64,000 bases of DNA, taken from the NCBI GenBank assembly GCA_044356295.1, contig JBIKWN010000007.1:1-64000 (forward strand), written 5' to 3'. A program made the position numbers and the translations under genes. This DNA comes from Bdellovibrionota bacterium. Lineage in GTDB: Bacteria > Bdellovibrionota_C > UBA2361 > JBIKWN01. This document shows positions 1-64,000 of the stretch, one piece after another. Position 1 is the stretch's first letter. The number at the start of each line of letters is the position of its first letter. Below the pieces are notes generated by a model. That model saw only the letters and a program-made list of their open reading frames with translations. It made no database searches and had not been told where the DNA came from.

Positions 1-154
1 GACAGGATGTTACACAAAAGGTTTTTTAGAAGTTTAGTAGTAGACAGTAAATGAGTAGTAGTAAATGCCGAGTTCTAAGATCGGATAAAATTTTTTTGTC
101 TCTGGGGCTTGATTATTCTCATGACAGAAGAATTTAGGTATTCTTTAAAATCCT

Positions 155-1309
155 CTACATTAACCCTTTATACGATTTAATGAGCGACTCAATAACAGGT
201 CGAATAGCAAAACGATTCGCGTAATCTGCTCTAGCTGCAACACCTAATTTTTCTGTTTTATTTGAATCTTTGATAAGTCCCATTATACTTTTGCCAATTG
301 CCATAGGATCATCATGACAAGTCACACCATTTTGTTCATTGATAATTATGCCTTGCCCATTTTCAAGAGCAATTATTGGCAGTCCAAACATCATTGCTTC
401 AATATAAATAAGTCCAAAAGATTCGAATCGACTGGGAGCAATAAATAGGTCTGCACGTTTATAAGCTTCATCGAGTGTTTCATCTGAAACTCGTCCTTCA
501 AAAGTTATATTTTTATTCCATGAGGAATCAAAATTTTCAGTTGAAAGAAATTGTTTTGCTTTAGTAACCGATTCGGAATCACCACCGATGATTCTAAATT
601 GAATCTCTGGAAAAATTTTTAATACAAATGGTATCGCATAAAGTAAAAGATCGATGCCTTTTCTTTGTTCCAATCTTCCTACAAAAAGAATTTCTCGAAC
701 TGAACCATAAGCTCGTCGGAAGTTGGGGGCTTTATCATGAAGTCCAAATGGACATCGAATTTCATAAGAGGCAGAAACTTTGTTGAGCGATTTTACCGTA
801 TCCTCTATCCAACTCGAATTCCAATGAAAGTATTTCGCCTCTCGGTACACAGCTTCTTCACCATCGAGCATAACGGAATTAAAATGTGCATCTTGGCGTA
901 ACTGCTGATACCCAGTTACCGGAACAACAATCGTTTTAAATTCAGGGGTACGAATAAATGGGAGTGCTAAACTATTCCATGATGGAGCAATAACTAAACT
1001 AATCGGATTTTTTGCATGAAGCGCTTTTGCATAGTCAAGCATTGTTGCAAGATAATTATTCATTCCGATTGGAAAAGAGAGATCTAAAAAAAGATCTGTC
1101 TCAATAAATTGTGTTGGGATTTCGTGAATAGTTACGCCTTGATCGTTTCGAATTAGATGCACGTTGCCTGGAGTAAAAACATGTACATCGTAACCTTCTA
1201 AACTTAATGCAACAGCAAATTCATTTGTGTATCGTCCAATTCCTCCAAAATTACTTGGGGGATAAGAATCTGTTATGAACAATACTGTTTGTTTCATTAC
1301 TAATGACAT
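155..1309 (-). CDS. GT4 family glycosyltransferase
   Basis: N-terminal SYPPSNFGGIGRY; FVGRLEQRKGID; PSRFESFGLIYIEAM (EX7E) motifs of GT-B/GT4 enzymes. Confidence 0.9.
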   Translation of the reverse strand: MSLVMKQTVLFITDSYPPSNFGGIGRYTNEFAVALSLEGYDVHVFTPGNVHLIRNDQGVTIHEIPTQFIETDLFLDLSFPIGMNNYLATMLDYAKALHAKNPISLVIAPSWNSLALPFIRTPEFKTIVVPVTGYQQLRQDAHFNSVMLDGEEAVYREAKYFHWNSSWIEDTVKSLNKVSASYEIRCPFGLHDKAPNFRRAYGSVREILFVGRLEQRKGIDLLLYAIPFVLKIFPEIQFRIIGGDSESVTKAKQFLSTENFDSSWNKNITFEGRVSDETLDEAYKRADLFIAPSRFESFGLIYIEAMMFGLPIIALENGQGIIINEQNGVTCHDDPMAIGKSIMGLIKDSNKTEKLGVAARADYANRFAIRPVIESLIKSYKGLM

Positions 1310-1402
1310 GCAATGTTGATTACACTATTTGAGTATACTGCAATCAAAAAGTCAGTTAATTTTGGAACTTATTCGATAAGCTTAAATCGATATTCCCAAT
1401 CT

Positions 1403-3508
1403 CTAGTTTGCGCTAACCTCACTTACCGCTAAGCCCCTTACAACAGTTGAACCTGCACCGATTGCACCTATATTTGTCACAGCACCAGATACCAGATTAA
1501 CAGAGTAAAGTCCTGTAACTCCACCAACAGTGAATGCGCCGTAGCCAGAACCTGATACAACAGGAGATCCCGAAGTATTCGAAGTTATGGATGGAGGAAT
1601 TTCAAATCCAAGTCGTGAACTAAAATCAAGTGATGAACCACCCAAAGTAACCGCAACTGCTGATCCTTGAGTGCCAGCATTTGCAGGATTTTGAATATAC
1701 AAAGAATCAGTTGAGGCATCTAACGTATAGAGAGTTGTTACAGATGCACTAGCAAAAGAATTAGTGTAAGAAACTTCATGCACAGAAGTAGTCGCTCCAT
1801 TAATTGCTGAATCTGTATTTATACCAGAGGCAATATTACCATCAGCATCAACTGGACTACCCGTACTTGGATTAATGCGGAAATTTAGTCCTGTTCCAGT
1901 TACCACTCGTATTCGATCTACCGTAGGATTAAAGTCAAAGCCATATCCTTCAGAGTCGGGACTTGGAAAATCAACTGGGTTACTACTTAAGTCAACAAAC
2001 GCAATTGAACCTGGAGTTCCCACAGCAGTTGCACTACCCGTCTGCGGATCCAAAATATAGACAGTGCCAGTATTTGCAGTAGCATTAATTCCTAGACCCA
2101 TTAACACTCCTGTAGAAGGTCTGAAATCAATACCAACGATAACTTCTCCACTTGTTACACCCGTGATTGAAGCAGTTGTGGTTGTACCAGGAGAGTCGGC
2201 TCGGAATCGAATCAACTGATCACCAGAGGCGGCAAGTGCTATCATTGCTGGCGTTGATGCACTTTGAACTGCCAGACCCAATAATGAATCGGTGCCACCA
2301 TTAATTAATGCTGAAGAAGTTACAGCGGCATTAACCAGATTAATCGAACAAAATCTCTGTTGGCTGTTTGATGCATATTCAAGAACTGCAAAACCACTTC
2401 CTGAAGATACTGGCGAATTCGAAGCGTTCGTTGTTACACCTTCTGGAATATCAAACCCACGAACTTCAATAATATTAAGCGGATCGCCCAGTTCAGTTAA
2501 GGCCAGACCATTTGTTTGCGTGCCAGCATTTGGAGGGGTTTGAATAAATAAAGAATCAGTCGCTGCATCAATTGTATACTGTGTCGTTACAGTTTGATTA
2601 ACTTGATTATTAGTATAAGCGGTTTCTCCGACTGTAGTTGTATCTCCATTAATAGATCCATCCATGTTGGTTCCTGCTGTAGTGTCTCCACCGAGATTAC
2701 CATCAACGAATGCACCAGTATTTGGATTGATGCGAAAATTCTGACCTGAAGCAGTTACAACTCTTAAACGATCGGCAGTTGGATTGAAATCAATCCCAAT
2801 TTTAGTGAGAGCATCAACGCCAATTCTTACAGGATCTGATGAATCATCAACGAACGAACCAGTTGATCCAACAGCAGTTGCAACTCCACTGCGGACTGAG
2901 ATGAGATAGAGCTGGGCTGTTCCTGTAGTCGGATTATATCCAAGTCCGTACAGTAATCCGTTTTGTGGTCGTCTATCGATACTTGCAAGGAATTCACCGG
3001 AATTTATACCAGTAATTGCCTGTACAGAAGATGATTCAGGGGCTGAAGTGTTAAAGGATATTACTTCATTATTAGTAGTGAGTGCTTGAGCATTAGGTGT
3101 AAAGGTTGGTGTAGGCGTTGGTGTGATTGTTGAAGTTGGCGTTTGAGTGGGAGTGATTGTTGGAGTTGATGTCGGTCTTGTTGCAAGACAGCTTACTGTC
3201 ACTTTTCTAGCAGAACGAGATCTCACTGCAAGGAAACAACCTTTTGCTTTGATAGTGGCAGTCTTTCCTTTCTTTAACGTCAATGCACCTTTCGCTGAAC
3301 CCCTTACACTTGGGTTAGTGCATCTTAGTATAACTCTCGATGTACTTTCTGACCTTATGCCTAATGAACATTTATTTGGAATAATGGTAACTGATTTACC
3401 GCGTTGCAACGTCTTGGAAATATTTCCAGAAGCAGCATGTGAGGATGAAATAATTAAAAAGAAACTAAGAAAAATAAAAATCTTAGAAAGTTGATTACAA
3501 ATTCTCAT
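1403..3508 (-). CDS. Secreted protein with two DUF4394-like domains, a Thr/Pro linker and a basic Cys-paired N-terminal repeat
   Basis: Signal peptide after M at 3508 (ORF track starts at 3556); two copies of ID.RP..G.L.GLG...G.DFNPT.DR.RVVT..G.NFRINP; PTSTPTITPT linker. Confidence 0.75.
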   Translation of the reverse strand: MRICNQLSKIFIFLSFFLIISSSHAASGNISKTLQRGKSVTIIPNKCSLGIRSESTSRVILRCTNPSVRGSAKGALTLKKGKTATIKAKGCFLAVRSRSARKVTVSCLATRPTSTPTITPTQTPTSTITPTPTPTFTPNAQALTTNNEVISFNTSAPESSSVQAITGINSGEFLASIDRRPQNGLLYGLGYNPTTGTAQLYLISVRSGVATAVGSTGSFVDDSSDPVRIGVDALTKIGIDFNPTADRLRVVTASGQNFRINPNTGAFVDGNLGGDTTAGTNMDGSINGDTTTVGETAYTNNQVNQTVTTQYTIDAATDSLFIQTPPNAGTQTNGLALTELGDPLNIIEVRGFDIPEGVTTNASNSPVSSGSGFAVLEYASNSQQRFCSINLVNAAVTSSALINGGTDSLLGLAVQSASTPAMIALAASGDQLIRFRADSPGTTTTASITGVTSGEVIVGIDFRPSTGVLMGLGINATANTGTVYILDPQTGSATAVGTPGSIAFVDLSSNPVDFPSPDSEGYGFDFNPTVDRIRVVTGTGLNFRINPSTGSPVDADGNIASGINTDSAINGATTSVHEVSYTNSFASASVTTLYTLDASTDSLYIQNPANAGTQGSAVAVTLGGSSLDFSSRLGFEIPPSITSNTSGSPVVSGSGYGAFTVGGVTGLYSVNLVSGAVTNIGAIGAGSTVVRGLAVSEVSAN

Positions 3509-3680
3509 AAAACAAACACCAATTAGGAGACGCTCACCTTTACAACACGTGGACATCTTTCGTTTTTTTAGCTTTAACTGACGGAACTCTACTAAATAAT
3601 TGGGTATTTGTGTAGTATTAATTGATATTTCAAGTACTTATAAAGGTTAGCGTCCCCTATTTCTAAGCATTGGTTTTTAC

Positions 3681-4856
3681 GTGAAAAAGATTTTATTTTT
3701 AGCACCACAGCCGTTTTTTCAAGAACGAGGCACTCCGATTGCTGTTCGTATGGCTGTGGAAACTCTTGGCAGACAAAAAGAGTTTGAAGTCACGCTGCTG
3801 ACCTATCATGAAGGCTTTGATATTACCTTAGAAGGCGTCAACCATGAACGAATGTGGGCACCTAAATGGCTGTATGGAATTCGACCTGGAATTTCAATTA
3901 AAAAACTTATTGCAGATTTTTTCTTCTTTTTGACGGCACTTAAATTTTTATTATTCGGAAACTTCAACGTCATTCATGCAGTTGAAGAATCAGTATATAT
4001 GGCACTACCCTTTGCGTGGGTTAGGAAAATACCTCTTGTCTATGATATGGACTCCTCTATTGCTGAGCAGTTAACCGATAGTTGGTACCTGCTTCGTCCA
4101 CTCAAGTGGTTTATAAGCTTTGCAGAGCAGTGCGCTATCAAAAAAAGTGTGGGAATACTTGCAGTGTGTGAAGCACTAAAGACAACCGCATCAAATGCCG
4201 GTGCAAAAAAAATCTCTTTACTCTATGACGTCAGCTTATTGGCGGATCAAAATGAATCTACTAAGGAATCACTCAGAGAAACTGCTCATATTACTAAAGA
4301 AACACCTGTCGTACTCTACATTGGTAATCTTGAAGGATATCAAGGTATCGATCTTCTGCTAGAAAGTTTTGGAATTCTTATAAAAAAATTTGTAAGTACT
4401 GACGATTTCTTGACCCCGCATCTAATTATCTTAGGCGGCTCTGAACGACATATAGAAAAATATGCCAATCTCGCTAAGAAACTAGGAATAGAAAAAAACG
4501 TATCACTACTAGGTCCACGTCCACTTTCAATGTTGGGATCTTATCTTTCGCAGGCAACTCTTCTGGTTTCTCCGCGAACGAAGGGGAACAATACTCCTAT
4601 GAAGATATATTCGTATCTTGATTCAGGGGTTCCTATGGTTGCAACTGACCTACCTACTCATACTCAAGTTGTAACGAATGTGGAAGCTTTCCTAGCTCTA
4701 CCGTTAGCATCAAACTATGCAGATGCCCTGTATAGTGCTCTACTCGATCCTGTTGAAGCTTCAAAACGTGCAACTGCTGCCCGCAATGTTATCCACACTA
4801 AATATAATCGATTGAACTTTGATAAGACGTTACTGGAATTTTATTCTCAGATCTAA
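3681..4856 (+). CDS. GT4 family glycosyltransferase
   Basis: APQPFFQERGTPI; YIGNLEGYQGIDLL; NTPMKIYSYL..G.P.VATD. Confidence 0.85.
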   Translation: MKKILFLAPQPFFQERGTPIAVRMAVETLGRQKEFEVTLLTYHEGFDITLEGVNHERMWAPKWLYGIRPGISIKKLIADFFFFLTALKFLLFGNFNVIHAVEESVYMALPFAWVRKIPLVYDMDSSIAEQLTDSWYLLRPLKWFISFAEQCAIKKSVGILAVCEALKTTASNAGAKKISLLYDVSLLADQNESTKESLRETAHITKETPVVLYIGNLEGYQGIDLLLESFGILIKKFVSTDDFLTPHLIILGGSERHIEKYANLAKKLGIEKNVSLLGPRPLSMLGSYLSQATLLVSPRTKGNNTPMKIYSYLDSGVPMVATDLPTHTQVVTNVEAFLALPLASNYADALYSALLDPVEASKRATAARNVIHTKYNRLNFDKTLLEFYSQI

Positions 4857-4884
4857 CCATCACAGACCTAAACATCTTTTTGAT

Positions 4885-6546
4885 CTATATTTTTTGCTCA
4901 TCATAGTGTGCAGTCGACCAACTCTTAAAGGCTCCGGAAAGATTAGAACATGTAAATCCGTTTTGGGATAAAATCCTGCATGCTAAATAAGATCTCATTC
5001 CACTTTGACAATAAACAACGATTGGCTTGGTTTTCGCAAGTTCATTGAGTCGATTTCTCAATTCACCTAAAGGAATGTGAACAGCATGTGGAATCATACC
5101 ATGAGAAATCTCATCAGCATCACGTACATCAAGAATGATTCCCTGAAAATGATCACTATCAAATGATAACGGATGTTCTACTTGAACGAGGCCCGAGATG
5201 ACATTCTGCGCTGCCATACCAGCAATGTTTACTGGATCTTTAGCTGAACCAAAAGGTGGCGCATACGAAAGTTCAAGATCAATAAGATCATGAACCGTTA
5301 ATTTTCCTTTTATCGCAGTTGCAATGACATCAATACGTTTATCAATTCCCTCTTTTCCTACAGCTTGTGCACCGAGCAATTGCCCAGTTTTTGGATTAAA
5401 AAGAAGCTTCAGAGCTATTGAAGTTGCACCAGGATAATAGCCTGCATGGGAATTTGGATGAATAAACACCGCTTTATATTCTAATTCTGATTTTTGCAGC
5501 TGCTTTTCATTAGCGCCGGTTGAAGCCGCAGTGAGATCAAAAACTCGCGCAATTGCAGTTCCAAGGCCGCCTGTAAATTTTTCTTTCAAACCAAAAATTA
5601 TATTATCCGCAACGATTCTTCCTTGTCGATTTGCAGGAACAGCCAATGGTATTGGCATCTTTATACCAAGTACTTGATGCGTTGATTCAACTGCGTCTCC
5701 AAGCGCCCAAATATCAGATACATTGGTTTGCATAAACTCATTTACTGCAATTGCTCCACTTTGACCAAGAAGGACGTTAGCATCTTTTGCTAATGATACG
5801 TTCGGTCTTACTCCTACCCCCATGATAACGAGATCTGTTTCAATTACCTTTCCATATTTTGTAACAATTGATTTTAGTGATGCACCCTCAGTTTTAATTG
5901 CAGATAGAGGATCTGCTAAAACTAATTTTACATCTTTATCTTGAACTTCTTTATGAATAAATTGTGCCATCTCTGGGTCAAGCGGAGCTAAGAGCTGGGG
6001 CGAACCTTCTACAATAGTAACTTTTAATCCGATACGGTGAAGTTGTTCAGAAACTTCAAGACCAATAAAACCACCACCGACTACTGTTGCATGTTGGGGA
6101 TTCTTGGTATCAATCCACTGAATAATTGAATCCATATCACCCATGTCTCGCAGAGTAAAAACGCCTGCCGCATCAATACCTTCTATTGGAGGTTTAATTG
6201 GAGAAGCACCAGTTGAAATTACAAGATGATCGAAACTCTCTTGGTACGTATTTCCGGTAAGGACATCTTGAACTATGACGAATTTCTTTTGTGGATCAAT
6301 CTTAGTTACTTCACTGTGTATCCGAACGTCGATGTTGTATCGGGCTTTTAAGCTTTCAGGTGTAGCCATTAAAAGCTTACTGCGTGACTGGATCTCTTTT
6401 CCAATATGATATGGCAGCCCACAGTTTGCAAAAGATACATAAGGACCTTTTTCAAACATTACCACTTCAACGTCTTCAGATATTCTTCGTAATCTTGTTG
6501 CAACATTTGCTCCACCTGCAACGCCACCAATAATAACAACTTTCAT
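4885..6546 (-). CDS. cdr: CoA-disulfide/persulfide reductase with C-terminal rhodanese domain
   Basis: GGVAGG FAD motif, SFANCGLPY redox Cys, GGGFIGLE NAD motif, LSYAPPFG, C-terminal rhodanese YCQSGMRS. Confidence 0.9.
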   Translation of the reverse strand: MKVVIIGGVAGGANVATRLRRISEDVEVVMFEKGPYVSFANCGLPYHIGKEIQSRSKLLMATPESLKARYNIDVRIHSEVTKIDPQKKFVIVQDVLTGNTYQESFDHLVISTGASPIKPPIEGIDAAGVFTLRDMGDMDSIIQWIDTKNPQHATVVGGGFIGLEVSEQLHRIGLKVTIVEGSPQLLAPLDPEMAQFIHKEVQDKDVKLVLADPLSAIKTEGASLKSIVTKYGKVIETDLVIMGVGVRPNVSLAKDANVLLGQSGAIAVNEFMQTNVSDIWALGDAVESTHQVLGIKMPIPLAVPANRQGRIVADNIIFGLKEKFTGGLGTAIARVFDLTAASTGANEKQLQKSELEYKAVFIHPNSHAGYYPGATSIALKLLFNPKTGQLLGAQAVGKEGIDKRIDVIATAIKGKLTVHDLIDLELSYAPPFGSAKDPVNIAGMAAQNVISGLVQVEHPLSFDSDHFQGIILDVRDADEISHGMIPHAVHIPLGELRNRLNELAKTKPIVVYCQSGMRSYLACRILSQNGFTCSNLSGAFKSWSTAHYDEQKI

Positions 6547-6559
6547 ATAATTCCTATCT

Positions 6560-7081
6560 TTATTTATTCCAGGGCATTTTTGCTAAAATCAAAGCCATAC
6601 CGCAGGTGTTAGTCATGCCTGCAAAGACTAATCCTGCACCAACAAATCCACTCAGCATGAGCCATCCACTTTGAGAAGTAACTGCATGAAGAATAATACC
6701 AGCAAGAACAAGCGAACCTGCTGCTATTCGCACCTGTCTATCAATACTTATTACGCCACATGACATTTCGTCTTTCTCAATAGGTAAACCCGATTGTATC
6801 CAAGCAGATGTACCACCGCTGATATTAAGAGCAGAAGTAAATCCTAACGATTCAAGTTTTGTGCAAGCGTTTTCTCCTCTCGTTCCTGCCTGACAAATAA
6901 TAAGAACTTCTTGATGATCAAAGAGAGATTTAATTTTCTGTGGATCAATTTCATTCAATGGAATATTAACGGCTCGAACTACATGCCCCCCACGGTACTC
7001 AGCTGGAGTACGCACATCGATTACCGGGCACCCTAATTCAAATTTCTTTTTAGCTTCTTCTATAGTGATTGAACGTGACAT
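6560..7081 (-). CDS. Membrane-anchored rhodanese (YgaP/DUF2892-type sulfurtransferase)
   Basis: IDVRTPAEY...GHV..AVNIPL, active-site CQAGTR, C-terminal RQV.IAAG...GLVFAGMTNTCGM..ILAKMPWN. Confidence 0.9.
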   Translation of the reverse strand: MSRSITIEEAKKKFELGCPVIDVRTPAEYRGGHVVRAVNIPLNEIDPQKIKSLFDHQEVLIICQAGTRGENACTKLESLGFTSALNISGGTSAWIQSGLPIEKDEMSCGVISIDRQVRIAAGSLVLAGIILHAVTSQSGWLMLSGFVGAGLVFAGMTNTCGMALILAKMPWNK

Positions 7082-7090
7082 ATATATTCC

Positions 7091-7387
7091 TTATGAAAAT
7101 CTTTTTTTAATACAAACAAGTAGATCTAAAAGATGCGTATCTTTAATTTTATATCTTACTTCTTTCCCTACTCGCTCACTGGAAATGAAACCACAATGTT
7201 GAAGCAAGCGAAGGTGTTCACACGCGACGTTGTGTGGAAGATTTCGACTTATCGAAATTTGTTTCACACTTTTTTCGCCATCTGATAATTCGCAAACAAT
7301 TTTCAACCTTGTCGCATTGCCAAGAATCTTCAAACAGTGCGAAGCCTGGTTAAGCGATTCGGAGGATAAGATTTGGTTTAAGTTCAT
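7091..7387 (-). CDS. ArsR/SmtB family regulator, BigR/SqrR-like persulfide sensor
   Basis: LKILGNATRLKIVC, HLRLL, ERVGKEVRY winged HTH; Cys in helix 2 and near C-terminus; heads the rhodanese/cdr operon; start moved from 7423 to ATG at 7387. Confidence 0.85.
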   Translation of the reverse strand: MNLNQILSSESLNQASHCLKILGNATRLKIVCELSDGEKSVKQISISRNLPHNVACEHLRLLQHCGFISSERVGKEVRYKIKDTHLLDLLVCIKKRFS

Positions 7388-7407
7388 ATATCGTATTATT
7401 GCGATAT
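7388..7407. promoter_or_regulatory. Palindromic operator (ATATCG-N8-CGATAT), likely ArsR autoregulatory site
   Basis: atatcg-tattattg-cgatat abuts the ATG at 7387 and overlaps a TTGTTA-N17-AATAAT promoter-like sequence on the minus strand. Confidence 0.6.
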
Positions 7408-7503
7408 TACGACAACTTAACAAGCAAATTCATATCTCTTTGTTATTATTCAGTTTTTATTCATATTTTTTTACAGAATTAACGATTCAGACCCACTGAG
7501 TCG

Positions 7504-8322
7504 TCAGAGCAAGTTTTCAAAGAACTGTGCAGGTGCAGCCAAAACAGGATTAACCTCAGCAACCTTCCAATCAGATAGCCTCACCCACCCCAACGAAGTA
7601 TCCTTAACTTTAACCATCAACCCAGCCTCTTCAATAAGCAAGGCTGCAGGAAGATCCCATGCTTTCACTGTAAACTGAACTTGCACCTGTTCAAACCCCT
7701 GAGCAAGTCTCGAGCAATCATTTGCAAAACCACCAAAACGGTAAAGGTTTTCAACTAGATCTTTTCTTCTAATATTTTCTATAAAAGGCAGTTCACCGTT
7801 TAGTCCTGCATAAAATAATAATCCACACTCGACAAGTTGTTTAGGGATACTTGGTGACAACTTCAAAAACTGGCTACCTTGTTTTTTAATCCATGCACCT
7901 TTGCCACGTTCTGCAACAAACAACGCACGTTGGGGAGCATTAAAAAAAGCAACTGCATGCACTGAACCGTTTCTTACTACTCCAATCATTGGACCAAAAC
8001 CAACTTGAGTATCACGGCTAGTAAAAAATCTTTTACAACTTGTAGTACCATCGAGTGGATCGATAACAAAGTATTCTTTCTGCCCACCAATCAGGTGATG
8101 AGTTTCCGGAAGCTCTTCACTGACGACAACTTCATTTGCAAGGACTTTTGATATCTCATGCTGCAAAGCCAGATCTATATTCATCACAAGGGTATTATCA
8201 GGCTTTACTTGAACTTCAAGTGCATGATTTGCATCAATCATCTGACAAAGCTTTTCAGATGCAGGATGTATCGCGTCAATGGCGCGGAGTGTTGAGGAAT
8301 CAAAAACTGGGGATCCAGTCAT
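7504..8322 (-). CDS. Inositol monophosphatase/CysQ (FIG) family phosphatase
   Basis: VSEE, IDPLDGT and AWD.PAA motifs. Confidence 0.85.
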   Translation of the reverse strand: MTGSPVFDSSTLRAIDAIHPASEKLCQMIDANHALEVQVKPDNTLVMNIDLALQHEISKVLANEVVVSEELPETHHLIGGQKEYFVIDPLDGTTSCKRFFTSRDTQVGFGPMIGVVRNGSVHAVAFFNAPQRALFVAERGKGAWIKKQGSQFLKLSPSIPKQLVECGLLFYAGLNGELPFIENIRRKDLVENLYRFGGFANDCSRLAQGFEQVQVQFTVKAWDLPAALLIEEAGLMVKVKDTSLGWVRLSDWKVAEVNPVLAAPAQFFENLL

Positions 8323-8360
8323 ATAACAATGATTGTAATTGCAATCACTGATTCATACAA

Positions 8361-9347
8361 TCAAATTGTTCTTAATGAATTACCTTGCCGAAGTAATATT
8401 ACCAATACAAAAGGTGAAGCAATAAGTGCAGTCACAACGCCTACTGGAATCTCTGCTGGGGCAATAACAACACGAGCAAACGTATCACAGGCAAGAAGTA
8501 CAATACCGCCTAAGAAGTAACTAAGAATAAGTTGTAATCGACAATGACATCCTACAACCGCACGAGCAAGATAGGGCACTGCAATACCGACGAATCCAAT
8601 CGGTCCACAAAAAGTAACAACAATTCCGATCGCGATTGAAGTAATACTAAAGAGCTGAAATATTGTTCGCTCAACCGAAACGCCTTTCGATTTTGCAAAT
8701 TCAGCATCAATAGCAATCAAACCCAATTCATCGCTTTTGAGTATACTAATGAGTAGTGTGAAAAAAGAGATAACAGCGATGATTCCAACAGCGTGATATC
8801 CAACTACCTCTAAACTGCCCATCAACCATCTTGTCATTCGAAAGATCTCTGAAAAATCTGCGATATACTGCAAAAACAAAACAATACTTGAAAGAAAAAA
8901 ACTAAGTATAACACCAGCAAGTAATAAACGAGATTGCGAATCTCCTTTGACTGAAAATCCTAAAAATGAAACAAATCCTGTCGTCATAATTGCGCCGAGA
9001 ATCCCACCTATGATTACGGCGTTGCCTGATAAGAATTGTGAAGATAGAAACATCATAACAATTGTTGTTCCAACAGCAGCACCAGATGAAACTCCTAACG
9101 TATACGGAGAAGCTAATGGATTTCGGAAAATCGATTGATACACAGAGCCACAAACCGATAAAACAGACCCTACAAAAAATGCTAAAAGCACACGTGGCAC
9201 ACGGACTGACCAAAAGATTTTCGACAGTTCGCCATCATATAGATCTAAAAAAGAAATTTTAATTACACCCAAAAATGGCGCTGTTGCGATAACAACTATT
9301 CCAACAATAAAAATTATAATAAGTAAGCTTCGGGTATGACTTGTCAC
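8361..9347 (-). CDS. btuC: Cobalamin ABC transporter permease (FecCD/BtuC family)
   Basis: RVPRVL, FRNPLASPYTLGVSSGA, GPIGFVG, EIPVGVVTA; in riboswitch-led operon. Confidence 0.85.
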   Translation of the reverse strand: MTSHTRSLLIIIFIVGIVVIATAPFLGVIKISFLDLYDGELSKIFWSVRVPRVLLAFFVGSVLSVCGSVYQSIFRNPLASPYTLGVSSGAAVGTTIVMMFLSSQFLSGNAVIIGGILGAIMTTGFVSFLGFSVKGDSQSRLLLAGVILSFFLSSIVLFLQYIADFSEIFRMTRWLMGSLEVVGYHAVGIIAVISFFTLLISILKSDELGLIAIDAEFAKSKGVSVERTIFQLFSITSIAIGIVVTFCGPIGFVGIAVPYLARAVVGCHCRLQLILSYFLGGIVLLACDTFARVVIAPAEIPVGVVTALIASPFVLVILLRQGNSLRTI

Positions 9348-10078
9348 AGAGTAACATCCTGCCCATATGTTGCAGTTATGGACTCCTCAAAGGAAAACTG
9401 ACTCGAAGGTCCATCAAAGATAAGTCCGCCACAAGAAATCGATAAAATACGATCTGAATACTGTGTACTGGCTGCTATGTTATGAGAAGCAATAAGAAAT
9501 GAAACATCACTATTTTGTTTAAGAGATACTATTGTTTCATATAAACGTTTTTGTTGCACCGGATCAAGGTAAACAGTTGGCTCGTCAAGAATAATTAACT
9601 TTGCTTTTTGAGCAAGAGCCCCTGCAAGAAAAACTCGTTGTTGTTCACCACCACTTAGTTCGTGCATCCATCTTTCGGAAAAACTTTCAAGGTGTAGCAT
9701 CGATATTGCATCATCAACAGCTAACCTGTCTTGCTTTTGATACCCAAACAGCGAGGTTACATGCGGATATCGTGCTAGCAAAACAAAATCTTTGACTTGA
9801 ATAGGATAAGTAATATGAAGTCTTTGGGGTAAGTACGAAACAAGTCGTGCAAGGTGGCGATGAGTTAAGGTACTCACTGAAAGACCATCAATAATCACTT
9901 CACCACTTATTAATGGGACGAGCCCTGCAATACTTTTTAACAAAGTAGTTTTACCAGCACCATTAACGCCGATGAGCGATACAATCTCATGTGTATCGAT
10001 GAAAAAAGAAACATCACTGAGAATCTTTTTCTTACCAATACCGACTGTGAGATTTCGTATTTCTAAAATATGATTCAT
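9344..10078 (-). CDS. btuD: Cobalamin ABC transporter ATPase
   Basis: Walker A GVNGAGKT, LSGGEQQR signature, ILDEPT Walker B. Confidence 0.85.
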   Translation of the reverse strand: MNHILEIRNLTVGIGKKKILSDVSFFIDTHEIVSLIGVNGAGKTTLLKSIAGLVPLISGEVIIDGLSVSTLTHRHLARLVSYLPQRLHITYPIQVKDFVLLARYPHVTSLFGYQKQDRLAVDDAISMLHLESFSERWMHELSGGEQQRVFLAGALAQKAKLIILDEPTVYLDPVQQKRLYETIVSLKQNSDVSFLIASHNIAASTQYSDRILSISCGGLIFDGPSSQFSFEESITATYGQDVTL

Positions 10079-10965
10079 GACGACAAATCTGGATGTAAAA
10101 TTGAAAAAAACTTATTCAGCAAAAGAGGAATTCGTGGACCAGGAATCGTTGCCCAATCATCATCAATAAAAAATATTTTATCGTCTCTAACTGCTTTAAT
10201 CAAAGAAAGAGCCTTCCAAGGTGTCTTTAGATTCTGCTTTGTATGTTTTGTCATGAATCCTTGGGGTAAAACTTCAATAATTACATCAGGATTAAGCGCA
10301 TAGATTCCCTCTAATGAAACTGCCGTTATCGACCCGAATTCTTTTTTAAAAACATTTTCACCACCTACATACGAAAGAAGGGAATCATACATACCATCCT
10401 TCCCCGATATATAAACTTCTCGCAAATCACTACTTTCATAATCTCTTGAAACGACAATTAAAACCTTTTTGATTGTAACATTTGCAGTCTTACTTTTACT
10501 TTCATGCAAAGCCCCACTAACTTTTTCAAAAAGTACACTCCCTGCAGAAGATACGTCACAAGTATCTGCAATTACTTTAAAACTATTTAAAATAGTGTCT
10601 ATAGAACGATGATCAACAGCAAGAGTGTGTAAGTCTAATTTCTGTAATAATTTTAGCGTACTCTCCTGCTCACTTAATCCAATAACACGTGTTGGTCGAA
10701 GTGCTACAATCGCTTCAATATTTGGATCTAGAAATCCCCCAATCTGTGTTTTCAACGTAACCTCTTTGGGATAGGTATCATACGAAGTGACTCCAACAAT
10801 ATGCTCCCCAAGCCCAAGGGCATACACTGTTTCAGTAACACTCGGTGCTATGCTCACAATTCTTTCACAACTTTTTTCTGTATTTCCTTCTAAAGAAAAA
10901 ATAAGAAACAGAGCTGCTGAAGTAATCCAGTATAAAAATTTATTGCTTATTAATACTAGATTCAC
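10075..10965 (-). CDS. btuF: Periplasmic cobalamin-binding protein
   Basis: RIVSIAPSVTETVYALG...VGVT.YD.YP; PNIEAIVAL.P; PGPR. Confidence 0.85.
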   Translation of the reverse strand: MNLVLISNKFLYWITSAALFLIFSLEGNTEKSCERIVSIAPSVTETVYALGLGEHIVGVTSYDTYPKEVTLKTQIGGFLDPNIEAIVALRPTRVIGLSEQESTLKLLQKLDLHTLAVDHRSIDTILNSFKVIADTCDVSSAGSVLFEKVSGALHESKSKTANVTIKKVLIVVSRDYESSDLREVYISGKDGMYDSLLSYVGGENVFKKEFGSITAVSLEGIYALNPDVIIEVLPQGFMTKHTKQNLKTPWKALSLIKAVRDDKIFFIDDDWATIPGPRIPLLLNKFFSILHPDLSS

Positions 10966-10983
10966 TTCAGCTGCTCTAAAGGT

Positions 10984-12909
10984 TTAAAGGTCGTATTTAA
11001 AACCTGCAAAATAAGCAGCACCTTGCGTACCAAACCCACGAACCTCTTGATATTCCTGGTCGAGAATATTTTCTGCTCTTCCAAAAATCTCAAATTGATC
11101 TGAAATTTTATATCTACTCGTAAGGTTTAATAATACATACCCTCCAAGATCAACTGGTGTTGCAGGAAAAGTCGAGAAATCATTATCTAACCTTTTTCCG
11201 TTCATTAACATCTCGATGCCGACTTCAGATTTCTCAGTTGCTTGGTATCGAACTGCAACTTTTGCTTTATTTCTTGCACGTCTTAAAAGCCTTTCATTTG
11301 TTTCAGAATCTTCTGTATTCGTCATTGTATAGCTCAGATCAAGATTCAGATCTGTGCCAAATTTACTTGTCGAAAATACTTCAATCCCTGAGCTTTGTGC
11401 ATTCGCAATGTTTTCTGATTTAAAGGTAGTCGGATCAAAAGTTATCAGATCATTAAAGTCATTATTAAAATACGTAACACCGAATGTCATCTGATCTTTA
11501 TATAACGATTGCTCGATACCAACATCCCATCCTAGGCTATCTTCAGGGCGAAGATCTCGATTTCCATAAGAAGAATAGAGCTGAAAGATACTCGGAGCTT
11601 TATATCCGGTTCCAAGTGTACTCGATATCTTTGTATCACCGAGCAACAACGTAGGTCCTACTTTCCAAGTAGACTGTGATCCAAAAACACTGTGCTCATC
11701 AATTCTGCCGCTTGCTGATGTAATCAACGTATCGTCATAGTTCCAACGACCTTGAAGGTAATAGCCATTCGTTGTGACAGAGGTATCATCGAGGATATCA
11801 ACAAAGGGACCAAAACGTCCGTCTGATGCGAATGAGGAACTTCCCTGATCCGTTTCATTTTCATAACCAAATGTGATGTCAACTTGCTCAGAAGCCTTCA
11901 CAACGTTTTGCAAGTCTACTTTTCTACTTTTACCAGTATAGTTACTGACAATCGAGTCAAGCGGACGTGCCTCATCAACTCTATTATTATCATCATACCA
12001 ATGATTGGCATAAGCGATTCCAATTTTCTGTTTTAGAACGCCACCAAAAAAATTGGTTGCCAATTGTCCACGTGTGAATACTTGATTATCAAAAAGTACG
12101 CGGTTTGGATCGTCGCCACCTACTCCACCAAAATTATCGAGCTCCGTTCTCGCATTCGAGTAACGAGCAACTAGTGAACTCTCTACTGTATCGGATAACT
12201 TATTAGTTACTAGTCCTGATACATTTGTAGTATCGTAACTATCTTTTTCATTATTTCCATCTCGCTTATCTGCAGATGAAAAACCATCTCTATTTCTTTG
12301 CGATGCAGTGAAAGAATAGGTTGATTCTTTATCACCACCACTTAGTCTTGCATGTTCAGAGAAAGAGCCAAACGAGCCTCCCTCCGCAGAAACTGTCGTT
12401 TGAAGAGGACCTTCTCCTTTTTTTGTAGTAATAAGAATGACTCCACCAATTGCATCAGATCCATACAGCACACTTCCAGGACCCCGTATTACTTCGATCT
12501 GTTCAATATTATCTAAACTAAAATTTGCAAAATCGAATGCTCGTGTCGGCGAAATTGGATCATTTGATTCAATACCATCGACAATCACAAGTGTATGCTC
12601 TGAATTTGCGCCACGAATAAACACGGACACGTTGCCTCCAGGTCCACCACTTTGTACAACATCCACACCTGGAACTCCTCTGAGGATTTCTCCAACTGTT
12701 TGTTGTTGTGATGCCTGTATTTGTTCAGAGGAAATCACTGTTACCGAAGAAGCAACTTGTGATTTTGGATATGGTACTCGGTCTGCCGTGACAATTATTT
12801 CAGGCGATTGATTCATTCCAGTATTGGATAAATCTTGTGAGTACGAGTTGAAGGGGGATACCAAGAATAGGAGAACACCTATTCCAAGCGGAATTGTTTT
12901 CTTATTCAT
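10984..12909 (-). CDS. btuB: TonB-dependent cobalamin receptor
   Basis: TonB box EIIVTA, plug FIRGANSEHTLVIVDG and IEVIRGPGSVLYGSDAIGGVI, C-terminal FAGFKYDL; directly downstream of a cobalamin riboswitch. Confidence 0.9.
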   Translation of the reverse strand: MNKKTIPLGIGVLLFLVSPFNSYSQDLSNTGMNQSPEIIVTADRVPYPKSQVASSVTVISSEQIQASQQQTVGEILRGVPGVDVVQSGGPGGNVSVFIRGANSEHTLVIVDGIESNDPISPTRAFDFANFSLDNIEQIEVIRGPGSVLYGSDAIGGVILITTKKGEGPLQTTVSAEGGSFGSFSEHARLSGGDKESTYSFTASQRNRDGFSSADKRDGNNEKDSYDTTNVSGLVTNKLSDTVESSLVARYSNARTELDNFGGVGGDDPNRVLFDNQVFTRGQLATNFFGGVLKQKIGIAYANHWYDDNNRVDEARPLDSIVSNYTGKSRKVDLQNVVKASEQVDITFGYENETDQGSSSFASDGRFGPFVDILDDTSVTTNGYYLQGRWNYDDTLITSASGRIDEHSVFGSQSTWKVGPTLLLGDTKISSTLGTGYKAPSIFQLYSSYGNRDLRPEDSLGWDVGIEQSLYKDQMTFGVTYFNNDFNDLITFDPTTFKSENIANAQSSGIEVFSTSKFGTDLNLDLSYTMTNTEDSETNERLLRRARNKAKVAVRYQATEKSEVGIEMLMNGKRLDNDFSTFPATPVDLGGYVLLNLTSRYKISDQFEIFGRAENILDQEYQEVRGFGTQGAAYFAGFKYDL

Positions 12910-12915
12910 TACGAA

Positions 12916-12935
12916 TACTCCAGTCCACGAGAGTA
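12916..12935 (-). promoter_or_regulatory. RBS-sequestering hairpin of the riboswitch expression platform
   Basis: Minus strand tactc-tcgtggactg-gagta; the 3' arm contains the GGAG Shine-Dalgarno of btuB. Confidence 0.55.
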
Positions 12936-12975
12936 GTTATTTAAAAAACCATGCATAAATTAAATTTATACAGAG

Positions 12976-13174
12976 TTCAGCAAGCAGGTCTTCTGACTTA
13001 CTCAGTGCCTCTATTATTTACAGGGGCACCTCTTTTACCTTCCCACCTCTTCAAAAAGAGACAGTGGCTAACAAAGAATTAAGAGCATACAGCGGCGGGA
13101 CCGTTGTGGATTCTCACCACATTCCCTAAGAGCTACAAAAGGAGAATTCCTTTCTGTAACCCAAACTTACTGAA
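12976..13174 (-). ncRNA. Cobalamin riboswitch
   Basis: Minus strand has agggaa-tgtggtgagaatccaca-acggtcccgccgctgt, gccactg...gggaagg and B12 box agtcagaagacctgc; P1 ttcagtaagt/gcttgctgaa; upstream of btuB. Confidence 0.93.
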
Positions 13175-13279
13175 AGAGTTAATAACAAGTACAACTAAGA
13201 GTGTCAATTAATCCTTTAAATCCGATTTTCCTTCTTTCTATAACGAAAAGCTGGTTTATACTTTGTTTAAGAAATACCC

Positions 13280-14278
13280 ATGAACCCTTTTAGCCAAAGC
13301 CGTCACTCAGATTCAATTGCCCAAGGGAATCTTATTGAGCTTATTGAAAGCTACATTGAATTTTATGCAACATCATCTGGTCATACTGCTCGTGCTAAAA
13401 AACTTGACCTCTATCATTTTGTTCGATTTCTAACTGAATTTCGAAAAAAGAAAAATGACAAAAGCCTTCTTGTAAAAGATTGGGACTACTCTGCTGTTCA
13501 AGCATTTGTTGAGGAGTGTCTTCGTGCTGGTGAATCCCCTGCAACTGTCACAAGACGCCTGGCAACTCTAAAACATATGGGAAGAACACTGAGTGAAAAG
13601 TTTTCAGGATTTATTAACCCTGCACGAGAAGTCAAACCTCCTAAAACAGCACCGCTTCGTCCAAAATCTATTTCAAATGATGAGATTGAAAAAATTCGCG
13701 CATTTGCAAAACTAAAGATAAAAGAAAAACCAAACTTTACCCGTCAAAGAAATTTTACACTCTTTAATTTTCTACTCGATACAGGTTTAAGAGCAGAAGA
13801 GATTAGGCTATTAAAAGGTGCTCAAATTAAGGAAGACTTATCCTGGATTGAAGGGGTTCGAACGAAAGGTAGAAAATTTCGAAACGTATATATTACTACA
13901 AAAGTAAGAGATGAATTAAAGATTTATCTTGAGCTTCGAGAGAAACAGTTAAAAAAATTCTACCCAACGCTTACAGCAAAAATTTTAAAAGATCATCCAC
14001 TTTTTATAAGTACTCATAATGCTGTACCAACGAAACCTCAATCATTTTACTTAGATCCAAAAACAATCTGGCGAGCTGTACGCGAGTTTTCTCAGGGTAC
14101 GAAACTCCATCCTCATTTACTTCGTCACTCGTTTGCTATTGAGCTATTAGAAGATTCAAAAGATATCCGTTTAGTTTCTCAAGCATTGGGACACAGTGAT
14201 GTTCGAATTACGATGAGATACACTGAAAGGAGAGACGAGGAGATTGCCGAAGCGCTCGAGGCAGCGAGGCGGAAATAG
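13280..14278 (+). CDS. Tyrosine recombinase, XerC/XerD-like
   Basis: SPATVTRRLATLK core-binding domain; catalytic R (TGLRAEE), K (KGRK), HLLRHSFA, LGH, Y (TMRYT) all intact. Confidence 0.9.
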   Translation: MNPFSQSRHSDSIAQGNLIELIESYIEFYATSSGHTARAKKLDLYHFVRFLTEFRKKKNDKSLLVKDWDYSAVQAFVEECLRAGESPATVTRRLATLKHMGRTLSEKFSGFINPAREVKPPKTAPLRPKSISNDEIEKIRAFAKLKIKEKPNFTRQRNFTLFNFLLDTGLRAEEIRLLKGAQIKEDLSWIEGVRTKGRKFRNVYITTKVRDELKIYLELREKQLKKFYPTLTAKILKDHPLFISTHNAVPTKPQSFYLDPKTIWRAVREFSQGTKLHPHLLRHSFAIELLEDSKDIRLVSQALGHSDVRITMRYTERRDEEIAEALEAARRK

Positions 14279-14435
14279 GGTCTCGTTTATAAAAAAAAAC
14301 ATTGAGCAACCTAATAGGTATCAATCTCAATCATGCAACTACTAAGTGAGCACTTCACCGGGTATATCTTCACTTGCATTCATCATAATACACTTATTAC
14401 ACTGCTCATTAAACAATAATAATCCAATCTTCTTT

Positions 14436-15071
14436 ATGTCGCGGATAGTAATAAGAACAATGACTCTTCAAGATATCGATGGAGTCGTCGCCCTACAACG
14501 GGATTGTTTTCCTCCACCATTTGACGAAGATTTACTTTGGAAACAAATTCATCTCGAACAACATCTTCAAATTTTTCCTGACGGACAATTAGTAGCAGAA
14601 CATTCTGAGACTCAACATATAATAGGAAGTGCAAGCGCCTCGCTTATTAATGAAGAGAATTGGAATAAACACAAAGGTTGGGATGAAACTCTTGGCGGCT
14701 TCATGTTTAATACATTTGACCCAAAAGGAACTACGCTCTACGGTGCAGATATTAGCGTTCATCCTTCTCACCGAAAACAAGGTGTCGGTAAAAAACTTTA
14801 TGAAGTGAGATTTGCTGTTGTAAAAAAATTAAACCTTCTGCGTTATGGAACGGCTTGCCGGATACCAGATTATAGCAACTATAATGATAAACATCATGAC
14901 TCACTAACTTTGAATGATTATTGTCTTCGCGTTGCATCATTAGAATATAACGACAGAACACTGACGCCACTATTAAAACTGGGTCTTACATTTCTTGATG
15001 TAATTGAAGATTATATGGATGATCAAGAAAGCGGCAACGCAGCTGCACTTCTCGAATGGCGACCAGTATGA
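14436..15071 (+). CDS. GNAT family N-acetyltransferase (type usually paired with carbon-nitrogen hydrolases)
   Basis: FPDGQLVAE, GTTLYGADISVHPSHRKQGVGKKLY, RIPDY; start moved from 14346 to ATG 14436. Confidence 0.85.
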   Translation: MSRIVIRTMTLQDIDGVVALQRDCFPPPFDEDLLWKQIHLEQHLQIFPDGQLVAEHSETQHIIGSASASLINEENWNKHKGWDETLGGFMFNTFDPKGTTLYGADISVHPSHRKQGVGKKLYEVRFAVVKKLNLLRYGTACRIPDYSNYNDKHHDSLTLNDYCLRVASLEYNDRTLTPLLKLGLTFLDVIEDYMDDQESGNAAALLEWRPV

Positions 15072-15904
15072 AAGTAAGTTCAATTAATTTTAAAATAAAT
15101 AAAATTTCTCATAAGGATGATTTTTTTAATCATGTAAATACGGTACTTCTCGAAGCAATCCAGAAAGACGCTGAACTCATTGTCCTTCCTGAATATACTG
15201 TAGCAGAGCTATACTCACTATTTCCTTCTTATTCAGAGGAAGATGCTCCTTCTCTTCTGGTACGATATGCCAAAGAGTACGTGAGTACACTAGAAGAATT
15301 CTCAAAAAAACATAGCGTTACGATTGTTGGTGGAACTTTTTTCAGTGATGCTTTTGGCGGTATTTCAAACGTTTGCCCTATTACTTCAAACACACATGCA
15401 ACTCGTTTCCAAATTAAAAACCAACTTGTTTCTTATGAGAATCAAATTCAGAAACTATCTCGTGGAACTAAGATTGAAATTCTAGATGATACAAGAATAG
15501 GTGTACTCATTTGTTATGACTCTGAGTTCCCCGAATACTGTCGAACGCTTTGCCAAGCCGGGATGCAGATTCTTTGTGTGCCCTCATCAACTGAAACGGT
15601 GCATGGCTTCAACCGTGTCCGCTTTTCATGTCTTGCTAGAGCAATTGAAAATCAGATTTATGTTATTCATTCTGCGTTAGTAGGAAGCATAAATAAAGAG
15701 CCGCATCCAACAAGTTACGGTTCTTCTGCTGTGATTAGTCCGTGTTCCGCAGAATTTCCTTCTGGACCAATTTTGAATGAAACTCCATTACATGAAGAAG
15801 GATCTGCATTTTACAACCTTCATCTTAATTTATTATATACCTTTCAAAATCAGGGCGAAGTGCAAAATTTTAACGATTGGAAAAATACTTTTTGTCGTTC
15901 ATAA
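15068..15904 (+). CDS. Carbon-nitrogen hydrolase (nitrilase superfamily)
   Basis: E-K-C triad: LPEY, QIKNQL, ICYDSEFPE; ARAIENQ; ATGA overlap with the GNAT stop. Confidence 0.88.
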   Translation: MKVSSINFKINKISHKDDFFNHVNTVLLEAIQKDAELIVLPEYTVAELYSLFPSYSEEDAPSLLVRYAKEYVSTLEEFSKKHSVTIVGGTFFSDAFGGISNVCPITSNTHATRFQIKNQLVSYENQIQKLSRGTKIEILDDTRIGVLICYDSEFPEYCRTLCQAGMQILCVPSSTETVHGFNRVRFSCLARAIENQIYVIHSALVGSINKEPHPTSYGSSAVISPCSAEFPSGPILNETPLHEEGSAFYNLHLNLLYTFQNQGEVQNFNDWKNTFCRS

Positions 15905-15915
15905 AAGTAGCAACA

Positions 15916-17880
15916 CTATTGATTTGCTAACGCTACTATCCGGTTTACTGTTCCAGTTATCTCACCTGTAATACTTTGAGGGTAATAATCCTCTTGCATA
16001 ACATCGACTCTATAAGCAGTCCCATAAGGAATAGTAAAGGTTACCAGTCCGGATCCATTAGACACGGCTGCCCCGTAAAGTGAACCATCTACAAAAACAC
16101 TTACATAAGCACCAGACATCGCAGAGGCATTCATACGATCCACCACTTTAACTTCAAGCGTATATCCTGATTGATAGGCTCGAGCAGTCACTGTGGTGCT
16201 TTGATTGACCGTAACTTGATAAGAATTAGATTCAAAGGTTAGTCCTGCTTTTGAAAAAGTAACTGTATAAATTCCACCTGAAAGTTGAGCAGTGTTCATT
16301 CTGCCCGTTGAATCAGTCATACCACTTGCTACGATAGCGTTTCCACTTTTAACTGTTACTGCGACTTGAGAGATTCCAGTACCACGTAAGGCATCAAGGA
16401 CGATTAATGATAAAACACCAGGCTGGGGTATTGGAGTCATCGTTGGTGTCATTGTTGGGGTGGCTGTTGGTGTGCGAGTTGGAGTAGGAGTCGATGTTGG
16501 AGTTGCAGTTGGTACAACAGGAGCTGGAGGGGTCGGAGGATTCATTACAAGCTGCTGTAGGCCTCTTAACACATTAAGTTCTCCACCAGTAAGAGTTCTA
16601 CCAACTAACGCACCATTATAGGAAGTATTAGACAAAAGTGTCGATTTTAATTGCGATATTGTTAAGGCATTTGAATAAGCCTTAAATAATGCAAGCGCAC
16701 CACTAACATGAGGCGCTGCCATGGAAGTTCCACTGATAGAGTTATATTGGTTGTTGATCCATGTACTAGAAATCCCAACACCAGGGGCACCCAAGTCTAC
16801 AGTAGTAGCTCCATAGTTTGAAAAACTAGCCAAAGCACCATTTGAATCAATTGCAGCTACAGAAACAATATTGTCAAGATTGTATGCAGCAGGATACTGA
16901 GGCGATGCATCAGAATTCATTCCGCTATTACCTGCAGCAGCAACAAAAAGTAACCCAGCATTTCTAGACGCAGAAATCTCGTCATAGAGGACATTATAAT
17001 ATCCACCACCACCCCATGAGTTACTGGTAAGAACAATTGGTTCTCCGCGTTCTTTCAATCTTCGTACATACTGCAACGCTGTGACCGCATGAGCTAATGA
17101 TCCAGAACCGGATGAACTTAAAAATTTCACTGGAATCATTTTTACATTCCAGCTGACTCCGACAACTCCTGTACCGTTATTTCCAACACCACCTATCGTT
17201 CCAGCACAGTGTGAACCGTGACCATTATCATCCATTGGATTTCCGCTATTATTGATTGCGTTGTATCCGTATATGTCATCAACAACACCATTTGCATCAT
17301 CATCTATACCATTACCAGCAATCTCTCTTGAATTTCTCCAAATGTTTGCAGCTAAATCTGGATGATTATAATTAACGCCTGTATCAATGACCGCAACAAC
17401 AACTTGACTTGAACCAGTTGTATAGTCCCATGCAGCAGGCATACTCATACGTTGCATTCCCCATAGCAAAGAATAATAAGGGTCATTCGGTGTAGCAGAA
17501 GCTTGCAGAATCGCATTTGGATCGCAGTGACTTGCATAGTTTCTAAAGATTTTTAATTGACCCATCTGTCGAAGTTTTCGCTCATGCTTTCGAAGTTTGT
17601 CACAAGCGTTAACCATAGGAGCCCTGATTCTTGAAGGCTTATCTTTCTGTTCAGGTGGACTAACGACCATAATCCCAATTCCAGGCAGCTGCTCGGTTAT
17701 CGCTAATTGTTGATTCGTAGCATCTTCCATCATAGAAACAGCCTGCTCAGCCCTAAACTCATTTTTCACTGATACAATATATTGTCCAGTGTTGACTAAT
17801 GATTGAGCCGAGGATTCCATAACAGGAATCAAACATCCTAAAGCAATAACGATCATTGATTTAACGAAATGTTTCATCAT
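15916..17880 (-). CDS. Secreted S8 subtilisin-like serine protease with Pro/Thr linker and C-terminal carboxypeptidase-regulatory-like beta domains
   Basis: Signal peptide; triad VAVIDTG / HGSHCAG / GTSMAAPHV; PTATPT linker. Confidence 0.92.
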   Translation of the reverse strand: MMKHFVKSMIVIALGCLIPVMESSAQSLVNTGQYIVSVKNEFRAEQAVSMMEDATNQQLAITEQLPGIGIMVVSPPEQKDKPSRIRAPMVNACDKLRKHERKLRQMGQLKIFRNYASHCDPNAILQASATPNDPYYSLLWGMQRMSMPAAWDYTTGSSQVVVAVIDTGVNYNHPDLAANIWRNSREIAGNGIDDDANGVVDDIYGYNAINNSGNPMDDNGHGSHCAGTIGGVGNNGTGVVGVSWNVKMIPVKFLSSSGSGSLAHAVTALQYVRRLKERGEPIVLTSNSWGGGGYYNVLYDEISASRNAGLLFVAAAGNSGMNSDASPQYPAAYNLDNIVSVAAIDSNGALASFSNYGATTVDLGAPGVGISSTWINNQYNSISGTSMAAPHVSGALALFKAYSNALTISQLKSTLLSNTSYNGALVGRTLTGGELNVLRGLQQLVMNPPTPPAPVVPTATPTSTPTPTRTPTATPTMTPTMTPIPQPGVLSLIVLDALRGTGISQVAVTVKSGNAIVASGMTDSTGRMNTAQLSGGIYTVTFSKAGLTFESNSYQVTVNQSTTVTARAYQSGYTLEVKVVDRMNASAMSGAYVSVFVDGSLYGAAVSNGSGLVTFTIPYGTAYRVDVMQEDYYPQSITGEITGTVNRIVALANQ

Positions 17881-17882
17881 GA

Positions 17883-20800
17883 TTACTTAGCTAACCTCCT
17901 GTTTTGAGCACTAACTCCAGTCGATACCGCTCTTAATCCAAACGAATACCCTGTTCCTCGAGGTCGTGAATCAGAAAGTAGCCAAACATTTTTATACTCT
18001 GTTGGACGAGATCTGACTTCTATACCAGAGCGTGTAAATGTCATTCGAATTCTATAAGGATCATCACAAGGAACAACGATTCTAAATGAATCATCATTCA
18101 CAACCCACGAATATGATTTTTTGGTATTACGTTGCGATGTAATAACGACTCTGGCACCACTTCTTTGAACGCGACTTTGGAATGGAGATGACATTACTCG
18201 TGAGACTTCTCGAATATTTCCAGCCACTGAACAAACTACTGGTGTAGCTGTATTAGTTGGGGTTGAAGTAGGAAGTGGCGTTTCGGTAATCGTTGGAGTT
18301 GGGGTTGCAGTAGCAGTTGGAACGATTATGGTTGGCGTGATTGTTGGAGTATTTGTCCTGGTTGGTGTGGGTGTAGGACAAATCTGTAGACCAGACGCTT
18401 TTATAGCAACCTGAACACCATTATGAAAAAGTCCCAAAGTATTTCCACTTGGAAGTCTTGTTGTAGAAAAGAACGTATGAGCATTTGCAGCAGCTATAAT
18501 AGATCCTTTTACTGTCGATCCATATAACTCCCAAGTTAAAGTCAAATCAGATGAGTACGGATTAATTACTCTCCATGCTAACGAAGTAGAATCGAGTGAA
18601 CACATTGATGTAAGAGTAAAGGGCAGAGCCGGTGTATACGTTGCTGTAGGCGTATTTGTTGAAGTCGATGTCGAGGTAACAGTCGCCGTTGCAGTTGGTG
18701 ATGGTGATGGTGTGATAGTTGATGTTTGAGTAGAAGTTGCAGTAAACGTAGATGTTGGTTGTTGTGTTGGCGTATTTGTATTAATTGGTGTCACAGAAGG
18801 TGTCATAGAAGGACTCGGTATCTGAGTTGGCGTTAGTGTATTAGTAACAGTTAACGTTGCTGTTGGAGTTGTAGTACTTGTTGGAGTAGCAGTTAGCGTA
18901 TTTGTTGCTGTTGGTGTTACTGAAAAAGTCAAAGTAGGTGTTTGAGTTGAAGTTGCTGTATTTGTAGGTGTTGCCGTTGATGTCCCTGTAAAGGTCGGAG
19001 TCGGAGTGATTGTAGCTGTATTGGTAAATGTTGGAGTCACTGTAGCGGTAAATGTACTGGTAGAAGTTTGAGTCCGCGTTGCAGTAGGTGTAACTGTAGC
19101 AGTACTGGTAAAAGTCATCGTTGGAGTTACTGTTGCAGTGTTTGTAAATGTGAATGTAGCGGTAGGTGTTGGAGTTCTTGTTGATGTAGGCGTGAGTGTT
19201 GCAGTATTGGTCGCAGTAAATGTAGCAGTTGGAGTAGCAGTTGGTGCTACTTGATTAAAATTTATATTCAGAAAATCGCGTTCTGCACGCTCTGAGAACT
19301 GCGCAGGAAGAAAAACCATATCAGGGTTTGAAGATGTCAGCACAAACGAAATTCCATTATCGATATCAAATGAATAGGCTCCTTCATCATCAGCAATATC
19401 GGTGCGCACAGATCCATCTCCGAGTGTTGCAGTAACTGTTGCTCCGGAAAGAACCGTTCCTGTATGTCTAAATACTTTACCAGTAACTTTGTAACTTGTT
19501 TTGCCTACCTGAACAAAATCAGCATTCTGTTTATCACAACGAATATTTGGCTCAGAGTATGCAACTGGTAGAAAATCCCAATTTGCATATGAAGCTGAAA
19601 CCCAGTTATCGGAGCCTTGGTTAACTATAAAGCTATAAACTCCATCCAAATCTGTAATAATAGGAGCAGAGAAATTATTCATCACTACTGCCCCTGAAAT
19701 AGGTTGCCCTAAGTCATTAAGTACCCGTCCACTAATCGTATTAAAAAACTGAACTGGACATGGGGGACCAACCGGTGGCAAATTTCCTATCGAAGAATCT
19801 GGAGCAACAGAGTAAAAATTTAATTTTTTATCTTCATCAACATTTATAAATTGTTGATAGGATGGGTCGTAAAGAAGTGTTGAATTAGGAAGAAAAGAAT
19901 TAAGTGCGAGTGAAGAGTTTTGTGCAGTTGAGATTGTATATTTACCTTCCGTATCAGAAGTAGCAACGACAGACCCATTATTTAATATTCGTACATTTGG
20001 CTGTGGCAATCCCAAAAGATCATATACAACTCCACTAACCGATGAGAGCAATGGAACGTCTCCTGCAGTAAAAGCAGATAAACTAACGGGACTTGTTGCC
20101 TGGTCAGGGCAGAACTGAAAAGGACTACCACTACTGTGGGTAAATGTGAATCCTTGCCGACTTGGAAAGACCGTATACAGTGGATTACAGGTTGTTTGTC
20201 TTACTGCTCCAAAAAGCGCTTTACCAGTTGAATCAGTAAACTGACGTGTTGTTTCTAAGCAACTATTAGTAACATCAACTGCTACACTTTCAAGTGGTGT
20301 TGTTCCGGCATTTAATACCTGAACAGGAATCAAAGACATAACAGAATCACGAGTTGCTCCAAACCATGTACATATTCTGTTCGGACATGTTTGAGGTGAA
20401 ATAGTATACAACGGTAATGTTTCAAACTTCGATCCAGTTACGACTGCACTGTAAGATGTAGAACCATCGAGAGTAACACGAGCTGTACCAGTACTATCGG
20501 TTGTAATCGTAGGAATCCCATTATTTATATTGATTAAGGCGCCCCAAATTCCACTCCCGGTATTTCTCTCTAGAAATTTTAAAGTATAGGAAACTTGTCC
20601 TGATACCGGAGAAGGAGTTGTATTTGTTGCGCAACTTCCTGATACATAGACTGTAGCAGAAGATGATGATGGGCATGCGTTAAATTTATTTTTTAATAAT
20701 GTTGTAAAAGTACATGACTGACCACTCGGTGATAGTGGTAACAAAGTATAGTTATCATCAACGTCTGTGTTGTTTTTATCATTACAAACACTACTTCTTC

Positions 20801-21308
20801 GTGGAGCTGCAAAAAATACAGTGCCATCACTATCTGTATATTTAGGAGCATAACATGAGCCCTTACCACTTAAGAGGACCACGGGCATATTAGGATAAGG
20901 TGCACCAGAGATATCAATCAAAGAAAATTGAATAATTTGAGCAGGTGTACTGCTAGCACTAGCAATAATAGAACATATATACCCGGGACATGTGCTGGTA
21001 TTAATTGTCAACGACGGCGGTGAAAATTCAAATCCACCACCAGCAAAAACAACGGTAGGATTCGCAACTGATGCAGGAACATCTACTTGCCCCTGTGCAT
21101 TAGTGACATCTGTTCCAAAACCATTATTACCCTGCACTTTCACCGCAGCAGCAGGGATACCATTGTCTTGAGTAATTTTAATTCTAAAGTTTTGAGCTTG
21201 CGTATCAAAACTTACAAAGCAAAATAAAGCGATAAGTAATAAGGTGAACTTCTGAAAGTCCCTAAAGTATTGATTTTTATTACTCAGTGTCATGCCCAGT
21301 AAAGGCAT
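17883..21308 (-). CDS. Large secreted modular surface protein (Cys-rich repeats, carboxypeptidase-regulatory-like domains, long Thr/Pro linkers)
   Basis: Signal peptide; repeated SG.V....G.P..G..V / TD..G.Y.F beta modules; about 200 aa Thr/Pro tract; 2-bp gap to the S8 gene. Start may be ATG at 21293. Confidence 0.75.
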   Translation of the reverse strand: MPLLGMTLSNKNQYFRDFQKFTLLLIALFCFVSFDTQAQNFRIKITQDNGIPAAAVKVQGNNGFGTDVTNAQGQVDVPASVANPTVVFAGGGFEFSPPSLTINTSTCPGYICSIIASASSTPAQIIQFSLIDISGAPYPNMPVVLLSGKGSCYAPKYTDSDGTVFFAAPRRSSVCNDKNNTDVDDNYTLLPLSPSGQSCTFTTLLKNKFNACPSSSSATVYVSGSCATNTTPSPVSGQVSYTLKFLERNTGSGIWGALININNGIPTITTDSTGTARVTLDGSTSYSAVVTGSKFETLPLYTISPQTCPNRICTWFGATRDSVMSLIPVQVLNAGTTPLESVAVDVTNSCLETTRQFTDSTGKALFGAVRQTTCNPLYTVFPSRQGFTFTHSSGSPFQFCPDQATSPVSLSAFTAGDVPLLSSVSGVVYDLLGLPQPNVRILNNGSVVATSDTEGKYTISTAQNSSLALNSFLPNSTLLYDPSYQQFINVDEDKKLNFYSVAPDSSIGNLPPVGPPCPVQFFNTISGRVLNDLGQPISGAVVMNNFSAPIITDLDGVYSFIVNQGSDNWVSASYANWDFLPVAYSEPNIRCDKQNADFVQVGKTSYKVTGKVFRHTGTVLSGATVTATLGDGSVRTDIADDEGAYSFDIDNGISFVLTSSNPDMVFLPAQFSERAERDFLNINFNQVAPTATPTATFTATNTATLTPTSTRTPTPTATFTFTNTATVTPTMTFTSTATVTPTATRTQTSTSTFTATVTPTFTNTATITPTPTFTGTSTATPTNTATSTQTPTLTFSVTPTATNTLTATPTSTTTPTATLTVTNTLTPTQIPSPSMTPSVTPINTNTPTQQPTSTFTATSTQTSTITPSPSPTATATVTSTSTSTNTPTATYTPALPFTLTSMCSLDSTSLAWRVINPYSSDLTLTWELYGSTVKGSIIAAANAHTFFSTTRLPSGNTLGLFHNGVQVAIKASGLQICPTPTPTRTNTPTITPTIIVPTATATPTPTITETPLPTSTPTNTATPVVCSVAGNIREVSRVMSSPFQSRVQRSGARVVITSQRNTKKSYSWVVNDDSFRIVVPCDDPYRIRMTFTRSGIEVRSRPTEYKNVWLLSDSRPRGTGYSFGLRAVSTGVSAQNRRLAK
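18630..19245 (-). repeat. Low-complexity Thr/Pro-rich coding repeat (TATPT/TFT.T units)
   Basis: Degenerate codon-diverse repeats encoding PTATATFTATNTATLTPT... Confidence 0.85.
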
Positions 21309-21354
21309 CGGGCACGGATATGGAACGCTTTATAATCTAGCGCAAAAAAATAAT

Positions 21355-22308
21355 TTAAATCATCCAATCCCAGCCATGACCTTTGCGAATAAGAATTTTT
21401 ACTAATTCTTCTAAGTCATCTTTATCAGATTGAGTACGAAAACCAAGGACACTCCAAAGAGATTCTCGTATGGTTTCTAAGCATTGCGTACGAACGGCTT
21501 CGGTAATTGCAAATGCTGCAAGCCACTGTTGTTGTTCGAATGACGATTCAATATTGACCGTTTCATTTGCAGACAGATTGGCATATGACATTGTTCCAAA
21601 ACTAGCATCTTTTCCGCAACCACTCGCTGAAAGAATTAATGCACTGATTTGAAGAGGATCGATGCCATAAATTTTCTCTCCTACTTCTCGTAAGGTTTTA
21701 CCATCTGCAAGTAGTCTCATCGCTTGTTCTGCATCCATTTGAGACCCTGTTGCAAGAAGCACTACTAATCCGATTCTTCCTGCAAAACCAGCAAGCATAC
21801 CCCTACCCGGACTAAAATCGGAATTCAGTTGCCCAACAAAAAACCCTATGTGGGCACGAATGATCGCATCATCTAAAATTGGCTGCCAAAGTTTTTCATT
21901 ATTTTTAGTTTTTAATTTTCGAGAGATAGCTTGAATAACACTTGCAGCAGCAATCACATCACTTCGAAGTACTTTATAAGCTTCCCTGGTAGTTGTAATA
22001 TCCCCAGCTTTTCCAAGCACTCGATCAGATGCAGCAGCGAGAAGAAGCTTTTTTAGTCCAAGAGTTAACCCTTCACTAGCCTTAGTAGGCTTACCCGACT
22101 TTCCGAAAACAAAGTTTGAAAGTCGCCAAATAAACCATGGTACCGGCTCGAATTCTTGTACTAAGGATTTAGCTCTTTCAAAACTGACTTCCTTTTTCTT
22201 AGGTACAATACCAGCAGCCTGCAGAGTTTCTTGAGTAATTTCAAGGGTTTGACGGAGATTCTCTTTGAATTTTATCTCGTCGTCTTTCTTAATCTCTTCT
22301 ATGCTCAT
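21355..22308 (-). CDS. Degenerate HDOD-domain-like protein
   Basis: PVPWFIWRL, GMLAGFAGRIGLVVL (cf. AGLLHDIG.L.L) and EKIYGIDPLQISALIL (cf. E...FG..H..IG..L); HD pair absent. Confidence 0.5.
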   Translation of the reverse strand: MSIEEIKKDDEIKFKENLRQTLEITQETLQAAGIVPKKKEVSFERAKSLVQEFEPVPWFIWRLSNFVFGKSGKPTKASEGLTLGLKKLLLAAASDRVLGKAGDITTTREAYKVLRSDVIAAASVIQAISRKLKTKNNEKLWQPILDDAIIRAHIGFFVGQLNSDFSPGRGMLAGFAGRIGLVVLLATGSQMDAEQAMRLLADGKTLREVGEKIYGIDPLQISALILSASGCGKDASFGTMSYANLSANETVNIESSFEQQQWLAAFAITEAVRTQCLETIRESLWSVLGFRTQSDKDDLEELVKILIRKGHGWDWMI

Positions 22309-22427
22309 ACAGATAATAGATCATCGGACAAAATTAAATAAATCCCAATAGTTTAGCTCTGAATCTAATTGAAAAGATGATAAATTTTAGCTTGAAAGAT
22401 CTTTAATAATTTTAGAGACTTAAACAC

Positions 22428-22760
22428 ATGAGCAACAACAAATATTGCCTTACCAAAGCAGACCTCGCCGATGCAATCTATGCAACGATGCCTGTTGATA
22501 AGCAAAAAGCCGCCGATATCGTTGAAGATTATATCGAGATAATTAAAGAGATGTTAGCAAAAGATGGCAAAGTTATGCTCTCTGGATTCGGTTCGTACGA
22601 AGTCAAAGCAAAACCACCACGTAGAGGACGTAATCCACAAACTGGTGCCACCATTACACTTCGTGCACGAAAGGTTGTGAAATTCAAACCAAGTCAATTA
22701 CTGCGTAAAGCTATCAACGGACAGAAGTACGATGAAAGCGATGCTGATAAAGTTGATTAA
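22428..22760 (+). CDS. HU/IHF family DNA-binding protein (IHF-alpha-like)
   Basis: LTKADLA, V.LSGFGSYEV, RRGRNPQTG, ARKVVKFKPSQLLR. Confidence 0.9.
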   Translation: MSNNKYCLTKADLADAIYATMPVDKQKAADIVEDYIEIIKEMLAKDGKVMLSGFGSYEVKAKPPRRGRNPQTGATITLRARKVVKFKPSQLLRKAINGQKYDESDADKVD

Positions 22761-22763
22761 TAA

Positions 22764-23807
22764 CTAGTTCGGATATCCGTTGTAGTATTGTCTTCTCTTT
22801 ACTGCCTGAAAACATACTCCGTATGCAGCTGATGCATCGTAAGTGTATACAGTCATTTGCCTACCATTTAAACTTTTCTGCGGTAGTGAGTATTCAAATA
22901 TCATTCCGAAGTAAATAATATTTCTTCGAACAATTCTATGATTAACAATTCTTTGTAATCTCTTATTACGTCCAGCTGACCAAAAACCATAGTCATGTAT
23001 ATCATTCAAGACCCCAACAGGGCTCGTAAGTAGGAGTGGTTGTCCTTTGAATTGTCCATCACCTGATGGCTTTAATGAAGCTGCTTTTCTTCCTTCAAAC
23101 TCGGATTCTGTAGCTGTAATACTAATCTTAAATCCTGCTGCAATTGAAGCTTTTGATACTTTTGACAGATCCACTTGAATGATAGCTGCATATTTTCCAG
23201 TTTTTTTACATTCATCGCGAAAGATATGCATAGTAAACGATCTAACCTGTGGACCGTTTTCGCCGCTACTTCCATCGCCTGGGATAGTCTCCCATTCAGG
23301 ATTTATGTAATCACAAAGAACATTAAAAGGACTTGGATTACGACCAAATGCATCTCGATACCTAAAAAGCCAATCAGGTAAATCAGCATCTAAAAGATGA
23401 CCATTGCAGTATGTTATATCACTACCATTTCCTGTTTTCTGTTTTGAAAGAACGATCTGTTTTTTAAATCTTGAATCTTGGTCAGCTAATTTTTGAGGGA
23501 ATTGGTATCCTGAAACTATCGAAGTTATCGAAGCTGAACCATTCGAAAAAACAGCATTCGACCCTTTAATGATTGATTTTGTAGGAGCAGTGATAGAGTA
23601 ATTTACTGTACTCGTTTCATTCTCTTTTGAACGAAGGACAAATGTAAGTGATTTTGGTCGCTCGCCTGGTTTACTGGTGTAATCATAGGTCTGACCGTTT
23701 TGTAATTCAATTGTCTGGGCAGAGACAAAAGAAGAGCTAGAAAGTTGAATAAATACAAATAGATAGAAGCAAGATAGCGCAATTAAATTGGTATTTTTTA
23801 ATTTCAT
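22764..23807 (-). CDS. Hypothetical secreted protein
   Basis: 347-aa ORF with signal peptide ending VSA; no family recognised. Confidence 0.65.
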   Translation of the reverse strand: MKLKNTNLIALSCFYLFVFIQLSSSSFVSAQTIELQNGQTYDYTSKPGERPKSLTFVLRSKENETSTVNYSITAPTKSIIKGSNAVFSNGSASITSIVSGYQFPQKLADQDSRFKKQIVLSKQKTGNGSDITYCNGHLLDADLPDWLFRYRDAFGRNPSPFNVLCDYINPEWETIPGDGSSGENGPQVRSFTMHIFRDECKKTGKYAAIIQVDLSKVSKASIAAGFKISITATESEFEGRKAASLKPSGDGQFKGQPLLLTSPVGVLNDIHDYGFWSAGRNKRLQRIVNHRIVRRNIIYFGMIFEYSLPQKSLNGRQMTVYTYDASAAYGVCFQAVKRRQYYNGYPN

Positions 23808-23911
23808 ATAGACACGTATCTGCTCGATCAGTCCATATGATTCAGCGAAAGATACGATTTTTTCACACCGGCAGATCGGTCTTTAGGAGCGAACAAAGAA
23901 CTCAGAAAAAA

Positions 23912-24232
23912 TTACCGAACTACCGTATCCCCTTCAGGGAACAGCACTGGAGGATTTTTAACTTGAAATCCAGAAGCCTTAAGCCTTAACCAGATATCAC
24001 GTGCTAATTCACGTGTCTCATTATCAAGAAGCGTATAGATATCAGGCATGTTAAGAACCTGATTCATTGCTGATGCAATATAAATAGCAGGAGCAGCATC
24101 TTCCTTAATTTTATCAAGCATGTTCGAAAGAAAGCTTTTTAATTCTGCTGATGTGCCAATCTTAGCTCCGCCTTCTACTTCAGGAGAAGCGATTTTTGTT
24201 CTTGGTGTTTTTGTATCTTTTTTAGCTGCCAT
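23912..24232 (-). CDS. Hypothetical protein
   Basis: 106-aa ORF, 9 bp downstream of the OmpA-like gene in the same operon. Confidence 0.7.
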   Translation of the reverse strand: MAAKKDTKTPRTKIASPEVEGGAKIGTSAELKSFLSNMLDKIKEDAAPAIYIASAMNQVLNMPDIYTLLDNETRELARDIWLRLKASGFQVKNPPVLFPEGDTVVR

Positions 24233-24241
24233 AATTATATT

Positions 24242-24952
24242 CTATCTATCTACTGCTATAAGCTCAATCGCCTGTGCATATCTTAGAGGTGGTTCCCCTA
24301 GTGCCACAACAAGCGGACCTTGAATTACCACAGGTCGAGTCTCGATTCTTCGAGGCTCAATCCCATATTTAACAAAAGCATCGCCTAAGGCAACAGCTCT
24401 TCTCTTAGTAAGATAAGATGCAAATTCTGAAGTTTCGTCGTTAGCTTTTACATAACTTCCTATAACTAATCTAGACCAAGGAAGGCGCTCTTTATTAAGG
24501 CGAGCAAGCTCATGTGCGAGCTCAAAGCCCTGTTTGGTCAAATTTGCCGTGTCTGCATCGAAAAAGATATCTGCGGGGAAAATATCCCGACTTGGATGAA
24601 GCTCAATCCTACGCTCAAAGAAACGCTCTAAAATAGCCTGCATTTCAGCTCTATATTCTAAACGAGCAGTTTCATGTTTCATTTTAATCAGAGCCCGCTC
24701 TTCCTCATCTGCTTGAGCCCCTTGAATTGCTCCTGCAATTGCTCCAAAACCAGCACCGACAAATGCCCCCGGTCCAGTTGGTGAAGAAACTTGAAAAGCT
24801 GTAACTGCACCAGCACCAGCTCCTGTAAGAACTCCTTCAAGTGCACCTGCAGTTTGTCTATCTTGATCAGGATTCAGACCTGATGTTGGAGAACATCCGC
24901 AGATACTAAAAAGTAAAAACAGATTTGAAAAAAGAAAGGATTTATATTTCAT
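24242..24952 (-). CDS. Lipoprotein with glycine zipper and divergent OmpA-like C-terminal domain
   Basis: Lipobox ICGC; GAGAGA...GAGFGAIAGA; FFDADTANL...LTKRRAVAL...GIEPRRI. Confidence 0.65.
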   Translation of the reverse strand: MKYKSFLFSNLFLLFSICGCSPTSGLNPDQDRQTAGALEGVLTGAGAGAVTAFQVSSPTGPGAFVGAGFGAIAGAIQGAQADEEERALIKMKHETARLEYRAEMQAILERFFERRIELHPSRDIFPADIFFDADTANLTKQGFELAHELARLNKERLPWSRLVIGSYVKANDETSEFASYLTKRRAVALGDAFVKYGIEPRRIETRPVVIQGPLVVALGEPPLRYAQAIELIAVDR

Positions 24953-24964
24953 CTTATTTATTCA

Positions 24965-26443
24965 TCATTTTATTAAGAGCTCTGAAGAAAAATTCATTTT
25001 CTTCAATGGAAGTTTTTGTAAGACCCTGTGAGTTTCAGATTTTTTACTTAATTCATTTTTGAGAGAGCGATAAGCGTTCTTATCACCAACTATTAAAATG
25101 GTAAGTTCATCCTCCTTCCAGTATTTGTTCGCAGCAGCAACTACTTCACTCTTAGTCACTGCCTCTATTTTCGCTAGAAAAGACTCATCATAGGAAGAGG
25201 GATAGTGAAGAATTCTTTTAAGGGCTTCACGTCTCACTATTTCAGGTACAGCATCGTAGCGGAAGACAAATGAGTTCCGAGCTGCTGTTTTAACGTCCTG
25301 GAGCTGTAATTCAGTAAAATCACCTTTTTTAGCTTCTTGAAGCGTATTCAAAGCTGTAATGAGACCCTCTCCGACTGAGGCGCTTTTTGTTTGAAATCCG
25401 ATAAAATTTCTACCAATTGGTTCATCTCGGTAAATGCCTCCCGCAACACTATAGGAAAGCCCTTTTTGAGTTCGTATTGCTTTGGTTAGCATTGAGCTAA
25501 AGGCCCCACTACTTCCAAAGACTCCATTAAATACTTCAATTGCAGGATAGTCGTCTGGAAAACGATGCGGACCAAGCTGTCCGATGTAAATAGTCGCTTG
25601 AGGAAAACTTTTTTCTACAAAGTAAATTCCTGGTTTGTTTTTAAAGGTAAACTGAGGAACTTCAATTTGATTAAGAGCAAGTCCAACATCATCTTTTAGA
25701 AGCTCTTCAAGTTTTTCTTTAATCTCATCTTTTTCTAGATCACCCGATACAGCAACGACTACACCGTCAAGTGAGAAAATTGAATTATAAAGATTTTCAA
25801 CTGATTCCTCTGTAACTTCTGTTATATCTTTTTCACGTAGTGGAGTTCCCAGAATAGAATCTTTATAAAGTAATTGAATAAAGGATTGTGCTGCGATTGA
25901 CTCAGCTGAATCGCTTCGCTTTTTAATCGCATCAATCGAATGCGATTTCCACAATGCCAATCGTTCTTGATCAAACCGTGGAGTAAAAAGCACATCTCGT
26001 GCAAGTGGGAGGATCTGGTCGAGCTCTGAAGTGAGTCCACTGAGTGTTACTGTTGAAAACTCATCCCCTACATTTGCCGAAATTGAAGCAGAAAGCTCCT
26101 CGAGACGTTCATCAAGTTGATCTGGTGAAAAGAGTCCAGCACCACCACTTCTCCAAAGGTACGATAGTGCTCCGTAAGAAGCTGCGTTTTTTGAATTTCG
26201 AGCAAGACTTCCTCGAGGGAAATAAACGGACACAGAAAAAGTAGGAAGCTCTTTATCTTCTTTAAAAAATACTACTGCTCCATTTGACAATCGAAACTTT
26301 GATAACGCGGGGGGTGTAAAATTTTCTTCATTGACCAACCTATATCGTTCAAATAAATAACTTGCACATCCAGATTGTGTAAAAACAAAAACAACAAACA
26401 AGAGCGTTGAAGAAAATAAAGAAAACCTACTTAAAAATTTCAC
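24965..26443 (-). CDS. M16B peptidase, non-catalytic subunit (lipoprotein)
   Basis: M16 fold motifs L.NG..V, IRTQKGLSYSV (R/Y pair); no HXXEH; lipobox QSGC. Confidence 0.85.
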   Translation of the reverse strand: MKFLSRFSLFSSTLLFVVFVFTQSGCASYLFERYRLVNEENFTPPALSKFRLSNGAVVFFKEDKELPTFSVSVYFPRGSLARNSKNAASYGALSYLWRSGGAGLFSPDQLDERLEELSASISANVGDEFSTVTLSGLTSELDQILPLARDVLFTPRFDQERLALWKSHSIDAIKKRSDSAESIAAQSFIQLLYKDSILGTPLREKDITEVTEESVENLYNSIFSLDGVVVAVSGDLEKDEIKEKLEELLKDDVGLALNQIEVPQFTFKNKPGIYFVEKSFPQATIYIGQLGPHRFPDDYPAIEVFNGVFGSSGAFSSMLTKAIRTQKGLSYSVAGGIYRDEPIGRNFIGFQTKSASVGEGLITALNTLQEAKKGDFTELQLQDVKTAARNSFVFRYDAVPEIVRREALKRILHYPSSYDESFLAKIEAVTKSEVVAAANKYWKEDELTILIVGDKNAYRSLKNELSKKSETHRVLQKLPLKKMNFSSELLIK

Positions 26444-26444
26444 G

Positions 26445-27956
26445 TCATGATCCCTTTTTAATAGTTCTCTCTAAAAAACCAATCGTTCGATTTTTGGCTA
26501 CTAGATACTTCTTTCCAACCCTAACAATATCGTCACTTGTTACGGACAATGCTTCTTTATACCAGTCAATCATTGCACTCCAATCTTTATATTGAAGTTG
26601 CACTTCACTGAGTGTCGTTGCAAGAGCAAGATTCGATTTCATCTGCCCAATGTACGAAATAGCAATCGATCTTTTTGATTGTTCAAGTAACGCTTCTGAA
26701 ATTGGTTCGGATAAAAACCGAACAAGTAGCTCATCAAACCTAGTAAGTAGCTGTTTATTAGAAGTAGGCATCCTTGGAACAAGGGTGAAAAATAAAAGAT
26801 TAGGATATCGTGTGCCTGGTCCTTCTTCTGAGGCTACCTGAATTGCAAGTTTTTCTTTTTTTATAAGTGTTTCATAAAGAGGACTTTTTGATGAGCCACT
26901 GAGCATCTCGCTGAGTATCGTTATAGCGGCATCGTCAGCATCTGGATAATTTGGTTTGTGGTATGCAATAAGCATTTGTGGGCTTGATTCAGCATACTGC
27001 ACAAGCGTTCTTTCCTCTGTCTGCTCTACTTCTATGTCATGAGGTTCAGGTGCAGCGACTCCTTCCGGTATATCACCAAAATATTTTTCTAATGTCTCAA
27101 TATCTTGAAAAGGATCAACCGCGCCGACAAGACTTATAACAATATTACTTGGAACATAGTATTTTTTACGAAATGCATCCAAACGACGGGCTGTGAGCGA
27201 TTCAATATCTTTCTGATATCCAATTAATGGCAAACGATAAGGATGAGTAAGATACGCTTTTTGAAGCATTGATTCATAAAGAAGTGCACTCGGTTCATTA
27301 TCAAAACGCATTCTTCGTTCTTCAAGGACGACATCCCTTTCTTGATAAAATTGCCGCATGACTGGGTCTTTCAGTCGTGCACTCTCTGTTTGCGCCCAAA
27401 ATTCAAATGAACTTCGAGGAAGGCTTACCATGTAAGAAGTATGATCCTTATCTGTCTGAGCATTAAGGTCTCCACCTCCACGCTTTTCATATTCAAGGGT
27501 AAACTCATCGTTCTTTGATAAGGATTGAAGCTGTAAAGAAATTTCTGAGACACGTTTTCTCTGTTCAACAGATAATCCTTCAAATTTCGGATGTTGCTCT
27601 GTGATATTTTCTAATTCATCGAGTAATACTTTTTCAGTTTCGAAATCTTTTGTACCAATGACAGAGGTACCCTTAAACGCCATATGCTCAAACATATGTG
27701 CAATTCCAGTTTCTCCAATCGTTTCATCAACACCGCCAACACCAACCGTCGTTACAGCTGAAAACACAGGGGCAAAGCCTCGTTGATAAAAAATAAAGGT
27801 CAAGCCATTTGATAACTTCTTAACAACAACAGAATGCTCAAGACGATCTAATGAGTTTTGAGAAGCTTCGAGAATATTTTCGCTCAAGAGCTTTGTAGAG
27901 AGACTCAAAAAAAACAAAAGAGAAATACTAAGATTTCGAAGAAAGACAATTTTCAC
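26445..27956 (-). CDS. M16B zinc peptidase, catalytic subunit
   Basis: TGIAHMFEHMAFKGT (HXXEH), LNAQT, ERDVVLEERRMR. Confidence 0.92.
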   Translation of the reverse strand: MKIVFLRNLSISLLFFLSLSTKLLSENILEASQNSLDRLEHSVVVKKLSNGLTFIFYQRGFAPVFSAVTTVGVGGVDETIGETGIAHMFEHMAFKGTSVIGTKDFETEKVLLDELENITEQHPKFEGLSVEQRKRVSEISLQLQSLSKNDEFTLEYEKRGGGDLNAQTDKDHTSYMVSLPRSSFEFWAQTESARLKDPVMRQFYQERDVVLEERRMRFDNEPSALLYESMLQKAYLTHPYRLPLIGYQKDIESLTARRLDAFRKKYYVPSNIVISLVGAVDPFQDIETLEKYFGDIPEGVAAPEPHDIEVEQTEERTLVQYAESSPQMLIAYHKPNYPDADDAAITILSEMLSGSSKSPLYETLIKKEKLAIQVASEEGPGTRYPNLLFFTLVPRMPTSNKQLLTRFDELLVRFLSEPISEALLEQSKRSIAISYIGQMKSNLALATTLSEVQLQYKDWSAMIDWYKEALSVTSDDIVRVGKKYLVAKNRTIGFLERTIKKGS

Positions 27957-27975
27957 TTAACAAGTATAAGAACTA

Positions 27976-29115
27976 CTAGAAACTTCCAACAGTAGGAAGA
28001 ATTAATGTTACCTTTGCACCACCCTCTGGTCGATTTTGGAAAGTAATTCGCGCACCATTAAACTCTGCATATGAACAAGCAATCGCTAGTCCTGCTCCAC
28101 TACCTTGCTGTTCAAGTTTATCTCTGTCAACTTGGTTAAATGCAAGGGTCATATGTTCGAGCTGATTCTCTTTAAATCCAATTCCATTATCGAGCACTTG
28201 AATAACAAATTCATCTCCTTGTGTAAGAAAATGTATCTGGATTTTTTTAGGATGCTTAGAAAACTTACATCCGTTCTGAACAATCCTCGATACACAGTCG
28301 AGTATCTGAGCCTCAAATACTTCTAATTTTTGTGGAAGCAACGTTTTTTCAACGATCAACTCAGCCCCTTCGTTCAATACAGCATCTTTAATCTGTCCTA
28401 CGATTCGTTCAGCTATATCCTCAACAGAAACAATTGTTTTTTTCGTTTCAGCCAATCGTTTTGCTAAACCTGCTTCGATTTGCTGCAAGATCATAAAATC
28501 GTTTACGAGTCTTTCTAAACGCAGCCCACCTCTCTGAATTGCTTCGACAAGAGTCTTTAATTTCTTTTCTTCAAGCTCTGGTTGATCGAGTAAGATCTCT
28601 GTCCCAGTGCTTATAGCGACTAAGGGAGTTCTAAATTCGTGTGATAGAGTATGCAAAACTTTACGTCGATACTGATCGTAGCGCGATTCAATCTGTTGCT
28701 TCTTCTCTCTTGCTCTTTCTACTTTACCTTTGACCATAGCCAACAGCTCTTTTGGGTCAAAAGGCTTCGTTAGGTAATCATCCGCACCAGAAGCTTTACC
28801 TTTGATTTTATCGTCAGGTGAATCAAGAGCCGTAAGAAAGACAAATGGGATATTTGCAAATTCTACTCGCTCTCTAACCATCTGCTGAAACTGATATCCA
28901 GAAAGCTCGGGCATCATTACATCGCAGATCACTAAATCGACAGGTTGTGAACCTAAGATTTTCATTGCTTCCTGCCCGCTTTCACAGGCATAAACCTCCA
29001 TTTTTTCAGTCTGAAGCAACGACTTAACAACCCCTAAAATCAAGGGGTTATCATCCACCAATAAGATCGATGGTGTTATGGAAACTGTTTTATCTTCCAA
29101 GAGCTTCACACACAA
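27976..29115 (-). CDS. Cytoplasmic hybrid response regulator / histidine kinase
   Basis: REC (LVDD, CDVMMP, FLTA, KPF) + HisKA SHEFRTPL + HATPase (NGCKFS, DNGIG, GAGLAI). Confidence 0.9.
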   Translation of the reverse strand: MCVKLLEDKTVSITPSILLVDDNPLILGVVKSLLQTEKMEVYACESGQEAMKILGSQPVDLVICDVMMPELSGYQFQQMVRERVEFANIPFVFLTALDSPDDKIKGKASGADDYLTKPFDPKELLAMVKGKVERAREKKQQIESRYDQYRRKVLHTLSHEFRTPLVAISTGTEILLDQPELEEKKLKTLVEAIQRGGLRLERLVNDFMILQQIEAGLAKRLAETKKTIVSVEDIAERIVGQIKDAVLNEGAELIVEKTLLPQKLEVFEAQILDCVSRIVQNGCKFSKHPKKIQIHFLTQGDEFVIQVLDNGIGFKENQLEHMTLAFNQVDRDKLEQQGSGAGLAIACSYAEFNGARITFQNRPEGGAKVTLILPTVGSF

Positions 29116-29227
29116 AAAATTTAGTTGCCCAAGGATTAAGTCGGCAGAAATCTATATGAACATAAGCTTCTTTTTTACTGTTAAAAAGTTGAGCAGAGCA
29201 GTAAAAATAAGGTAATCTCGCAGACTT

Positions 29228-30133
29228 ATGGATAAAATTTTTGCTGTATTCCCTGGTCAAGGTTCTCAAACCGTTGGTATGGGTAAAGACCTTTCTGAAG
29301 CCTCTGAAATTGCTAGAGAATCCTTTAATGCTGCTGATAAAGTGCTTGGATTTTCTCTTTCAAAAATATGTTTTGAAGGTCCAGCAGAAAGACTAACTTC
29401 TACAGAAATCGCTCAACCAGCTATCCTCGTAACAAGTATTATCTCATATCGACTGAGCCCTAAATCTATTCAAGAAAAAATTGTTGCAGCTGCAGGCCAC
29501 AGTCTTGGTGAATATTCAGCACTTGTCGCAATGGATGCAATAACGCTTGAGGATGCTGTGCAGCTTGTACATAAGCGAGGCTGCTATATGCAGGAAGCAG
29601 TGCCTGCAGGTGTTGGTAAAATGGTCGCAATTCTTGGAAAAGAAGTGAGTGAAATTGAAAGTGCACTTTCAAAAGTCACGTCTGGCGTTGCTTCTATTGC
29701 TAATGTCAATGCACCAGGACAAGTCGTTATAGCAGGTGATGTTGCAGGAATTGATGAGGGTTTAACTCATCTTGGATCAGCTAAAACAATTCCTCTTCAA
29801 GTGAGCGCACCATTCCATTGTGCACTGATGAAGCCTGCTGAGATTGCTTTATCAAAAGATCTCGACTCATTAACAATACGCACACCACGACGTCCAGTAA
29901 TCGCAAATTTTTCTGCTTCTCCTGTTACGGCCCCAGAAGAGATACGCTCACTCCTTAAAAGCCAAGTCTGTGGTCGAGTTCGCTGGGTTGAGTCTATAGA
30001 AACAGCAACTAAAGTATTCTCACCTTCAGCTTTAATTGAATTTGGGTCTGGTGCAGTTTTAACTGGTCTTCAAAAGCGTATTGATTCAAAATTGCCACGA
30101 TTTAATATTTATCGCGGCAATGAGATTAATTAG
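29228..30133 (+). CDS. fabD: Malonyl-CoA:ACP transacylase
   Basis: FPGQGSQ, AGHSLGEY, VSAPFHC. Confidence 0.95.
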   Translation: MDKIFAVFPGQGSQTVGMGKDLSEASEIARESFNAADKVLGFSLSKICFEGPAERLTSTEIAQPAILVTSIISYRLSPKSIQEKIVAAAGHSLGEYSALVAMDAITLEDAVQLVHKRGCYMQEAVPAGVGKMVAILGKEVSEIESALSKVTSGVASIANVNAPGQVVIAGDVAGIDEGLTHLGSAKTIPLQVSAPFHCALMKPAEIALSKDLDSLTIRTPRRPVIANFSASPVTAPEEIRSLLKSQVCGRVRWVESIETATKVFSPSALIEFGSGAVLTGLQKRIDSKLPRFNIYRGNEIN

Positions 30134-31559
30134 ACTTTTTTTCCTCCTTCTCCTTTTAGCATTTATTGCATTTGGTGCTTTCGTATATGTACGAGCAGGT
30201 AGCATTTCACTTCAGTTCTTCGAGAAAGTGTCACCTATAATCACAGCTGATGAGAAATTGGGTATAGGGATTGAAACTAAAAACTTCGTTGTCTCAGTAA
30301 GTGATGCTGGAGCAGGTCTTGATGAAACCGTTGTACGACTTGAACAAGATGGGCACTCGCATGATTTATTAAAAGAAAGATTTCCTTCAAACACCTCTGA
30401 ACATCAATTATCTCTCTCAATTAATGCTAAAGAGCTTGGATTAAAAGAAGGGAAAGCTGATTTACTAATCGGATGTTTTGACCGGAGCTTTTGGGTAAAC
30501 GCTGCTCAGAAAGTTGTTCCTGTTACTATAAAATACTCAAAACCTCGAGGTGAAATTCTTACTGGTCAACAAAACATAGCACTTGGAGGTGTTGAGCCCA
30601 TTTTTTATAAGATAAAAGATAGTGCAATTGCACAAACCGGTGTTGAAGTTGGTTCAAATTTTTTTCCTGGTTATAAAGCAAGCTTACTAGACCCTCGCTT
30701 CGAACGATTCCCTGATGTTTATTTTTCATTTTTTTCACTTCCTTTTAACTTTAATAAATCAACTGATAAAGTCCAATTAGTTATTACAGACGTGGTTGGT
30801 AATCGTGCACTACTTTCTTTCAACTATCTCGTTATTCCAAGAAAATTCAACATCGTTGACATGAAACTGTCTGACACTTTTCTCCAGAAAGTTTTCGATG
30901 AATTACTGCCACCATATTTCGAACTGAGTAAAACGAAACAAACAAAAAACTCTTTCGATGTTACTTCGATGAGTGAAAGTGAAAAAATTGAAAGTTTTAA
31001 ACTCATCAATGAGTCGTACCGAAAGCTTTTACTTGAACAGTTAAAGATCATAAATGCTCAATCAGAACCATCAAGATTTTGGCAAGGAGTTTGGCAACGA
31101 CCTATGAGAGCCGCCCCTACTTCCACTTTTGCTGAAACCAGAAACTATAAGTACAACGATTCATTTGCTAGCCAATCGCTCCATGCCGGAGTTGATCTTG
31201 CAGATGTAGCAAATGCTATCGTCAAACCTGCAGCTAAAGGAAAAGTCTTATTCGCAGATTTTTTTGGTATCTATGGGAATGCCGTCATTGTTGATCATGG
31301 ATTTGGCCTCACTACATTATACGGTCATCTATCATCAATAAGTGTCAATGTAGGCGAAGAGGTATCTGCCGACACAACACTTGGAAGAAGCGGAGCAACA
31401 GGTCTAGCAGGTGGCGATCATCTTCACTATGAAGTAAGACTAGCAAATATTCCAGTCCATCCTATCGAATGGTGGGACGGCACTTGGATTAGAGAACATA
31501 TTGAGAAGAAAATTGATTCAGTTTTTGATCAGTTATCTTCAACTGCGCTCCTGAGCTGA
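30120..31559 (+). CDS. M23 family peptidoglycan endopeptidase, membrane anchored
   Basis: HAGVDLA (HxxxD), YGHLS, GDHLHY (HxH); N-terminal TM; start moved from 30081 to ATG 30120. Confidence 0.9.
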   Translation: MRLIRLFFLLLLLAFIAFGAFVYVRAGSISLQFFEKVSPIITADEKLGIGIETKNFVVSVSDAGAGLDETVVRLEQDGHSHDLLKERFPSNTSEHQLSLSINAKELGLKEGKADLLIGCFDRSFWVNAAQKVVPVTIKYSKPRGEILTGQQNIALGGVEPIFYKIKDSAIAQTGVEVGSNFFPGYKASLLDPRFERFPDVYFSFFSLPFNFNKSTDKVQLVITDVVGNRALLSFNYLVIPRKFNIVDMKLSDTFLQKVFDELLPPYFELSKTKQTKNSFDVTSMSESEKIESFKLINESYRKLLLEQLKIINAQSEPSRFWQGVWQRPMRAAPTSTFAETRNYKYNDSFASQSLHAGVDLADVANAIVKPAAKGKVLFADFFGIYGNAVIVDHGFGLTTLYGHLSSISVNVGEEVSADTTLGRSGATGLAGGDHLHYEVRLANIPVHPIEWWDGTWIREHIEKKIDSVFDQLSSTALLS

Positions 31560-31649
31560 GCTTCGACAGGCTCAGCTCAAGAGCCTTCAACAACCTAACC
31601 AGAAATGAGTTTCAATTTTAAATCGCTCTTGAGTTGAGCGAAGTCGAAA
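31547..31649. repeat. REP-like inverted repeat element between convergent genes
   Basis: gctcctgagctgagc-ttcgacag-gctcagctcaagagc hairpin, plus an inverted second copy gctcttgagttgagcgaagtcgaa at 31625-31648. Confidence 0.7.
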
Positions 31650-32156
31650 CTATGCTCGCTTTAGGACGTTTCCAGCACGGCTTCCTGCCGGAGTTGTGCT
31701 TTCTTGAATGCTACCGCTGCGTGTGTAGTTTTTTGTAACATGCTGAGTAGCTGAATAGAGTATGGATAAAAGACCATCAACCATCGACATTCCAAATTTT
31801 GCGATACTACCAAGTTCACGAGTATCTTTTTGAGAAGTAGTAACACTTCTTTTTAATTTTTCAGCTATAATTGCAAAACGTTTCTTTTCTTCTCCCTGTA
31901 AACAATCAGCGATCAAAATTGTCAGCTTTGTCTTATTATCACCGAATATTTGCTGAATAAGGCTAAGACGTTCTGCCTGAAGTCGATTCATTTCATCAAC
32001 AAACTGTTCTCGCCGAGAAGCAGCATCTGTTACTTTAACGGCATCAAACGGAGCAATTACTTTTTTCTCTAGTTCCGTTAGAGCATTATACCCTTCATAG
32101 ATTCGAATCTCTGCGAGTAATACTTTTTCTAATTGAGGAAGAAGAGCTCTATTCAT
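31650..32156 (-). CDS. flgN: Flagellar export chaperone FlgN-like
   Basis: Helical 168-aa protein after flgM with C-terminal Y.RSG motif; conserved position. Confidence 0.7.
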   Translation of the reverse strand: MNRALLPQLEKVLLAEIRIYEGYNALTELEKKVIAPFDAVKVTDAASRREQFVDEMNRLQAERLSLIQQIFGDNKTKLTILIADCLQGEEKKRFAIIAEKLKRSVTTSQKDTRELGSIAKFGMSMVDGLLSILYSATQHVTKNYTRSGSIQESTTPAGSRAGNVLKRA

Positions 32157-32182
32157 AATTAAATATTATAAAATGAACAGAA

Positions 32183-32530
32183 TTAATTTTCTGCTTGTAA
32201 TAATCCTCCGGAGGATAGGATTTCAGTTGAGATTTCATCAGCAAGTGCTTTGGCAATATCTTCCGATGATGGTCGATACGTTCCAGCAGCAAGTTGTTCT
32301 TTAATTTTATCAATCTTAGATTGACGTTCTGATAAAATTTGAAGTGGGCTAAATTCACCATTTAATGCAGTGGCAAGCTTTGAAACCTCGATTTTATCGT
32401 TTGAGTCTCCTTCGTTTTTGCCTGCTTTTTTGTCTTGAACAAGCTTGTTTTTAAGCTGTTCAATCTGTGTTTGACGGTCAAGTTGAACAATTTCCGCCTG
32501 TGATTCCAATGACTTAGGGTTTACTTTCAT
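32183..32530 (-). CDS. flgM: Anti-sigma-28 factor
   Basis: DKIEVS...RQSKIDKIKEQLAAGTYRPSSEDIA. Confidence 0.88.
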   Translation of the reverse strand: MKVNPKSLESQAEIVQLDRQTQIEQLKNKLVQDKKAGKNEGDSNDKIEVSKLATALNGEFSPLQILSERQSKIDKIKEQLAAGTYRPSSEDIAKALADEISTEILSSGGLLQAEN

Positions 32531-32638
32531 GGATTTCCTTTCCTTTTAAATGCTCGGGGGCCTTAACCTTGGCTCCCGAAAGTCACCTATACGCCTTATA
32601 TAAGATGCACAGATGCTTATTTCCGACTGTAATAATTT

Positions 32639-32977
32639 TTACTCGATTTTAAGCTCTTTTTTCTTAGCATTTTTCTCAAAATCCTTCATGAGGACATCTT
32701 TGACACCAATGCTCTGTTTCTCTGCAATCTCTTTCGCGAGTGCTTCTGTGTACATATCTCTGTATTGCGCTTCCTCATTCGAACCACCAAGGAGCGAATC
32801 TTTAGGAACTGTTTTCCACATCTCATTTAACATTTGGTGAAGCATAAGCGATTCAAAATCAGTCGCTGCTTTCTCTGCTTTTGCTTTTTCAGGATTTTTT
32901 GAAATCTTCTCAGCAGACTTTACTAGAGAGTCTGCACGAAGCCCTGAAATATCATTTAACGATTTAATGCCATCCAT
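32639..32977 (-). CDS. flgJ: Short FlgJ-like rod-binding protein (no muramidase domain)
   Basis: AATDFESLMLHQMLNEM.KTVP...QYRDM....A..IA. Confidence 0.85.
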   Translation of the reverse strand: MDGIKSLNDISGLRADSLVKSAEKISKNPEKAKAEKAATDFESLMLHQMLNEMWKTVPKDSLLGGSNEEAQYRDMYTEALAKEIAEKQSIGVKDVLMKDFEKNAKKKELKIE

Positions 32978-33001
32978 GGCGTTTATCCTTTTACAATTTG
33001 A

Positions 33002-34120
33002 TTACATTATTACTAACTCAGCCTGAAGCGCTCCAGCTCTTTTGAGTGCAGCAAAGATTGAGATTAAATCCCGCGGTGTTGCACCCAACGAATTAAGTCC
33101 TTTTACAAGATCACCAAGTGTTACTTGACCACCAACAACTTGCAGACTTTTTACTTCTTCACCAATATTAACATCAGAATTTTGTACAACAGCGGTTTCA
33201 CCTTGAGAAAGAGCACCAGGTTGCGACACCTGTGTATCTGAACGGATTGCAATACTTAAATTTCCATGAGCAAGCGCAACTCTACTAACTCGGACGGCTT
33301 CTCCCATTATAATTGTTCCCGTTCGTTCATTAACTATAATTTTAGCGCCGACATCTGTTGGCACCTCTATGTTTTCTAGTCGCGAAACGAGTCCAATTGG
33401 ATCTTTCATAAGTTCAGTTGAAAGAGGAACCTCAACAGCAGCACCATCAATAGCAACTGCAAGAGGACGACCCATAAAATTATTTATCTGACCAACCATG
33501 TTATTTACTGTAGTAAAATCAGGCTCTCTAAGAACTACACGTATTCTTTTAGCTTGAAAAAGATCAAAAGGAATAGATTTTTCTACATTTGCTCCACCTG
33601 TTATCACACCAACTGTTGGATGATTTTTTTGTGCGCTATCTCCTCCTCCGCCATCAACGGCAAATCCACCAACGCTTACTGGACCTTGCGCTACTGCGTA
33701 GGTTGAACCATCTGCAGCCTTTAAAGGAGACATTAATAATGTCCCACCTTGAATACTTTTTGCATCACCGAGTGAACTAAGTGTGACATCAATTTTACTT
33801 CCTGGACGAGCAAATGCCGGTAGCGTTGCGGTTAATAATACCGATGCGATATTTTTAACCTTAACATCTTTTGGATCCACTCTAATGCCAAGTCGCTCAA
33901 GCATGTTAGAGATTGATTTATTAGTAAAATCAATTTTTCCATCTCCTGTACCGTTAAGTCCTATAACGATTCCGTATCCAAAAAGTTGGTTACCTCGAAC
34001 GCCTTCAATATCGGCGATATCTTTAAGGCGTGCAGCTTCTACATTTGTTGATAAGAAAACTGTTAACAAAAGTAAAAGGGTAAGTGTATTTTTTTTCATA
34101 ACTGTATACATAGTTAGCAC
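33002..34120 (-). CDS. flgI: Flagellar P-ring protein
   Basis: RLKDIA.IEGVRGNQL.GYG.V.GLNGTGD; VNERTGTI; GALQAEL (start probably ATG 34111). Confidence 0.96.
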   Translation of the reverse strand: MLTMYTVMKKNTLTLLLLLTVFLSTNVEAARLKDIADIEGVRGNQLFGYGIVIGLNGTGDGKIDFTNKSISNMLERLGIRVDPKDVKVKNIASVLLTATLPAFARPGSKIDVTLSSLGDAKSIQGGTLLMSPLKAADGSTYAVAQGPVSVGGFAVDGGGGDSAQKNHPTVGVITGGANVEKSIPFDLFQAKRIRVVLREPDFTTVNNMVGQINNFMGRPLAVAIDGAAVEVPLSTELMKDPIGLVSRLENIEVPTDVGAKIIVNERTGTIIMGEAVRVSRVALAHGNLSIAIRSDTQVSQPGALSQGETAVVQNSDVNIGEEVKSLQVVGGQVTLGDLVKGLNSLGATPRDLISIFAALKRAGALQAELVIM

Positions 34121-34123
34121 TCC

Positions 34124-35080
34124 TTAAAATGGCCAAAGGGTTCGAATAAGGCGTGCACCCCACGGTGGTGTTTGTCCTTCATCGAGTGTTCCTTTCCCGA
34201 AGTAGTCAATTCTCATATTTGCAACTTTCGAAGAATCTACTTCGTTGGCGCTGTTTATATCTCGTACTCTTACTAAACCAGAAAGCATCATGACCTGCTC
34301 TTCATCATTTACAGCTACAATTTTCTTACCTTCAATTCTTAGAATTCCAGTAGGAAGAACTTCAGCAACCATTACAGATAAACGACCTCTCAATTGGTTC
34401 AATCTGTTTGTTATTCCTTGCCCTTTAAATTCATTACTACTTTTGGCAGTAATAAGAGCAGGATCTGCGATGTTACCTTCTTCTGGGCTTGTAACTTCAG
34501 AATTGAAAATTCCAGCAATTCCAAAAAGATTTTTCAAGGACGCTGAAAGTGTATTTTCAGATTTTGTATTGGTAAGTGCTTGCCGGATACCTTGGTCATT
34601 TTCAGTTACAGCAATCGTTATCAGGTCCCCTGCTTGCCATGCTCTGTCATCTCGTAATATATCATTCGTACCACGAGTTTCCCTCCAGAGTGATGCCTGT
34701 ACTCCTGGATCGCCGAGGTCTAGTGGGCCTTGGTAATCTCGGGTCAAAGTCGTATTACCACGATAGATTGTAACTCCTTTAGCACCATCAATGGTTACAT
34801 CAGAAGCAGCATTTGGATCGTTGGTTACAACATCATTAACAAAATGATATTGTGCTTTTGCATCTGCTCCAACAGCAGAAGCTGCAACAGTTGACACTTT
34901 TGGGGGATACCCATAGGAATTGACCTGAGGAGGCACTCCTTTTGCCTGCTCAGTTTTAAAACTATTGGCATAGTCTTCTGATGGGATCACTGGAACGCGG
35001 GCATTATGCGTTGCACAACCAATCAGTGTACTCACACACAAAGGGGCGGTAATTTTTAAATAGCTTTTTTTATTTTTCAT
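34124..35080 (-). CDS. flgH: Flagellar L-ring protein
   Basis: Lipobox LIGC; DDRA..GDLITI.V.E; VLP.G.L.IEG.K; SG.VR..DI...N.V.S..VAN. Confidence 0.92.
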   Translation of the reverse strand: MKNKKSYLKITAPLCVSTLIGCATHNARVPVIPSEDYANSFKTEQAKGVPPQVNSYGYPPKVSTVAASAVGADAKAQYHFVNDVVTNDPNAASDVTIDGAKGVTIYRGNTTLTRDYQGPLDLGDPGVQASLWRETRGTNDILRDDRAWQAGDLITIAVTENDQGIRQALTNTKSENTLSASLKNLFGIAGIFNSEVTSPEEGNIADPALITAKSSNEFKGQGITNRLNQLRGRLSVMVAEVLPTGILRIEGKKIVAVNDEEQVMMLSGLVRVRDINSANEVDSSKVANMRIDYFGKGTLDEGQTPPWGARLIRTLWPF

Positions 35081-36033
35081 TGAACCCTCACTATGCCTAC
35101 TTCAATTATTTGACCACTGACTATCTTTTTAGATGCGTCATTACGTACTTTAATTTCTTGCCCTATACCGCCACTTTCAATAGCAACACCTGACGCTGTC
35201 GCTTCAAAGAACTGTCCTTGAAACTTCATTGTTACAGGCGACCCAGCAGCAATTGCCGTCGGAGGAGCGATTTTTTTTGCACGAAATACTTCTCCAGCTT
35301 GAATTTCGTTTTTAATTTCTTGACCAATTACATCACTGGCTCCCTGTAGGGCATCGATCGGCAACGCTTCAATATTAAATCGAGCCATTTGAAGATCTCC
35401 TTCTGTGATCATTGTTCCGCGTGAAAGTGGTTTTTTTGCTACTGGAATCTCTCGAAACTCTTGAACCATCGTTGGGACTGAAAAGTTTTTATACGGAGTT
35501 CCATCTGGCTGCTGAATGGTGATTTGGAATGCGCGTTGTCCACCAGCCATCGCACTTGAAGAACTCACTAAAAGGGTAAAAGCACCAGTTGGTACAATCA
35601 GTGGCTGCTCATAACGAATGCTTTTTACTTCAGTGGAAAGTTGATTTTGCTGAATATAGTTTTGTATGGCGTTACTAATCTCACCTTCTTGTAATGCTCT
35701 GCCAGCACGTTCAATTTTCATTACTCGAGGCAGGGTATATATCACTTCTTCAGTGTTTACTCCTTGTTCTTTGAGTTTAGAAATTATTTCTAGAGCTCCG
35801 ATTGTTGTCGTATCACCTGGAGCTGGAGCATTCATTAAACGAATTTTTTTTAACCCTATAACAGCTTCATCATCTATACTTGAAGTACTTTGAATATCGC
35901 ATAAATCAGAGAGCCTGACTTCATTCTGTGTTACCGTGATTGAAGATCTTCCAATAATTTTAATCCGTGACTCTGCGATTGCAGAATGTATCAGCAAGAA
36001 AAAACTACTCAGTAAAATGATACTACGTCTCAT
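35077..36033 (-). CDS. flgA: Flagellar P-ring formation chaperone
   Basis: SAF domain PVAKKPLSRG.MI; G.AIESGGIGQEIKVRN..S.KIV.G. Confidence 0.88.
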   Translation of the reverse strand: MRRSIILLSSFFLLIHSAIAESRIKIIGRSSITVTQNEVRLSDLCDIQSTSSIDDEAVIGLKKIRLMNAPAPGDTTTIGALEIISKLKEQGVNTEEVIYTLPRVMKIERAGRALQEGEISNAIQNYIQQNQLSTEVKSIRYEQPLIVPTGAFTLLVSSSSAMAGGQRAFQITIQQPDGTPYKNFSVPTMVQEFREIPVAKKPLSRGTMITEGDLQMARFNIEALPIDALQGASDVIGQEIKNEIQAGEVFRAKKIAPPTAIAAGSPVTMKFQGQFFEATASGVAIESGGIGQEIKVRNDASKKIVSGQIIEVGIVRVQ

Positions 36034-36045
36034 TGACTACCTACC

Positions 36046-36834
36046 TTATCGTTTTAAATTAATAGCCTGGCTTAACATTTCATCAGCACTGTTCACCCCT
36101 TTTGAAGAAGCTTCATATGCTCGTTGTGCAGTAATCATATTGACTACTTGTTCAACGACGCTGACGTTACTACTTTCAAGAAATCCCTGAGAAACTCGAC
36201 CAAATCCATTTTCGTTGAATATCCCTTGTAACGGAGTTCCAGAACTCTGTGTTTCTACATAGAGGTTCTGCCCAATTGATTTTAATCCTGCATTGTTAGG
36301 AAATCGTACTGCAGTAAACTGTCCTAGTACCTGAGGTGCTGCCTGCCCTGGGATTTTTACAGATACTTCACCGTTTTTTGCAATTATTATCTGTTGCGTT
36401 TCAGGTGGTACTGTAATGGCAGGATCAATGACAAACCCATCAGGATTCACAATTTGTCCTTGATCATTTAAACGAAAATTTCCAGAACGAGTAAATGCAA
36501 TAGATCCATCAGGCATCTGTACTTGCATAAAGCCATCCCCTTCAATCGCAACATCGAGAGGATTATTTGTTGAATTCATATCTCCTTGAGAGAATACCTT
36601 TCCAACCGAAACTGCTTTAACCCCTAATCCCACTTGAAGCCCTGTTGGATTTCTAGTAACTGCGCTTGTTGCAGCACCAGGCTCTACAACTGTTTGATAA
36701 AAGAGATCTTGGAACGATGGTATCCCCTTTTTATAAGCAGTAGTGTTTACGTTCGCAAGGTTGTTCGAAATAACATCGATGTTAGTCTCTTGTGCTTGCA
36801 TTCCTGTTGCTGATGTATAGAGTGCGCGAATCAT
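36046..36834 (-). CDS. flgG: Flagellar distal rod protein
   Basis: MIRALYTSATGMQAQ, SNNLANVNT, FQDLFYQ, LESSNV.VVE.VVNMI.AQRAYE. Confidence 0.96.
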   Translation of the reverse strand: MIRALYTSATGMQAQETNIDVISNNLANVNTTAYKKGIPSFQDLFYQTVVEPGAATSAVTRNPTGLQVGLGVKAVSVGKVFSQGDMNSTNNPLDVAIEGDGFMQVQMPDGSIAFTRSGNFRLNDQGQIVNPDGFVIDPAITVPPETQQIIIAKNGEVSVKIPGQAAPQVLGQFTAVRFPNNAGLKSIGQNLYVETQSSGTPLQGIFNENGFGRVSQGFLESSNVSVVEQVVNMITAQRAYEASSKGVNSADEMLSQAINLKR

Positions 36835-36857
36835 AAAGTTACTCCTTTAAAAATCTA

Positions 36858-37619
36858 TTAACGTGAACGTCCTATTTGTGTAATTGCTGATTGATTGAGT
36901 TGATCGATGGTCTGAGCGGTTTTTGTGTACATTTCAAAACCACGGTTAGCAGTAATCATGTCAACCATGCTTGTAATTGCTGACACATTTGCCATTTCTA
37001 AAGCTCCAGACTCAAGCTCTGCATCAACCTGCACAGGAGCTGCGGCACCAGGTGCTAACTTAAAACGATTCCCACCAGTTTGTTGAAGCGTTTGTAGGTC
37101 ACTGACTTGAACAACTTGAATTGTACCCAATAGAGTTGTACCTGAGGTTACGTCACCATTTCCTTGGATCTTAATTTGAGGACCATCGATTGAGATTGGG
37201 CCACCTCCTCCCAGCACTTGCATTCCATCATGAGTTGAAAGGCTTCCATCGACACCAATGGTAAAATCACCTGCTCTTGAATACTGGGTCCCATCAGGGG
37301 TTTGAATAGCAAAAAAGTGATCTGGTTTCTTTAGTGCAACATCCATCGGATTACCAGTAGCTTTTACTGAACCTGGAGAAAAATCAGTCACAGCTCGAAT
37401 ATTTGTTGCACCTGGAGTTCGTTGATGATCGCCCCGTGCATAGGGATCTACTTTTTCAAATGCTGCAGCAAACGTATCTTCGAATTTTTGTTGATCGGAA
37501 ACGATAATCTGCTTTTTAAAGCCAGGTGTATTCACGTTAGCGAGGTTATTGTTTGTTACCTCAAGCTTTCGCATGTTTGTTAAACCACTTGATGCTGCTG
37601 CGTATAATCCTCTATCCAT
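36858..37619 (-). CDS. flgF: Flagellar proximal rod protein
   Basis: GLYAAASSG...NNLANVNTPGFK, TGNPMDVAL, YSRAGDF, LEMANV; upstream of flgG. Confidence 0.9.
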   Translation of the reverse strand: MDRGLYAAASSGLTNMRKLEVTNNNLANVNTPGFKKQIIVSDQQKFEDTFAAAFEKVDPYARGDHQRTPGATNIRAVTDFSPGSVKATGNPMDVALKKPDHFFAIQTPDGTQYSRAGDFTIGVDGSLSTHDGMQVLGGGGPISIDGPQIKIQGNGDVTSGTTLLGTIQVVQVSDLQTLQQTGGNRFKLAPGAAAPVQVDAELESGALEMANVSAITSMVDMITANRGFEMYTKTAQTIDQLNQSAITQIGRSR

Positions 37620-37644
37620 AGAACCTTCCTTAGTTAATAATTTT

Positions 37645-38298
37645 CTATAACGTTTGAATTTGTCGTTTCATGGCACCCAAAACTCCTAATCGCGTATCGC
37701 CTTCCGATGTTGCCGCAGGTTCAGTCTTCGTTGGTTCATTTTGTACTTCATCAATTGTCTCTATCCGTTGATCATATTTTTCACGTGATATTTCAATCTG
37801 TCTGGCGAGCGCTCTCACATCTGTTGCTGTTTGTTTAACTCCTTTTGCAGCTTGTTGAGCTGCTTGATTCGCAGCAGCGCGCACAGATGTAAATGATGGA
37901 GCCTCAGGTGCGACCTCTACTGTTTCAATTCGTTGATCTCTTTTTTCTTCTCTTGGATGTTGTGTTGTTTTTCGCGCAATTCGAATATCTTGCGTCGATT
38001 CTTGAGGAGCAACCATAGACTTGATTGATTCTTGGGTCAGTGAAAGCCGTCCTTCTGCAGCTGTTAAATCACTTAATAAACGTTCTAAAGAGTGTTGCCT
38101 TCTTGAAAGCTCATCATTTAAAGCTCTCCCTGCACCATCCGCATCACGGATGAGATTTTTCAGTGATGCTTCAAGCATTATCAGCTTCGCTGAACGTGTT
38201 GAAATTGAACCACTCAGTAATATGCGGTAACAAAGAAACATAATCGCTATTACTAACAGCCCATCACTGAATAATTTTAGTATCTCTAGACTCGGCAT
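37645..38298 (-). CDS. Membrane-anchored coiled-coil protein heading the flg operon
   Basis: N-terminal TM then heptad-rich helix; GAGAGG RBS; 25 bp from flgF. Confidence 0.65.
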   Translation of the reverse strand: MPSLEILKLFSDGLLVIAIMFLCYRILLSGSISTRSAKLIMLEASLKNLIRDADGAGRALNDELSRRQHSLERLLSDLTAAEGRLSLTQESIKSMVAPQESTQDIRIARKTTQHPREEKRDQRIETVEVAPEAPSFTSVRAAANQAAQQAAKGVKQTATDVRALARQIEISREKYDQRIETIDEVQNEPTKTEPAATSEGDTRLGVLGAMKRQIQTL

Positions 38299-38460
38299 TG
38301 AGGCCTCTCTTTAATAAAAATTGCCAAAATTCAAACGCACTGATCTGACAAACTTTTGACAGAACGTACGACTCTTCAATAGGTAAGGTGTTGAAGTTTC
38401 CAGCTTTATTGAGCTTTTTCCTTGCCACACCTCTCAAATTGATTGAGCATATGAGGAAGA

Positions 38461-38478
38461 TTGCAACCATCGCGCCAA
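38461..38478 (-). promoter_or_regulatory. Sigma54 (-24/-12) promoter for the flg operon
   Basis: Minus strand TTGGCGCGATGGTTGCAA matches TGGCAC-N5-TTGCW with exact GG-N10-GC spacing, about 160 bp upstream of the first operon gene. Confidence 0.75.
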
Positions 38479-38511
38479 GTGCAATGTGGCTGCTCATCAA
38501 GAAACATTGTT

Positions 38512-39036
38512 ATGACTTATCCAGATCCTACAATTTTGTTACAACAACAAAATGCAAATCGACTTCTTGAAGTTCGCCGATCACCACGGTCTCTCTTGAG
38601 TCTGATTATTCTTTTTTTTATCCTCGTGGCATTCGCATTTGTCAGTAGCGAGCTATTTATTCGAGTTAAAATTATTGCGGATATTTTTTCGTTTCTCGAT
38701 CCACGCTATTTTGCACTGCTACCTGGTTTTTTATTCCTCGAGATTCTTCGTAAATATCATAACGACCTCTATATTTTTGGAGCTCATCGATTAACGCATC
38801 TTCGTGGACGTTTTTCACTTTCTTACCATGTTCCCGTTGTAAAATATGGTGATATTCGCGCCATTAATGTGATGCAAGATTTTTGGGGTAGGATATTCAA
38901 TTATGGTGATGTGATCATCGGAACTGCTGCTCATCAAGGCAATGAGTTAGTCATAAGTGGTGTTAAAGACCCTGAAAAACTTGCGTATCTTATCGATTCT
39001 CTTAGAGATTTTAGCATACGTGAAAATAGTAGCTGA
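38512..39036 (+). CDS. Membrane protein with bacterial PH domain (bPH_2/YdbS-like)
   Basis: Two TMs then Y.DIRAINVMQDFWGRIFNYGDVIIGTA; start moved from 38461 to ATG 38512. Confidence 0.75.
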   Translation: MTYPDPTILLQQQNANRLLEVRRSPRSLLSLIILFFILVAFAFVSSELFIRVKIIADIFSFLDPRYFALLPGFLFLEILRKYHNDLYIFGAHRLTHLRGRFSLSYHVPVVKYGDIRAINVMQDFWGRIFNYGDVIIGTAAHQGNELVISGVKDPEKLAYLIDSLRDFSIRENSS

Positions 39037-39108
39037 AATGCTTAAGTAATTTCATGACAGTGCCGTTAATTATTCTAACACCGACTGTTCTTCAATAAGG
39101 AGAGGGAT

Positions 39109-39747
39109 ATGATTAACTTAATGGTTGCCGATGACCACACTGTTTTAAGAGAAGCACTTTGCGAACTACTAAAGAATCGTGGAGGCTTTAACGTTATGGC
39201 TCAAGCAGGAGACGGACAACAACTTTTAGATGTTGTAAATAATACCGTAGCAAAGCCTGATGTAATTATTCTTGATGTGGAAATGCCAAATCTGAGCGGC
39301 ATTGAAACACTGCACAAACTACAAGAGATGGGGATACAAGTTCCTGTTCTTGTTTTATCAGCTGATGATGGTGCTAAGAATGTACGCTCTGTACTTTCTA
39401 ATGGTGCAAAAGGTTTTATGCCAAAGAATGCTCGTATTGAAGAGCTTGAATTTGCAATCGATGCAATTCTTCAAGGCAATACATACCTCAGCCCAACAAT
39501 CACATCATTCCTTATAAATGGGGACAAGAACGATCCACACGCTAACATTTCAGTTCTCACCAAACGAGAAGTTGAAATTTTAAAATATCTCGCTGATGGT
39601 AAACCAAACAGAGAGATTGGAAAGATTCTCCATATCAGTTCTCGTACTGTAGATACTCATAGAAGCAATATCTTGAAGAAGCTTAAACTCAAGACAAATG
39701 CTGAGTTGGTGAAAGTTGCAATTACTGCTGGACTTATAGACGTTTAA
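39109..39747 (+). CDS. NarL/LuxR family response regulator
   Basis: VADDH, LDVEMP, LTKREVEIL...G..NREIG..L.IS.RTVDTHR.NI..KL; GGAG RBS. Confidence 0.93.
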   Translation: MINLMVADDHTVLREALCELLKNRGGFNVMAQAGDGQQLLDVVNNTVAKPDVIILDVEMPNLSGIETLHKLQEMGIQVPVLVLSADDGAKNVRSVLSNGAKGFMPKNARIEELEFAIDAILQGNTYLSPTITSFLINGDKNDPHANISVLTKREVEILKYLADGKPNREIGKILHISSRTVDTHRSNILKKLKLKTNAELVKVAITAGLIDV

Positions 39748-39767
39748 GAAAATGCAATGAATTGTAC

Positions 39768-39797
39768 AAAAGAGGGCTTTTATAGCCCTCTTTTTTT
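39768..39797. terminator. Intrinsic (bidirectional-type) terminator
   Basis: aaaagagggct-tttat-agccctctttt followed by a T tract. Confidence 0.85.
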
Positions 39798-39890
39798 ATA
39801 TTCTTTATACGAAGGAAGATCTGGAAAGCCCCCCCTATAACCTGGTAGTATTACCACCGATGACAATATTCATCCAAAAAAGGGCTTACC

Positions 39891-40505
39891 GTGACCAAAT
39901 CTGATTCAACAAAAGAAGCAGAGTTTAGTGCCCATTCATCACGCGATAGAATACTTGCTGCAGCATTAAAACTTTTTGTCGAGCAAGGATACTTCAATAC
40001 GAATATCCCTGACCTCAGCCGTGAAAGTAGATGTAGCGTTGGATCGATCTATCACACTTTTAAAAATAAAGAAGAAGTTGCAACTGCTCTTTACCAAGAA
40101 GGGATAAAGGCGTTTCGTTCTGTATTATATGATGCCCTCAGAACAACAACTGATCCTATTGAAACAGTTCGTGTGACTGTTAAATCTTTTATGAAATTTT
40201 CCGAGGTCAACCATCAACTTTCTAAATATTTATGGTTGTGTCGTCATAATGAATTTATGACTGGTATGATCCAACATCCAACTAAAATTGGGCTCGATCC
40301 ACTCGGAAGACTTCTTACCGCCAATATTAAGAAAGGCATCAAAACTGGTGTTCTTTCAGATCTTAAGGCAAACGTCATATGGACAGTAATGTTTGGTATT
40401 CCGGCTGGATACGTTCGGGATTGGCTGGATGGATACAACACTGAAGCTCCTAGCAAAGTATCAACAGAACTTGCTGAACTATGTGTAAAATCTTTAAAAA
40501 AATAG
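39891..40505 (+). CDS. TetR/AcrR family transcriptional regulator
   Basis: RDRILAAALKLFVEQGY..T.I.DL......SVGSIYHTFKNKEE. Confidence 0.92.
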   Translation: MTKSDSTKEAEFSAHSSRDRILAAALKLFVEQGYFNTNIPDLSRESRCSVGSIYHTFKNKEEVATALYQEGIKAFRSVLYDALRTTTDPIETVRVTVKSFMKFSEVNHQLSKYLWLCRHNEFMTGMIQHPTKIGLDPLGRLLTANIKKGIKTGVLSDLKANVIWTVMFGIPAGYVRDWLDGYNTEAPSKVSTELAELCVKSLKK

Positions 40506-40518
40506 TTAAATAGCACTT

Positions 40519-41334
40519 ATGAATGAATTAAAGACGCTTGTGCAACAAGCTTTTGAAGATAGATCAAAATTACAATCAAAAGAGACACTCACTGCAGTCA
40601 GAGAAACAATCGAACTCCTTGATAAAGGTAAGATTAGAGTTGCAGAAAAAATTGGCTCTACATGGACGGTTAATGCATGGATAAAAGAAGCAATTCTTCT
40701 TTACTTTGCAACGCAATCAATGGAAACAATCGAAGTTGGTCCTTTTGAGTATGAAGATAAAATTCCACTTAAGAAAAATTACAAACAACTTGGGGTGCGT
40801 GTTGTACCGCCTGCAACAGCTCGCTACGGATCGTTTATTGAGTCAGGCGCAATATTGATGCCTAGTTATGTCAATATTGGGGCCTATATTGGATCCGGTA
40901 GTATGATAGATACATGGGCGACTGTTGGCTCATGCGCTCAAATTGGAAAAGATGTACATCTTTCTGGAGGAGTTGGGATAGGAGGCGTTCTAGAACCTGC
41001 AAGTGCACAACCAGTAATCGTTGAGGACGGTGCTTTCATAGGGTCTCGCTGTATTCTCGTAGAAGGTGTTATTGTTGAACAAGAAGCAGTCCTCGGAGCA
41101 AATGTTACTATTACATCATCAACTTCAATTATCGATGTAACCAAGAAAGAACCTACAATTTTTAAAGGTCGCATACCTGCTCGTTCAGTGGTCATACCGG
41201 GTACGATACCAAAGAGTTTTGAGGCAGGCTCGTATCAAGTAAACTGTGCACTGATTATTGGTCAGAGAAAAGAATCTACTGATAAAAAGACATCACTCAA
41301 CGCTACACTTCGAGAGTTTAATGTCAGTGTATGA
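40519..41334 (+). CDS. dapD: Tetrahydrodipicolinate N-succinyltransferase
   Basis: LDKGKIRVAE, W.K.AILLYF, RVVPPA.AR, MPSYVNIGAY, IDTWATVGSCAQIG, GGVLEP. Confidence 0.96.
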   Translation: MNELKTLVQQAFEDRSKLQSKETLTAVRETIELLDKGKIRVAEKIGSTWTVNAWIKEAILLYFATQSMETIEVGPFEYEDKIPLKKNYKQLGVRVVPPATARYGSFIESGAILMPSYVNIGAYIGSGSMIDTWATVGSCAQIGKDVHLSGGVGIGGVLEPASAQPVIVEDGAFIGSRCILVEGVIVEQEAVLGANVTITSSTSIIDVTKKEPTIFKGRIPARSVVIPGTIPKSFEAGSYQVNCALIIGQRKESTDKKTSLNATLREFNVSV

Positions 41335-42329
41335 AAAAAAATCAACTCCTTTCCTTCGTACGATTTTTAGCTCTCTTTTTTTTATTCTTAAGAGTAGATC
41401 CGTCGTATTCTGAAGATGTGGTCATACCTCCCACCATTACAGCTTCAGCATCAAGCACTTCTACTGAGCCCTCACCACCTTCTTCGAATATAAATTTTGT
41501 AGCAGCCAATTGGCCAGATCAATCAACTGCACTAAGGTATGATTTGCAGCGCACAAGCTATTCCATCAATCCGTCTGAAGTAAACCGAATGTCTCTGATT
41601 GAGTCCGCTGAAAACTTACTCAATATGCATTGTCTAGAAATTTCACCTCAAAAGGGATTTGAAAAAAGCGACAGACCACTCTGTCGTGCACTCATTGAGT
41701 CTACTCTGGTTCTCGATCCAGTAAATCCAGCAGCAATTTGCGCCCGAGACGGCATGTCTTCTTCAAACTGCTTCACTGCTTATGAAGCAGTGTCCGCAAA
41801 AGTTGTTTCAAGCGACTCACCAGCTTTAAAAGATAAGGATGTTACCGGATTTATTGCAGCTAATAATCCTGAAGACTCATCACAGTTAGAAAGTGAGCTC
41901 TATACACTGACGTATGAATATCAACAAAAACCATCAAAGGTATTAAAGACAAAAATCCTCTCAAAGTTTTACGATGCTTTTGCCCGGTATTGTGTACAAA
42001 TTGCTTATGAAGTTGATGCAACAAATATAGCACCAACTCCAACTGCCACACCTTATGGAACAATTAAACCCTTTGAGTCTATCGTATCGGCACTCAATAC
42101 GCCGAACTCAGATGAAACGAAGACAAAAAACTCAACTCACCGAAAACTGTTCCCTCAAAATTGTTTTAATCTTCAAAAAATTCTGTTTTCATTATTTAAC
42201 GATTCCTATTTTTTCACTTGTATCGATAAGGGTAATTATTCACCTCAATGTCGCAAAGCCTATGAAAATCAGATAAAAGGAAAAAACATTCGAGGTAATG
42301 AAATGGGTGGTGGTCTCGGTAAGTTTTGA
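41331..42329 (+). CDS. Hypothetical secreted Cys-rich protein
   Basis: Signal peptide, eight Cys, short PTPTATP linker; ATGA overlap with dapD. Confidence 0.65.
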   Translation: MKKNQLLSFVRFLALFFLFLRVDPSYSEDVVIPPTITASASSTSTEPSPPSSNINFVAANWPDQSTALRYDLQRTSYSINPSEVNRMSLIESAENLLNMHCLEISPQKGFEKSDRPLCRALIESTLVLDPVNPAAICARDGMSSSNCFTAYEAVSAKVVSSDSPALKDKDVTGFIAANNPEDSSQLESELYTLTYEYQQKPSKVLKTKILSKFYDAFARYCVQIAYEVDATNIAPTPTATPYGTIKPFESIVSALNTPNSDETKTKNSTHRKLFPQNCFNLQKILFSLFNDSYFFTCIDKGNYSPQCRKAYENQIKGKNIRGNEMGGGLGKF

Positions 42330-42445
42330 TTATAATTAATACTCAAGTAATCCAGCGAAGCGAAATCAAATAATTGTGCACTTTGTATCGCTTTTTCTAA
42401 GTGTTCAGATTAAGTTCTCTTCGATAGTATATTGTAAATACTCAT

Positions 42446-42937
42446 ATGAATTCTATAAAAGAATCAGCACCTTTAAGCACCATTTACCCAATTACCAAAC
42501 GCTGGATAATGAAACAGACACTTTTGCTTTTGAGTGCTGCATGCCTTATTAATTTTGTTCTCTACTCTGTCAAAATTGAATTTTTCTCTTTTCATCCTGA
42601 AGCTTGGTTAACTTTTTATTCTTCCTTACTTATTTGGACTGTCATTCTTATATTTAGAATTATTTTCCTTGTTACCATAAGAAAAAATTTCTCTTATGAG
42701 ATAGTTGATGACGAACTGAAAATTACAAGAGGTTTTCTTTTTAAAGAAGAGATTGAATATCCGTTAAAAAACATAACTGCTATTCAATTAAAAAGATCTT
42801 TTGCTGATTTTCTTTTCCATACTGCCTCACTTGTGATAATAGTCCCTGGGAACATTCCGATAGCACTCTCTCGGATTCCTGGACTATCGGTGAAGTCTGC
42901 TGCAGATCTTCGACGTTATTTACTTGACCGCAATTGA
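42446..42937 (+). CDS. Membrane protein with bacterial PH domain (bPH_2/YdbS-like)
   Basis: Two TMs then YEI....L.I.RGFLFKEE..YP...I..IQL.RS..D.LF. Confidence 0.75.
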   Translation: MNSIKESAPLSTIYPITKRWIMKQTLLLLSAACLINFVLYSVKIEFFSFHPEAWLTFYSSLLIWTVILIFRIIFLVTIRKNFSYEIVDDELKITRGFLFKEEIEYPLKNITAIQLKRSFADFLFHTASLVIIVPGNIPIALSRIPGLSVKSAADLRRYLLDRN

Positions 42938-42954
42938 TTCAATTTTTGTATCGA

Positions 42955-43956
42955 CTACCATTCCAACATGTTTCGAGTAACCGGATTAAAACCGATGTCT
43001 CGTCGAGCAGCTCCAATGTCAAAATAATGATCTGTTGCCATCTCTTCTGCCAGAAATCTAGTAAAAGGTGGTTCTATGAATCCAAATGAAAACTTAGATA
43101 TAACTTCAAGAAATCGTCCAAGTCTAATCGCAATAGAAGCAGGAATTTTCTTTTTTATAGGGGACAGTCCATTTCTCTTCAAAGCTGCTTCAATCCATTC
43201 CCAAAGCAATATTGGCTTCCCCTGAGAAATGAAATAAACATTACCACTAATAGCTGCATTTCTCTCAAGAGCCAGAGCTGCACAAAGATGGGCTTCAACA
43301 CAGTCATCAATATGACAAAAATCTGCCAGATTTTTCCCGGATCCAACTTGTACTAATCTTCCAGCCTTAGCCTTTTTAATGATGAGGGCTTCAAGTGAAG
43401 TATCACCAGGTCCATAAATAAGGTGCGGTCTCAACGTAATAGTTTTTATTTCACTATCACGTCCTTCCCTTCTTACGTTTTGCTCTGCTTGTGCTTTAGT
43501 TTCAGGGTAAAAGGCATGAAAGATTTGAGGATACGGTATAGATTCATCAACATTCTGCAGATCTTTTCCAGATGCAATCACACTAGGTGAACTTGTAAAT
43601 ATGAATCGCTTGATTTTATTCTTCTTTACAGCAGATAAAAGGTTATCCGTTCCTGTCACATTTACTCGAAAAAAATCCTCACGTTTGCCCCACATTTCAA
43701 CTTTTGCTGCAGTATGAAAAACGTCAGTAACACCATCAAAAAATGGATGGTTAATTATTTCTGGATTACTAATATCAAAAGCTAATTGTTCAACACCAAG
43801 GCTTACGAGTTCAGGATAGAGATTCCTTTGGATAGTTTTAACGAAGGCGCCTTCATGAATCAGTGCTTTTACTAAAGCTTTTCCTAGAAAGCCCCCTCCT
43901 CCGGTAACAAGAACTGTTCTAGCTTCAAACCGTCTATTAGGCTGCGCGCTGCTCAT
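42955..43956 (-). CDS. oleD: 2-alkyl-3-oxoalkanoate reductase (3-beta-HSD-like SDR)
   Basis: TGGGGFLG, FTSSPSV, YPETK (YxxxK), LRPHLIYGPGD; last gene of ole cluster. Confidence 0.88.
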   Translation of the reverse strand: MSSAQPNRRFEARTVLVTGGGGFLGKALVKALIHEGAFVKTIQRNLYPELVSLGVEQLAFDISNPEIINHPFFDGVTDVFHTAAKVEMWGKREDFFRVNVTGTDNLLSAVKKNKIKRFIFTSSPSVIASGKDLQNVDESIPYPQIFHAFYPETKAQAEQNVRREGRDSEIKTITLRPHLIYGPGDTSLEALIIKKAKAGRLVQVGSGKNLADFCHIDDCVEAHLCAALALERNAAISGNVYFISQGKPILLWEWIEAALKRNGLSPIKKKIPASIAIRLGRFLEVISKFSFGFIEPPFTRFLAEEMATDHYFDIGAARRDIGFNPVTRNMLEW

Positions 43957-46516
43957 ACTGATCTTCCTGGATCATTTGGCTAAGAACATCACGAAAGATC
44001 TTAGCATTATGACGGGCATCTACGGGGAAAGCTTCAAAGAGATAGAAAGCTGTAATGTTTTTTGTGGCTACAGAATTTTTACCCATCTCAAGAAGCTCTG
44101 CAAAAAGTTTCTCACGAAGTTCTGATGTCTTGGGGAAATTACCAGGCTTTGGCTCGATTGCAAGTCCAACTCGCCCTTTTGCAGGGGAAATTAGTGCTGT
44201 CCGGCGAACAAGTGGATGTCGATTAAAGACATTCTCTACTGGATCTGGATAATAAGTCTGCTCATTGGTGACAACAATGTGGGATTTTCTTCCGCAATAA
44301 AATAGATTGCCTTTCTCATCAAGATATCCAACGTCACCAATACGGTGCCAGAAGGAATCTTTATCCTTAATTTTTCCAAGTAAGTTTGCATCTATCCGAT
44401 TAAGATAAGTTGGGCTGACCTGAGCGCCCTTAACAATAACTTCACCTATAACATACGGTGGGCACTGTTGAACTTCACTAAAGTTTTTAATCGCTGTAGG
44501 AACAGGTTGTATTATTACAATTTCAGTTCCTACAACTGCTTGACCTACAGGTGTTCCTTCTTCTTTATTTTTACTCAAAATTCCGCGCAGAGATGAGACA
44601 TAATCCCCAGCAACAGTAGTAACAGGTAAACATTCAGTAGCACCGTAAGGGGTAAGCGCTGTTCCCATTGGAAGAATTTTTTTGACCCGTGCTAATACTT
44701 CATCAGATACGGGAGCCCCAGCCATTAGGACTTTTTTAATAGAATTTAGATACTCTGAGTGCCGAACACAGTAATCGCTAATTTTATCCCAAAGAGTTGG
44801 TGAACCAAAGGAAGTTTGAATCCCAAGATCTTGAATGATCCGAGTTACTTTTTCAGGATCTAAATCAAGGGGACGAGATGGATTCATCGGAGGGAACACA
44901 CTTGTTACTCCCATTGCACATGAAAAAATTGAAAAGATCGGAAGCAGCGGTAAATCTTTTTCACCAGCAGTAAATTCAAAATCTTTTACAAAAATCTCTA
45001 ACTGTCTTTCGATATTTTCATTACTAAAGACAACCCCTTTCGGCGTTCCCGTAGCTCCTGAAGTAAAAGCAATCATGCTTATTCCTTGTGGAGATTCAAC
45101 AGGAGCTATTTCACCGACACTAAATCGCTTTAAGAATCCAAGTGAAGTGCCACCAAAAGCATGAAAATCAGTAGCCCAAATACTAAATTTTAGATTCGGG
45201 AATAATTTTTTACCACGAAGCCTTAGTAAGTGTGCTTTAGGCGCTCCAATTAAAACATGAGGATCGCAATCCTTAATGCATTTAAATAATTTTTCACGAC
45301 CAACTCCTGGATCAACGAACGCAGGAACTGCACCAAGCAACATGACCGCGTAACTAAGTGCAAGAAAATCTTCGCCAGGTGGAACAAGCATTAACACCCT
45401 ATCACCAGCAGTAAGCCCAAGATCTTTTAATCCTCGTGCATATTGGTTAATGCGCGCTTGCAACTCCCTAAATGATAATTGCTGATACTGAGTTACTGTT
45501 CCAACAAACTGAGGAGTAATAACAGCTGCAGCATTAGTAACCCCTACAGATGTTTTCATAAAGTTTGCATAGAGAGCATTAATACCAGGTCGTGGAACAA
45601 ACGGTGAAAATGCTTGAGCAAATTCCCTATTCATATCACCTTCAAGAGATAGAAATTTTTCTATCTCAGTACAAACGATCTCTGGGGAATCTTCTATAAC
45701 GAGATGTCCAGCATCCGGGATTTCAACAACTTCTGCTTTTGGAAAGTGCGCTGCAACTTTTCGCAGCATATAGGGATGAAAACATGGGTCCTTGAGTCCC
45801 CAAATAATTTTTATCGGTATGTTTTGCATCTCCGCAAAACCACGAGCCAGATTTTGCATTTCAACATACGTAGGATGATCTTCAGTAAAAGGAATATCAG
45901 AGACAAAATCCCAAATTGCTGTCCTTCTTGCAATCGTTTGATAGGGATAAAAATATCCTTCCTTAACCCAACGAGGTAGTCGTCTTACAGAGCCAGGTCC
46001 TGTTAAATATCTTAAAAACTGAGGGAAAATCTTGGTAAGGAATACGCCACTGAATGGATGCGCGCACATCTTAATCATTCGCGGAAGGCTTTCTACTTCA
46101 GTCAGTGTCGTGTTGAGGTAGATAATCTTTTCTACTTTATCAATATGACTTTGCAGAAATCTGGTTCCAATTGCTCCACCCCAATCATGCATAACGATTG
46201 AAAACTTATCGATTTTTAAAGATTGGTACACAAACTCAACTTCAGCAACCCGGTCTGCTGCTCGAAAATGTGAAGTTGTTGGATGATCTGAGAGCCCACA
46301 GCCAATGTAATCTATAGAAATAACTCGGTGAAACTTCTTCAAATGGGAAATAACATTCCGGTAGAAGAAACTCCACGTAGGATTGCCATGAAGAAGCATA
46401 ACAACCGGACCGCTTCCTTCATCAATATAATGAAGCTTAAAACCTTTATAATCGAGAAACTTAGACTCGAACGGAAAATGTTTTTCAGGAATAAAATAGT
46501 TATCAGCCACTACCAC
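43937..46516 (-). CDS. oleBC: Fused OleB beta-lactone decarboxylase / OleC beta-lactone synthetase
   Basis: N-part HGNPTWSFFYR, HDWGG, AGHLVIED; C-part FTSGATGTPKG, TPYGATE, WHRIGDVG and OleC-type FPVDARHNAKIFR. Confidence 0.88.
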   Translation of the reverse strand: MVVADNYFIPEKHFPFESKFLDYKGFKLHYIDEGSGPVVMLLHGNPTWSFFYRNVISHLKKFHRVISIDYIGCGLSDHPTTSHFRAADRVAEVEFVYQSLKIDKFSIVMHDWGGAIGTRFLQSHIDKVEKIIYLNTTLTEVESLPRMIKMCAHPFSGVFLTKIFPQFLRYLTGPGSVRRLPRWVKEGYFYPYQTIARRTAIWDFVSDIPFTEDHPTYVEMQNLARGFAEMQNIPIKIIWGLKDPCFHPYMLRKVAAHFPKAEVVEIPDAGHLVIEDSPEIVCTEIEKFLSLEGDMNREFAQAFSPFVPRPGINALYANFMKTSVGVTNAAAVITPQFVGTVTQYQQLSFRELQARINQYARGLKDLGLTAGDRVLMLVPPGEDFLALSYAVMLLGAVPAFVDPGVGREKLFKCIKDCDPHVLIGAPKAHLLRLRGKKLFPNLKFSIWATDFHAFGGTSLGFLKRFSVGEIAPVESPQGISMIAFTSGATGTPKGVVFSNENIERQLEIFVKDFEFTAGEKDLPLLPIFSIFSCAMGVTSVFPPMNPSRPLDLDPEKVTRIIQDLGIQTSFGSPTLWDKISDYCVRHSEYLNSIKKVLMAGAPVSDEVLARVKKILPMGTALTPYGATECLPVTTVAGDYVSSLRGILSKNKEEGTPVGQAVVGTEIVIIQPVPTAIKNFSEVQQCPPYVIGEVIVKGAQVSPTYLNRIDANLLGKIKDKDSFWHRIGDVGYLDEKGNLFYCGRKSHIVVTNEQTYYPDPVENVFNRHPLVRRTALISPAKGRVGLAIEPKPGNFPKTSELREKLFAELLEMGKNSVATKNITAFYLFEAFPVDARHNAKIFRDVLSQMIQEDQYEQRAA

Positions 46517-47586
46517 TGTACTGCACTAAAAATTGAATTTAATCCACCACCAAAACCAGTAAGGAGTGATGTAGTACCAGGCGTAATCTTTCCAGCCTCA
46601 ACTCCCATTGCAAAAGCAGTAGGAAGAGCTGCAGAAACTTGATTCCCATGAGTAGCATAAATTGAGAATTCTTTACTGTTATCTACGCCCACAGTATTAA
46701 AGAATTTATCGCCAAGCTGACGCCCTACTTGATGGCTTATATGTACTTGGAAATTATTGTTATTCCATCCCCATACATCTTGCATCTCCTTCCACACGTA
46801 GCTTCCAATAATGGCTCCGTTCGCTATGAGTTTTGGAGAATCAGTCTCCATTAATGGATTAAAATTATCGTCCTCCATATAGAAACAGAAATCGGCGTTT
46901 CCAACACAAAGATCCGAAAATTCTGTTCCAGAGTATGAAGCACAGCCCAGAAGTTTATGTGGTTTTGTAGCAATACTTTCATGTGCTAACACGAATGCTA
47001 CCGCTCCTGAACCTAATGTAAACGAAGGAAGGTTTTTAAGGATCTGTTCACGTGACGGCATACGTCCTGCTGCAAGTTCACTATTTAATTTTGCAGAGCT
47101 CGTCTCGACTATACCTGACATTGTTTCGCCGGCAACCAGGATTCCAGCCTTAATCATTCCACTTTCAATAAGATTTCCTAATAGAACAAGACCATTCGAG
47201 AAACCTAAACATGCATTGGTAATATCCAACACCATTCCAGATTGATTTAAATTGAGAGCTTTATGAATTTTTGCAGCAGTTGCAGGTTCAAAATGATCTC
47301 GACTTACCGAGCAATTAAATAAAGTACGAATATGATCTTTATTGAATCCAACACCATCAAGAGCTTGCATTGCAGCAGGAATACTTGCCATGCTTGGGGA
47401 AACATCTCGATCATAGAAACGACGAGCTTTTATTCCGCTCAAACGCTCAAGGGTTCCAAATGGAACTCCCATGGCTTGATACAACGGAGCGAGCTTGTCT
47501 TCGATCTCGGAGCTGGTAACTTCGTGTGGGGGTGTATTAATCCCGAAGGATTCGATATGAACGTGCTTAAATTGAAAACTGGACAT
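46510..47586 (-). CDS. oleA: Acyl-CoA condensing enzyme (thiolase/FabH fold)
   Basis: LERLSGI..RR, EPATA (Glu), NACLG (Cys), HQVG (His), GNQVSAALP (Asn), TLGSGA; start moved from 47637 to ATG 47586. Confidence 0.88.
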   Translation of the reverse strand: MSSFQFKHVHIESFGINTPPHEVTSSEIEDKLAPLYQAMGVPFGTLERLSGIKARRFYDRDVSPSMASIPAAMQALDGVGFNKDHIRTLFNCSVSRDHFEPATAAKIHKALNLNQSGMVLDITNACLGFSNGLVLLGNLIESGMIKAGILVAGETMSGIVETSSAKLNSELAAGRMPSREQILKNLPSFTLGSGAVAFVLAHESIATKPHKLLGCASYSGTEFSDLCVGNADFCFYMEDDNFNPLMETDSPKLIANGAIIGSYVWKEMQDVWGWNNNNFQVHISHQVGRQLGDKFFNTVGVDNSKEFSIYATHGNQVSAALPTAFAMGVEAGKITPGTTSLLTGFGGGLNSIFSAVQW

Positions 47587-47613
47587 TAAGAGATAGATTG
47601 TATCGGTGAAACC

Positions 47614-48231
47614 ATGTCTTATCAAGAATCGCTTCAAATACTTATCATCGATAACTACGACTCATTCACTTACAACCTCGTAGACCTCGCCTGGAGCACC
47701 ACAAAGCAACTAGGTATTGAAAAAAGCCCCACAGTGGCTAGAAATGATAAGATTACTCTAAAGGAGATAAAAAAGCTCTCACCTACCCATATTATCCTCT
47801 CTCCAGGTCCTGGCAACCATACTGCAGGCGGCATTTGTCACGAGCTTCTCTCTGGTTATGCTAAGTCTATTCCAACGTTAGGAATTTGCCTTGGTCACCA
47901 GTTAATGGCAGCAAATCAAGGAACGCATGTTATTCGAGCCCCAAAACCTATTCATGGTCATCAAGAACTCATACATCATAACGGAACAGGTATTTTTAAA
48001 AGTATTCCCTCACCTCTCTTTGCTGCGAGATATCATTCATTAATGGTTGATGAAAAATCTTTGAGTACTACGTTTACAGTAACGGCTCGCACTTCAGACG
48101 ATATTATCATGGGGATCAGTGCTCTTGAATTTCCCTGGCATGGAGTTCAGTTTCATCCTGAATCATTTCTTAGTCAGCACGGTTCAATCATCATGAAAAA
48201 TTTTCTGCATTTAAAGGTCTACTCTCAATGA
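47614..48231 (+). CDS. pabA: Aminodeoxychorismate/anthranilate synthase component II
   Basis: IDNYDSFTYNL, LSPGPG, LGICLGHQ, RYHSL, GVQFHPES. Confidence 0.85.
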   Translation: MSYQESLQILIIDNYDSFTYNLVDLAWSTTKQLGIEKSPTVARNDKITLKEIKKLSPTHIILSPGPGNHTAGGICHELLSGYAKSIPTLGICLGHQLMAANQGTHVIRAPKPIHGHQELIHHNGTGIFKSIPSPLFAARYHSLMVDEKSLSTTFTVTARTSDDIIMGISALEFPWHGVQFHPESFLSQHGSIIMKNFLHLKVYSQ

Positions 48232-49505
48232 AGCTTACTAAGACTTTTTCATTGTTACCAGGATTTGCAATCGCTTTTGATGGAAACACAGAAAATCCTT
48301 ATATATTCCTAGAGCCTTATTCTTCTAACTCTTATGACAGTAAGATCTCGAAAGAAGAAAATGACAAAAAATTAGATTCTTGGTTGCAATCTATAAGAGC
48401 GGAGATCAAAGTAGACAATGTTCCAACTATCTTTGGCTATATCTCGTATGAATATGGATATCACCTTGAGCCCAGTATTAAACGATCTGGGGTTAGTCCT
48501 TCTACTTTCCCCGACTTTCTATTCTATGCGTACCGAACAGTTATTGATTGTAAAAATAAAACTGTACACAAATTATCAACGTCAATACCTGATTGGAATG
48601 TAACTGACGCTCAGAGCACTGAACTATTAAAAGAGTGGTCATGCTCACGAAAGAATCTACATTTCCTTACAACATATAATCACGAAACTCCATTCATTGA
48701 GCAATCAATAGCTGAAGATTACATACGTGGTGTTACAGATATTAAAGAAAAAATTCTTGAAGGATATGTTTACCAAGTGAATCTATCGCTCCAAATAGAA
48801 AAATTAATTGATCTACTACCAATTGAAATTTTTTTAAACGTTACTTCAAAAGAGCAAGGTTGTTATTCTAGCTTTCTACAATTTAATGATACTACCAATA
48901 ATCCAACTTCATTCATCTCTAATTCGCCTGAGCTTTTTATTAAGCGCATCGGTAATCAAGTAACAACTGCACCTATAAAAGGAACAATCTCACGAGCACG
49001 TGGGTATCTTGAAAATGAAGAGCGCCTTCACGAACTCTTAACATCGACAAAAAACAAAGCTGAGTTAGCAATGATAGTCGATTTATTTAGGAACGACCTT
49101 TCAAAGATCTGTCACCCTGGTTCAGTACAAGTTTCAGATTTTCCACAAACGATAACCCTCCAGTATATCCACCATCTTTACTGTAATATTTCAGGTCAAA
49201 TACGTGATGAAGTTTCAGATAGAGTGATTCTTGATTCGCTTTTCCCAAGTGGCTCTATTACTGGGGCTCCGAAATATACTGCGATACAAACCATTGCTGA
49301 CTTGGAAAAAAGAAATAGAGGTATTTATTGTGGAAGCTTTATTAGTTTCAGCAAGGACGGTTTTATTGCAAATGTTGCAATCAGGACTGCTACCTTGAGA
49401 AATAAGACACTCATCCTTCAAGCAGGAGGAGGTATTACTATTGATTCGATTGAACAAGAAGAACTTATTGAGGCACAGAAAAAACTATCTGCGTTTTATT
49501 CTTAG
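48228..49505 (+). CDS. pabB: Aminodeoxychorismate synthase component I
   Basis: YQVNLS, SPELF, PIKGT (PabB-type), AELAMIVDL.RNDL, FPSGSITGAPK. Confidence 0.85.
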   Translation: MKLTKTFSLLPGFAIAFDGNTENPYIFLEPYSSNSYDSKISKEENDKKLDSWLQSIRAEIKVDNVPTIFGYISYEYGYHLEPSIKRSGVSPSTFPDFLFYAYRTVIDCKNKTVHKLSTSIPDWNVTDAQSTELLKEWSCSRKNLHFLTTYNHETPFIEQSIAEDYIRGVTDIKEKILEGYVYQVNLSLQIEKLIDLLPIEIFLNVTSKEQGCYSSFLQFNDTTNNPTSFISNSPELFIKRIGNQVTTAPIKGTISRARGYLENEERLHELLTSTKNKAELAMIVDLFRNDLSKICHPGSVQVSDFPQTITLQYIHHLYCNISGQIRDEVSDRVILDSLFPSGSITGAPKYTAIQTIADLEKRNRGIYCGSFISFSKDGFIANVAIRTATLRNKTLILQAGGGITIDSIEQEELIEAQKKLSAFYS

Positions 49506-50646
49506 CATCTGAATGAACGACAGGTTTTAAAAATATCTGTATGTCTGAAATAAGATCCGTAAGATGAGAATGGCTTGTGTAGTCAATAGCCTCGAATGTA
49601 AGTAATTTATGAATAGCATCGGTCATAGGGTCCCTACGCTGGTCGTACCCCATAAAAAGACTTTTTACCTTAGAATGGATTCTTTCTTTTCCGTTATCTG
49701 ACTTACAACCTGATTTAGCAGCTCTATATTCAGATAAAGCATGCCTAGAGTTTGCTACAGTGTCAGCAATTTTAACGACCAGTGAAAATAGATCAGTTTC
49801 TCGATTAGAATTATTTTCATTAGCTGCTTTTACACAGAGCATTCTAAATTCATCTGTCTTTTTTTGATTTTTCTCTTCAGAGCACATGTCTGTGGTATGT
49901 ACAGTAAGTTGTTGTACTGAATCTACAATTTGTTTTCTTTCTTCCTCAGTGAGCCATGAAATATTTTCAAGGGTTTGATTCAAGAATTTTGCGTCAGCAG
50001 CCTCACGAGCATCTTCGCAGACATCATGGAGACCTGCTATCAAAAGGAGCTGTGCAAGTTTTTTTTGCTCGAGCTGTAAAGGATTTTTTTCAGCAAGGAT
50101 AAGAATAACATCCCAAAGATGCGACTCGTAAGCAGCGCCACCAAATTTTCGAATCGATTTCGCAGGAGATTCTCTATGAACTATATCAGAGGCTTTTTGA
50201 ACAACCGATGAAATATCATTTACAAGAGTATCATTATTTTTCAAACCTTGAGAGTCTCTAAAATAACGATTGAAAATGAGCGTTAACTTATTCATGCCAT
50301 CTTGATGCGTATTTCTACGAAGAGTATTAAGCATTGTTTTTTTTAATTCATCTGATGTTTCAGATGAATTAAAAGTTTTAAGCTGCTCTTCTGTAAACTT
50401 TACGCCAATCAAAAAAGATTGATACTTTTTTGATAATTCAGAAGCTGCAAACGAGAATCCAGTTTTTTGAAATTTGTCTATAACCGCGCGTGCTGCACCG
50501 CTTGATGGTGTATCTTGCAAAGTAAAAAAACCAGTTGTAGCTGGAACAGCTTGTTGTAAAATAGTGGGGGGAGTTTTCGAAATTCGAAGGGGTCTGGAAT
50601 CAGCACCTCCACCTCCGTATCCATCAAAAATAGAATCAAAAGACAT
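49465..50646 (-). CDS. HD-domain protein resembling Mesh1/RelA-SpoT hydrolase domain, with about 140-aa N-terminal extension
   Basis: RKFGGAAYESHLWDV, AGLHDVCED, VQQLT, VVKIADTVAN match R.G.PY..H..V / LLHD..ED / V..LT / VK.AD...N. Confidence 0.65.
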   Translation of the reverse strand: MSFDSIFDGYGGGGADSRPLRISKTPPTILQQAVPATTGFFTLQDTPSSGAARAVIDKFQKTGFSFAASELSKKYQSFLIGVKFTEEQLKTFNSSETSDELKKTMLNTLRRNTHQDGMNKLTLIFNRYFRDSQGLKNNDTLVNDISSVVQKASDIVHRESPAKSIRKFGGAAYESHLWDVILILAEKNPLQLEQKKLAQLLLIAGLHDVCEDAREAADAKFLNQTLENISWLTEEERKQIVDSVQQLTVHTTDMCSEEKNQKKTDEFRMLCVKAANENNSNRETDLFSLVVKIADTVANSRHALSEYRAAKSGCKSDNGKERIHSKVKSLFMGYDQRRDPMTDAIHKLLTFEAIDYTSHSHLTDLISDIQIFLKPVVHSDAKNKTQIVFSVPQ

Positions 50647-50891
50647 GAGAAGACTTTAAAAAAATATAAAATTCTTACTGAAAAAAAACGGTGCAAGTGT
50701 ACTACTAACGACCTACTGACTCTTAAATAACCTCGGCTATTCAAACAAAAACTTGGAAATCTGCTAGGAAATAATCCTAGAGCAGCCCAAAAAGATACAA
50801 TTTCTTTACATCCTATACAACGGTTTTCAACAACTAAACGGACGTAGCGCCAAGTAAGGCGGGTAAAACATCGATTTGATTAAGGAAAATC

Positions 50892-51539
50892 ATGTCCAAA
50901 GAGAAGAAAATAACGGATTTACAGCTTATAAAGGCGTTTAACCAGGGTTCAACTGACGCATTTGAAGAGATTTTATCCAGGTATCAAGAAAAGGCTTTTA
51001 ATCTTGCTATGCGGTTTGTAAAAAACCAAGAAGATGCAGAAGAGGTGCTTCAAGATGTTTTTACAACACTGTACCGTAAACTGCATGCATTTGAAGGTAA
51101 ATCTGCCTTCTCAAGTTGGCTTTACCGCATTGTTGTGAATGCTTCTTTTATGAAGCTTCGTAAAAAACGACAGACTCCAACATCACATTTAGAGGATCTT
51201 TCTCCAATTGTACAAGCAACAGTGCTTGAACGTGAAGAGATGATGCCTGAGAAAACAGATACATTCACAGTCGCACGTGAGATACGTGAGTCCCTACAGT
51301 TAGCTATTAGCAAATTACCAGATGAATATCGTTCAGTGTTTGTTCTAAGAGACGTTGATGGTTTATCAAATCAAGAAGTAGGTGAAATTTTATCTCTAAC
51401 CATTCCTGCAGTGAAATCAAGATTACACCGTTCACGTTTGATGCTTCGAAAGAAACTGATCCGTTTTTATGAGGAGTTTTATGGAACAAAGTATGTTCCA
51501 ACGGACGATATGAACCTGGATAGCTTTGATGAACTATAA
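50892..51539 (+). CDS. ECF sigma factor (RpoE/SigW-like)
   Basis: DAEEVLQDVF, F.GKSAFSSWLYRIVVN, LPDEYRSVFVLRDVDGLS..EV..IL.....AVKSRLHRSR. Confidence 0.93.
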   Translation: MSKEKKITDLQLIKAFNQGSTDAFEEILSRYQEKAFNLAMRFVKNQEDAEEVLQDVFTTLYRKLHAFEGKSAFSSWLYRIVVNASFMKLRKKRQTPTSHLEDLSPIVQATVLEREEMMPEKTDTFTVAREIRESLQLAISKLPDEYRSVFVLRDVDGLSNQEVGEILSLTIPAVKSRLHRSRLMLRKKLIRFYEEFYGTKYVPTDDMNLDSFDEL

Positions 51540-51752
51540 GAGAAGAATTTAAATGCTTAAAAAAGAATAACTCTTTACGTGGAGTTCTTTCAAGATACGA
51601 TTTTTACTTTGCAAACGTGTTCAGGAATAGAATTATTGTTTTATTGTTTGTTCTATATTTAAGAAATTTTTTTTAAACCAATAAAAAAGCTGTTGTCATA
51701 ATTCACTTCTTCATTTAATTTGGTAATAGGTTATCAAATCTTGGGGGAGAGT

Positions 51753-52184
51753 ATGAATTTTCTTACCATTGAGGTTTCAGATCCTCAGGTTTCCGGTGGT
51801 GCCATTACACTTTGCGGCGGTTCTTTAGACGGCGAACTCTTTTCATCAGGCTCTGCTGTTTTTGTACGGGGGGATAACGTAACGTTTCAAAAGAAGTATA
51901 AAAAAAACCTACCTTCATTACATCCTGTAGAACCTCTTCCCACAGAAGAGGTAAACCAAAATAGCGCTGTAACACTTAGTAACGATATTTTCGTTCATGG
52001 GTTTTGGGTTTTACATCGAACTATTGTAAGAGGATTCCCTGCTGTAATCTGTAGTTACTTCAATAAACGAACCCAATCTATTGAGCAGCGATATCAAAAG
52101 ATTTTCTATAAACCTGGAAGATACTGCTGTGGTCCACGGTTCCACAAAAAGAGTTTTTATCCTTCAACGAAAACTTCTTCTTAA
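51753..52184 (+). CDS. Hypothetical protein
   Basis: GGGGGAG RBS before ATG 51753 (ORF track start 51720); no family recognised. Confidence 0.45.
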   Translation: MNFLTIEVSDPQVSGGAITLCGGSLDGELFSSGSAVFVRGDNVTFQKKYKKNLPSLHPVEPLPTEEVNQNSAVTLSNDIFVHGFWVLHRTIVRGFPAVICSYFNKRTQSIEQRYQKIFYKPGRYCCGPRFHKKSFYPSTKTSS

Positions 52185-52241
52185 GTTGATTACATTGGTC
52201 TGTTTTAAGATGGAGTGTGGATTCTAACAACCAATACTCAA

Positions 52242-52568
52242 TTATTCTTTGATTTTTAATACTTTTATAAGTTTATCTCTGATTTCAGCGTTATCAAGAA
52301 TAATTTGGATAAATTGATTTTTTTCCTGGGCAGAAATCTGTGATTCCGAAGAGGTTTCTAGCAATACTCGATTAGCAATCTCCTCAACTGCTGCTTCAAT
52401 GGAGACAAACTCTTGGTTAAGCATTGAATCAATATGGTCACTCCAAAACTTATCGAGATCCGACATATCTCGACTCGCTGTTGAATCAAAGGGCTTTGTT
52501 GTGAATTCAGTTTTACGAATCGGAGTAGATACTGAAGTGATTTTTTTTGTATTCTCTTTTTTATTCAT
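52242..52568 (-). CDS. Hypothetical protein, last gene of T3SS-like operon
   Basis: 8-bp overlap with the TPR gene; disordered N-terminus, helical acidic C-terminus. Confidence 0.65.
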   Translation of the reverse strand: MNKKENTKKITSVSTPIRKTEFTTKPFDSTASRDMSDLDKFWSDHIDSMLNQEFVSIEAAVEEIANRVLLETSSESQISAQEKNQFIQIILDNAEIRDKLIKVLKIKE

Positions 52569-53115
52569 TTCTATACACGCTTACTTTACTTAAATTATGA
52601 AGAATTGATGGCTCAGGCTGCAAGACAAGAGCTTCTTCTAAATATTGTTTCGCTCTTATTTTATTAAAGTTTCCACCTTTTTCATAAGAAAGAGCAGCAA
52701 GATTATTTCTTGCTGCTACATCGCTTGGATCAATCGCTGTGGCTTTTTGATATAGATGTTGCGCTACTTTCTTATTTCCTTGCTGGTCATAAAGATATGC
52801 ATACCGATTTGCAAGTGGCTCATAACTTGGAAACCATTCATTCAGCGAATCAAGAATACTTTTAGCCTGTGTATATTTTCCTGCACGCAGATACGTACAA
52901 GCAAGCCCATCATAACCTTCTGGTGTCGCTTGATGTTCTAACGCCATCTGAAAACTTGCTTCTGATAAAGAATATTGTCCAAGCTCAAGAAATGCGACAC
53001 CTCTATCAATCAGTTGCTGTGTTTGGAAATCAGGAGTTTCTCGAACATAGGTCCCACAACCTAATAGTGCGCCCATTACTATGACCAGTATGCTATGCGG
53101 CAAGGAGCAATTCAT
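52561..53115 (-). CDS. TPR-repeat lipoprotein
   Basis: Lipobox LLGC; TPR-type G.A.L..G.Y..S...F..AL, Y..A..IDP....ARNNLA. Confidence 0.8.
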   Translation of the reverse strand: MNCSLPHSILVIVMGALLGCGTYVRETPDFQTQQLIDRGVAFLELGQYSLSEASFQMALEHQATPEGYDGLACTYLRAGKYTQAKSILDSLNEWFPSYEPLANRYAYLYDQQGNKKVAQHLYQKATAIDPSDVAARNNLAALSYEKGGNFNKIRAKQYLEEALVLQPEPSILHNLSKVSVYRNE

Positions 53116-54955
53116 CTTCTACCTCCACATCTTTTTTTTCTATTGATATTTTCGATACTACTTCTAAATTCAAATGAGGCATAACTTCCGTATGAGTCAT
53201 TACTGGAATTATACACCCATAAGCTCGCAACCATTCTGAGATAGGCCTTCGAATTGATTTTGGTACAAGCAAGCAATCAATCGAAGGTGCAAGATGTTGC
53301 AATGAAGCTTTCAATGAAAGTATTACTGAAACATCAATTACTCCATCAATCCATGGAAGCGATTCATAGCAATCATTTAAGAGAGCTACACGAAGAACAT
53401 CATCAGGCATCTGAGTAGAACGCTTGCCTATAATTCCAGCACACAGATAGCGCTTCATATAACTTCTTAGTTCCTCGGATAATGGTTTATCGACTCCAGA
53501 TCTGTCATGGAGTTCAGCGATGCCTTGTAAAACCACATCAAATGGGCGAAGCGATATTTCCTCTTGAGCTAGTGCACGAAGTACTTCAGTAAAGCGGGTA
53601 AGACTAACAATATGAGGCACCACCGTCGTTGCAAGCTCAGTCATTTGTGGCTCATGGAAATCCAATAACTTCCTCGCCGTAGTATCATCAATAAGCTCTG
53701 TTCTATTAGTAAGGCAAAAAACTGTGATCATTTCTTGCAACAATTCTATTTGATCAACGGTTAAAAGTCTTTTTATTACAACAACACCTCTCACTTCAAG
53801 CACAACATAATCTTCTTGATGTACTTCTATTGGAACACTTGAAAGTAGTATTCCCGAGCTTTCAAAAACATTCTTTCGTGCATTTTCTATTTGTTGTTTT
53901 GCAGGCAAACCAATTAAAACTTTAGGCATTCGTATGAGCAATAGTGGCACTGCCTTAGGTTGAAATGGTAAAATGATAGTATCGTTCATTGCTGGAATTA
54001 CTTCTTGAGATTTTACAAATTGCAATAAGAAAAGTAGCCCTGCAGAGATAATAAGTGCAAGTTTAGGAAAACCAGGAATGCAAGCAATTCCTAACAGAAT
54101 ACATGCTCCTATTCGTAACATGATTTTCGATCGAACAACTTGATCAATTAATTCAATACTGAGACTTGCATTTTTACCCCCTGCTACTCGAGTTACAACT
54201 AATCCCGCTGCTAATGAATTAAGAAGCGAAGGAATTTGAGAAGCTATTCCATCACCGACAGTCAATACAGAGTAATGATGAATCGTATCAGCAAACGACA
54301 TACCACTCATTATTCCAGTCAGAACGCCGCCTATGCCGTTAATGACAACGATACACATAGCAGCAATCGCATCACCTTTAACAAATTTCATAGCGCCATC
54401 GAGGGCACCGTAAAATCTGGATTCAAGTTGTAAATCTTGTCTTTTTTGACGAGCTGTTTGCATATCATACAAACCTGCTCGTACATCAGCATCAATCGCC
54501 ATTTGCTTTCCAGGGAGCGCATCCAAAGTAAAACGTGCAGCAACTTCTGCAACTCGTTCACTCCCCTTTGCTACAACTATAAACTGTATCAATGAGAGCA
54601 TAATAAAAATTATTATCCCTACTCCGACGCTTCCTCCAAGAACAAAAGAACCAAACGACTCAATAACATTTCCTCCCACACCATAGGTGAGGATCATTCT
54701 TGTCGAAGTTACATTCAGACAAAGGCGAAATAAGGTACTGAGAAGTAAAATAGTAGGAAGCGATGAGAGCTGCAATGAATCCGTTAATTGCAGGGTTACT
54801 ACAACTAATCCAATAGCTATAATAAAGTTCAGAACCAATAAAATATCTAATAAAAATACTGGTAGCGGCACCAAAAGTGAAGCCACTACCAGCATAATGA
54901 TTGCGGGAAATATATATTCTCTAATCGATACAAACGACGAAGTCATTTTATCCAA
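53093..54955 (-). CDS. sctV: FHIPEP-family type III export gate, SctV-like
   Basis: PT.LLLSTLFRL.LNV.STR.IL; KGSERVAEVAARFTLDALPGKQMAIDAD; DGAMKFVKGDA (SctV-type rather than FlhA DGASKFV.GDA); divergent cytoplasmic domain. Confidence 0.85.
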   Translation of the reverse strand: MDKMTSSFVSIREYIFPAIIMLVVASLLVPLPVFLLDILLVLNFIIAIGLVVVTLQLTDSLQLSSLPTILLLSTLFRLCLNVTSTRMILTYGVGGNVIESFGSFVLGGSVGVGIIIFIMLSLIQFIVVAKGSERVAEVAARFTLDALPGKQMAIDADVRAGLYDMQTARQKRQDLQLESRFYGALDGAMKFVKGDAIAAMCIVVINGIGGVLTGIMSGMSFADTIHHYSVLTVGDGIASQIPSLLNSLAAGLVVTRVAGGKNASLSIELIDQVVRSKIMLRIGACILLGIACIPGFPKLALIISAGLLFLLQFVKSQEVIPAMNDTIILPFQPKAVPLLLIRMPKVLIGLPAKQQIENARKNVFESSGILLSSVPIEVHQEDYVVLEVRGVVVIKRLLTVDQIELLQEMITVFCLTNRTELIDDTTARKLLDFHEPQMTELATTVVPHIVSLTRFTEVLRALAQEEISLRPFDVVLQGIAELHDRSGVDKPLSEELRSYMKRYLCAGIIGKRSTQMPDDVLRVALLNDCYESLPWIDGVIDVSVILSLKASLQHLAPSIDCLLVPKSIRRPISEWLRAYGCIIPVMTHTEVMPHLNLEVVSKISIEKKDVEVEDELLLAA

Positions 54956-55247
54956 CTCTAATATTTCTTACTGGTGCCATTTGAGCTTCATGTTTTGACT
55001 TCAAAACGTTCGATACCATCGACACTTCCATCATCTCCTTCTGCATTTGCATCTGCAGTCCAATCAAATTCGAATAATCCCCGGTTACACCAGTTGCTGC
55101 GGAGGAAGCAGCACCGGCAACTCCTCCTAAAAGTGATTTTGCAAACTCCATTGCTTGAGAGTAAGCAGTACTTACAGCTGGCTTAGGAGGAATTCTTTCC
55201 ATCGGGTCAAACACTTGGGAAGGCTTTTCGAGCGAAACAGTAGTCAT
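54948..55247 (-). CDS. Small needle/inner-rod-like (SctF/SctI-like) protein
   Basis: 99 aa; C-terminal LIGLQMQMQKE....SMVSNVLKSKHEAQMAPVRNIR resembles the needle-subunit C-terminal helix; located between sctQ-like and sctV. Confidence 0.5.
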   Translation of the reverse strand: MTTVSLEKPSQVFDPMERIPPKPAVSTAYSQAMEFAKSLLGGVAGAASSAATGVTGDYSNLIGLQMQMQKEMMEVSMVSNVLKSKHEAQMAPVRNIRVG

Positions 55248-55789
55248 ACATGATCCTTTAAAAAAATATTATCGAATATGGTTCGACAAGAATATTTTGA
55301 AAGTTTCTCAATTCGACCAACTATTTTTCCATTAATACAGGTAAACAACGCTCTGCCCAAAGGTAATCCATCTGCAAAAACATACGTTGTCATATTGTAA
55401 AAATTAGGAATTTTTAGATCTGTACCGCTTCCAATCCTTGAAAGATCTTCACAAGAAATCGTTTGTTGAAAAAGTGGCGCATGACAACGAATAGTTGGTA
55501 CACGTGGTTCAATCACAAGAAGCGGATCCAACTCAACGGTTGATAAAAGTAACGAATCGTTATCGACTAATCCCCGCAGAGAAAAAATACTACTCGATGT
55601 TTGTTCATACAATGTATGGACAAAAAACTGCTCAAAAAGAAGACTTTGCTGAAGGGTTATGACTGCCGATAACTTTAGATGATTTTTAAACATCGAGTTC
55701 TCTGGAACAATATCTTGCTCATCTTGCTGCTCGCCATAAGTCAAAATATCAATCCAAGCAGAAGGAATTTCTTCAATTGAGTTACACAC
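55244..55789 (-). CDS. Divergent SpoA-domain (FliM/FliN/SctQ-like) protein
   Basis: C-terminal EDLSRIGSGTDLKI...VFADGLPLGRALFTCINGKIVGRIEKL fits the SpoA pattern L..L..G..L.L...V.ANG..IG.GELV.I.G..GVRI. Confidence 0.55.
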   Translation of the reverse strand: MCNSIEEIPSAWIDILTYGEQQDEQDIVPENSMFKNHLKLSAVITLQQSLLFEQFFVHTLYEQTSSSIFSLRGLVDNDSLLLSTVELDPLLVIEPRVPTIRCHAPLFQQTISCEDLSRIGSGTDLKIPNFYNMTTYVFADGLPLGRALFTCINGKIVGRIEKLSKYSCRTIFDNIFLKDHV

Positions 55790-56519
55790 GAAGCCCCCTA
55801 CTTCGACGAGAAACTACCATCATAAAAACGCCTATTATTGCGACAATTGCAGCTAAAAACGCATCCATCCCTCTAAAAATTCCCTTATCGCCAAATAATG
55901 TCTGATTAATTTTTTCAATGACTTTTTGATCAGTATGTATAGATTTTTGAACTGCTATATCTTCATTTTTAATAATTACTTCGATGGTATTTATTGTAAT
56001 GCCGCTTGCTCCCGAGACGAGCTTCTTAATTTCATCTTGGGTTACTGCACATGTTCGTGCGCACTGCAGAACGACACTGGCAGAACTTTTAGTTGCGCCT
56101 TGTGAACCAGTAAATTCACTCATAACAGTATGAGGATCCGACGAATTCAGAAAAAGACGAACATCGAGGACTCCTCCAAAACTTTTTAATGTATCCTCTA
56201 TGTTTCTAATTAATGATCGCTCTTGAATCCGGCGTTCTGATTCAGCCGAAGGGAATAAACTATCCCTTGAATCGTCACTACTACTTTTATCTGGAAGCAA
56301 CCGATACTGAGATACTATTTTTCTTGCACTCATTTGATAGTCAGCTTCGACTAATAATCGAATTTGAGATGCTCCTTGTTGCTCTTGAGAAACAGGAATA
56401 CCTGCATCTGATAATAGCAAAACGATACGATTGGCATCCTTGACGGTTACATCTCTGGCAAGTTCTTGACGACATCCAAGCAACGTCATCAATGAGATAC
56501 ATACTATGATTATTTTCAT
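55782..56519 (-). CDS. sctJ: Type III secretion inner-membrane ring lipoprotein, SctJ/YscJ-like
   Basis: Lipobox LLGC; EL......DANRIV.LL..AGI; SLFPS...ER; IE.TL..F.GVLDVR; SASVV; IK.LVSGA; C-terminal TM. Confidence 0.82.
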   Translation of the reverse strand: MKIIIVCISLMTLLGCRQELARDVTVKDANRIVLLLSDAGIPVSQEQQGASQIRLLVEADYQMSARKIVSQYRLLPDKSSSDDSRDSLFPSAESERRIQERSLIRNIEDTLKSFGGVLDVRLFLNSSDPHTVMSEFTGSQGATKSSASVVLQCARTCAVTQDEIKKLVSGASGITINTIEVIIKNEDIAVQKSIHTDQKVIEKINQTLFGDKGIFRGMDAFLAAIVAIIGVFMMVVSRRSRGLRV

Positions 56520-57223
56520 ATATCTCCTGATTTCATTTTTTTTCTTAGCAGATCAGCAAGCTGATCGAGCGCACGACTATGAAGCCTACTTACCCACGAT
56601 TTAGAAAGTTCGGGGCGAAGTTTGATAATTTCTTGAAAACTAAGACCATCAAAGTAATGTTTCTCTACAATAAATCTTTCTTTTTCAGGTAAGCTCCTGA
56701 CAACTTTCCTCATCTCTTCCGTTTTTTCAAGTTTAAGTATTGCTGCTTCTGCAGAAGGATACTGCTCGGCTTTTTGTTCGAGCAGATCTTCAGGGTTTGA
56801 ACCGTGCATTCGAATTGCTAAAAATCCACGAGCTGTGAATGAAAATATTTTACTTAAAATTTCCCGATCACTGTTACTAGCTTCAGCAATCGAAGTAACT
56901 AAATCTTCCTCGACTACTTGAAGCGAACGGACAGCTTTAAGAACATGATATGAGGTGCCTCGGACTTCTGAACTGCGGCGTATCAGATCCAGCACTGCCC
57001 CCCTGACTCTGCGATGGGCAAAACCCTCAAAAGACACCCCATGGGACTCATCAAACCGCTCAGAAGCCTCAATAAGCCCCATATAACCAGCTGAGAGATA
57101 CTCATCTAGGTCTTCACGCTTTAAACCAAACCTTTGGATCACTGCCAAAACCACCCTTTTAACGAATGGGTCATATTTTTCGATGAGCGTTTCTCTTGGA
57201 TCAGACATTTGCACTGCAAGCAT
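56516..57223 (-). CDS. FliA/WhiG-like group 3 sigma factor
   Basis: DEYLSAGYMGLIEASERFD...GVSF..FA..RVRGAVLD..R; region 4 LPEKER......YF..LS..EI....LSKSWVSRLH.RAL. Confidence 0.88.
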   Translation of the reverse strand: MLAVQMSDPRETLIEKYDPFVKRVVLAVIQRFGLKREDLDEYLSAGYMGLIEASERFDESHGVSFEGFAHRRVRGAVLDLIRRSSEVRGTSYHVLKAVRSLQVVEEDLVTSIAEASNSDREILSKIFSFTARGFLAIRMHGSNPEDLLEQKAEQYPSAEAAILKLEKTEEMRKVVRSLPEKERFIVEKHYFDGLSFQEIIKLRPELSKSWVSRLHSRALDQLADLLRKKMKSGDI

Positions 57224-57415
57224 ACAAATAATTCGTAGTTAAGTTCTAAAAAGTTTCCTAAAAAATACCTAATATTTTCAAAAAGATATCTGGCTTTAGA
57301 AATTGAGCCTAAAAATAATTTGCATTATGCCAACTTAATTTTGCTCCCAAATATACAGACACTGGCTTTTTCGAGCGAAACCTACTCTTACACCGCAGAA
57401 GTAAAAGGAAGTTTC

Positions 57416-58762
57416 ATGAAGTACATATCAAGGAAGGTTGTATTGGGAATTGGGTTAGCGCTCTTCTCTGCAACTGGACTCCTCCAAGCTGAAGAATGCA
57501 AAAAAGATAGCGTTGTCTTGCAACATCTTCACCGCACAGCTAATCAACAAGAAGTCAAAGATCTGAATAAAATTGTTCATTTTTCACATCGCTCTGGTCG
57601 CGCATTGGTTGGTGAATTAGCAAGACGTTCCAGTAACCACGGACAAGATGTTTCTTGTAATGAAGTTGAAAACGCTTGTCGTAAACTTGTTCGTGAATCT
57701 CGTAAAGGTGGATTTTCAAACTTTCGAAGAGCAAAAAGTTTTGCCTGCAGTGCTAACTATAAAGTGTATACAACGGGGAATAAAAAACGTTGGAAAAGTC
57801 CAATCAATGATCCTCTTGGCAAACAACTACGATATGCCATTGATTCATTAAATCTTTCACGTGCATGGCAGATAACAAATGGTTCTGAAGACGTAGTAGT
57901 TGCAGTCATTGATACAGGAGTCGATTATACTCACCCTGATTTAGCTCAAAATATTCTTCCTGGAAAAAACTTTGCGATTGGACTTTCAAGTGAAGATCCT
58001 CGGTCAAATGATCCAATGGATGATAATGGTCATGGAACTCATGTTAGTGGAACGATTGCTGCAGTGGGGAATAATAGAATCGGTGTAGCCGGAGTTGCAT
58101 GGAATACTAAAATACTTCCATTAAAATTCTTAAATGAAAGTGGCTCAGGATATTTATCCGATGCAGTGCGTGCTATTAACTATATGGTTTATGCCAAACA
58201 AAATCTTGGTATGAATATAAAGGTTTCAAATAATTCATGGGGTGGCGGTAGTTTTAGCGATAGCCTCTATGCAGCAATTTCGATGGCAAATGATGCAGGT
58301 ATTCTTTTTATTGCTGCAGCAGGAAATGATGCAAATGACAATGATGAGTATCCATCCTATCCAGCAAGCTATAAATTACCGAATGTAACTAGTGTAGCAG
58401 CTTATGACGACACACTTTCATTGGCCTATTTCTCAAACTATGGAAAGAGAACAGTTGATATTGCAGCACCAGGATTAAGAATCGCGAGTGCTTATCCAGG
58501 TGGATATGCATTTCTTTCAGGAACTTCCATGGCAACTCCACATGTAAGTGGTGCCCTTGCATTACTCACATCTGCATATCCATCGTTAAGCGCACAGGAA
58601 CTGAAAGCAAGATTAATTGAAACTGCACGGTACAATTCTGAACTGAGAGGATATGTACGAGACGGCGCGCAACTCAACGTTCTCAATATGCTTCGTAACA
58701 GAACGTCTCAAAATTATGAGTCAGTTCGGCAATTAAAGTTAAAAGGAAAGCGCGGTGCTTAA
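57416..58762 (+). CDS. Secreted S8 subtilisin-like serine protease
   Basis: AAAGGA RBS and signal peptide from ATG 57416 (track start 57320); VAVIDTG / HGTHVSG / GTSMATPHV. Confidence 0.92.
   Translation: MKYISRKVVLGIGLALFSATGLLQAEECKKDSVVLQHLHRTANQQEVKDLNKIVHFSHRSGRALVGELARRSSNHGQDVSCNEVENACRKLVRESRKGGFSNFRRAKSFACSANYKVYTTGNKKRWKSPINDPLGKQLRYAIDSLNLSRAWQITNGSEDVVVAVIDTGVDYTHPDLAQNILPGKNFAIGLSSEDPRSNDPMDDNGHGTHVSGTIAAVGNNRIGVAGVAWNTKILPLKFLNESGSGYLSDAVRAINYMVYAKQNLGMNIKVSNNSWGGGSFSDSLYAAISMANDAGILFIAAAGNDANDNDEYPSYPASYKLPNVTSVAAYDDTLSLAYFSNYGKRTVDIAAPGLRIASAYPGGYAFLSGTSMATPHVSGALALLTSAYPSLSAQELKARLIETARYNSELRGYVRDGAQLNVLNMLRNRTSQNYESVRQLKLKGKRGA

Positions 58763-64000: not shown

Follow-up and report, generated by a model that had tools for sequence, protein, structure and literature searches.

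A probable, apparently undescribed non-flagellar type III-like machine from three scattered gene sets in an uncultured lineage related to Bdellovibrio-type bacteria

Introduction

The evolution of type III secretion systems (T3SS) is currently told as two branches, the flagellum and the injectisome, with one intermediate, the Myxococcus systems. Here we analyse a seven-gene operon in a 64,000-nucleotide stretch of DNA (the window, on contig C18) from an uncultured group of bacteria akin to the predatory Bdellovibrio type, in which a previously undescribed non-flagellar type III-like machine appears to be made up from three scattered gene sets. No description of this system was found in the literature on Bdellovibrionota, Bdellovibrio, Bacteriovorax or Oligoflexia with type III secretion.

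Among the described systems, the needleless T3SS* of Myxococcus and the Myxo NF-T3SS loci called 'short' and 'long' resemble the present one in being non-flagellar and in belonging to a predatory-type lineage (Abby & Rocha 2012, PMC3459982; Herrou 2025, PMC12075869). In the sections of the two reports on which this comparison draws, the likeness extends to gene content: in both cases secretin, tip and translocon genes are missing from the loci, there are an export gate, an ATPase, an SctJ and an inner rod, and the system has been kept over long times. A Tad-like system is found in the same genome in both, and here an SctV paralogue lies inside the Tad operon. Against the same sections, the present system differs in its three loci, in an SctU split around a kinase gene, in a shortened SctV and in a sigma-led operon.

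The classical injectisomes (Ysc, Inv-Spa, Hrp and the chlamydial Cds) share with it homologues of SctD, I, J, L, N, Q, R, S, T, U and V. Unlike them, however, the present system has no secretin at its loci, no needle, tip, translocon or gatekeeper that could be recognised, dispersed genes, and an SctV outside the non-flagellar (NF) clade. The flagellar export apparatus with FliA has in common with it a FHIPEP gate, FliP/Q/R/FlhB-type parts, a FliH/FliI-type ATPase pair and a sigma-28-type promoter, but the ring protein of the window is an SctJ-type lipoprotein, not FliF, and a complete flagellar set is encoded separately in the genome, its cluster being on contigs C128 and C67.

Organization and conservation of the operon

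The first-pass annotation had described seven co-oriented, mutually overlapping genes, and the ORF coordinates bear this out: all seven lie on the minus strand of C18 at 52242-57223, with successive overlaps of 4, 8, 4, 8, 23 and 8 bp, sizes that assume use of the first start codon, which is TTG for the FHIPEP gene. From the promoter side, the features are as follows.

57232-57258, minus strand: sigma-28-type promoter motif, GGAAACTT-N15-CGAA, ending 8 nt upstream of the sigma gene ATG
56516-57223, minus strand: divergent FliA/WhiG-like sigma factor, 235 aa (Sigma70_r2 46.5 bits, Sigma70_r4 26.7 bits)
55782-56519, minus strand: SctJ-like inner-membrane-ring lipoprotein, 245 aa (lipobox LLGC, C-terminal membrane helix)
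55244-55789, minus strand: short SctQ-like (SpoA) protein, 181 aa (positional orthologues, ESM Atlas lead, weak profile match)
54948-55247, minus strand: helical protein, 99 aa, C-terminal motif conserved; candidate export substrate of needle/inner-rod (SctF/SctI-like) type (size, predicted helices, marginal match)
53093-54955, minus strand: short SctV/FHIPEP export-gate protein, 620 aa (cytoplasmic domain missing about 45 residues)
52561-53115, minus strand: TPR lipoprotein, 184 aa (many TPR matches)
52693-52717: terminator-like hairpin within the TPR lipoprotein gene
52648-52674, minus strand: possible internal sigma-28-type motif, 80 nt upstream of the 108-aa gene; may be chance
52242-52568, minus strand: protein of 108 aa (basic N-terminus, conserved helical C-half; position retained in relatives)

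The seven-gene operon is real. Its GC content is even (0.36-0.42), and contigs from an independent lake-water metagenome run (X2) span five of the six gene junctions with 0 differences, the exception being the junction of the TPR lipoprotein and 108-aa genes. Genome-wide searches for four families (FliP, FlhB, T3SS ATPase and secretin) place none of them on C18, in keeping with the earlier statement that the window holds no sctR, sctU, sctN or secretin gene.

The 99-aa protein served as a marker of the operon and is present in 113 of 124 genomes across the entire phylum-level group, and in 72/73 of those of high quality; when five marker-negative genomes were rechecked, three were found to carry a window-type FHIPEP at a contig edge. 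SctJ is matched in 40 of the 41 genomes of the order. In family f21 the operon is without SctQ, and SctN is also missing (2/2 genomes). In NCBI records the lineage of the relatives is named Bdellovibrionota, Bdellovibrionales or Oligoflexia.

On this sequence evidence the operon is conserved and no remnant. The first-pass annotation had allowed that the genes might be non-conserved and decaying, and a remnant of an old injectisome or of a second flagellum might be read from the scores, all of which are under curated equivalog cut-offs, from the shortening of SctQ in this genome and from the split SctU described below. Such decay is extremely unlikely, since all seven ORFs are intact, the gene order is maintained in 12/12 relatives' loci, synteny holds over about 36 families, the core loop residues of FHIPEP are invariant (23 sequences), and the split of SctU is itself retained in 5/5 genomes.

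The export gate protein

The window FHIPEP scores 444.5 bits against Pfam FHIPEP and falls below the cut-offs of the NCBIfam SctV equivalog (438 bits; cut-off 692), flagellar FlhA TIGR01398 (391 bits; 772) and chlamydial PRK05910 (258 bits; 670). It is one of three FHIPEP genes in the genome. In the SctV trees, which are single-gene trees with long branches, the window-type clade (support 100) stands outside the NF clade (96 and 98) and outside the flagellar clade (100 and 91). Its sister, with moderate support (80-83), is the clade of the Tad-linked SctV encoded on contig C100. Judged from these trees, the window SctV is a clade of its own, outside flagellar FlhA and the known injectisome SctV, including that of Myxococcus. 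The sampled Myxococcota SctV are within the known NF clade, and the Myxococcota-type proteins differ also in score (hrcV 782-825 bits, above the cut-off, 7 scanned) from the window type (438-508). The earlier reading, of T3SS-derived genes that are divergent and non-flagellar and belong to a flagellated, uncultured lineage, is upheld; in the trees, with myxobacterial and chlamydial sequences included, as had been suggested, the window type is separate from all of them. The counter-possibility, that the window gene is the sole FlhA of the genome and groups with flagellar FlhA, does not hold.

The orphan 'flagellar' flhA of chlamydiae (CT060; PMC10597470) offers a further likeness: a short FHIPEP (578-605 aa) adjoins a sigma-28-family gene in 6/6 loci. 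In six of eight window-type proteins scanned, the best match to the chlamydial model PRK05910 extends nearly from end to end, where ordinary SctV/FlhA match only the N-terminal half of the model. Compared with flagellar FlhA, the same three segments are missing from the chlamydial short FHIPEP and from the window type, which we take as a resemblance only. The window type, however, scores only 225-277 bits for PRK05910, far under the 670 cut-off, and the chlamydial gene order is different: sigma comes after FHIPEP, and in the 1.5-kb flanks no gene for SctJ, SctQ or the 99-aa protein was seen. A specific tie between the two SctV types was considered and rejected: the tree does not join them, and the chlamydial branch is very long. 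In the Chlamydiales MAG G124 no short FHIPEP was found.

The other structural proteins

The SctJ-like lipoprotein matches YscJ_FliF PF01514 with 35.4 bits (cut-off 24.4) and SctJ TIGR02544 with 54.6 bits (cut-off 162). The 181-aa protein itself has no Pfam or NCBIfam match. At its position the relatives have proteins of 205-344 aa, and seven of the eight scanned match FliMN_C, five of them above the cut-off. Together with an ESM Atlas lead (SepQ_C, 0.89) and a weak hit in a profile search (E 0.011), these positional orthologues point to an SctQ/SpoA-like protein.

The 99-aa protein has no match in Pfam or NCBIfam; none of 13 family members is matched in Pfam, and every source name in the family is 'hypothetical protein'. 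Its predicted model is a helix hairpin (helix-loop-long-helix; mean pLDDT 65), for which Foldseek returned no match and a wide VIA search returned generic long helices only (Z 5.3-5.6). A marginal profile match is seen to PDB 7y6c chain F, a chain of 43 residues (E 0.11). Size, predicted fold and this one match weakly support a needle- or rod-like protein. The title of PDB 7y6c names a T3SS needle protein co-chaperone.

A lipobox-like cysteine is found in 13/13 orthologues of the TPR lipoprotein. The 108-aa protein belongs to no family in Pfam or NCBIfam, and the Atlas returned unnamed clusters only.

The sigma factor and the promoter motif

In 12/12 relatives' loci the sigma gene is the first gene of the operon. 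Its product has both regions 2 and 4 and scores 99 bits for FliA/WhiG TIGR02479, under the cut-off of 189.6; the canonical FliA is a separate gene on C128 (247.7 bits). The intergenic stretch before the sigma gene has no sigma-70-like site.

In its strict form the sigma-28-type motif occurs at 23 sites in the genome, versus 1-8 in each of 10 shuffles, and five of the 23 fall at three loci, namely the window operon and the operons on contigs C71 and C38 described below, the motif being upstream of all three. Among relatives, about 11 (by eye) have it ahead of the window-type operon; G010 has it ahead of both SctL and the C71-type operon, G017 ahead of SctL and G020 ahead of the C71-type operon. 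None was seen upstream of the operons on C94 and C100. The motif also precedes genes for flagellin and pilin, ComF/RadC/ComM-like genes and others, and therefore marks a broad regulon. Canonical FliA is present in 5/5 genomes tested, including G020, which has no match to flagellar-type FlhA or FliP, and it could be FliA, instead of the operon's own sigma, that reads the motif.

The leading position of the sigma gene might also mean that the operon is a regulatory or checkpoint device, whose export gate controls the coupled sigma as FlgM export controls FliA, with the 108-aa or the 99-aa protein as the exported anti-sigma. The sigma-28 gene that follows the chlamydial short FHIPEP would fit such a coupling, as would a motif belonging to the 108-aa gene. 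Neither small protein, however, has an FlgM-like family match, and a full set of ring, gate and ATPase would be costly for regulation alone; we regard this as decidedly unlikely.

The second and third loci

The operon has J, Q and V, and no R, S, T, U, D, N or L. Contig C71 is its complement: it carries SctI-like, SctR, SctS, SctT, SctU(N), SctU(C) and SctD genes, with J, Q and V absent (G000 and G015 alike). The scores are 165 bits for FliP, 54 for Bac_export_3, 32 for Bac_export_1 and 106 for Bac_export_2, plus a separate C-terminal piece. The SctU of C71 is divided at the autocleavage site, with a large histidine-kinase (sensor-kinase) gene between the halves, and its SctD is FHA-type. By tblastn, G010 and G020 have most C71 parts in unchanged order, and at the G008 locus only U(N)-kinase-U(C) is seen. 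The 239-300-aa protein of C71 and a gene of about 70 aa in relatives have chance-level Pfam matches only (E 0.04-0.14). On contig C38, SctL is followed by the SctN ATPase (C38:8446-9711; TIGR01026 388.7 bits, cut-off 379.5). The gene upstream of the ATPase is FliH-like, and its G015 orthologue matches PF02108.

Window-type FHIPEP and C71-type FliP, the FliP types being distinguished by score only, occur together in nine of ten genomes examined; the tenth, G040, has neither. G040 is also without SctJ and the 99-aa marker, yet retains the other T3SS-like set (C94-type FliP and C100-type FHIPEP). About eight fragmentary genomes have the 99-aa marker and no high-scoring C71-type FliP. At or near the three loci there is no secretin gene, although sctC is among the core genes (sctC, J, N, Q, R, S, T, U and V) by which a non-flagellar T3SS is defined; each of five genomes has two secretin genes, and use of a distant one is conceivable.

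We infer that the R/S/T/U of C71 belong to the window system. The operon is then probably the first of three loci (locus 1) that encode a non-flagellar T3SS-like apparatus ancestral to the phylum-level lineage. This reading rests on gene content, conservation, the shared sigma-28-type promoter and the distinct SctV clade, and it links the loci at the gene level, not the protein level. The first-pass suggestion that a second locus completes the operon was thus well placed, although 'reduced' no longer describes a set in which, with C71 and C38, nearly all basal-body, export-gate and ATPase parts are covered. Nor do the extra sct genes elsewhere in the genome make the operon part of an already described T3SS type.

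The same annotation had offered borrowing of flagellar parts as another way to complete the machine. The seven genes would then be a stand-alone minimal module using FliPQR/FlhB/FliI of the flagellum, with no dedicated SctRSTU or SctN, which the lack of R/S/T/U/N in the window and the full flagellar cluster on C128 and C67 would permit. With dedicated R/S/T/U on C71 under the same promoter, and with the operon kept in G020 and G022, both without a flagellar-type FlhA or FliP match, this is very unlikely.

Pairing with a different partner has also to be weighed. The C94 cluster has SctD x2, J, Q, R, S, T and U-N and no SctV, and the two non-flagellar sets of the genome have a single non-flagellar ATPase between them. 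The window operon might then pair with C94 and not C71, or the three non-flagellar loci and the Tad-linked C100 SctV might form one larger machine, as the sister relation of the two SctV clades would allow. However, C94's own SctJ and SctQ duplicate locus 1, the common promoter motif was not seen at C94 or C100, and G040 has C94-type FliP and C100-type FHIPEP but no window-type genes. Such a pairing seems to us unlikely.

A possible mechanism

If the three-locus reading is correct, locus 1 would supply SctJ for the ring, an SctQ-like protein for the pod, a small helical protein as export substrate, SctV as the gate, a TPR lipoprotein in the periplasm, the sigma factor and the 108-aa protein; locus 2 (C71) the SctI-like rod protein, SctR/S/T, the two-gene SctU flanking the kinase and the FHA-type SctD; and locus 3 (C38) SctL and the SctN ATPase. 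Together they would build an exporter in the inner membrane that has a short rod or needle in the periplasm but lacks a secretin of its own. Its activation would come with the sigma-28 ('attack-phase'-like) regulon, and the embedded kinase would tune it. Proteins might be exported into the periplasm or passed on to a further machine of the envelope, which is what has been proposed for the needleless Myxococcus system. A role in prey contact, predation or host contact is a guess by analogy. The system bears on the question of whether a secretin-less T3SS is a general tool of bacterial predators. Its unusual features, namely the three loci, an SctU split where others cut with a sensor kinase gene between, the shortened SctV and the sigma-led operon, offer ways to test how a T3SS can rebuild its substrate switching and its gate docking.

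A broader proposal is tentative and on balance doubtful: the window-type system, the Tad-embedded SctV set and perhaps the chlamydial flhA-sigma-28 pair could be survivors of T3SS lineages that branched away earlier than the flagellum/injectisome divide or alongside it. The window type would be a secretin-less periplasmic exporter with a pre-cleaved SctU switch under direct kinase control and a sigma wired to it, fired in the attack programme of uncultured freshwater predators.

Further type III-like sets

To the two branches and the intermediate, the phylum-level lineage adds two more non-flagellar sets, and the SctV of both are outside the flagellum and injectisome branches. In the second of these, the SctV (C100) is inside a Tad-pilus operon in 5/5 genomes, which is independent genetic support for a partnership of Tad and T3SS that until now has been shown in Myxococcus alone.

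The operon and its conservation

The seven-gene operon probably makes up a third of a conserved T3SS-like system that is dispersed in the genome, has no secretin gene at its loci, and has an SctV lineage of its own. The first-pass annotation had called it a reduced, divergent T3SS-derived machine, which was right in kind but wrong in degree: the machine is derived from a T3SS and is not reduced. The operon itself stands as first described, all seven ORFs being present as a head-to-tail minus-strand array from 52242 to 57223, with overlaps between successive ORFs of 4, 8, 4, 8, 23, and 8 bp, computed using the first possible start codons. Base composition is even along the operon. Contigs of an independent lake-water run span five of the six gene junctions (the TPR/108-aa junction is the exception) with 0 differences, which rules out an assembly artefact as the source of the arrangement. 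Profile scans put family names on four of the seven products.

Products of the window operon with family names (all - strand)
Sigma-70-family protein: nearest to FliA/WhiG, 99 bits (cut-off 189.6)
YscJ/FliF-family lipoprotein: PF01514, 35.4 bits; SctJ equivalog, 54.6 (cut-off 162)
FHIPEP protein: 444.5 bits; SctV model 438 and FlhA model 391, each under its cut-off
TPR protein: lipobox present

The 181-, 99-, and 108-aa proteins have no match of their own in these scans. Around the operon lie an ECF sigma factor gene and a 154-aa unknown gene downstream (50892-52184, +), a subtilase (S8) gene divergent from the promoter region (57320-58762, +), and an MltA lytic transglycosylase gene (61793-62926).

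By tblastn, the sigma, FHIPEP, and TPR genes occur in the same order in all 12 relatives' loci, which come from different families; the 99-aa gene is detected in 11 and SctJ in 10, the remaining two being matched by HMMER. Where the window has the 181-aa SctQ/SpoA-like gene alone, most relatives have a SctQ-like gene of 205-344 aa plus an extra gene of ~70 aa, and seven of eight relatives' SctQ-like proteins match FliMN_C (five over cut-off). A 99-aa profile matches 113 genomes of a phylum-level set of 124, all labelled as the same order or the same class, and 72 of the 73 high-quality ones. In three of five re-examined negative genomes a window-type FHIPEP gene is cut by a contig end. The relatives that carry a name are MAGs recorded as Bdellovibrionota, Bdellovibrionales, Oligoflexia or Deltaproteobacteria bacterium, and no cultured organism was seen among them.

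The 99-aa family comprises 107 clusters, every one "hypothetical" and without Pfam assignment. Its N-terminal half is variable and its C-terminal helix conserved (consensus ...VSxxSNIxKSxHExxMAxxRNIR). The predicted model has a helix at 27-47 and a long helix at 54-98, the latter with pLDDT 84-90. The only suggestive match is to the 43-residue chain F of PDB 7y6c (E 0.11), an entry titled T3SS needle protein co-chaperone. With modest confidence, the protein is a candidate export substrate of the needle/rod class. A lipobox-like cysteine is present in all 13 orthologues of the TPR protein; among named families the protein comes closest to TPR lipoproteins of the pilotin type, for example PilW (45 bits, far under cut-off).

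Three type III gene sets in one genome

Family matches counted across the whole source genome (2.96 Mb, 128 contigs) give three FHIPEP, three YscJ/FliF, and three FliP genes, three FlhB-type sets, two of which are split, and only two T3SS ATPases. The genome holds three type III sets. One is flagellar (contigs C128 and C67); among relatives, no flagellar FlhA, FliP or FliI was found in the genomes G020 and G022. The other loci are as follows.

Non-flagellar type III loci outside the window
C94 (L010:311-8158; L044 in the relative G015): two FHA/SctD-like genes, SctJ, a ~75-aa gene, SctQ, SctR, SctS, a SctT-like gene, truncated SctU (N-part only), a ~85-aa gene, a TPR protein
C100 (L009:9418-19062; L045 in G015): FHIPEP of 700-721 aa, spaced 6-54 bp after tadZ/rcpC/tadA/tadB/tadC-type genes, then a large HEAT or kinase-like gene
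C71 (L037:1059-7227): SctI-like, an unknown 239-aa gene, SctR, SctS, SctT, SctU membrane half, a 1074-aa PAS-GAF histidine kinase, a small SctU C-terminal piece, FHA-type SctD
C38: a FliH-like gene and an ATPase over the FliI/YscN cut-off, adjoining murJ

Neither an SctV nor an ATPase gene lies in the C94 cluster, whose SctV is likely the C100 one. The C100 SctV gene directly follows tadZ, tadA, tadB, and tadC-type genes, as it does in G015. In all five genomes checked, TadC, FHIPEP, and a large protein follow one another in that order, and TadB stands upstream in the four for which the sequence extends that far. A Tad pilus and a T3SS gate are thereby linked directly within one operon.

At C71, the SctI-like label comes from weak PF17001 matches in three of four orthologues. 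G015 carries the same gene set (Pfam), and by tblastn G010 and G020 have most of the parts in the same order, while only the SctU-N, kinase, and SctU-C genes were detected in G008. In five of five genomes (L037 and its orthologues L038-L041), SctU comes as two separate genes, divided at the NPTH autocleavage site. The break point is the exact position of NPTH in the same genome's flagellar FlhB: the N-piece ends in ...SKVIIV, the C-piece starts at the equivalent of (NPTH)YSIAL, and the motif itself is absent. A histidine-kinase gene of 579-1074 aa lies between the halves in all five genomes, and both of the two kinases scanned have PAS-GAF domains.

Proposed joining of the three loci

The window operon, C71, and C38 would together form the third type III set; they are joined because of complementary gene content, a common promoter, phyletic pattern, and joint loss. 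The window supplies J, Q, and V, C71 supplies I, R, S, T, U, and D, and C38 supplies L and N; the C94 set comes with a J and a Q of its own. Nine of ten genomes examined have both window-type FHIPEP and FliP of the middle-scoring class, FliP types being told apart by score alone. The single-contig genome G040 is without both, and without SctJ and the 99-aa gene, and retains C100-type FHIPEP and C94-type FliP. Against this pattern, about eight fragmentary genomes have the 99-aa marker and no high-scoring C71-type FliP. In family f21, the operon is without a SctQ gene and the SctN-type ATPase is absent in both genomes, a joint loss expected if SctQ, SctL, and SctN work together in the system. 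On this genomic evidence the three loci are probably one system.

Promoter motif and regulon

The motif GGAAACTT-N12-16-CGA[TA] has 23 sites in the source genome against 1-8 in ten shuffles, and five of the 23 fall at the three loci.

Motif sites at the three loci
Window operon: 8 nt before the ATG of the sigma gene
Window operon, 52674: within the TPR gene, ahead of the 108-aa gene
C71: 9 nt before an ATG of the SctI-like gene
C71: before the SctU C-piece
C38: 9 nt before the ATG of the FliH-like gene

Neither the C94 nor the C100 operon was seen to have a sigma-28-type motif in front of it. On visual inspection, the motif or a variant specific to the lineage precedes the window operon in ten relatives (G002, G003, G004, G006, G010, G011, G017, G020, G024, and G036); it is likewise found ahead of SctL (G010, G017) and of the C71-type operon (G010, G020). 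In the window, a terminator-like hairpin of 10 pairs sits within the TPR gene (52693-52717, -), shortly upstream of the internal site, and the 108-aa gene may be transcribed separately.

The motif resembles the Bdellovibrio attack-phase FliA site, TTAAG-N16-CCGATA, which PMC3627812 gives for 92 of 140 attack-phase promoters. In the source genome the motif also precedes flagellin, pilin, T2SSE ATPase, ComF-, RadC-, and ComM-like genes, RecA, a lytic transglycosylase, and several unknown genes, so the three loci are part of a broad sigma-28-type regulon. Sites beyond the three loci include C12:41673, C21:16323, C51:17615, C70:42822, C76:19350, C119:80244, C104:19261, and C33:8544. The motif ends 6-12 nt before the ATG of the ComF-like, RadC, pilin, T2SSE ATPase, ComM-like, and lytic transglycosylase genes, and lies 33-51 nt before flagellin and RecA. 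The short spacing at many sites suggests near-leaderless transcripts, and the set as a whole resembles an "attack" regulon with a competence/pilus flavour. Four ORF6N-domain paralogues have the motif 20-52 nt upstream (C38:58134-58691, C128:93185-93742, C117:12825-13340, and C70:142694-143179).

Canonical FliA is present in five of five genomes, including G020 (251 bits), in which the searches turned up neither a flagellar-type FlhA nor a flagellar-type FliP; this fits FliA as a global regulator beyond the flagellum. Since FliA persists even there, the motif could be read by FliA, by the operon's own sigma factor, or by both. Our best guess as to function is that the system would export a short rod or needle, and also substrates that are directed to the periplasm or handed over, as part of an attack-type programme.

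The SctV lineage

Three FHIPEP trees (FastTree with 97 proteins; two IQ-TREE PMSF trees with 46 and 45) recover the same four groups: flagellar (support 100* and 91), known non-flagellar (96* and 98*), window type (100*), and C100 type (100*). The known non-flagellar group spans Myxococcota, Chlamydiales, Yersinia, E. albertii, Pseudomonas, and rhizobia. The window and C100 types group together at 80-93 support, outside the flagellar and known non-flagellar groups, and the trees give no support for window-type SctV inside the flagellar or known injectisome clade. These are single-gene trees with long branches, so their deep branching order is tentative. Window-type SctV is without ~45 residues corresponding to 435-480 of the same genome's flagellar FlhA, a segment that we take to be subdomain 2 of the FlhA cytoplasmic ring, part of the chaperone-docking site; two shorter stretches are also missing. 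Another short FHIPEP (619 aa) in L092, from a MAG called Deltaproteobacteria bacterium, has a much higher score on the SctV model (622 bits) and is placed near the base of the known non-flagellar clade and may mark another short-SctV lineage.

Comparison with described systems

Among described systems, the closest are the secretin-less T3SS loci of Myxococcus and T3SS*, the latter working together with the Tad-like Kil pilus (PMC3459982, PMC12075869, PMC12428579). Life style and the absence of secretin and translocon are alike in these and the present system, and the C100 Tad-FHIPEP operon is reminiscent of the Kil plus T3SS* pairing. The present system differs from those of Myxococcus in SctV tree, curated scores, three-locus layout, split SctU, shortened SctV, and leading sigma gene. 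Literature searches returned no description of it, although papers beyond those searched may contain one. A second likeness is to the chlamydial orphan flhA, which the tree does not join to window-type SctV. Its loci have a short FHIPEP gene followed by a same-strand sigma-28-like gene (six of six, L161-L166), the same three segments are missing, and in six of eight window-type proteins scanned the best alignment to its model spans nearly the full length.
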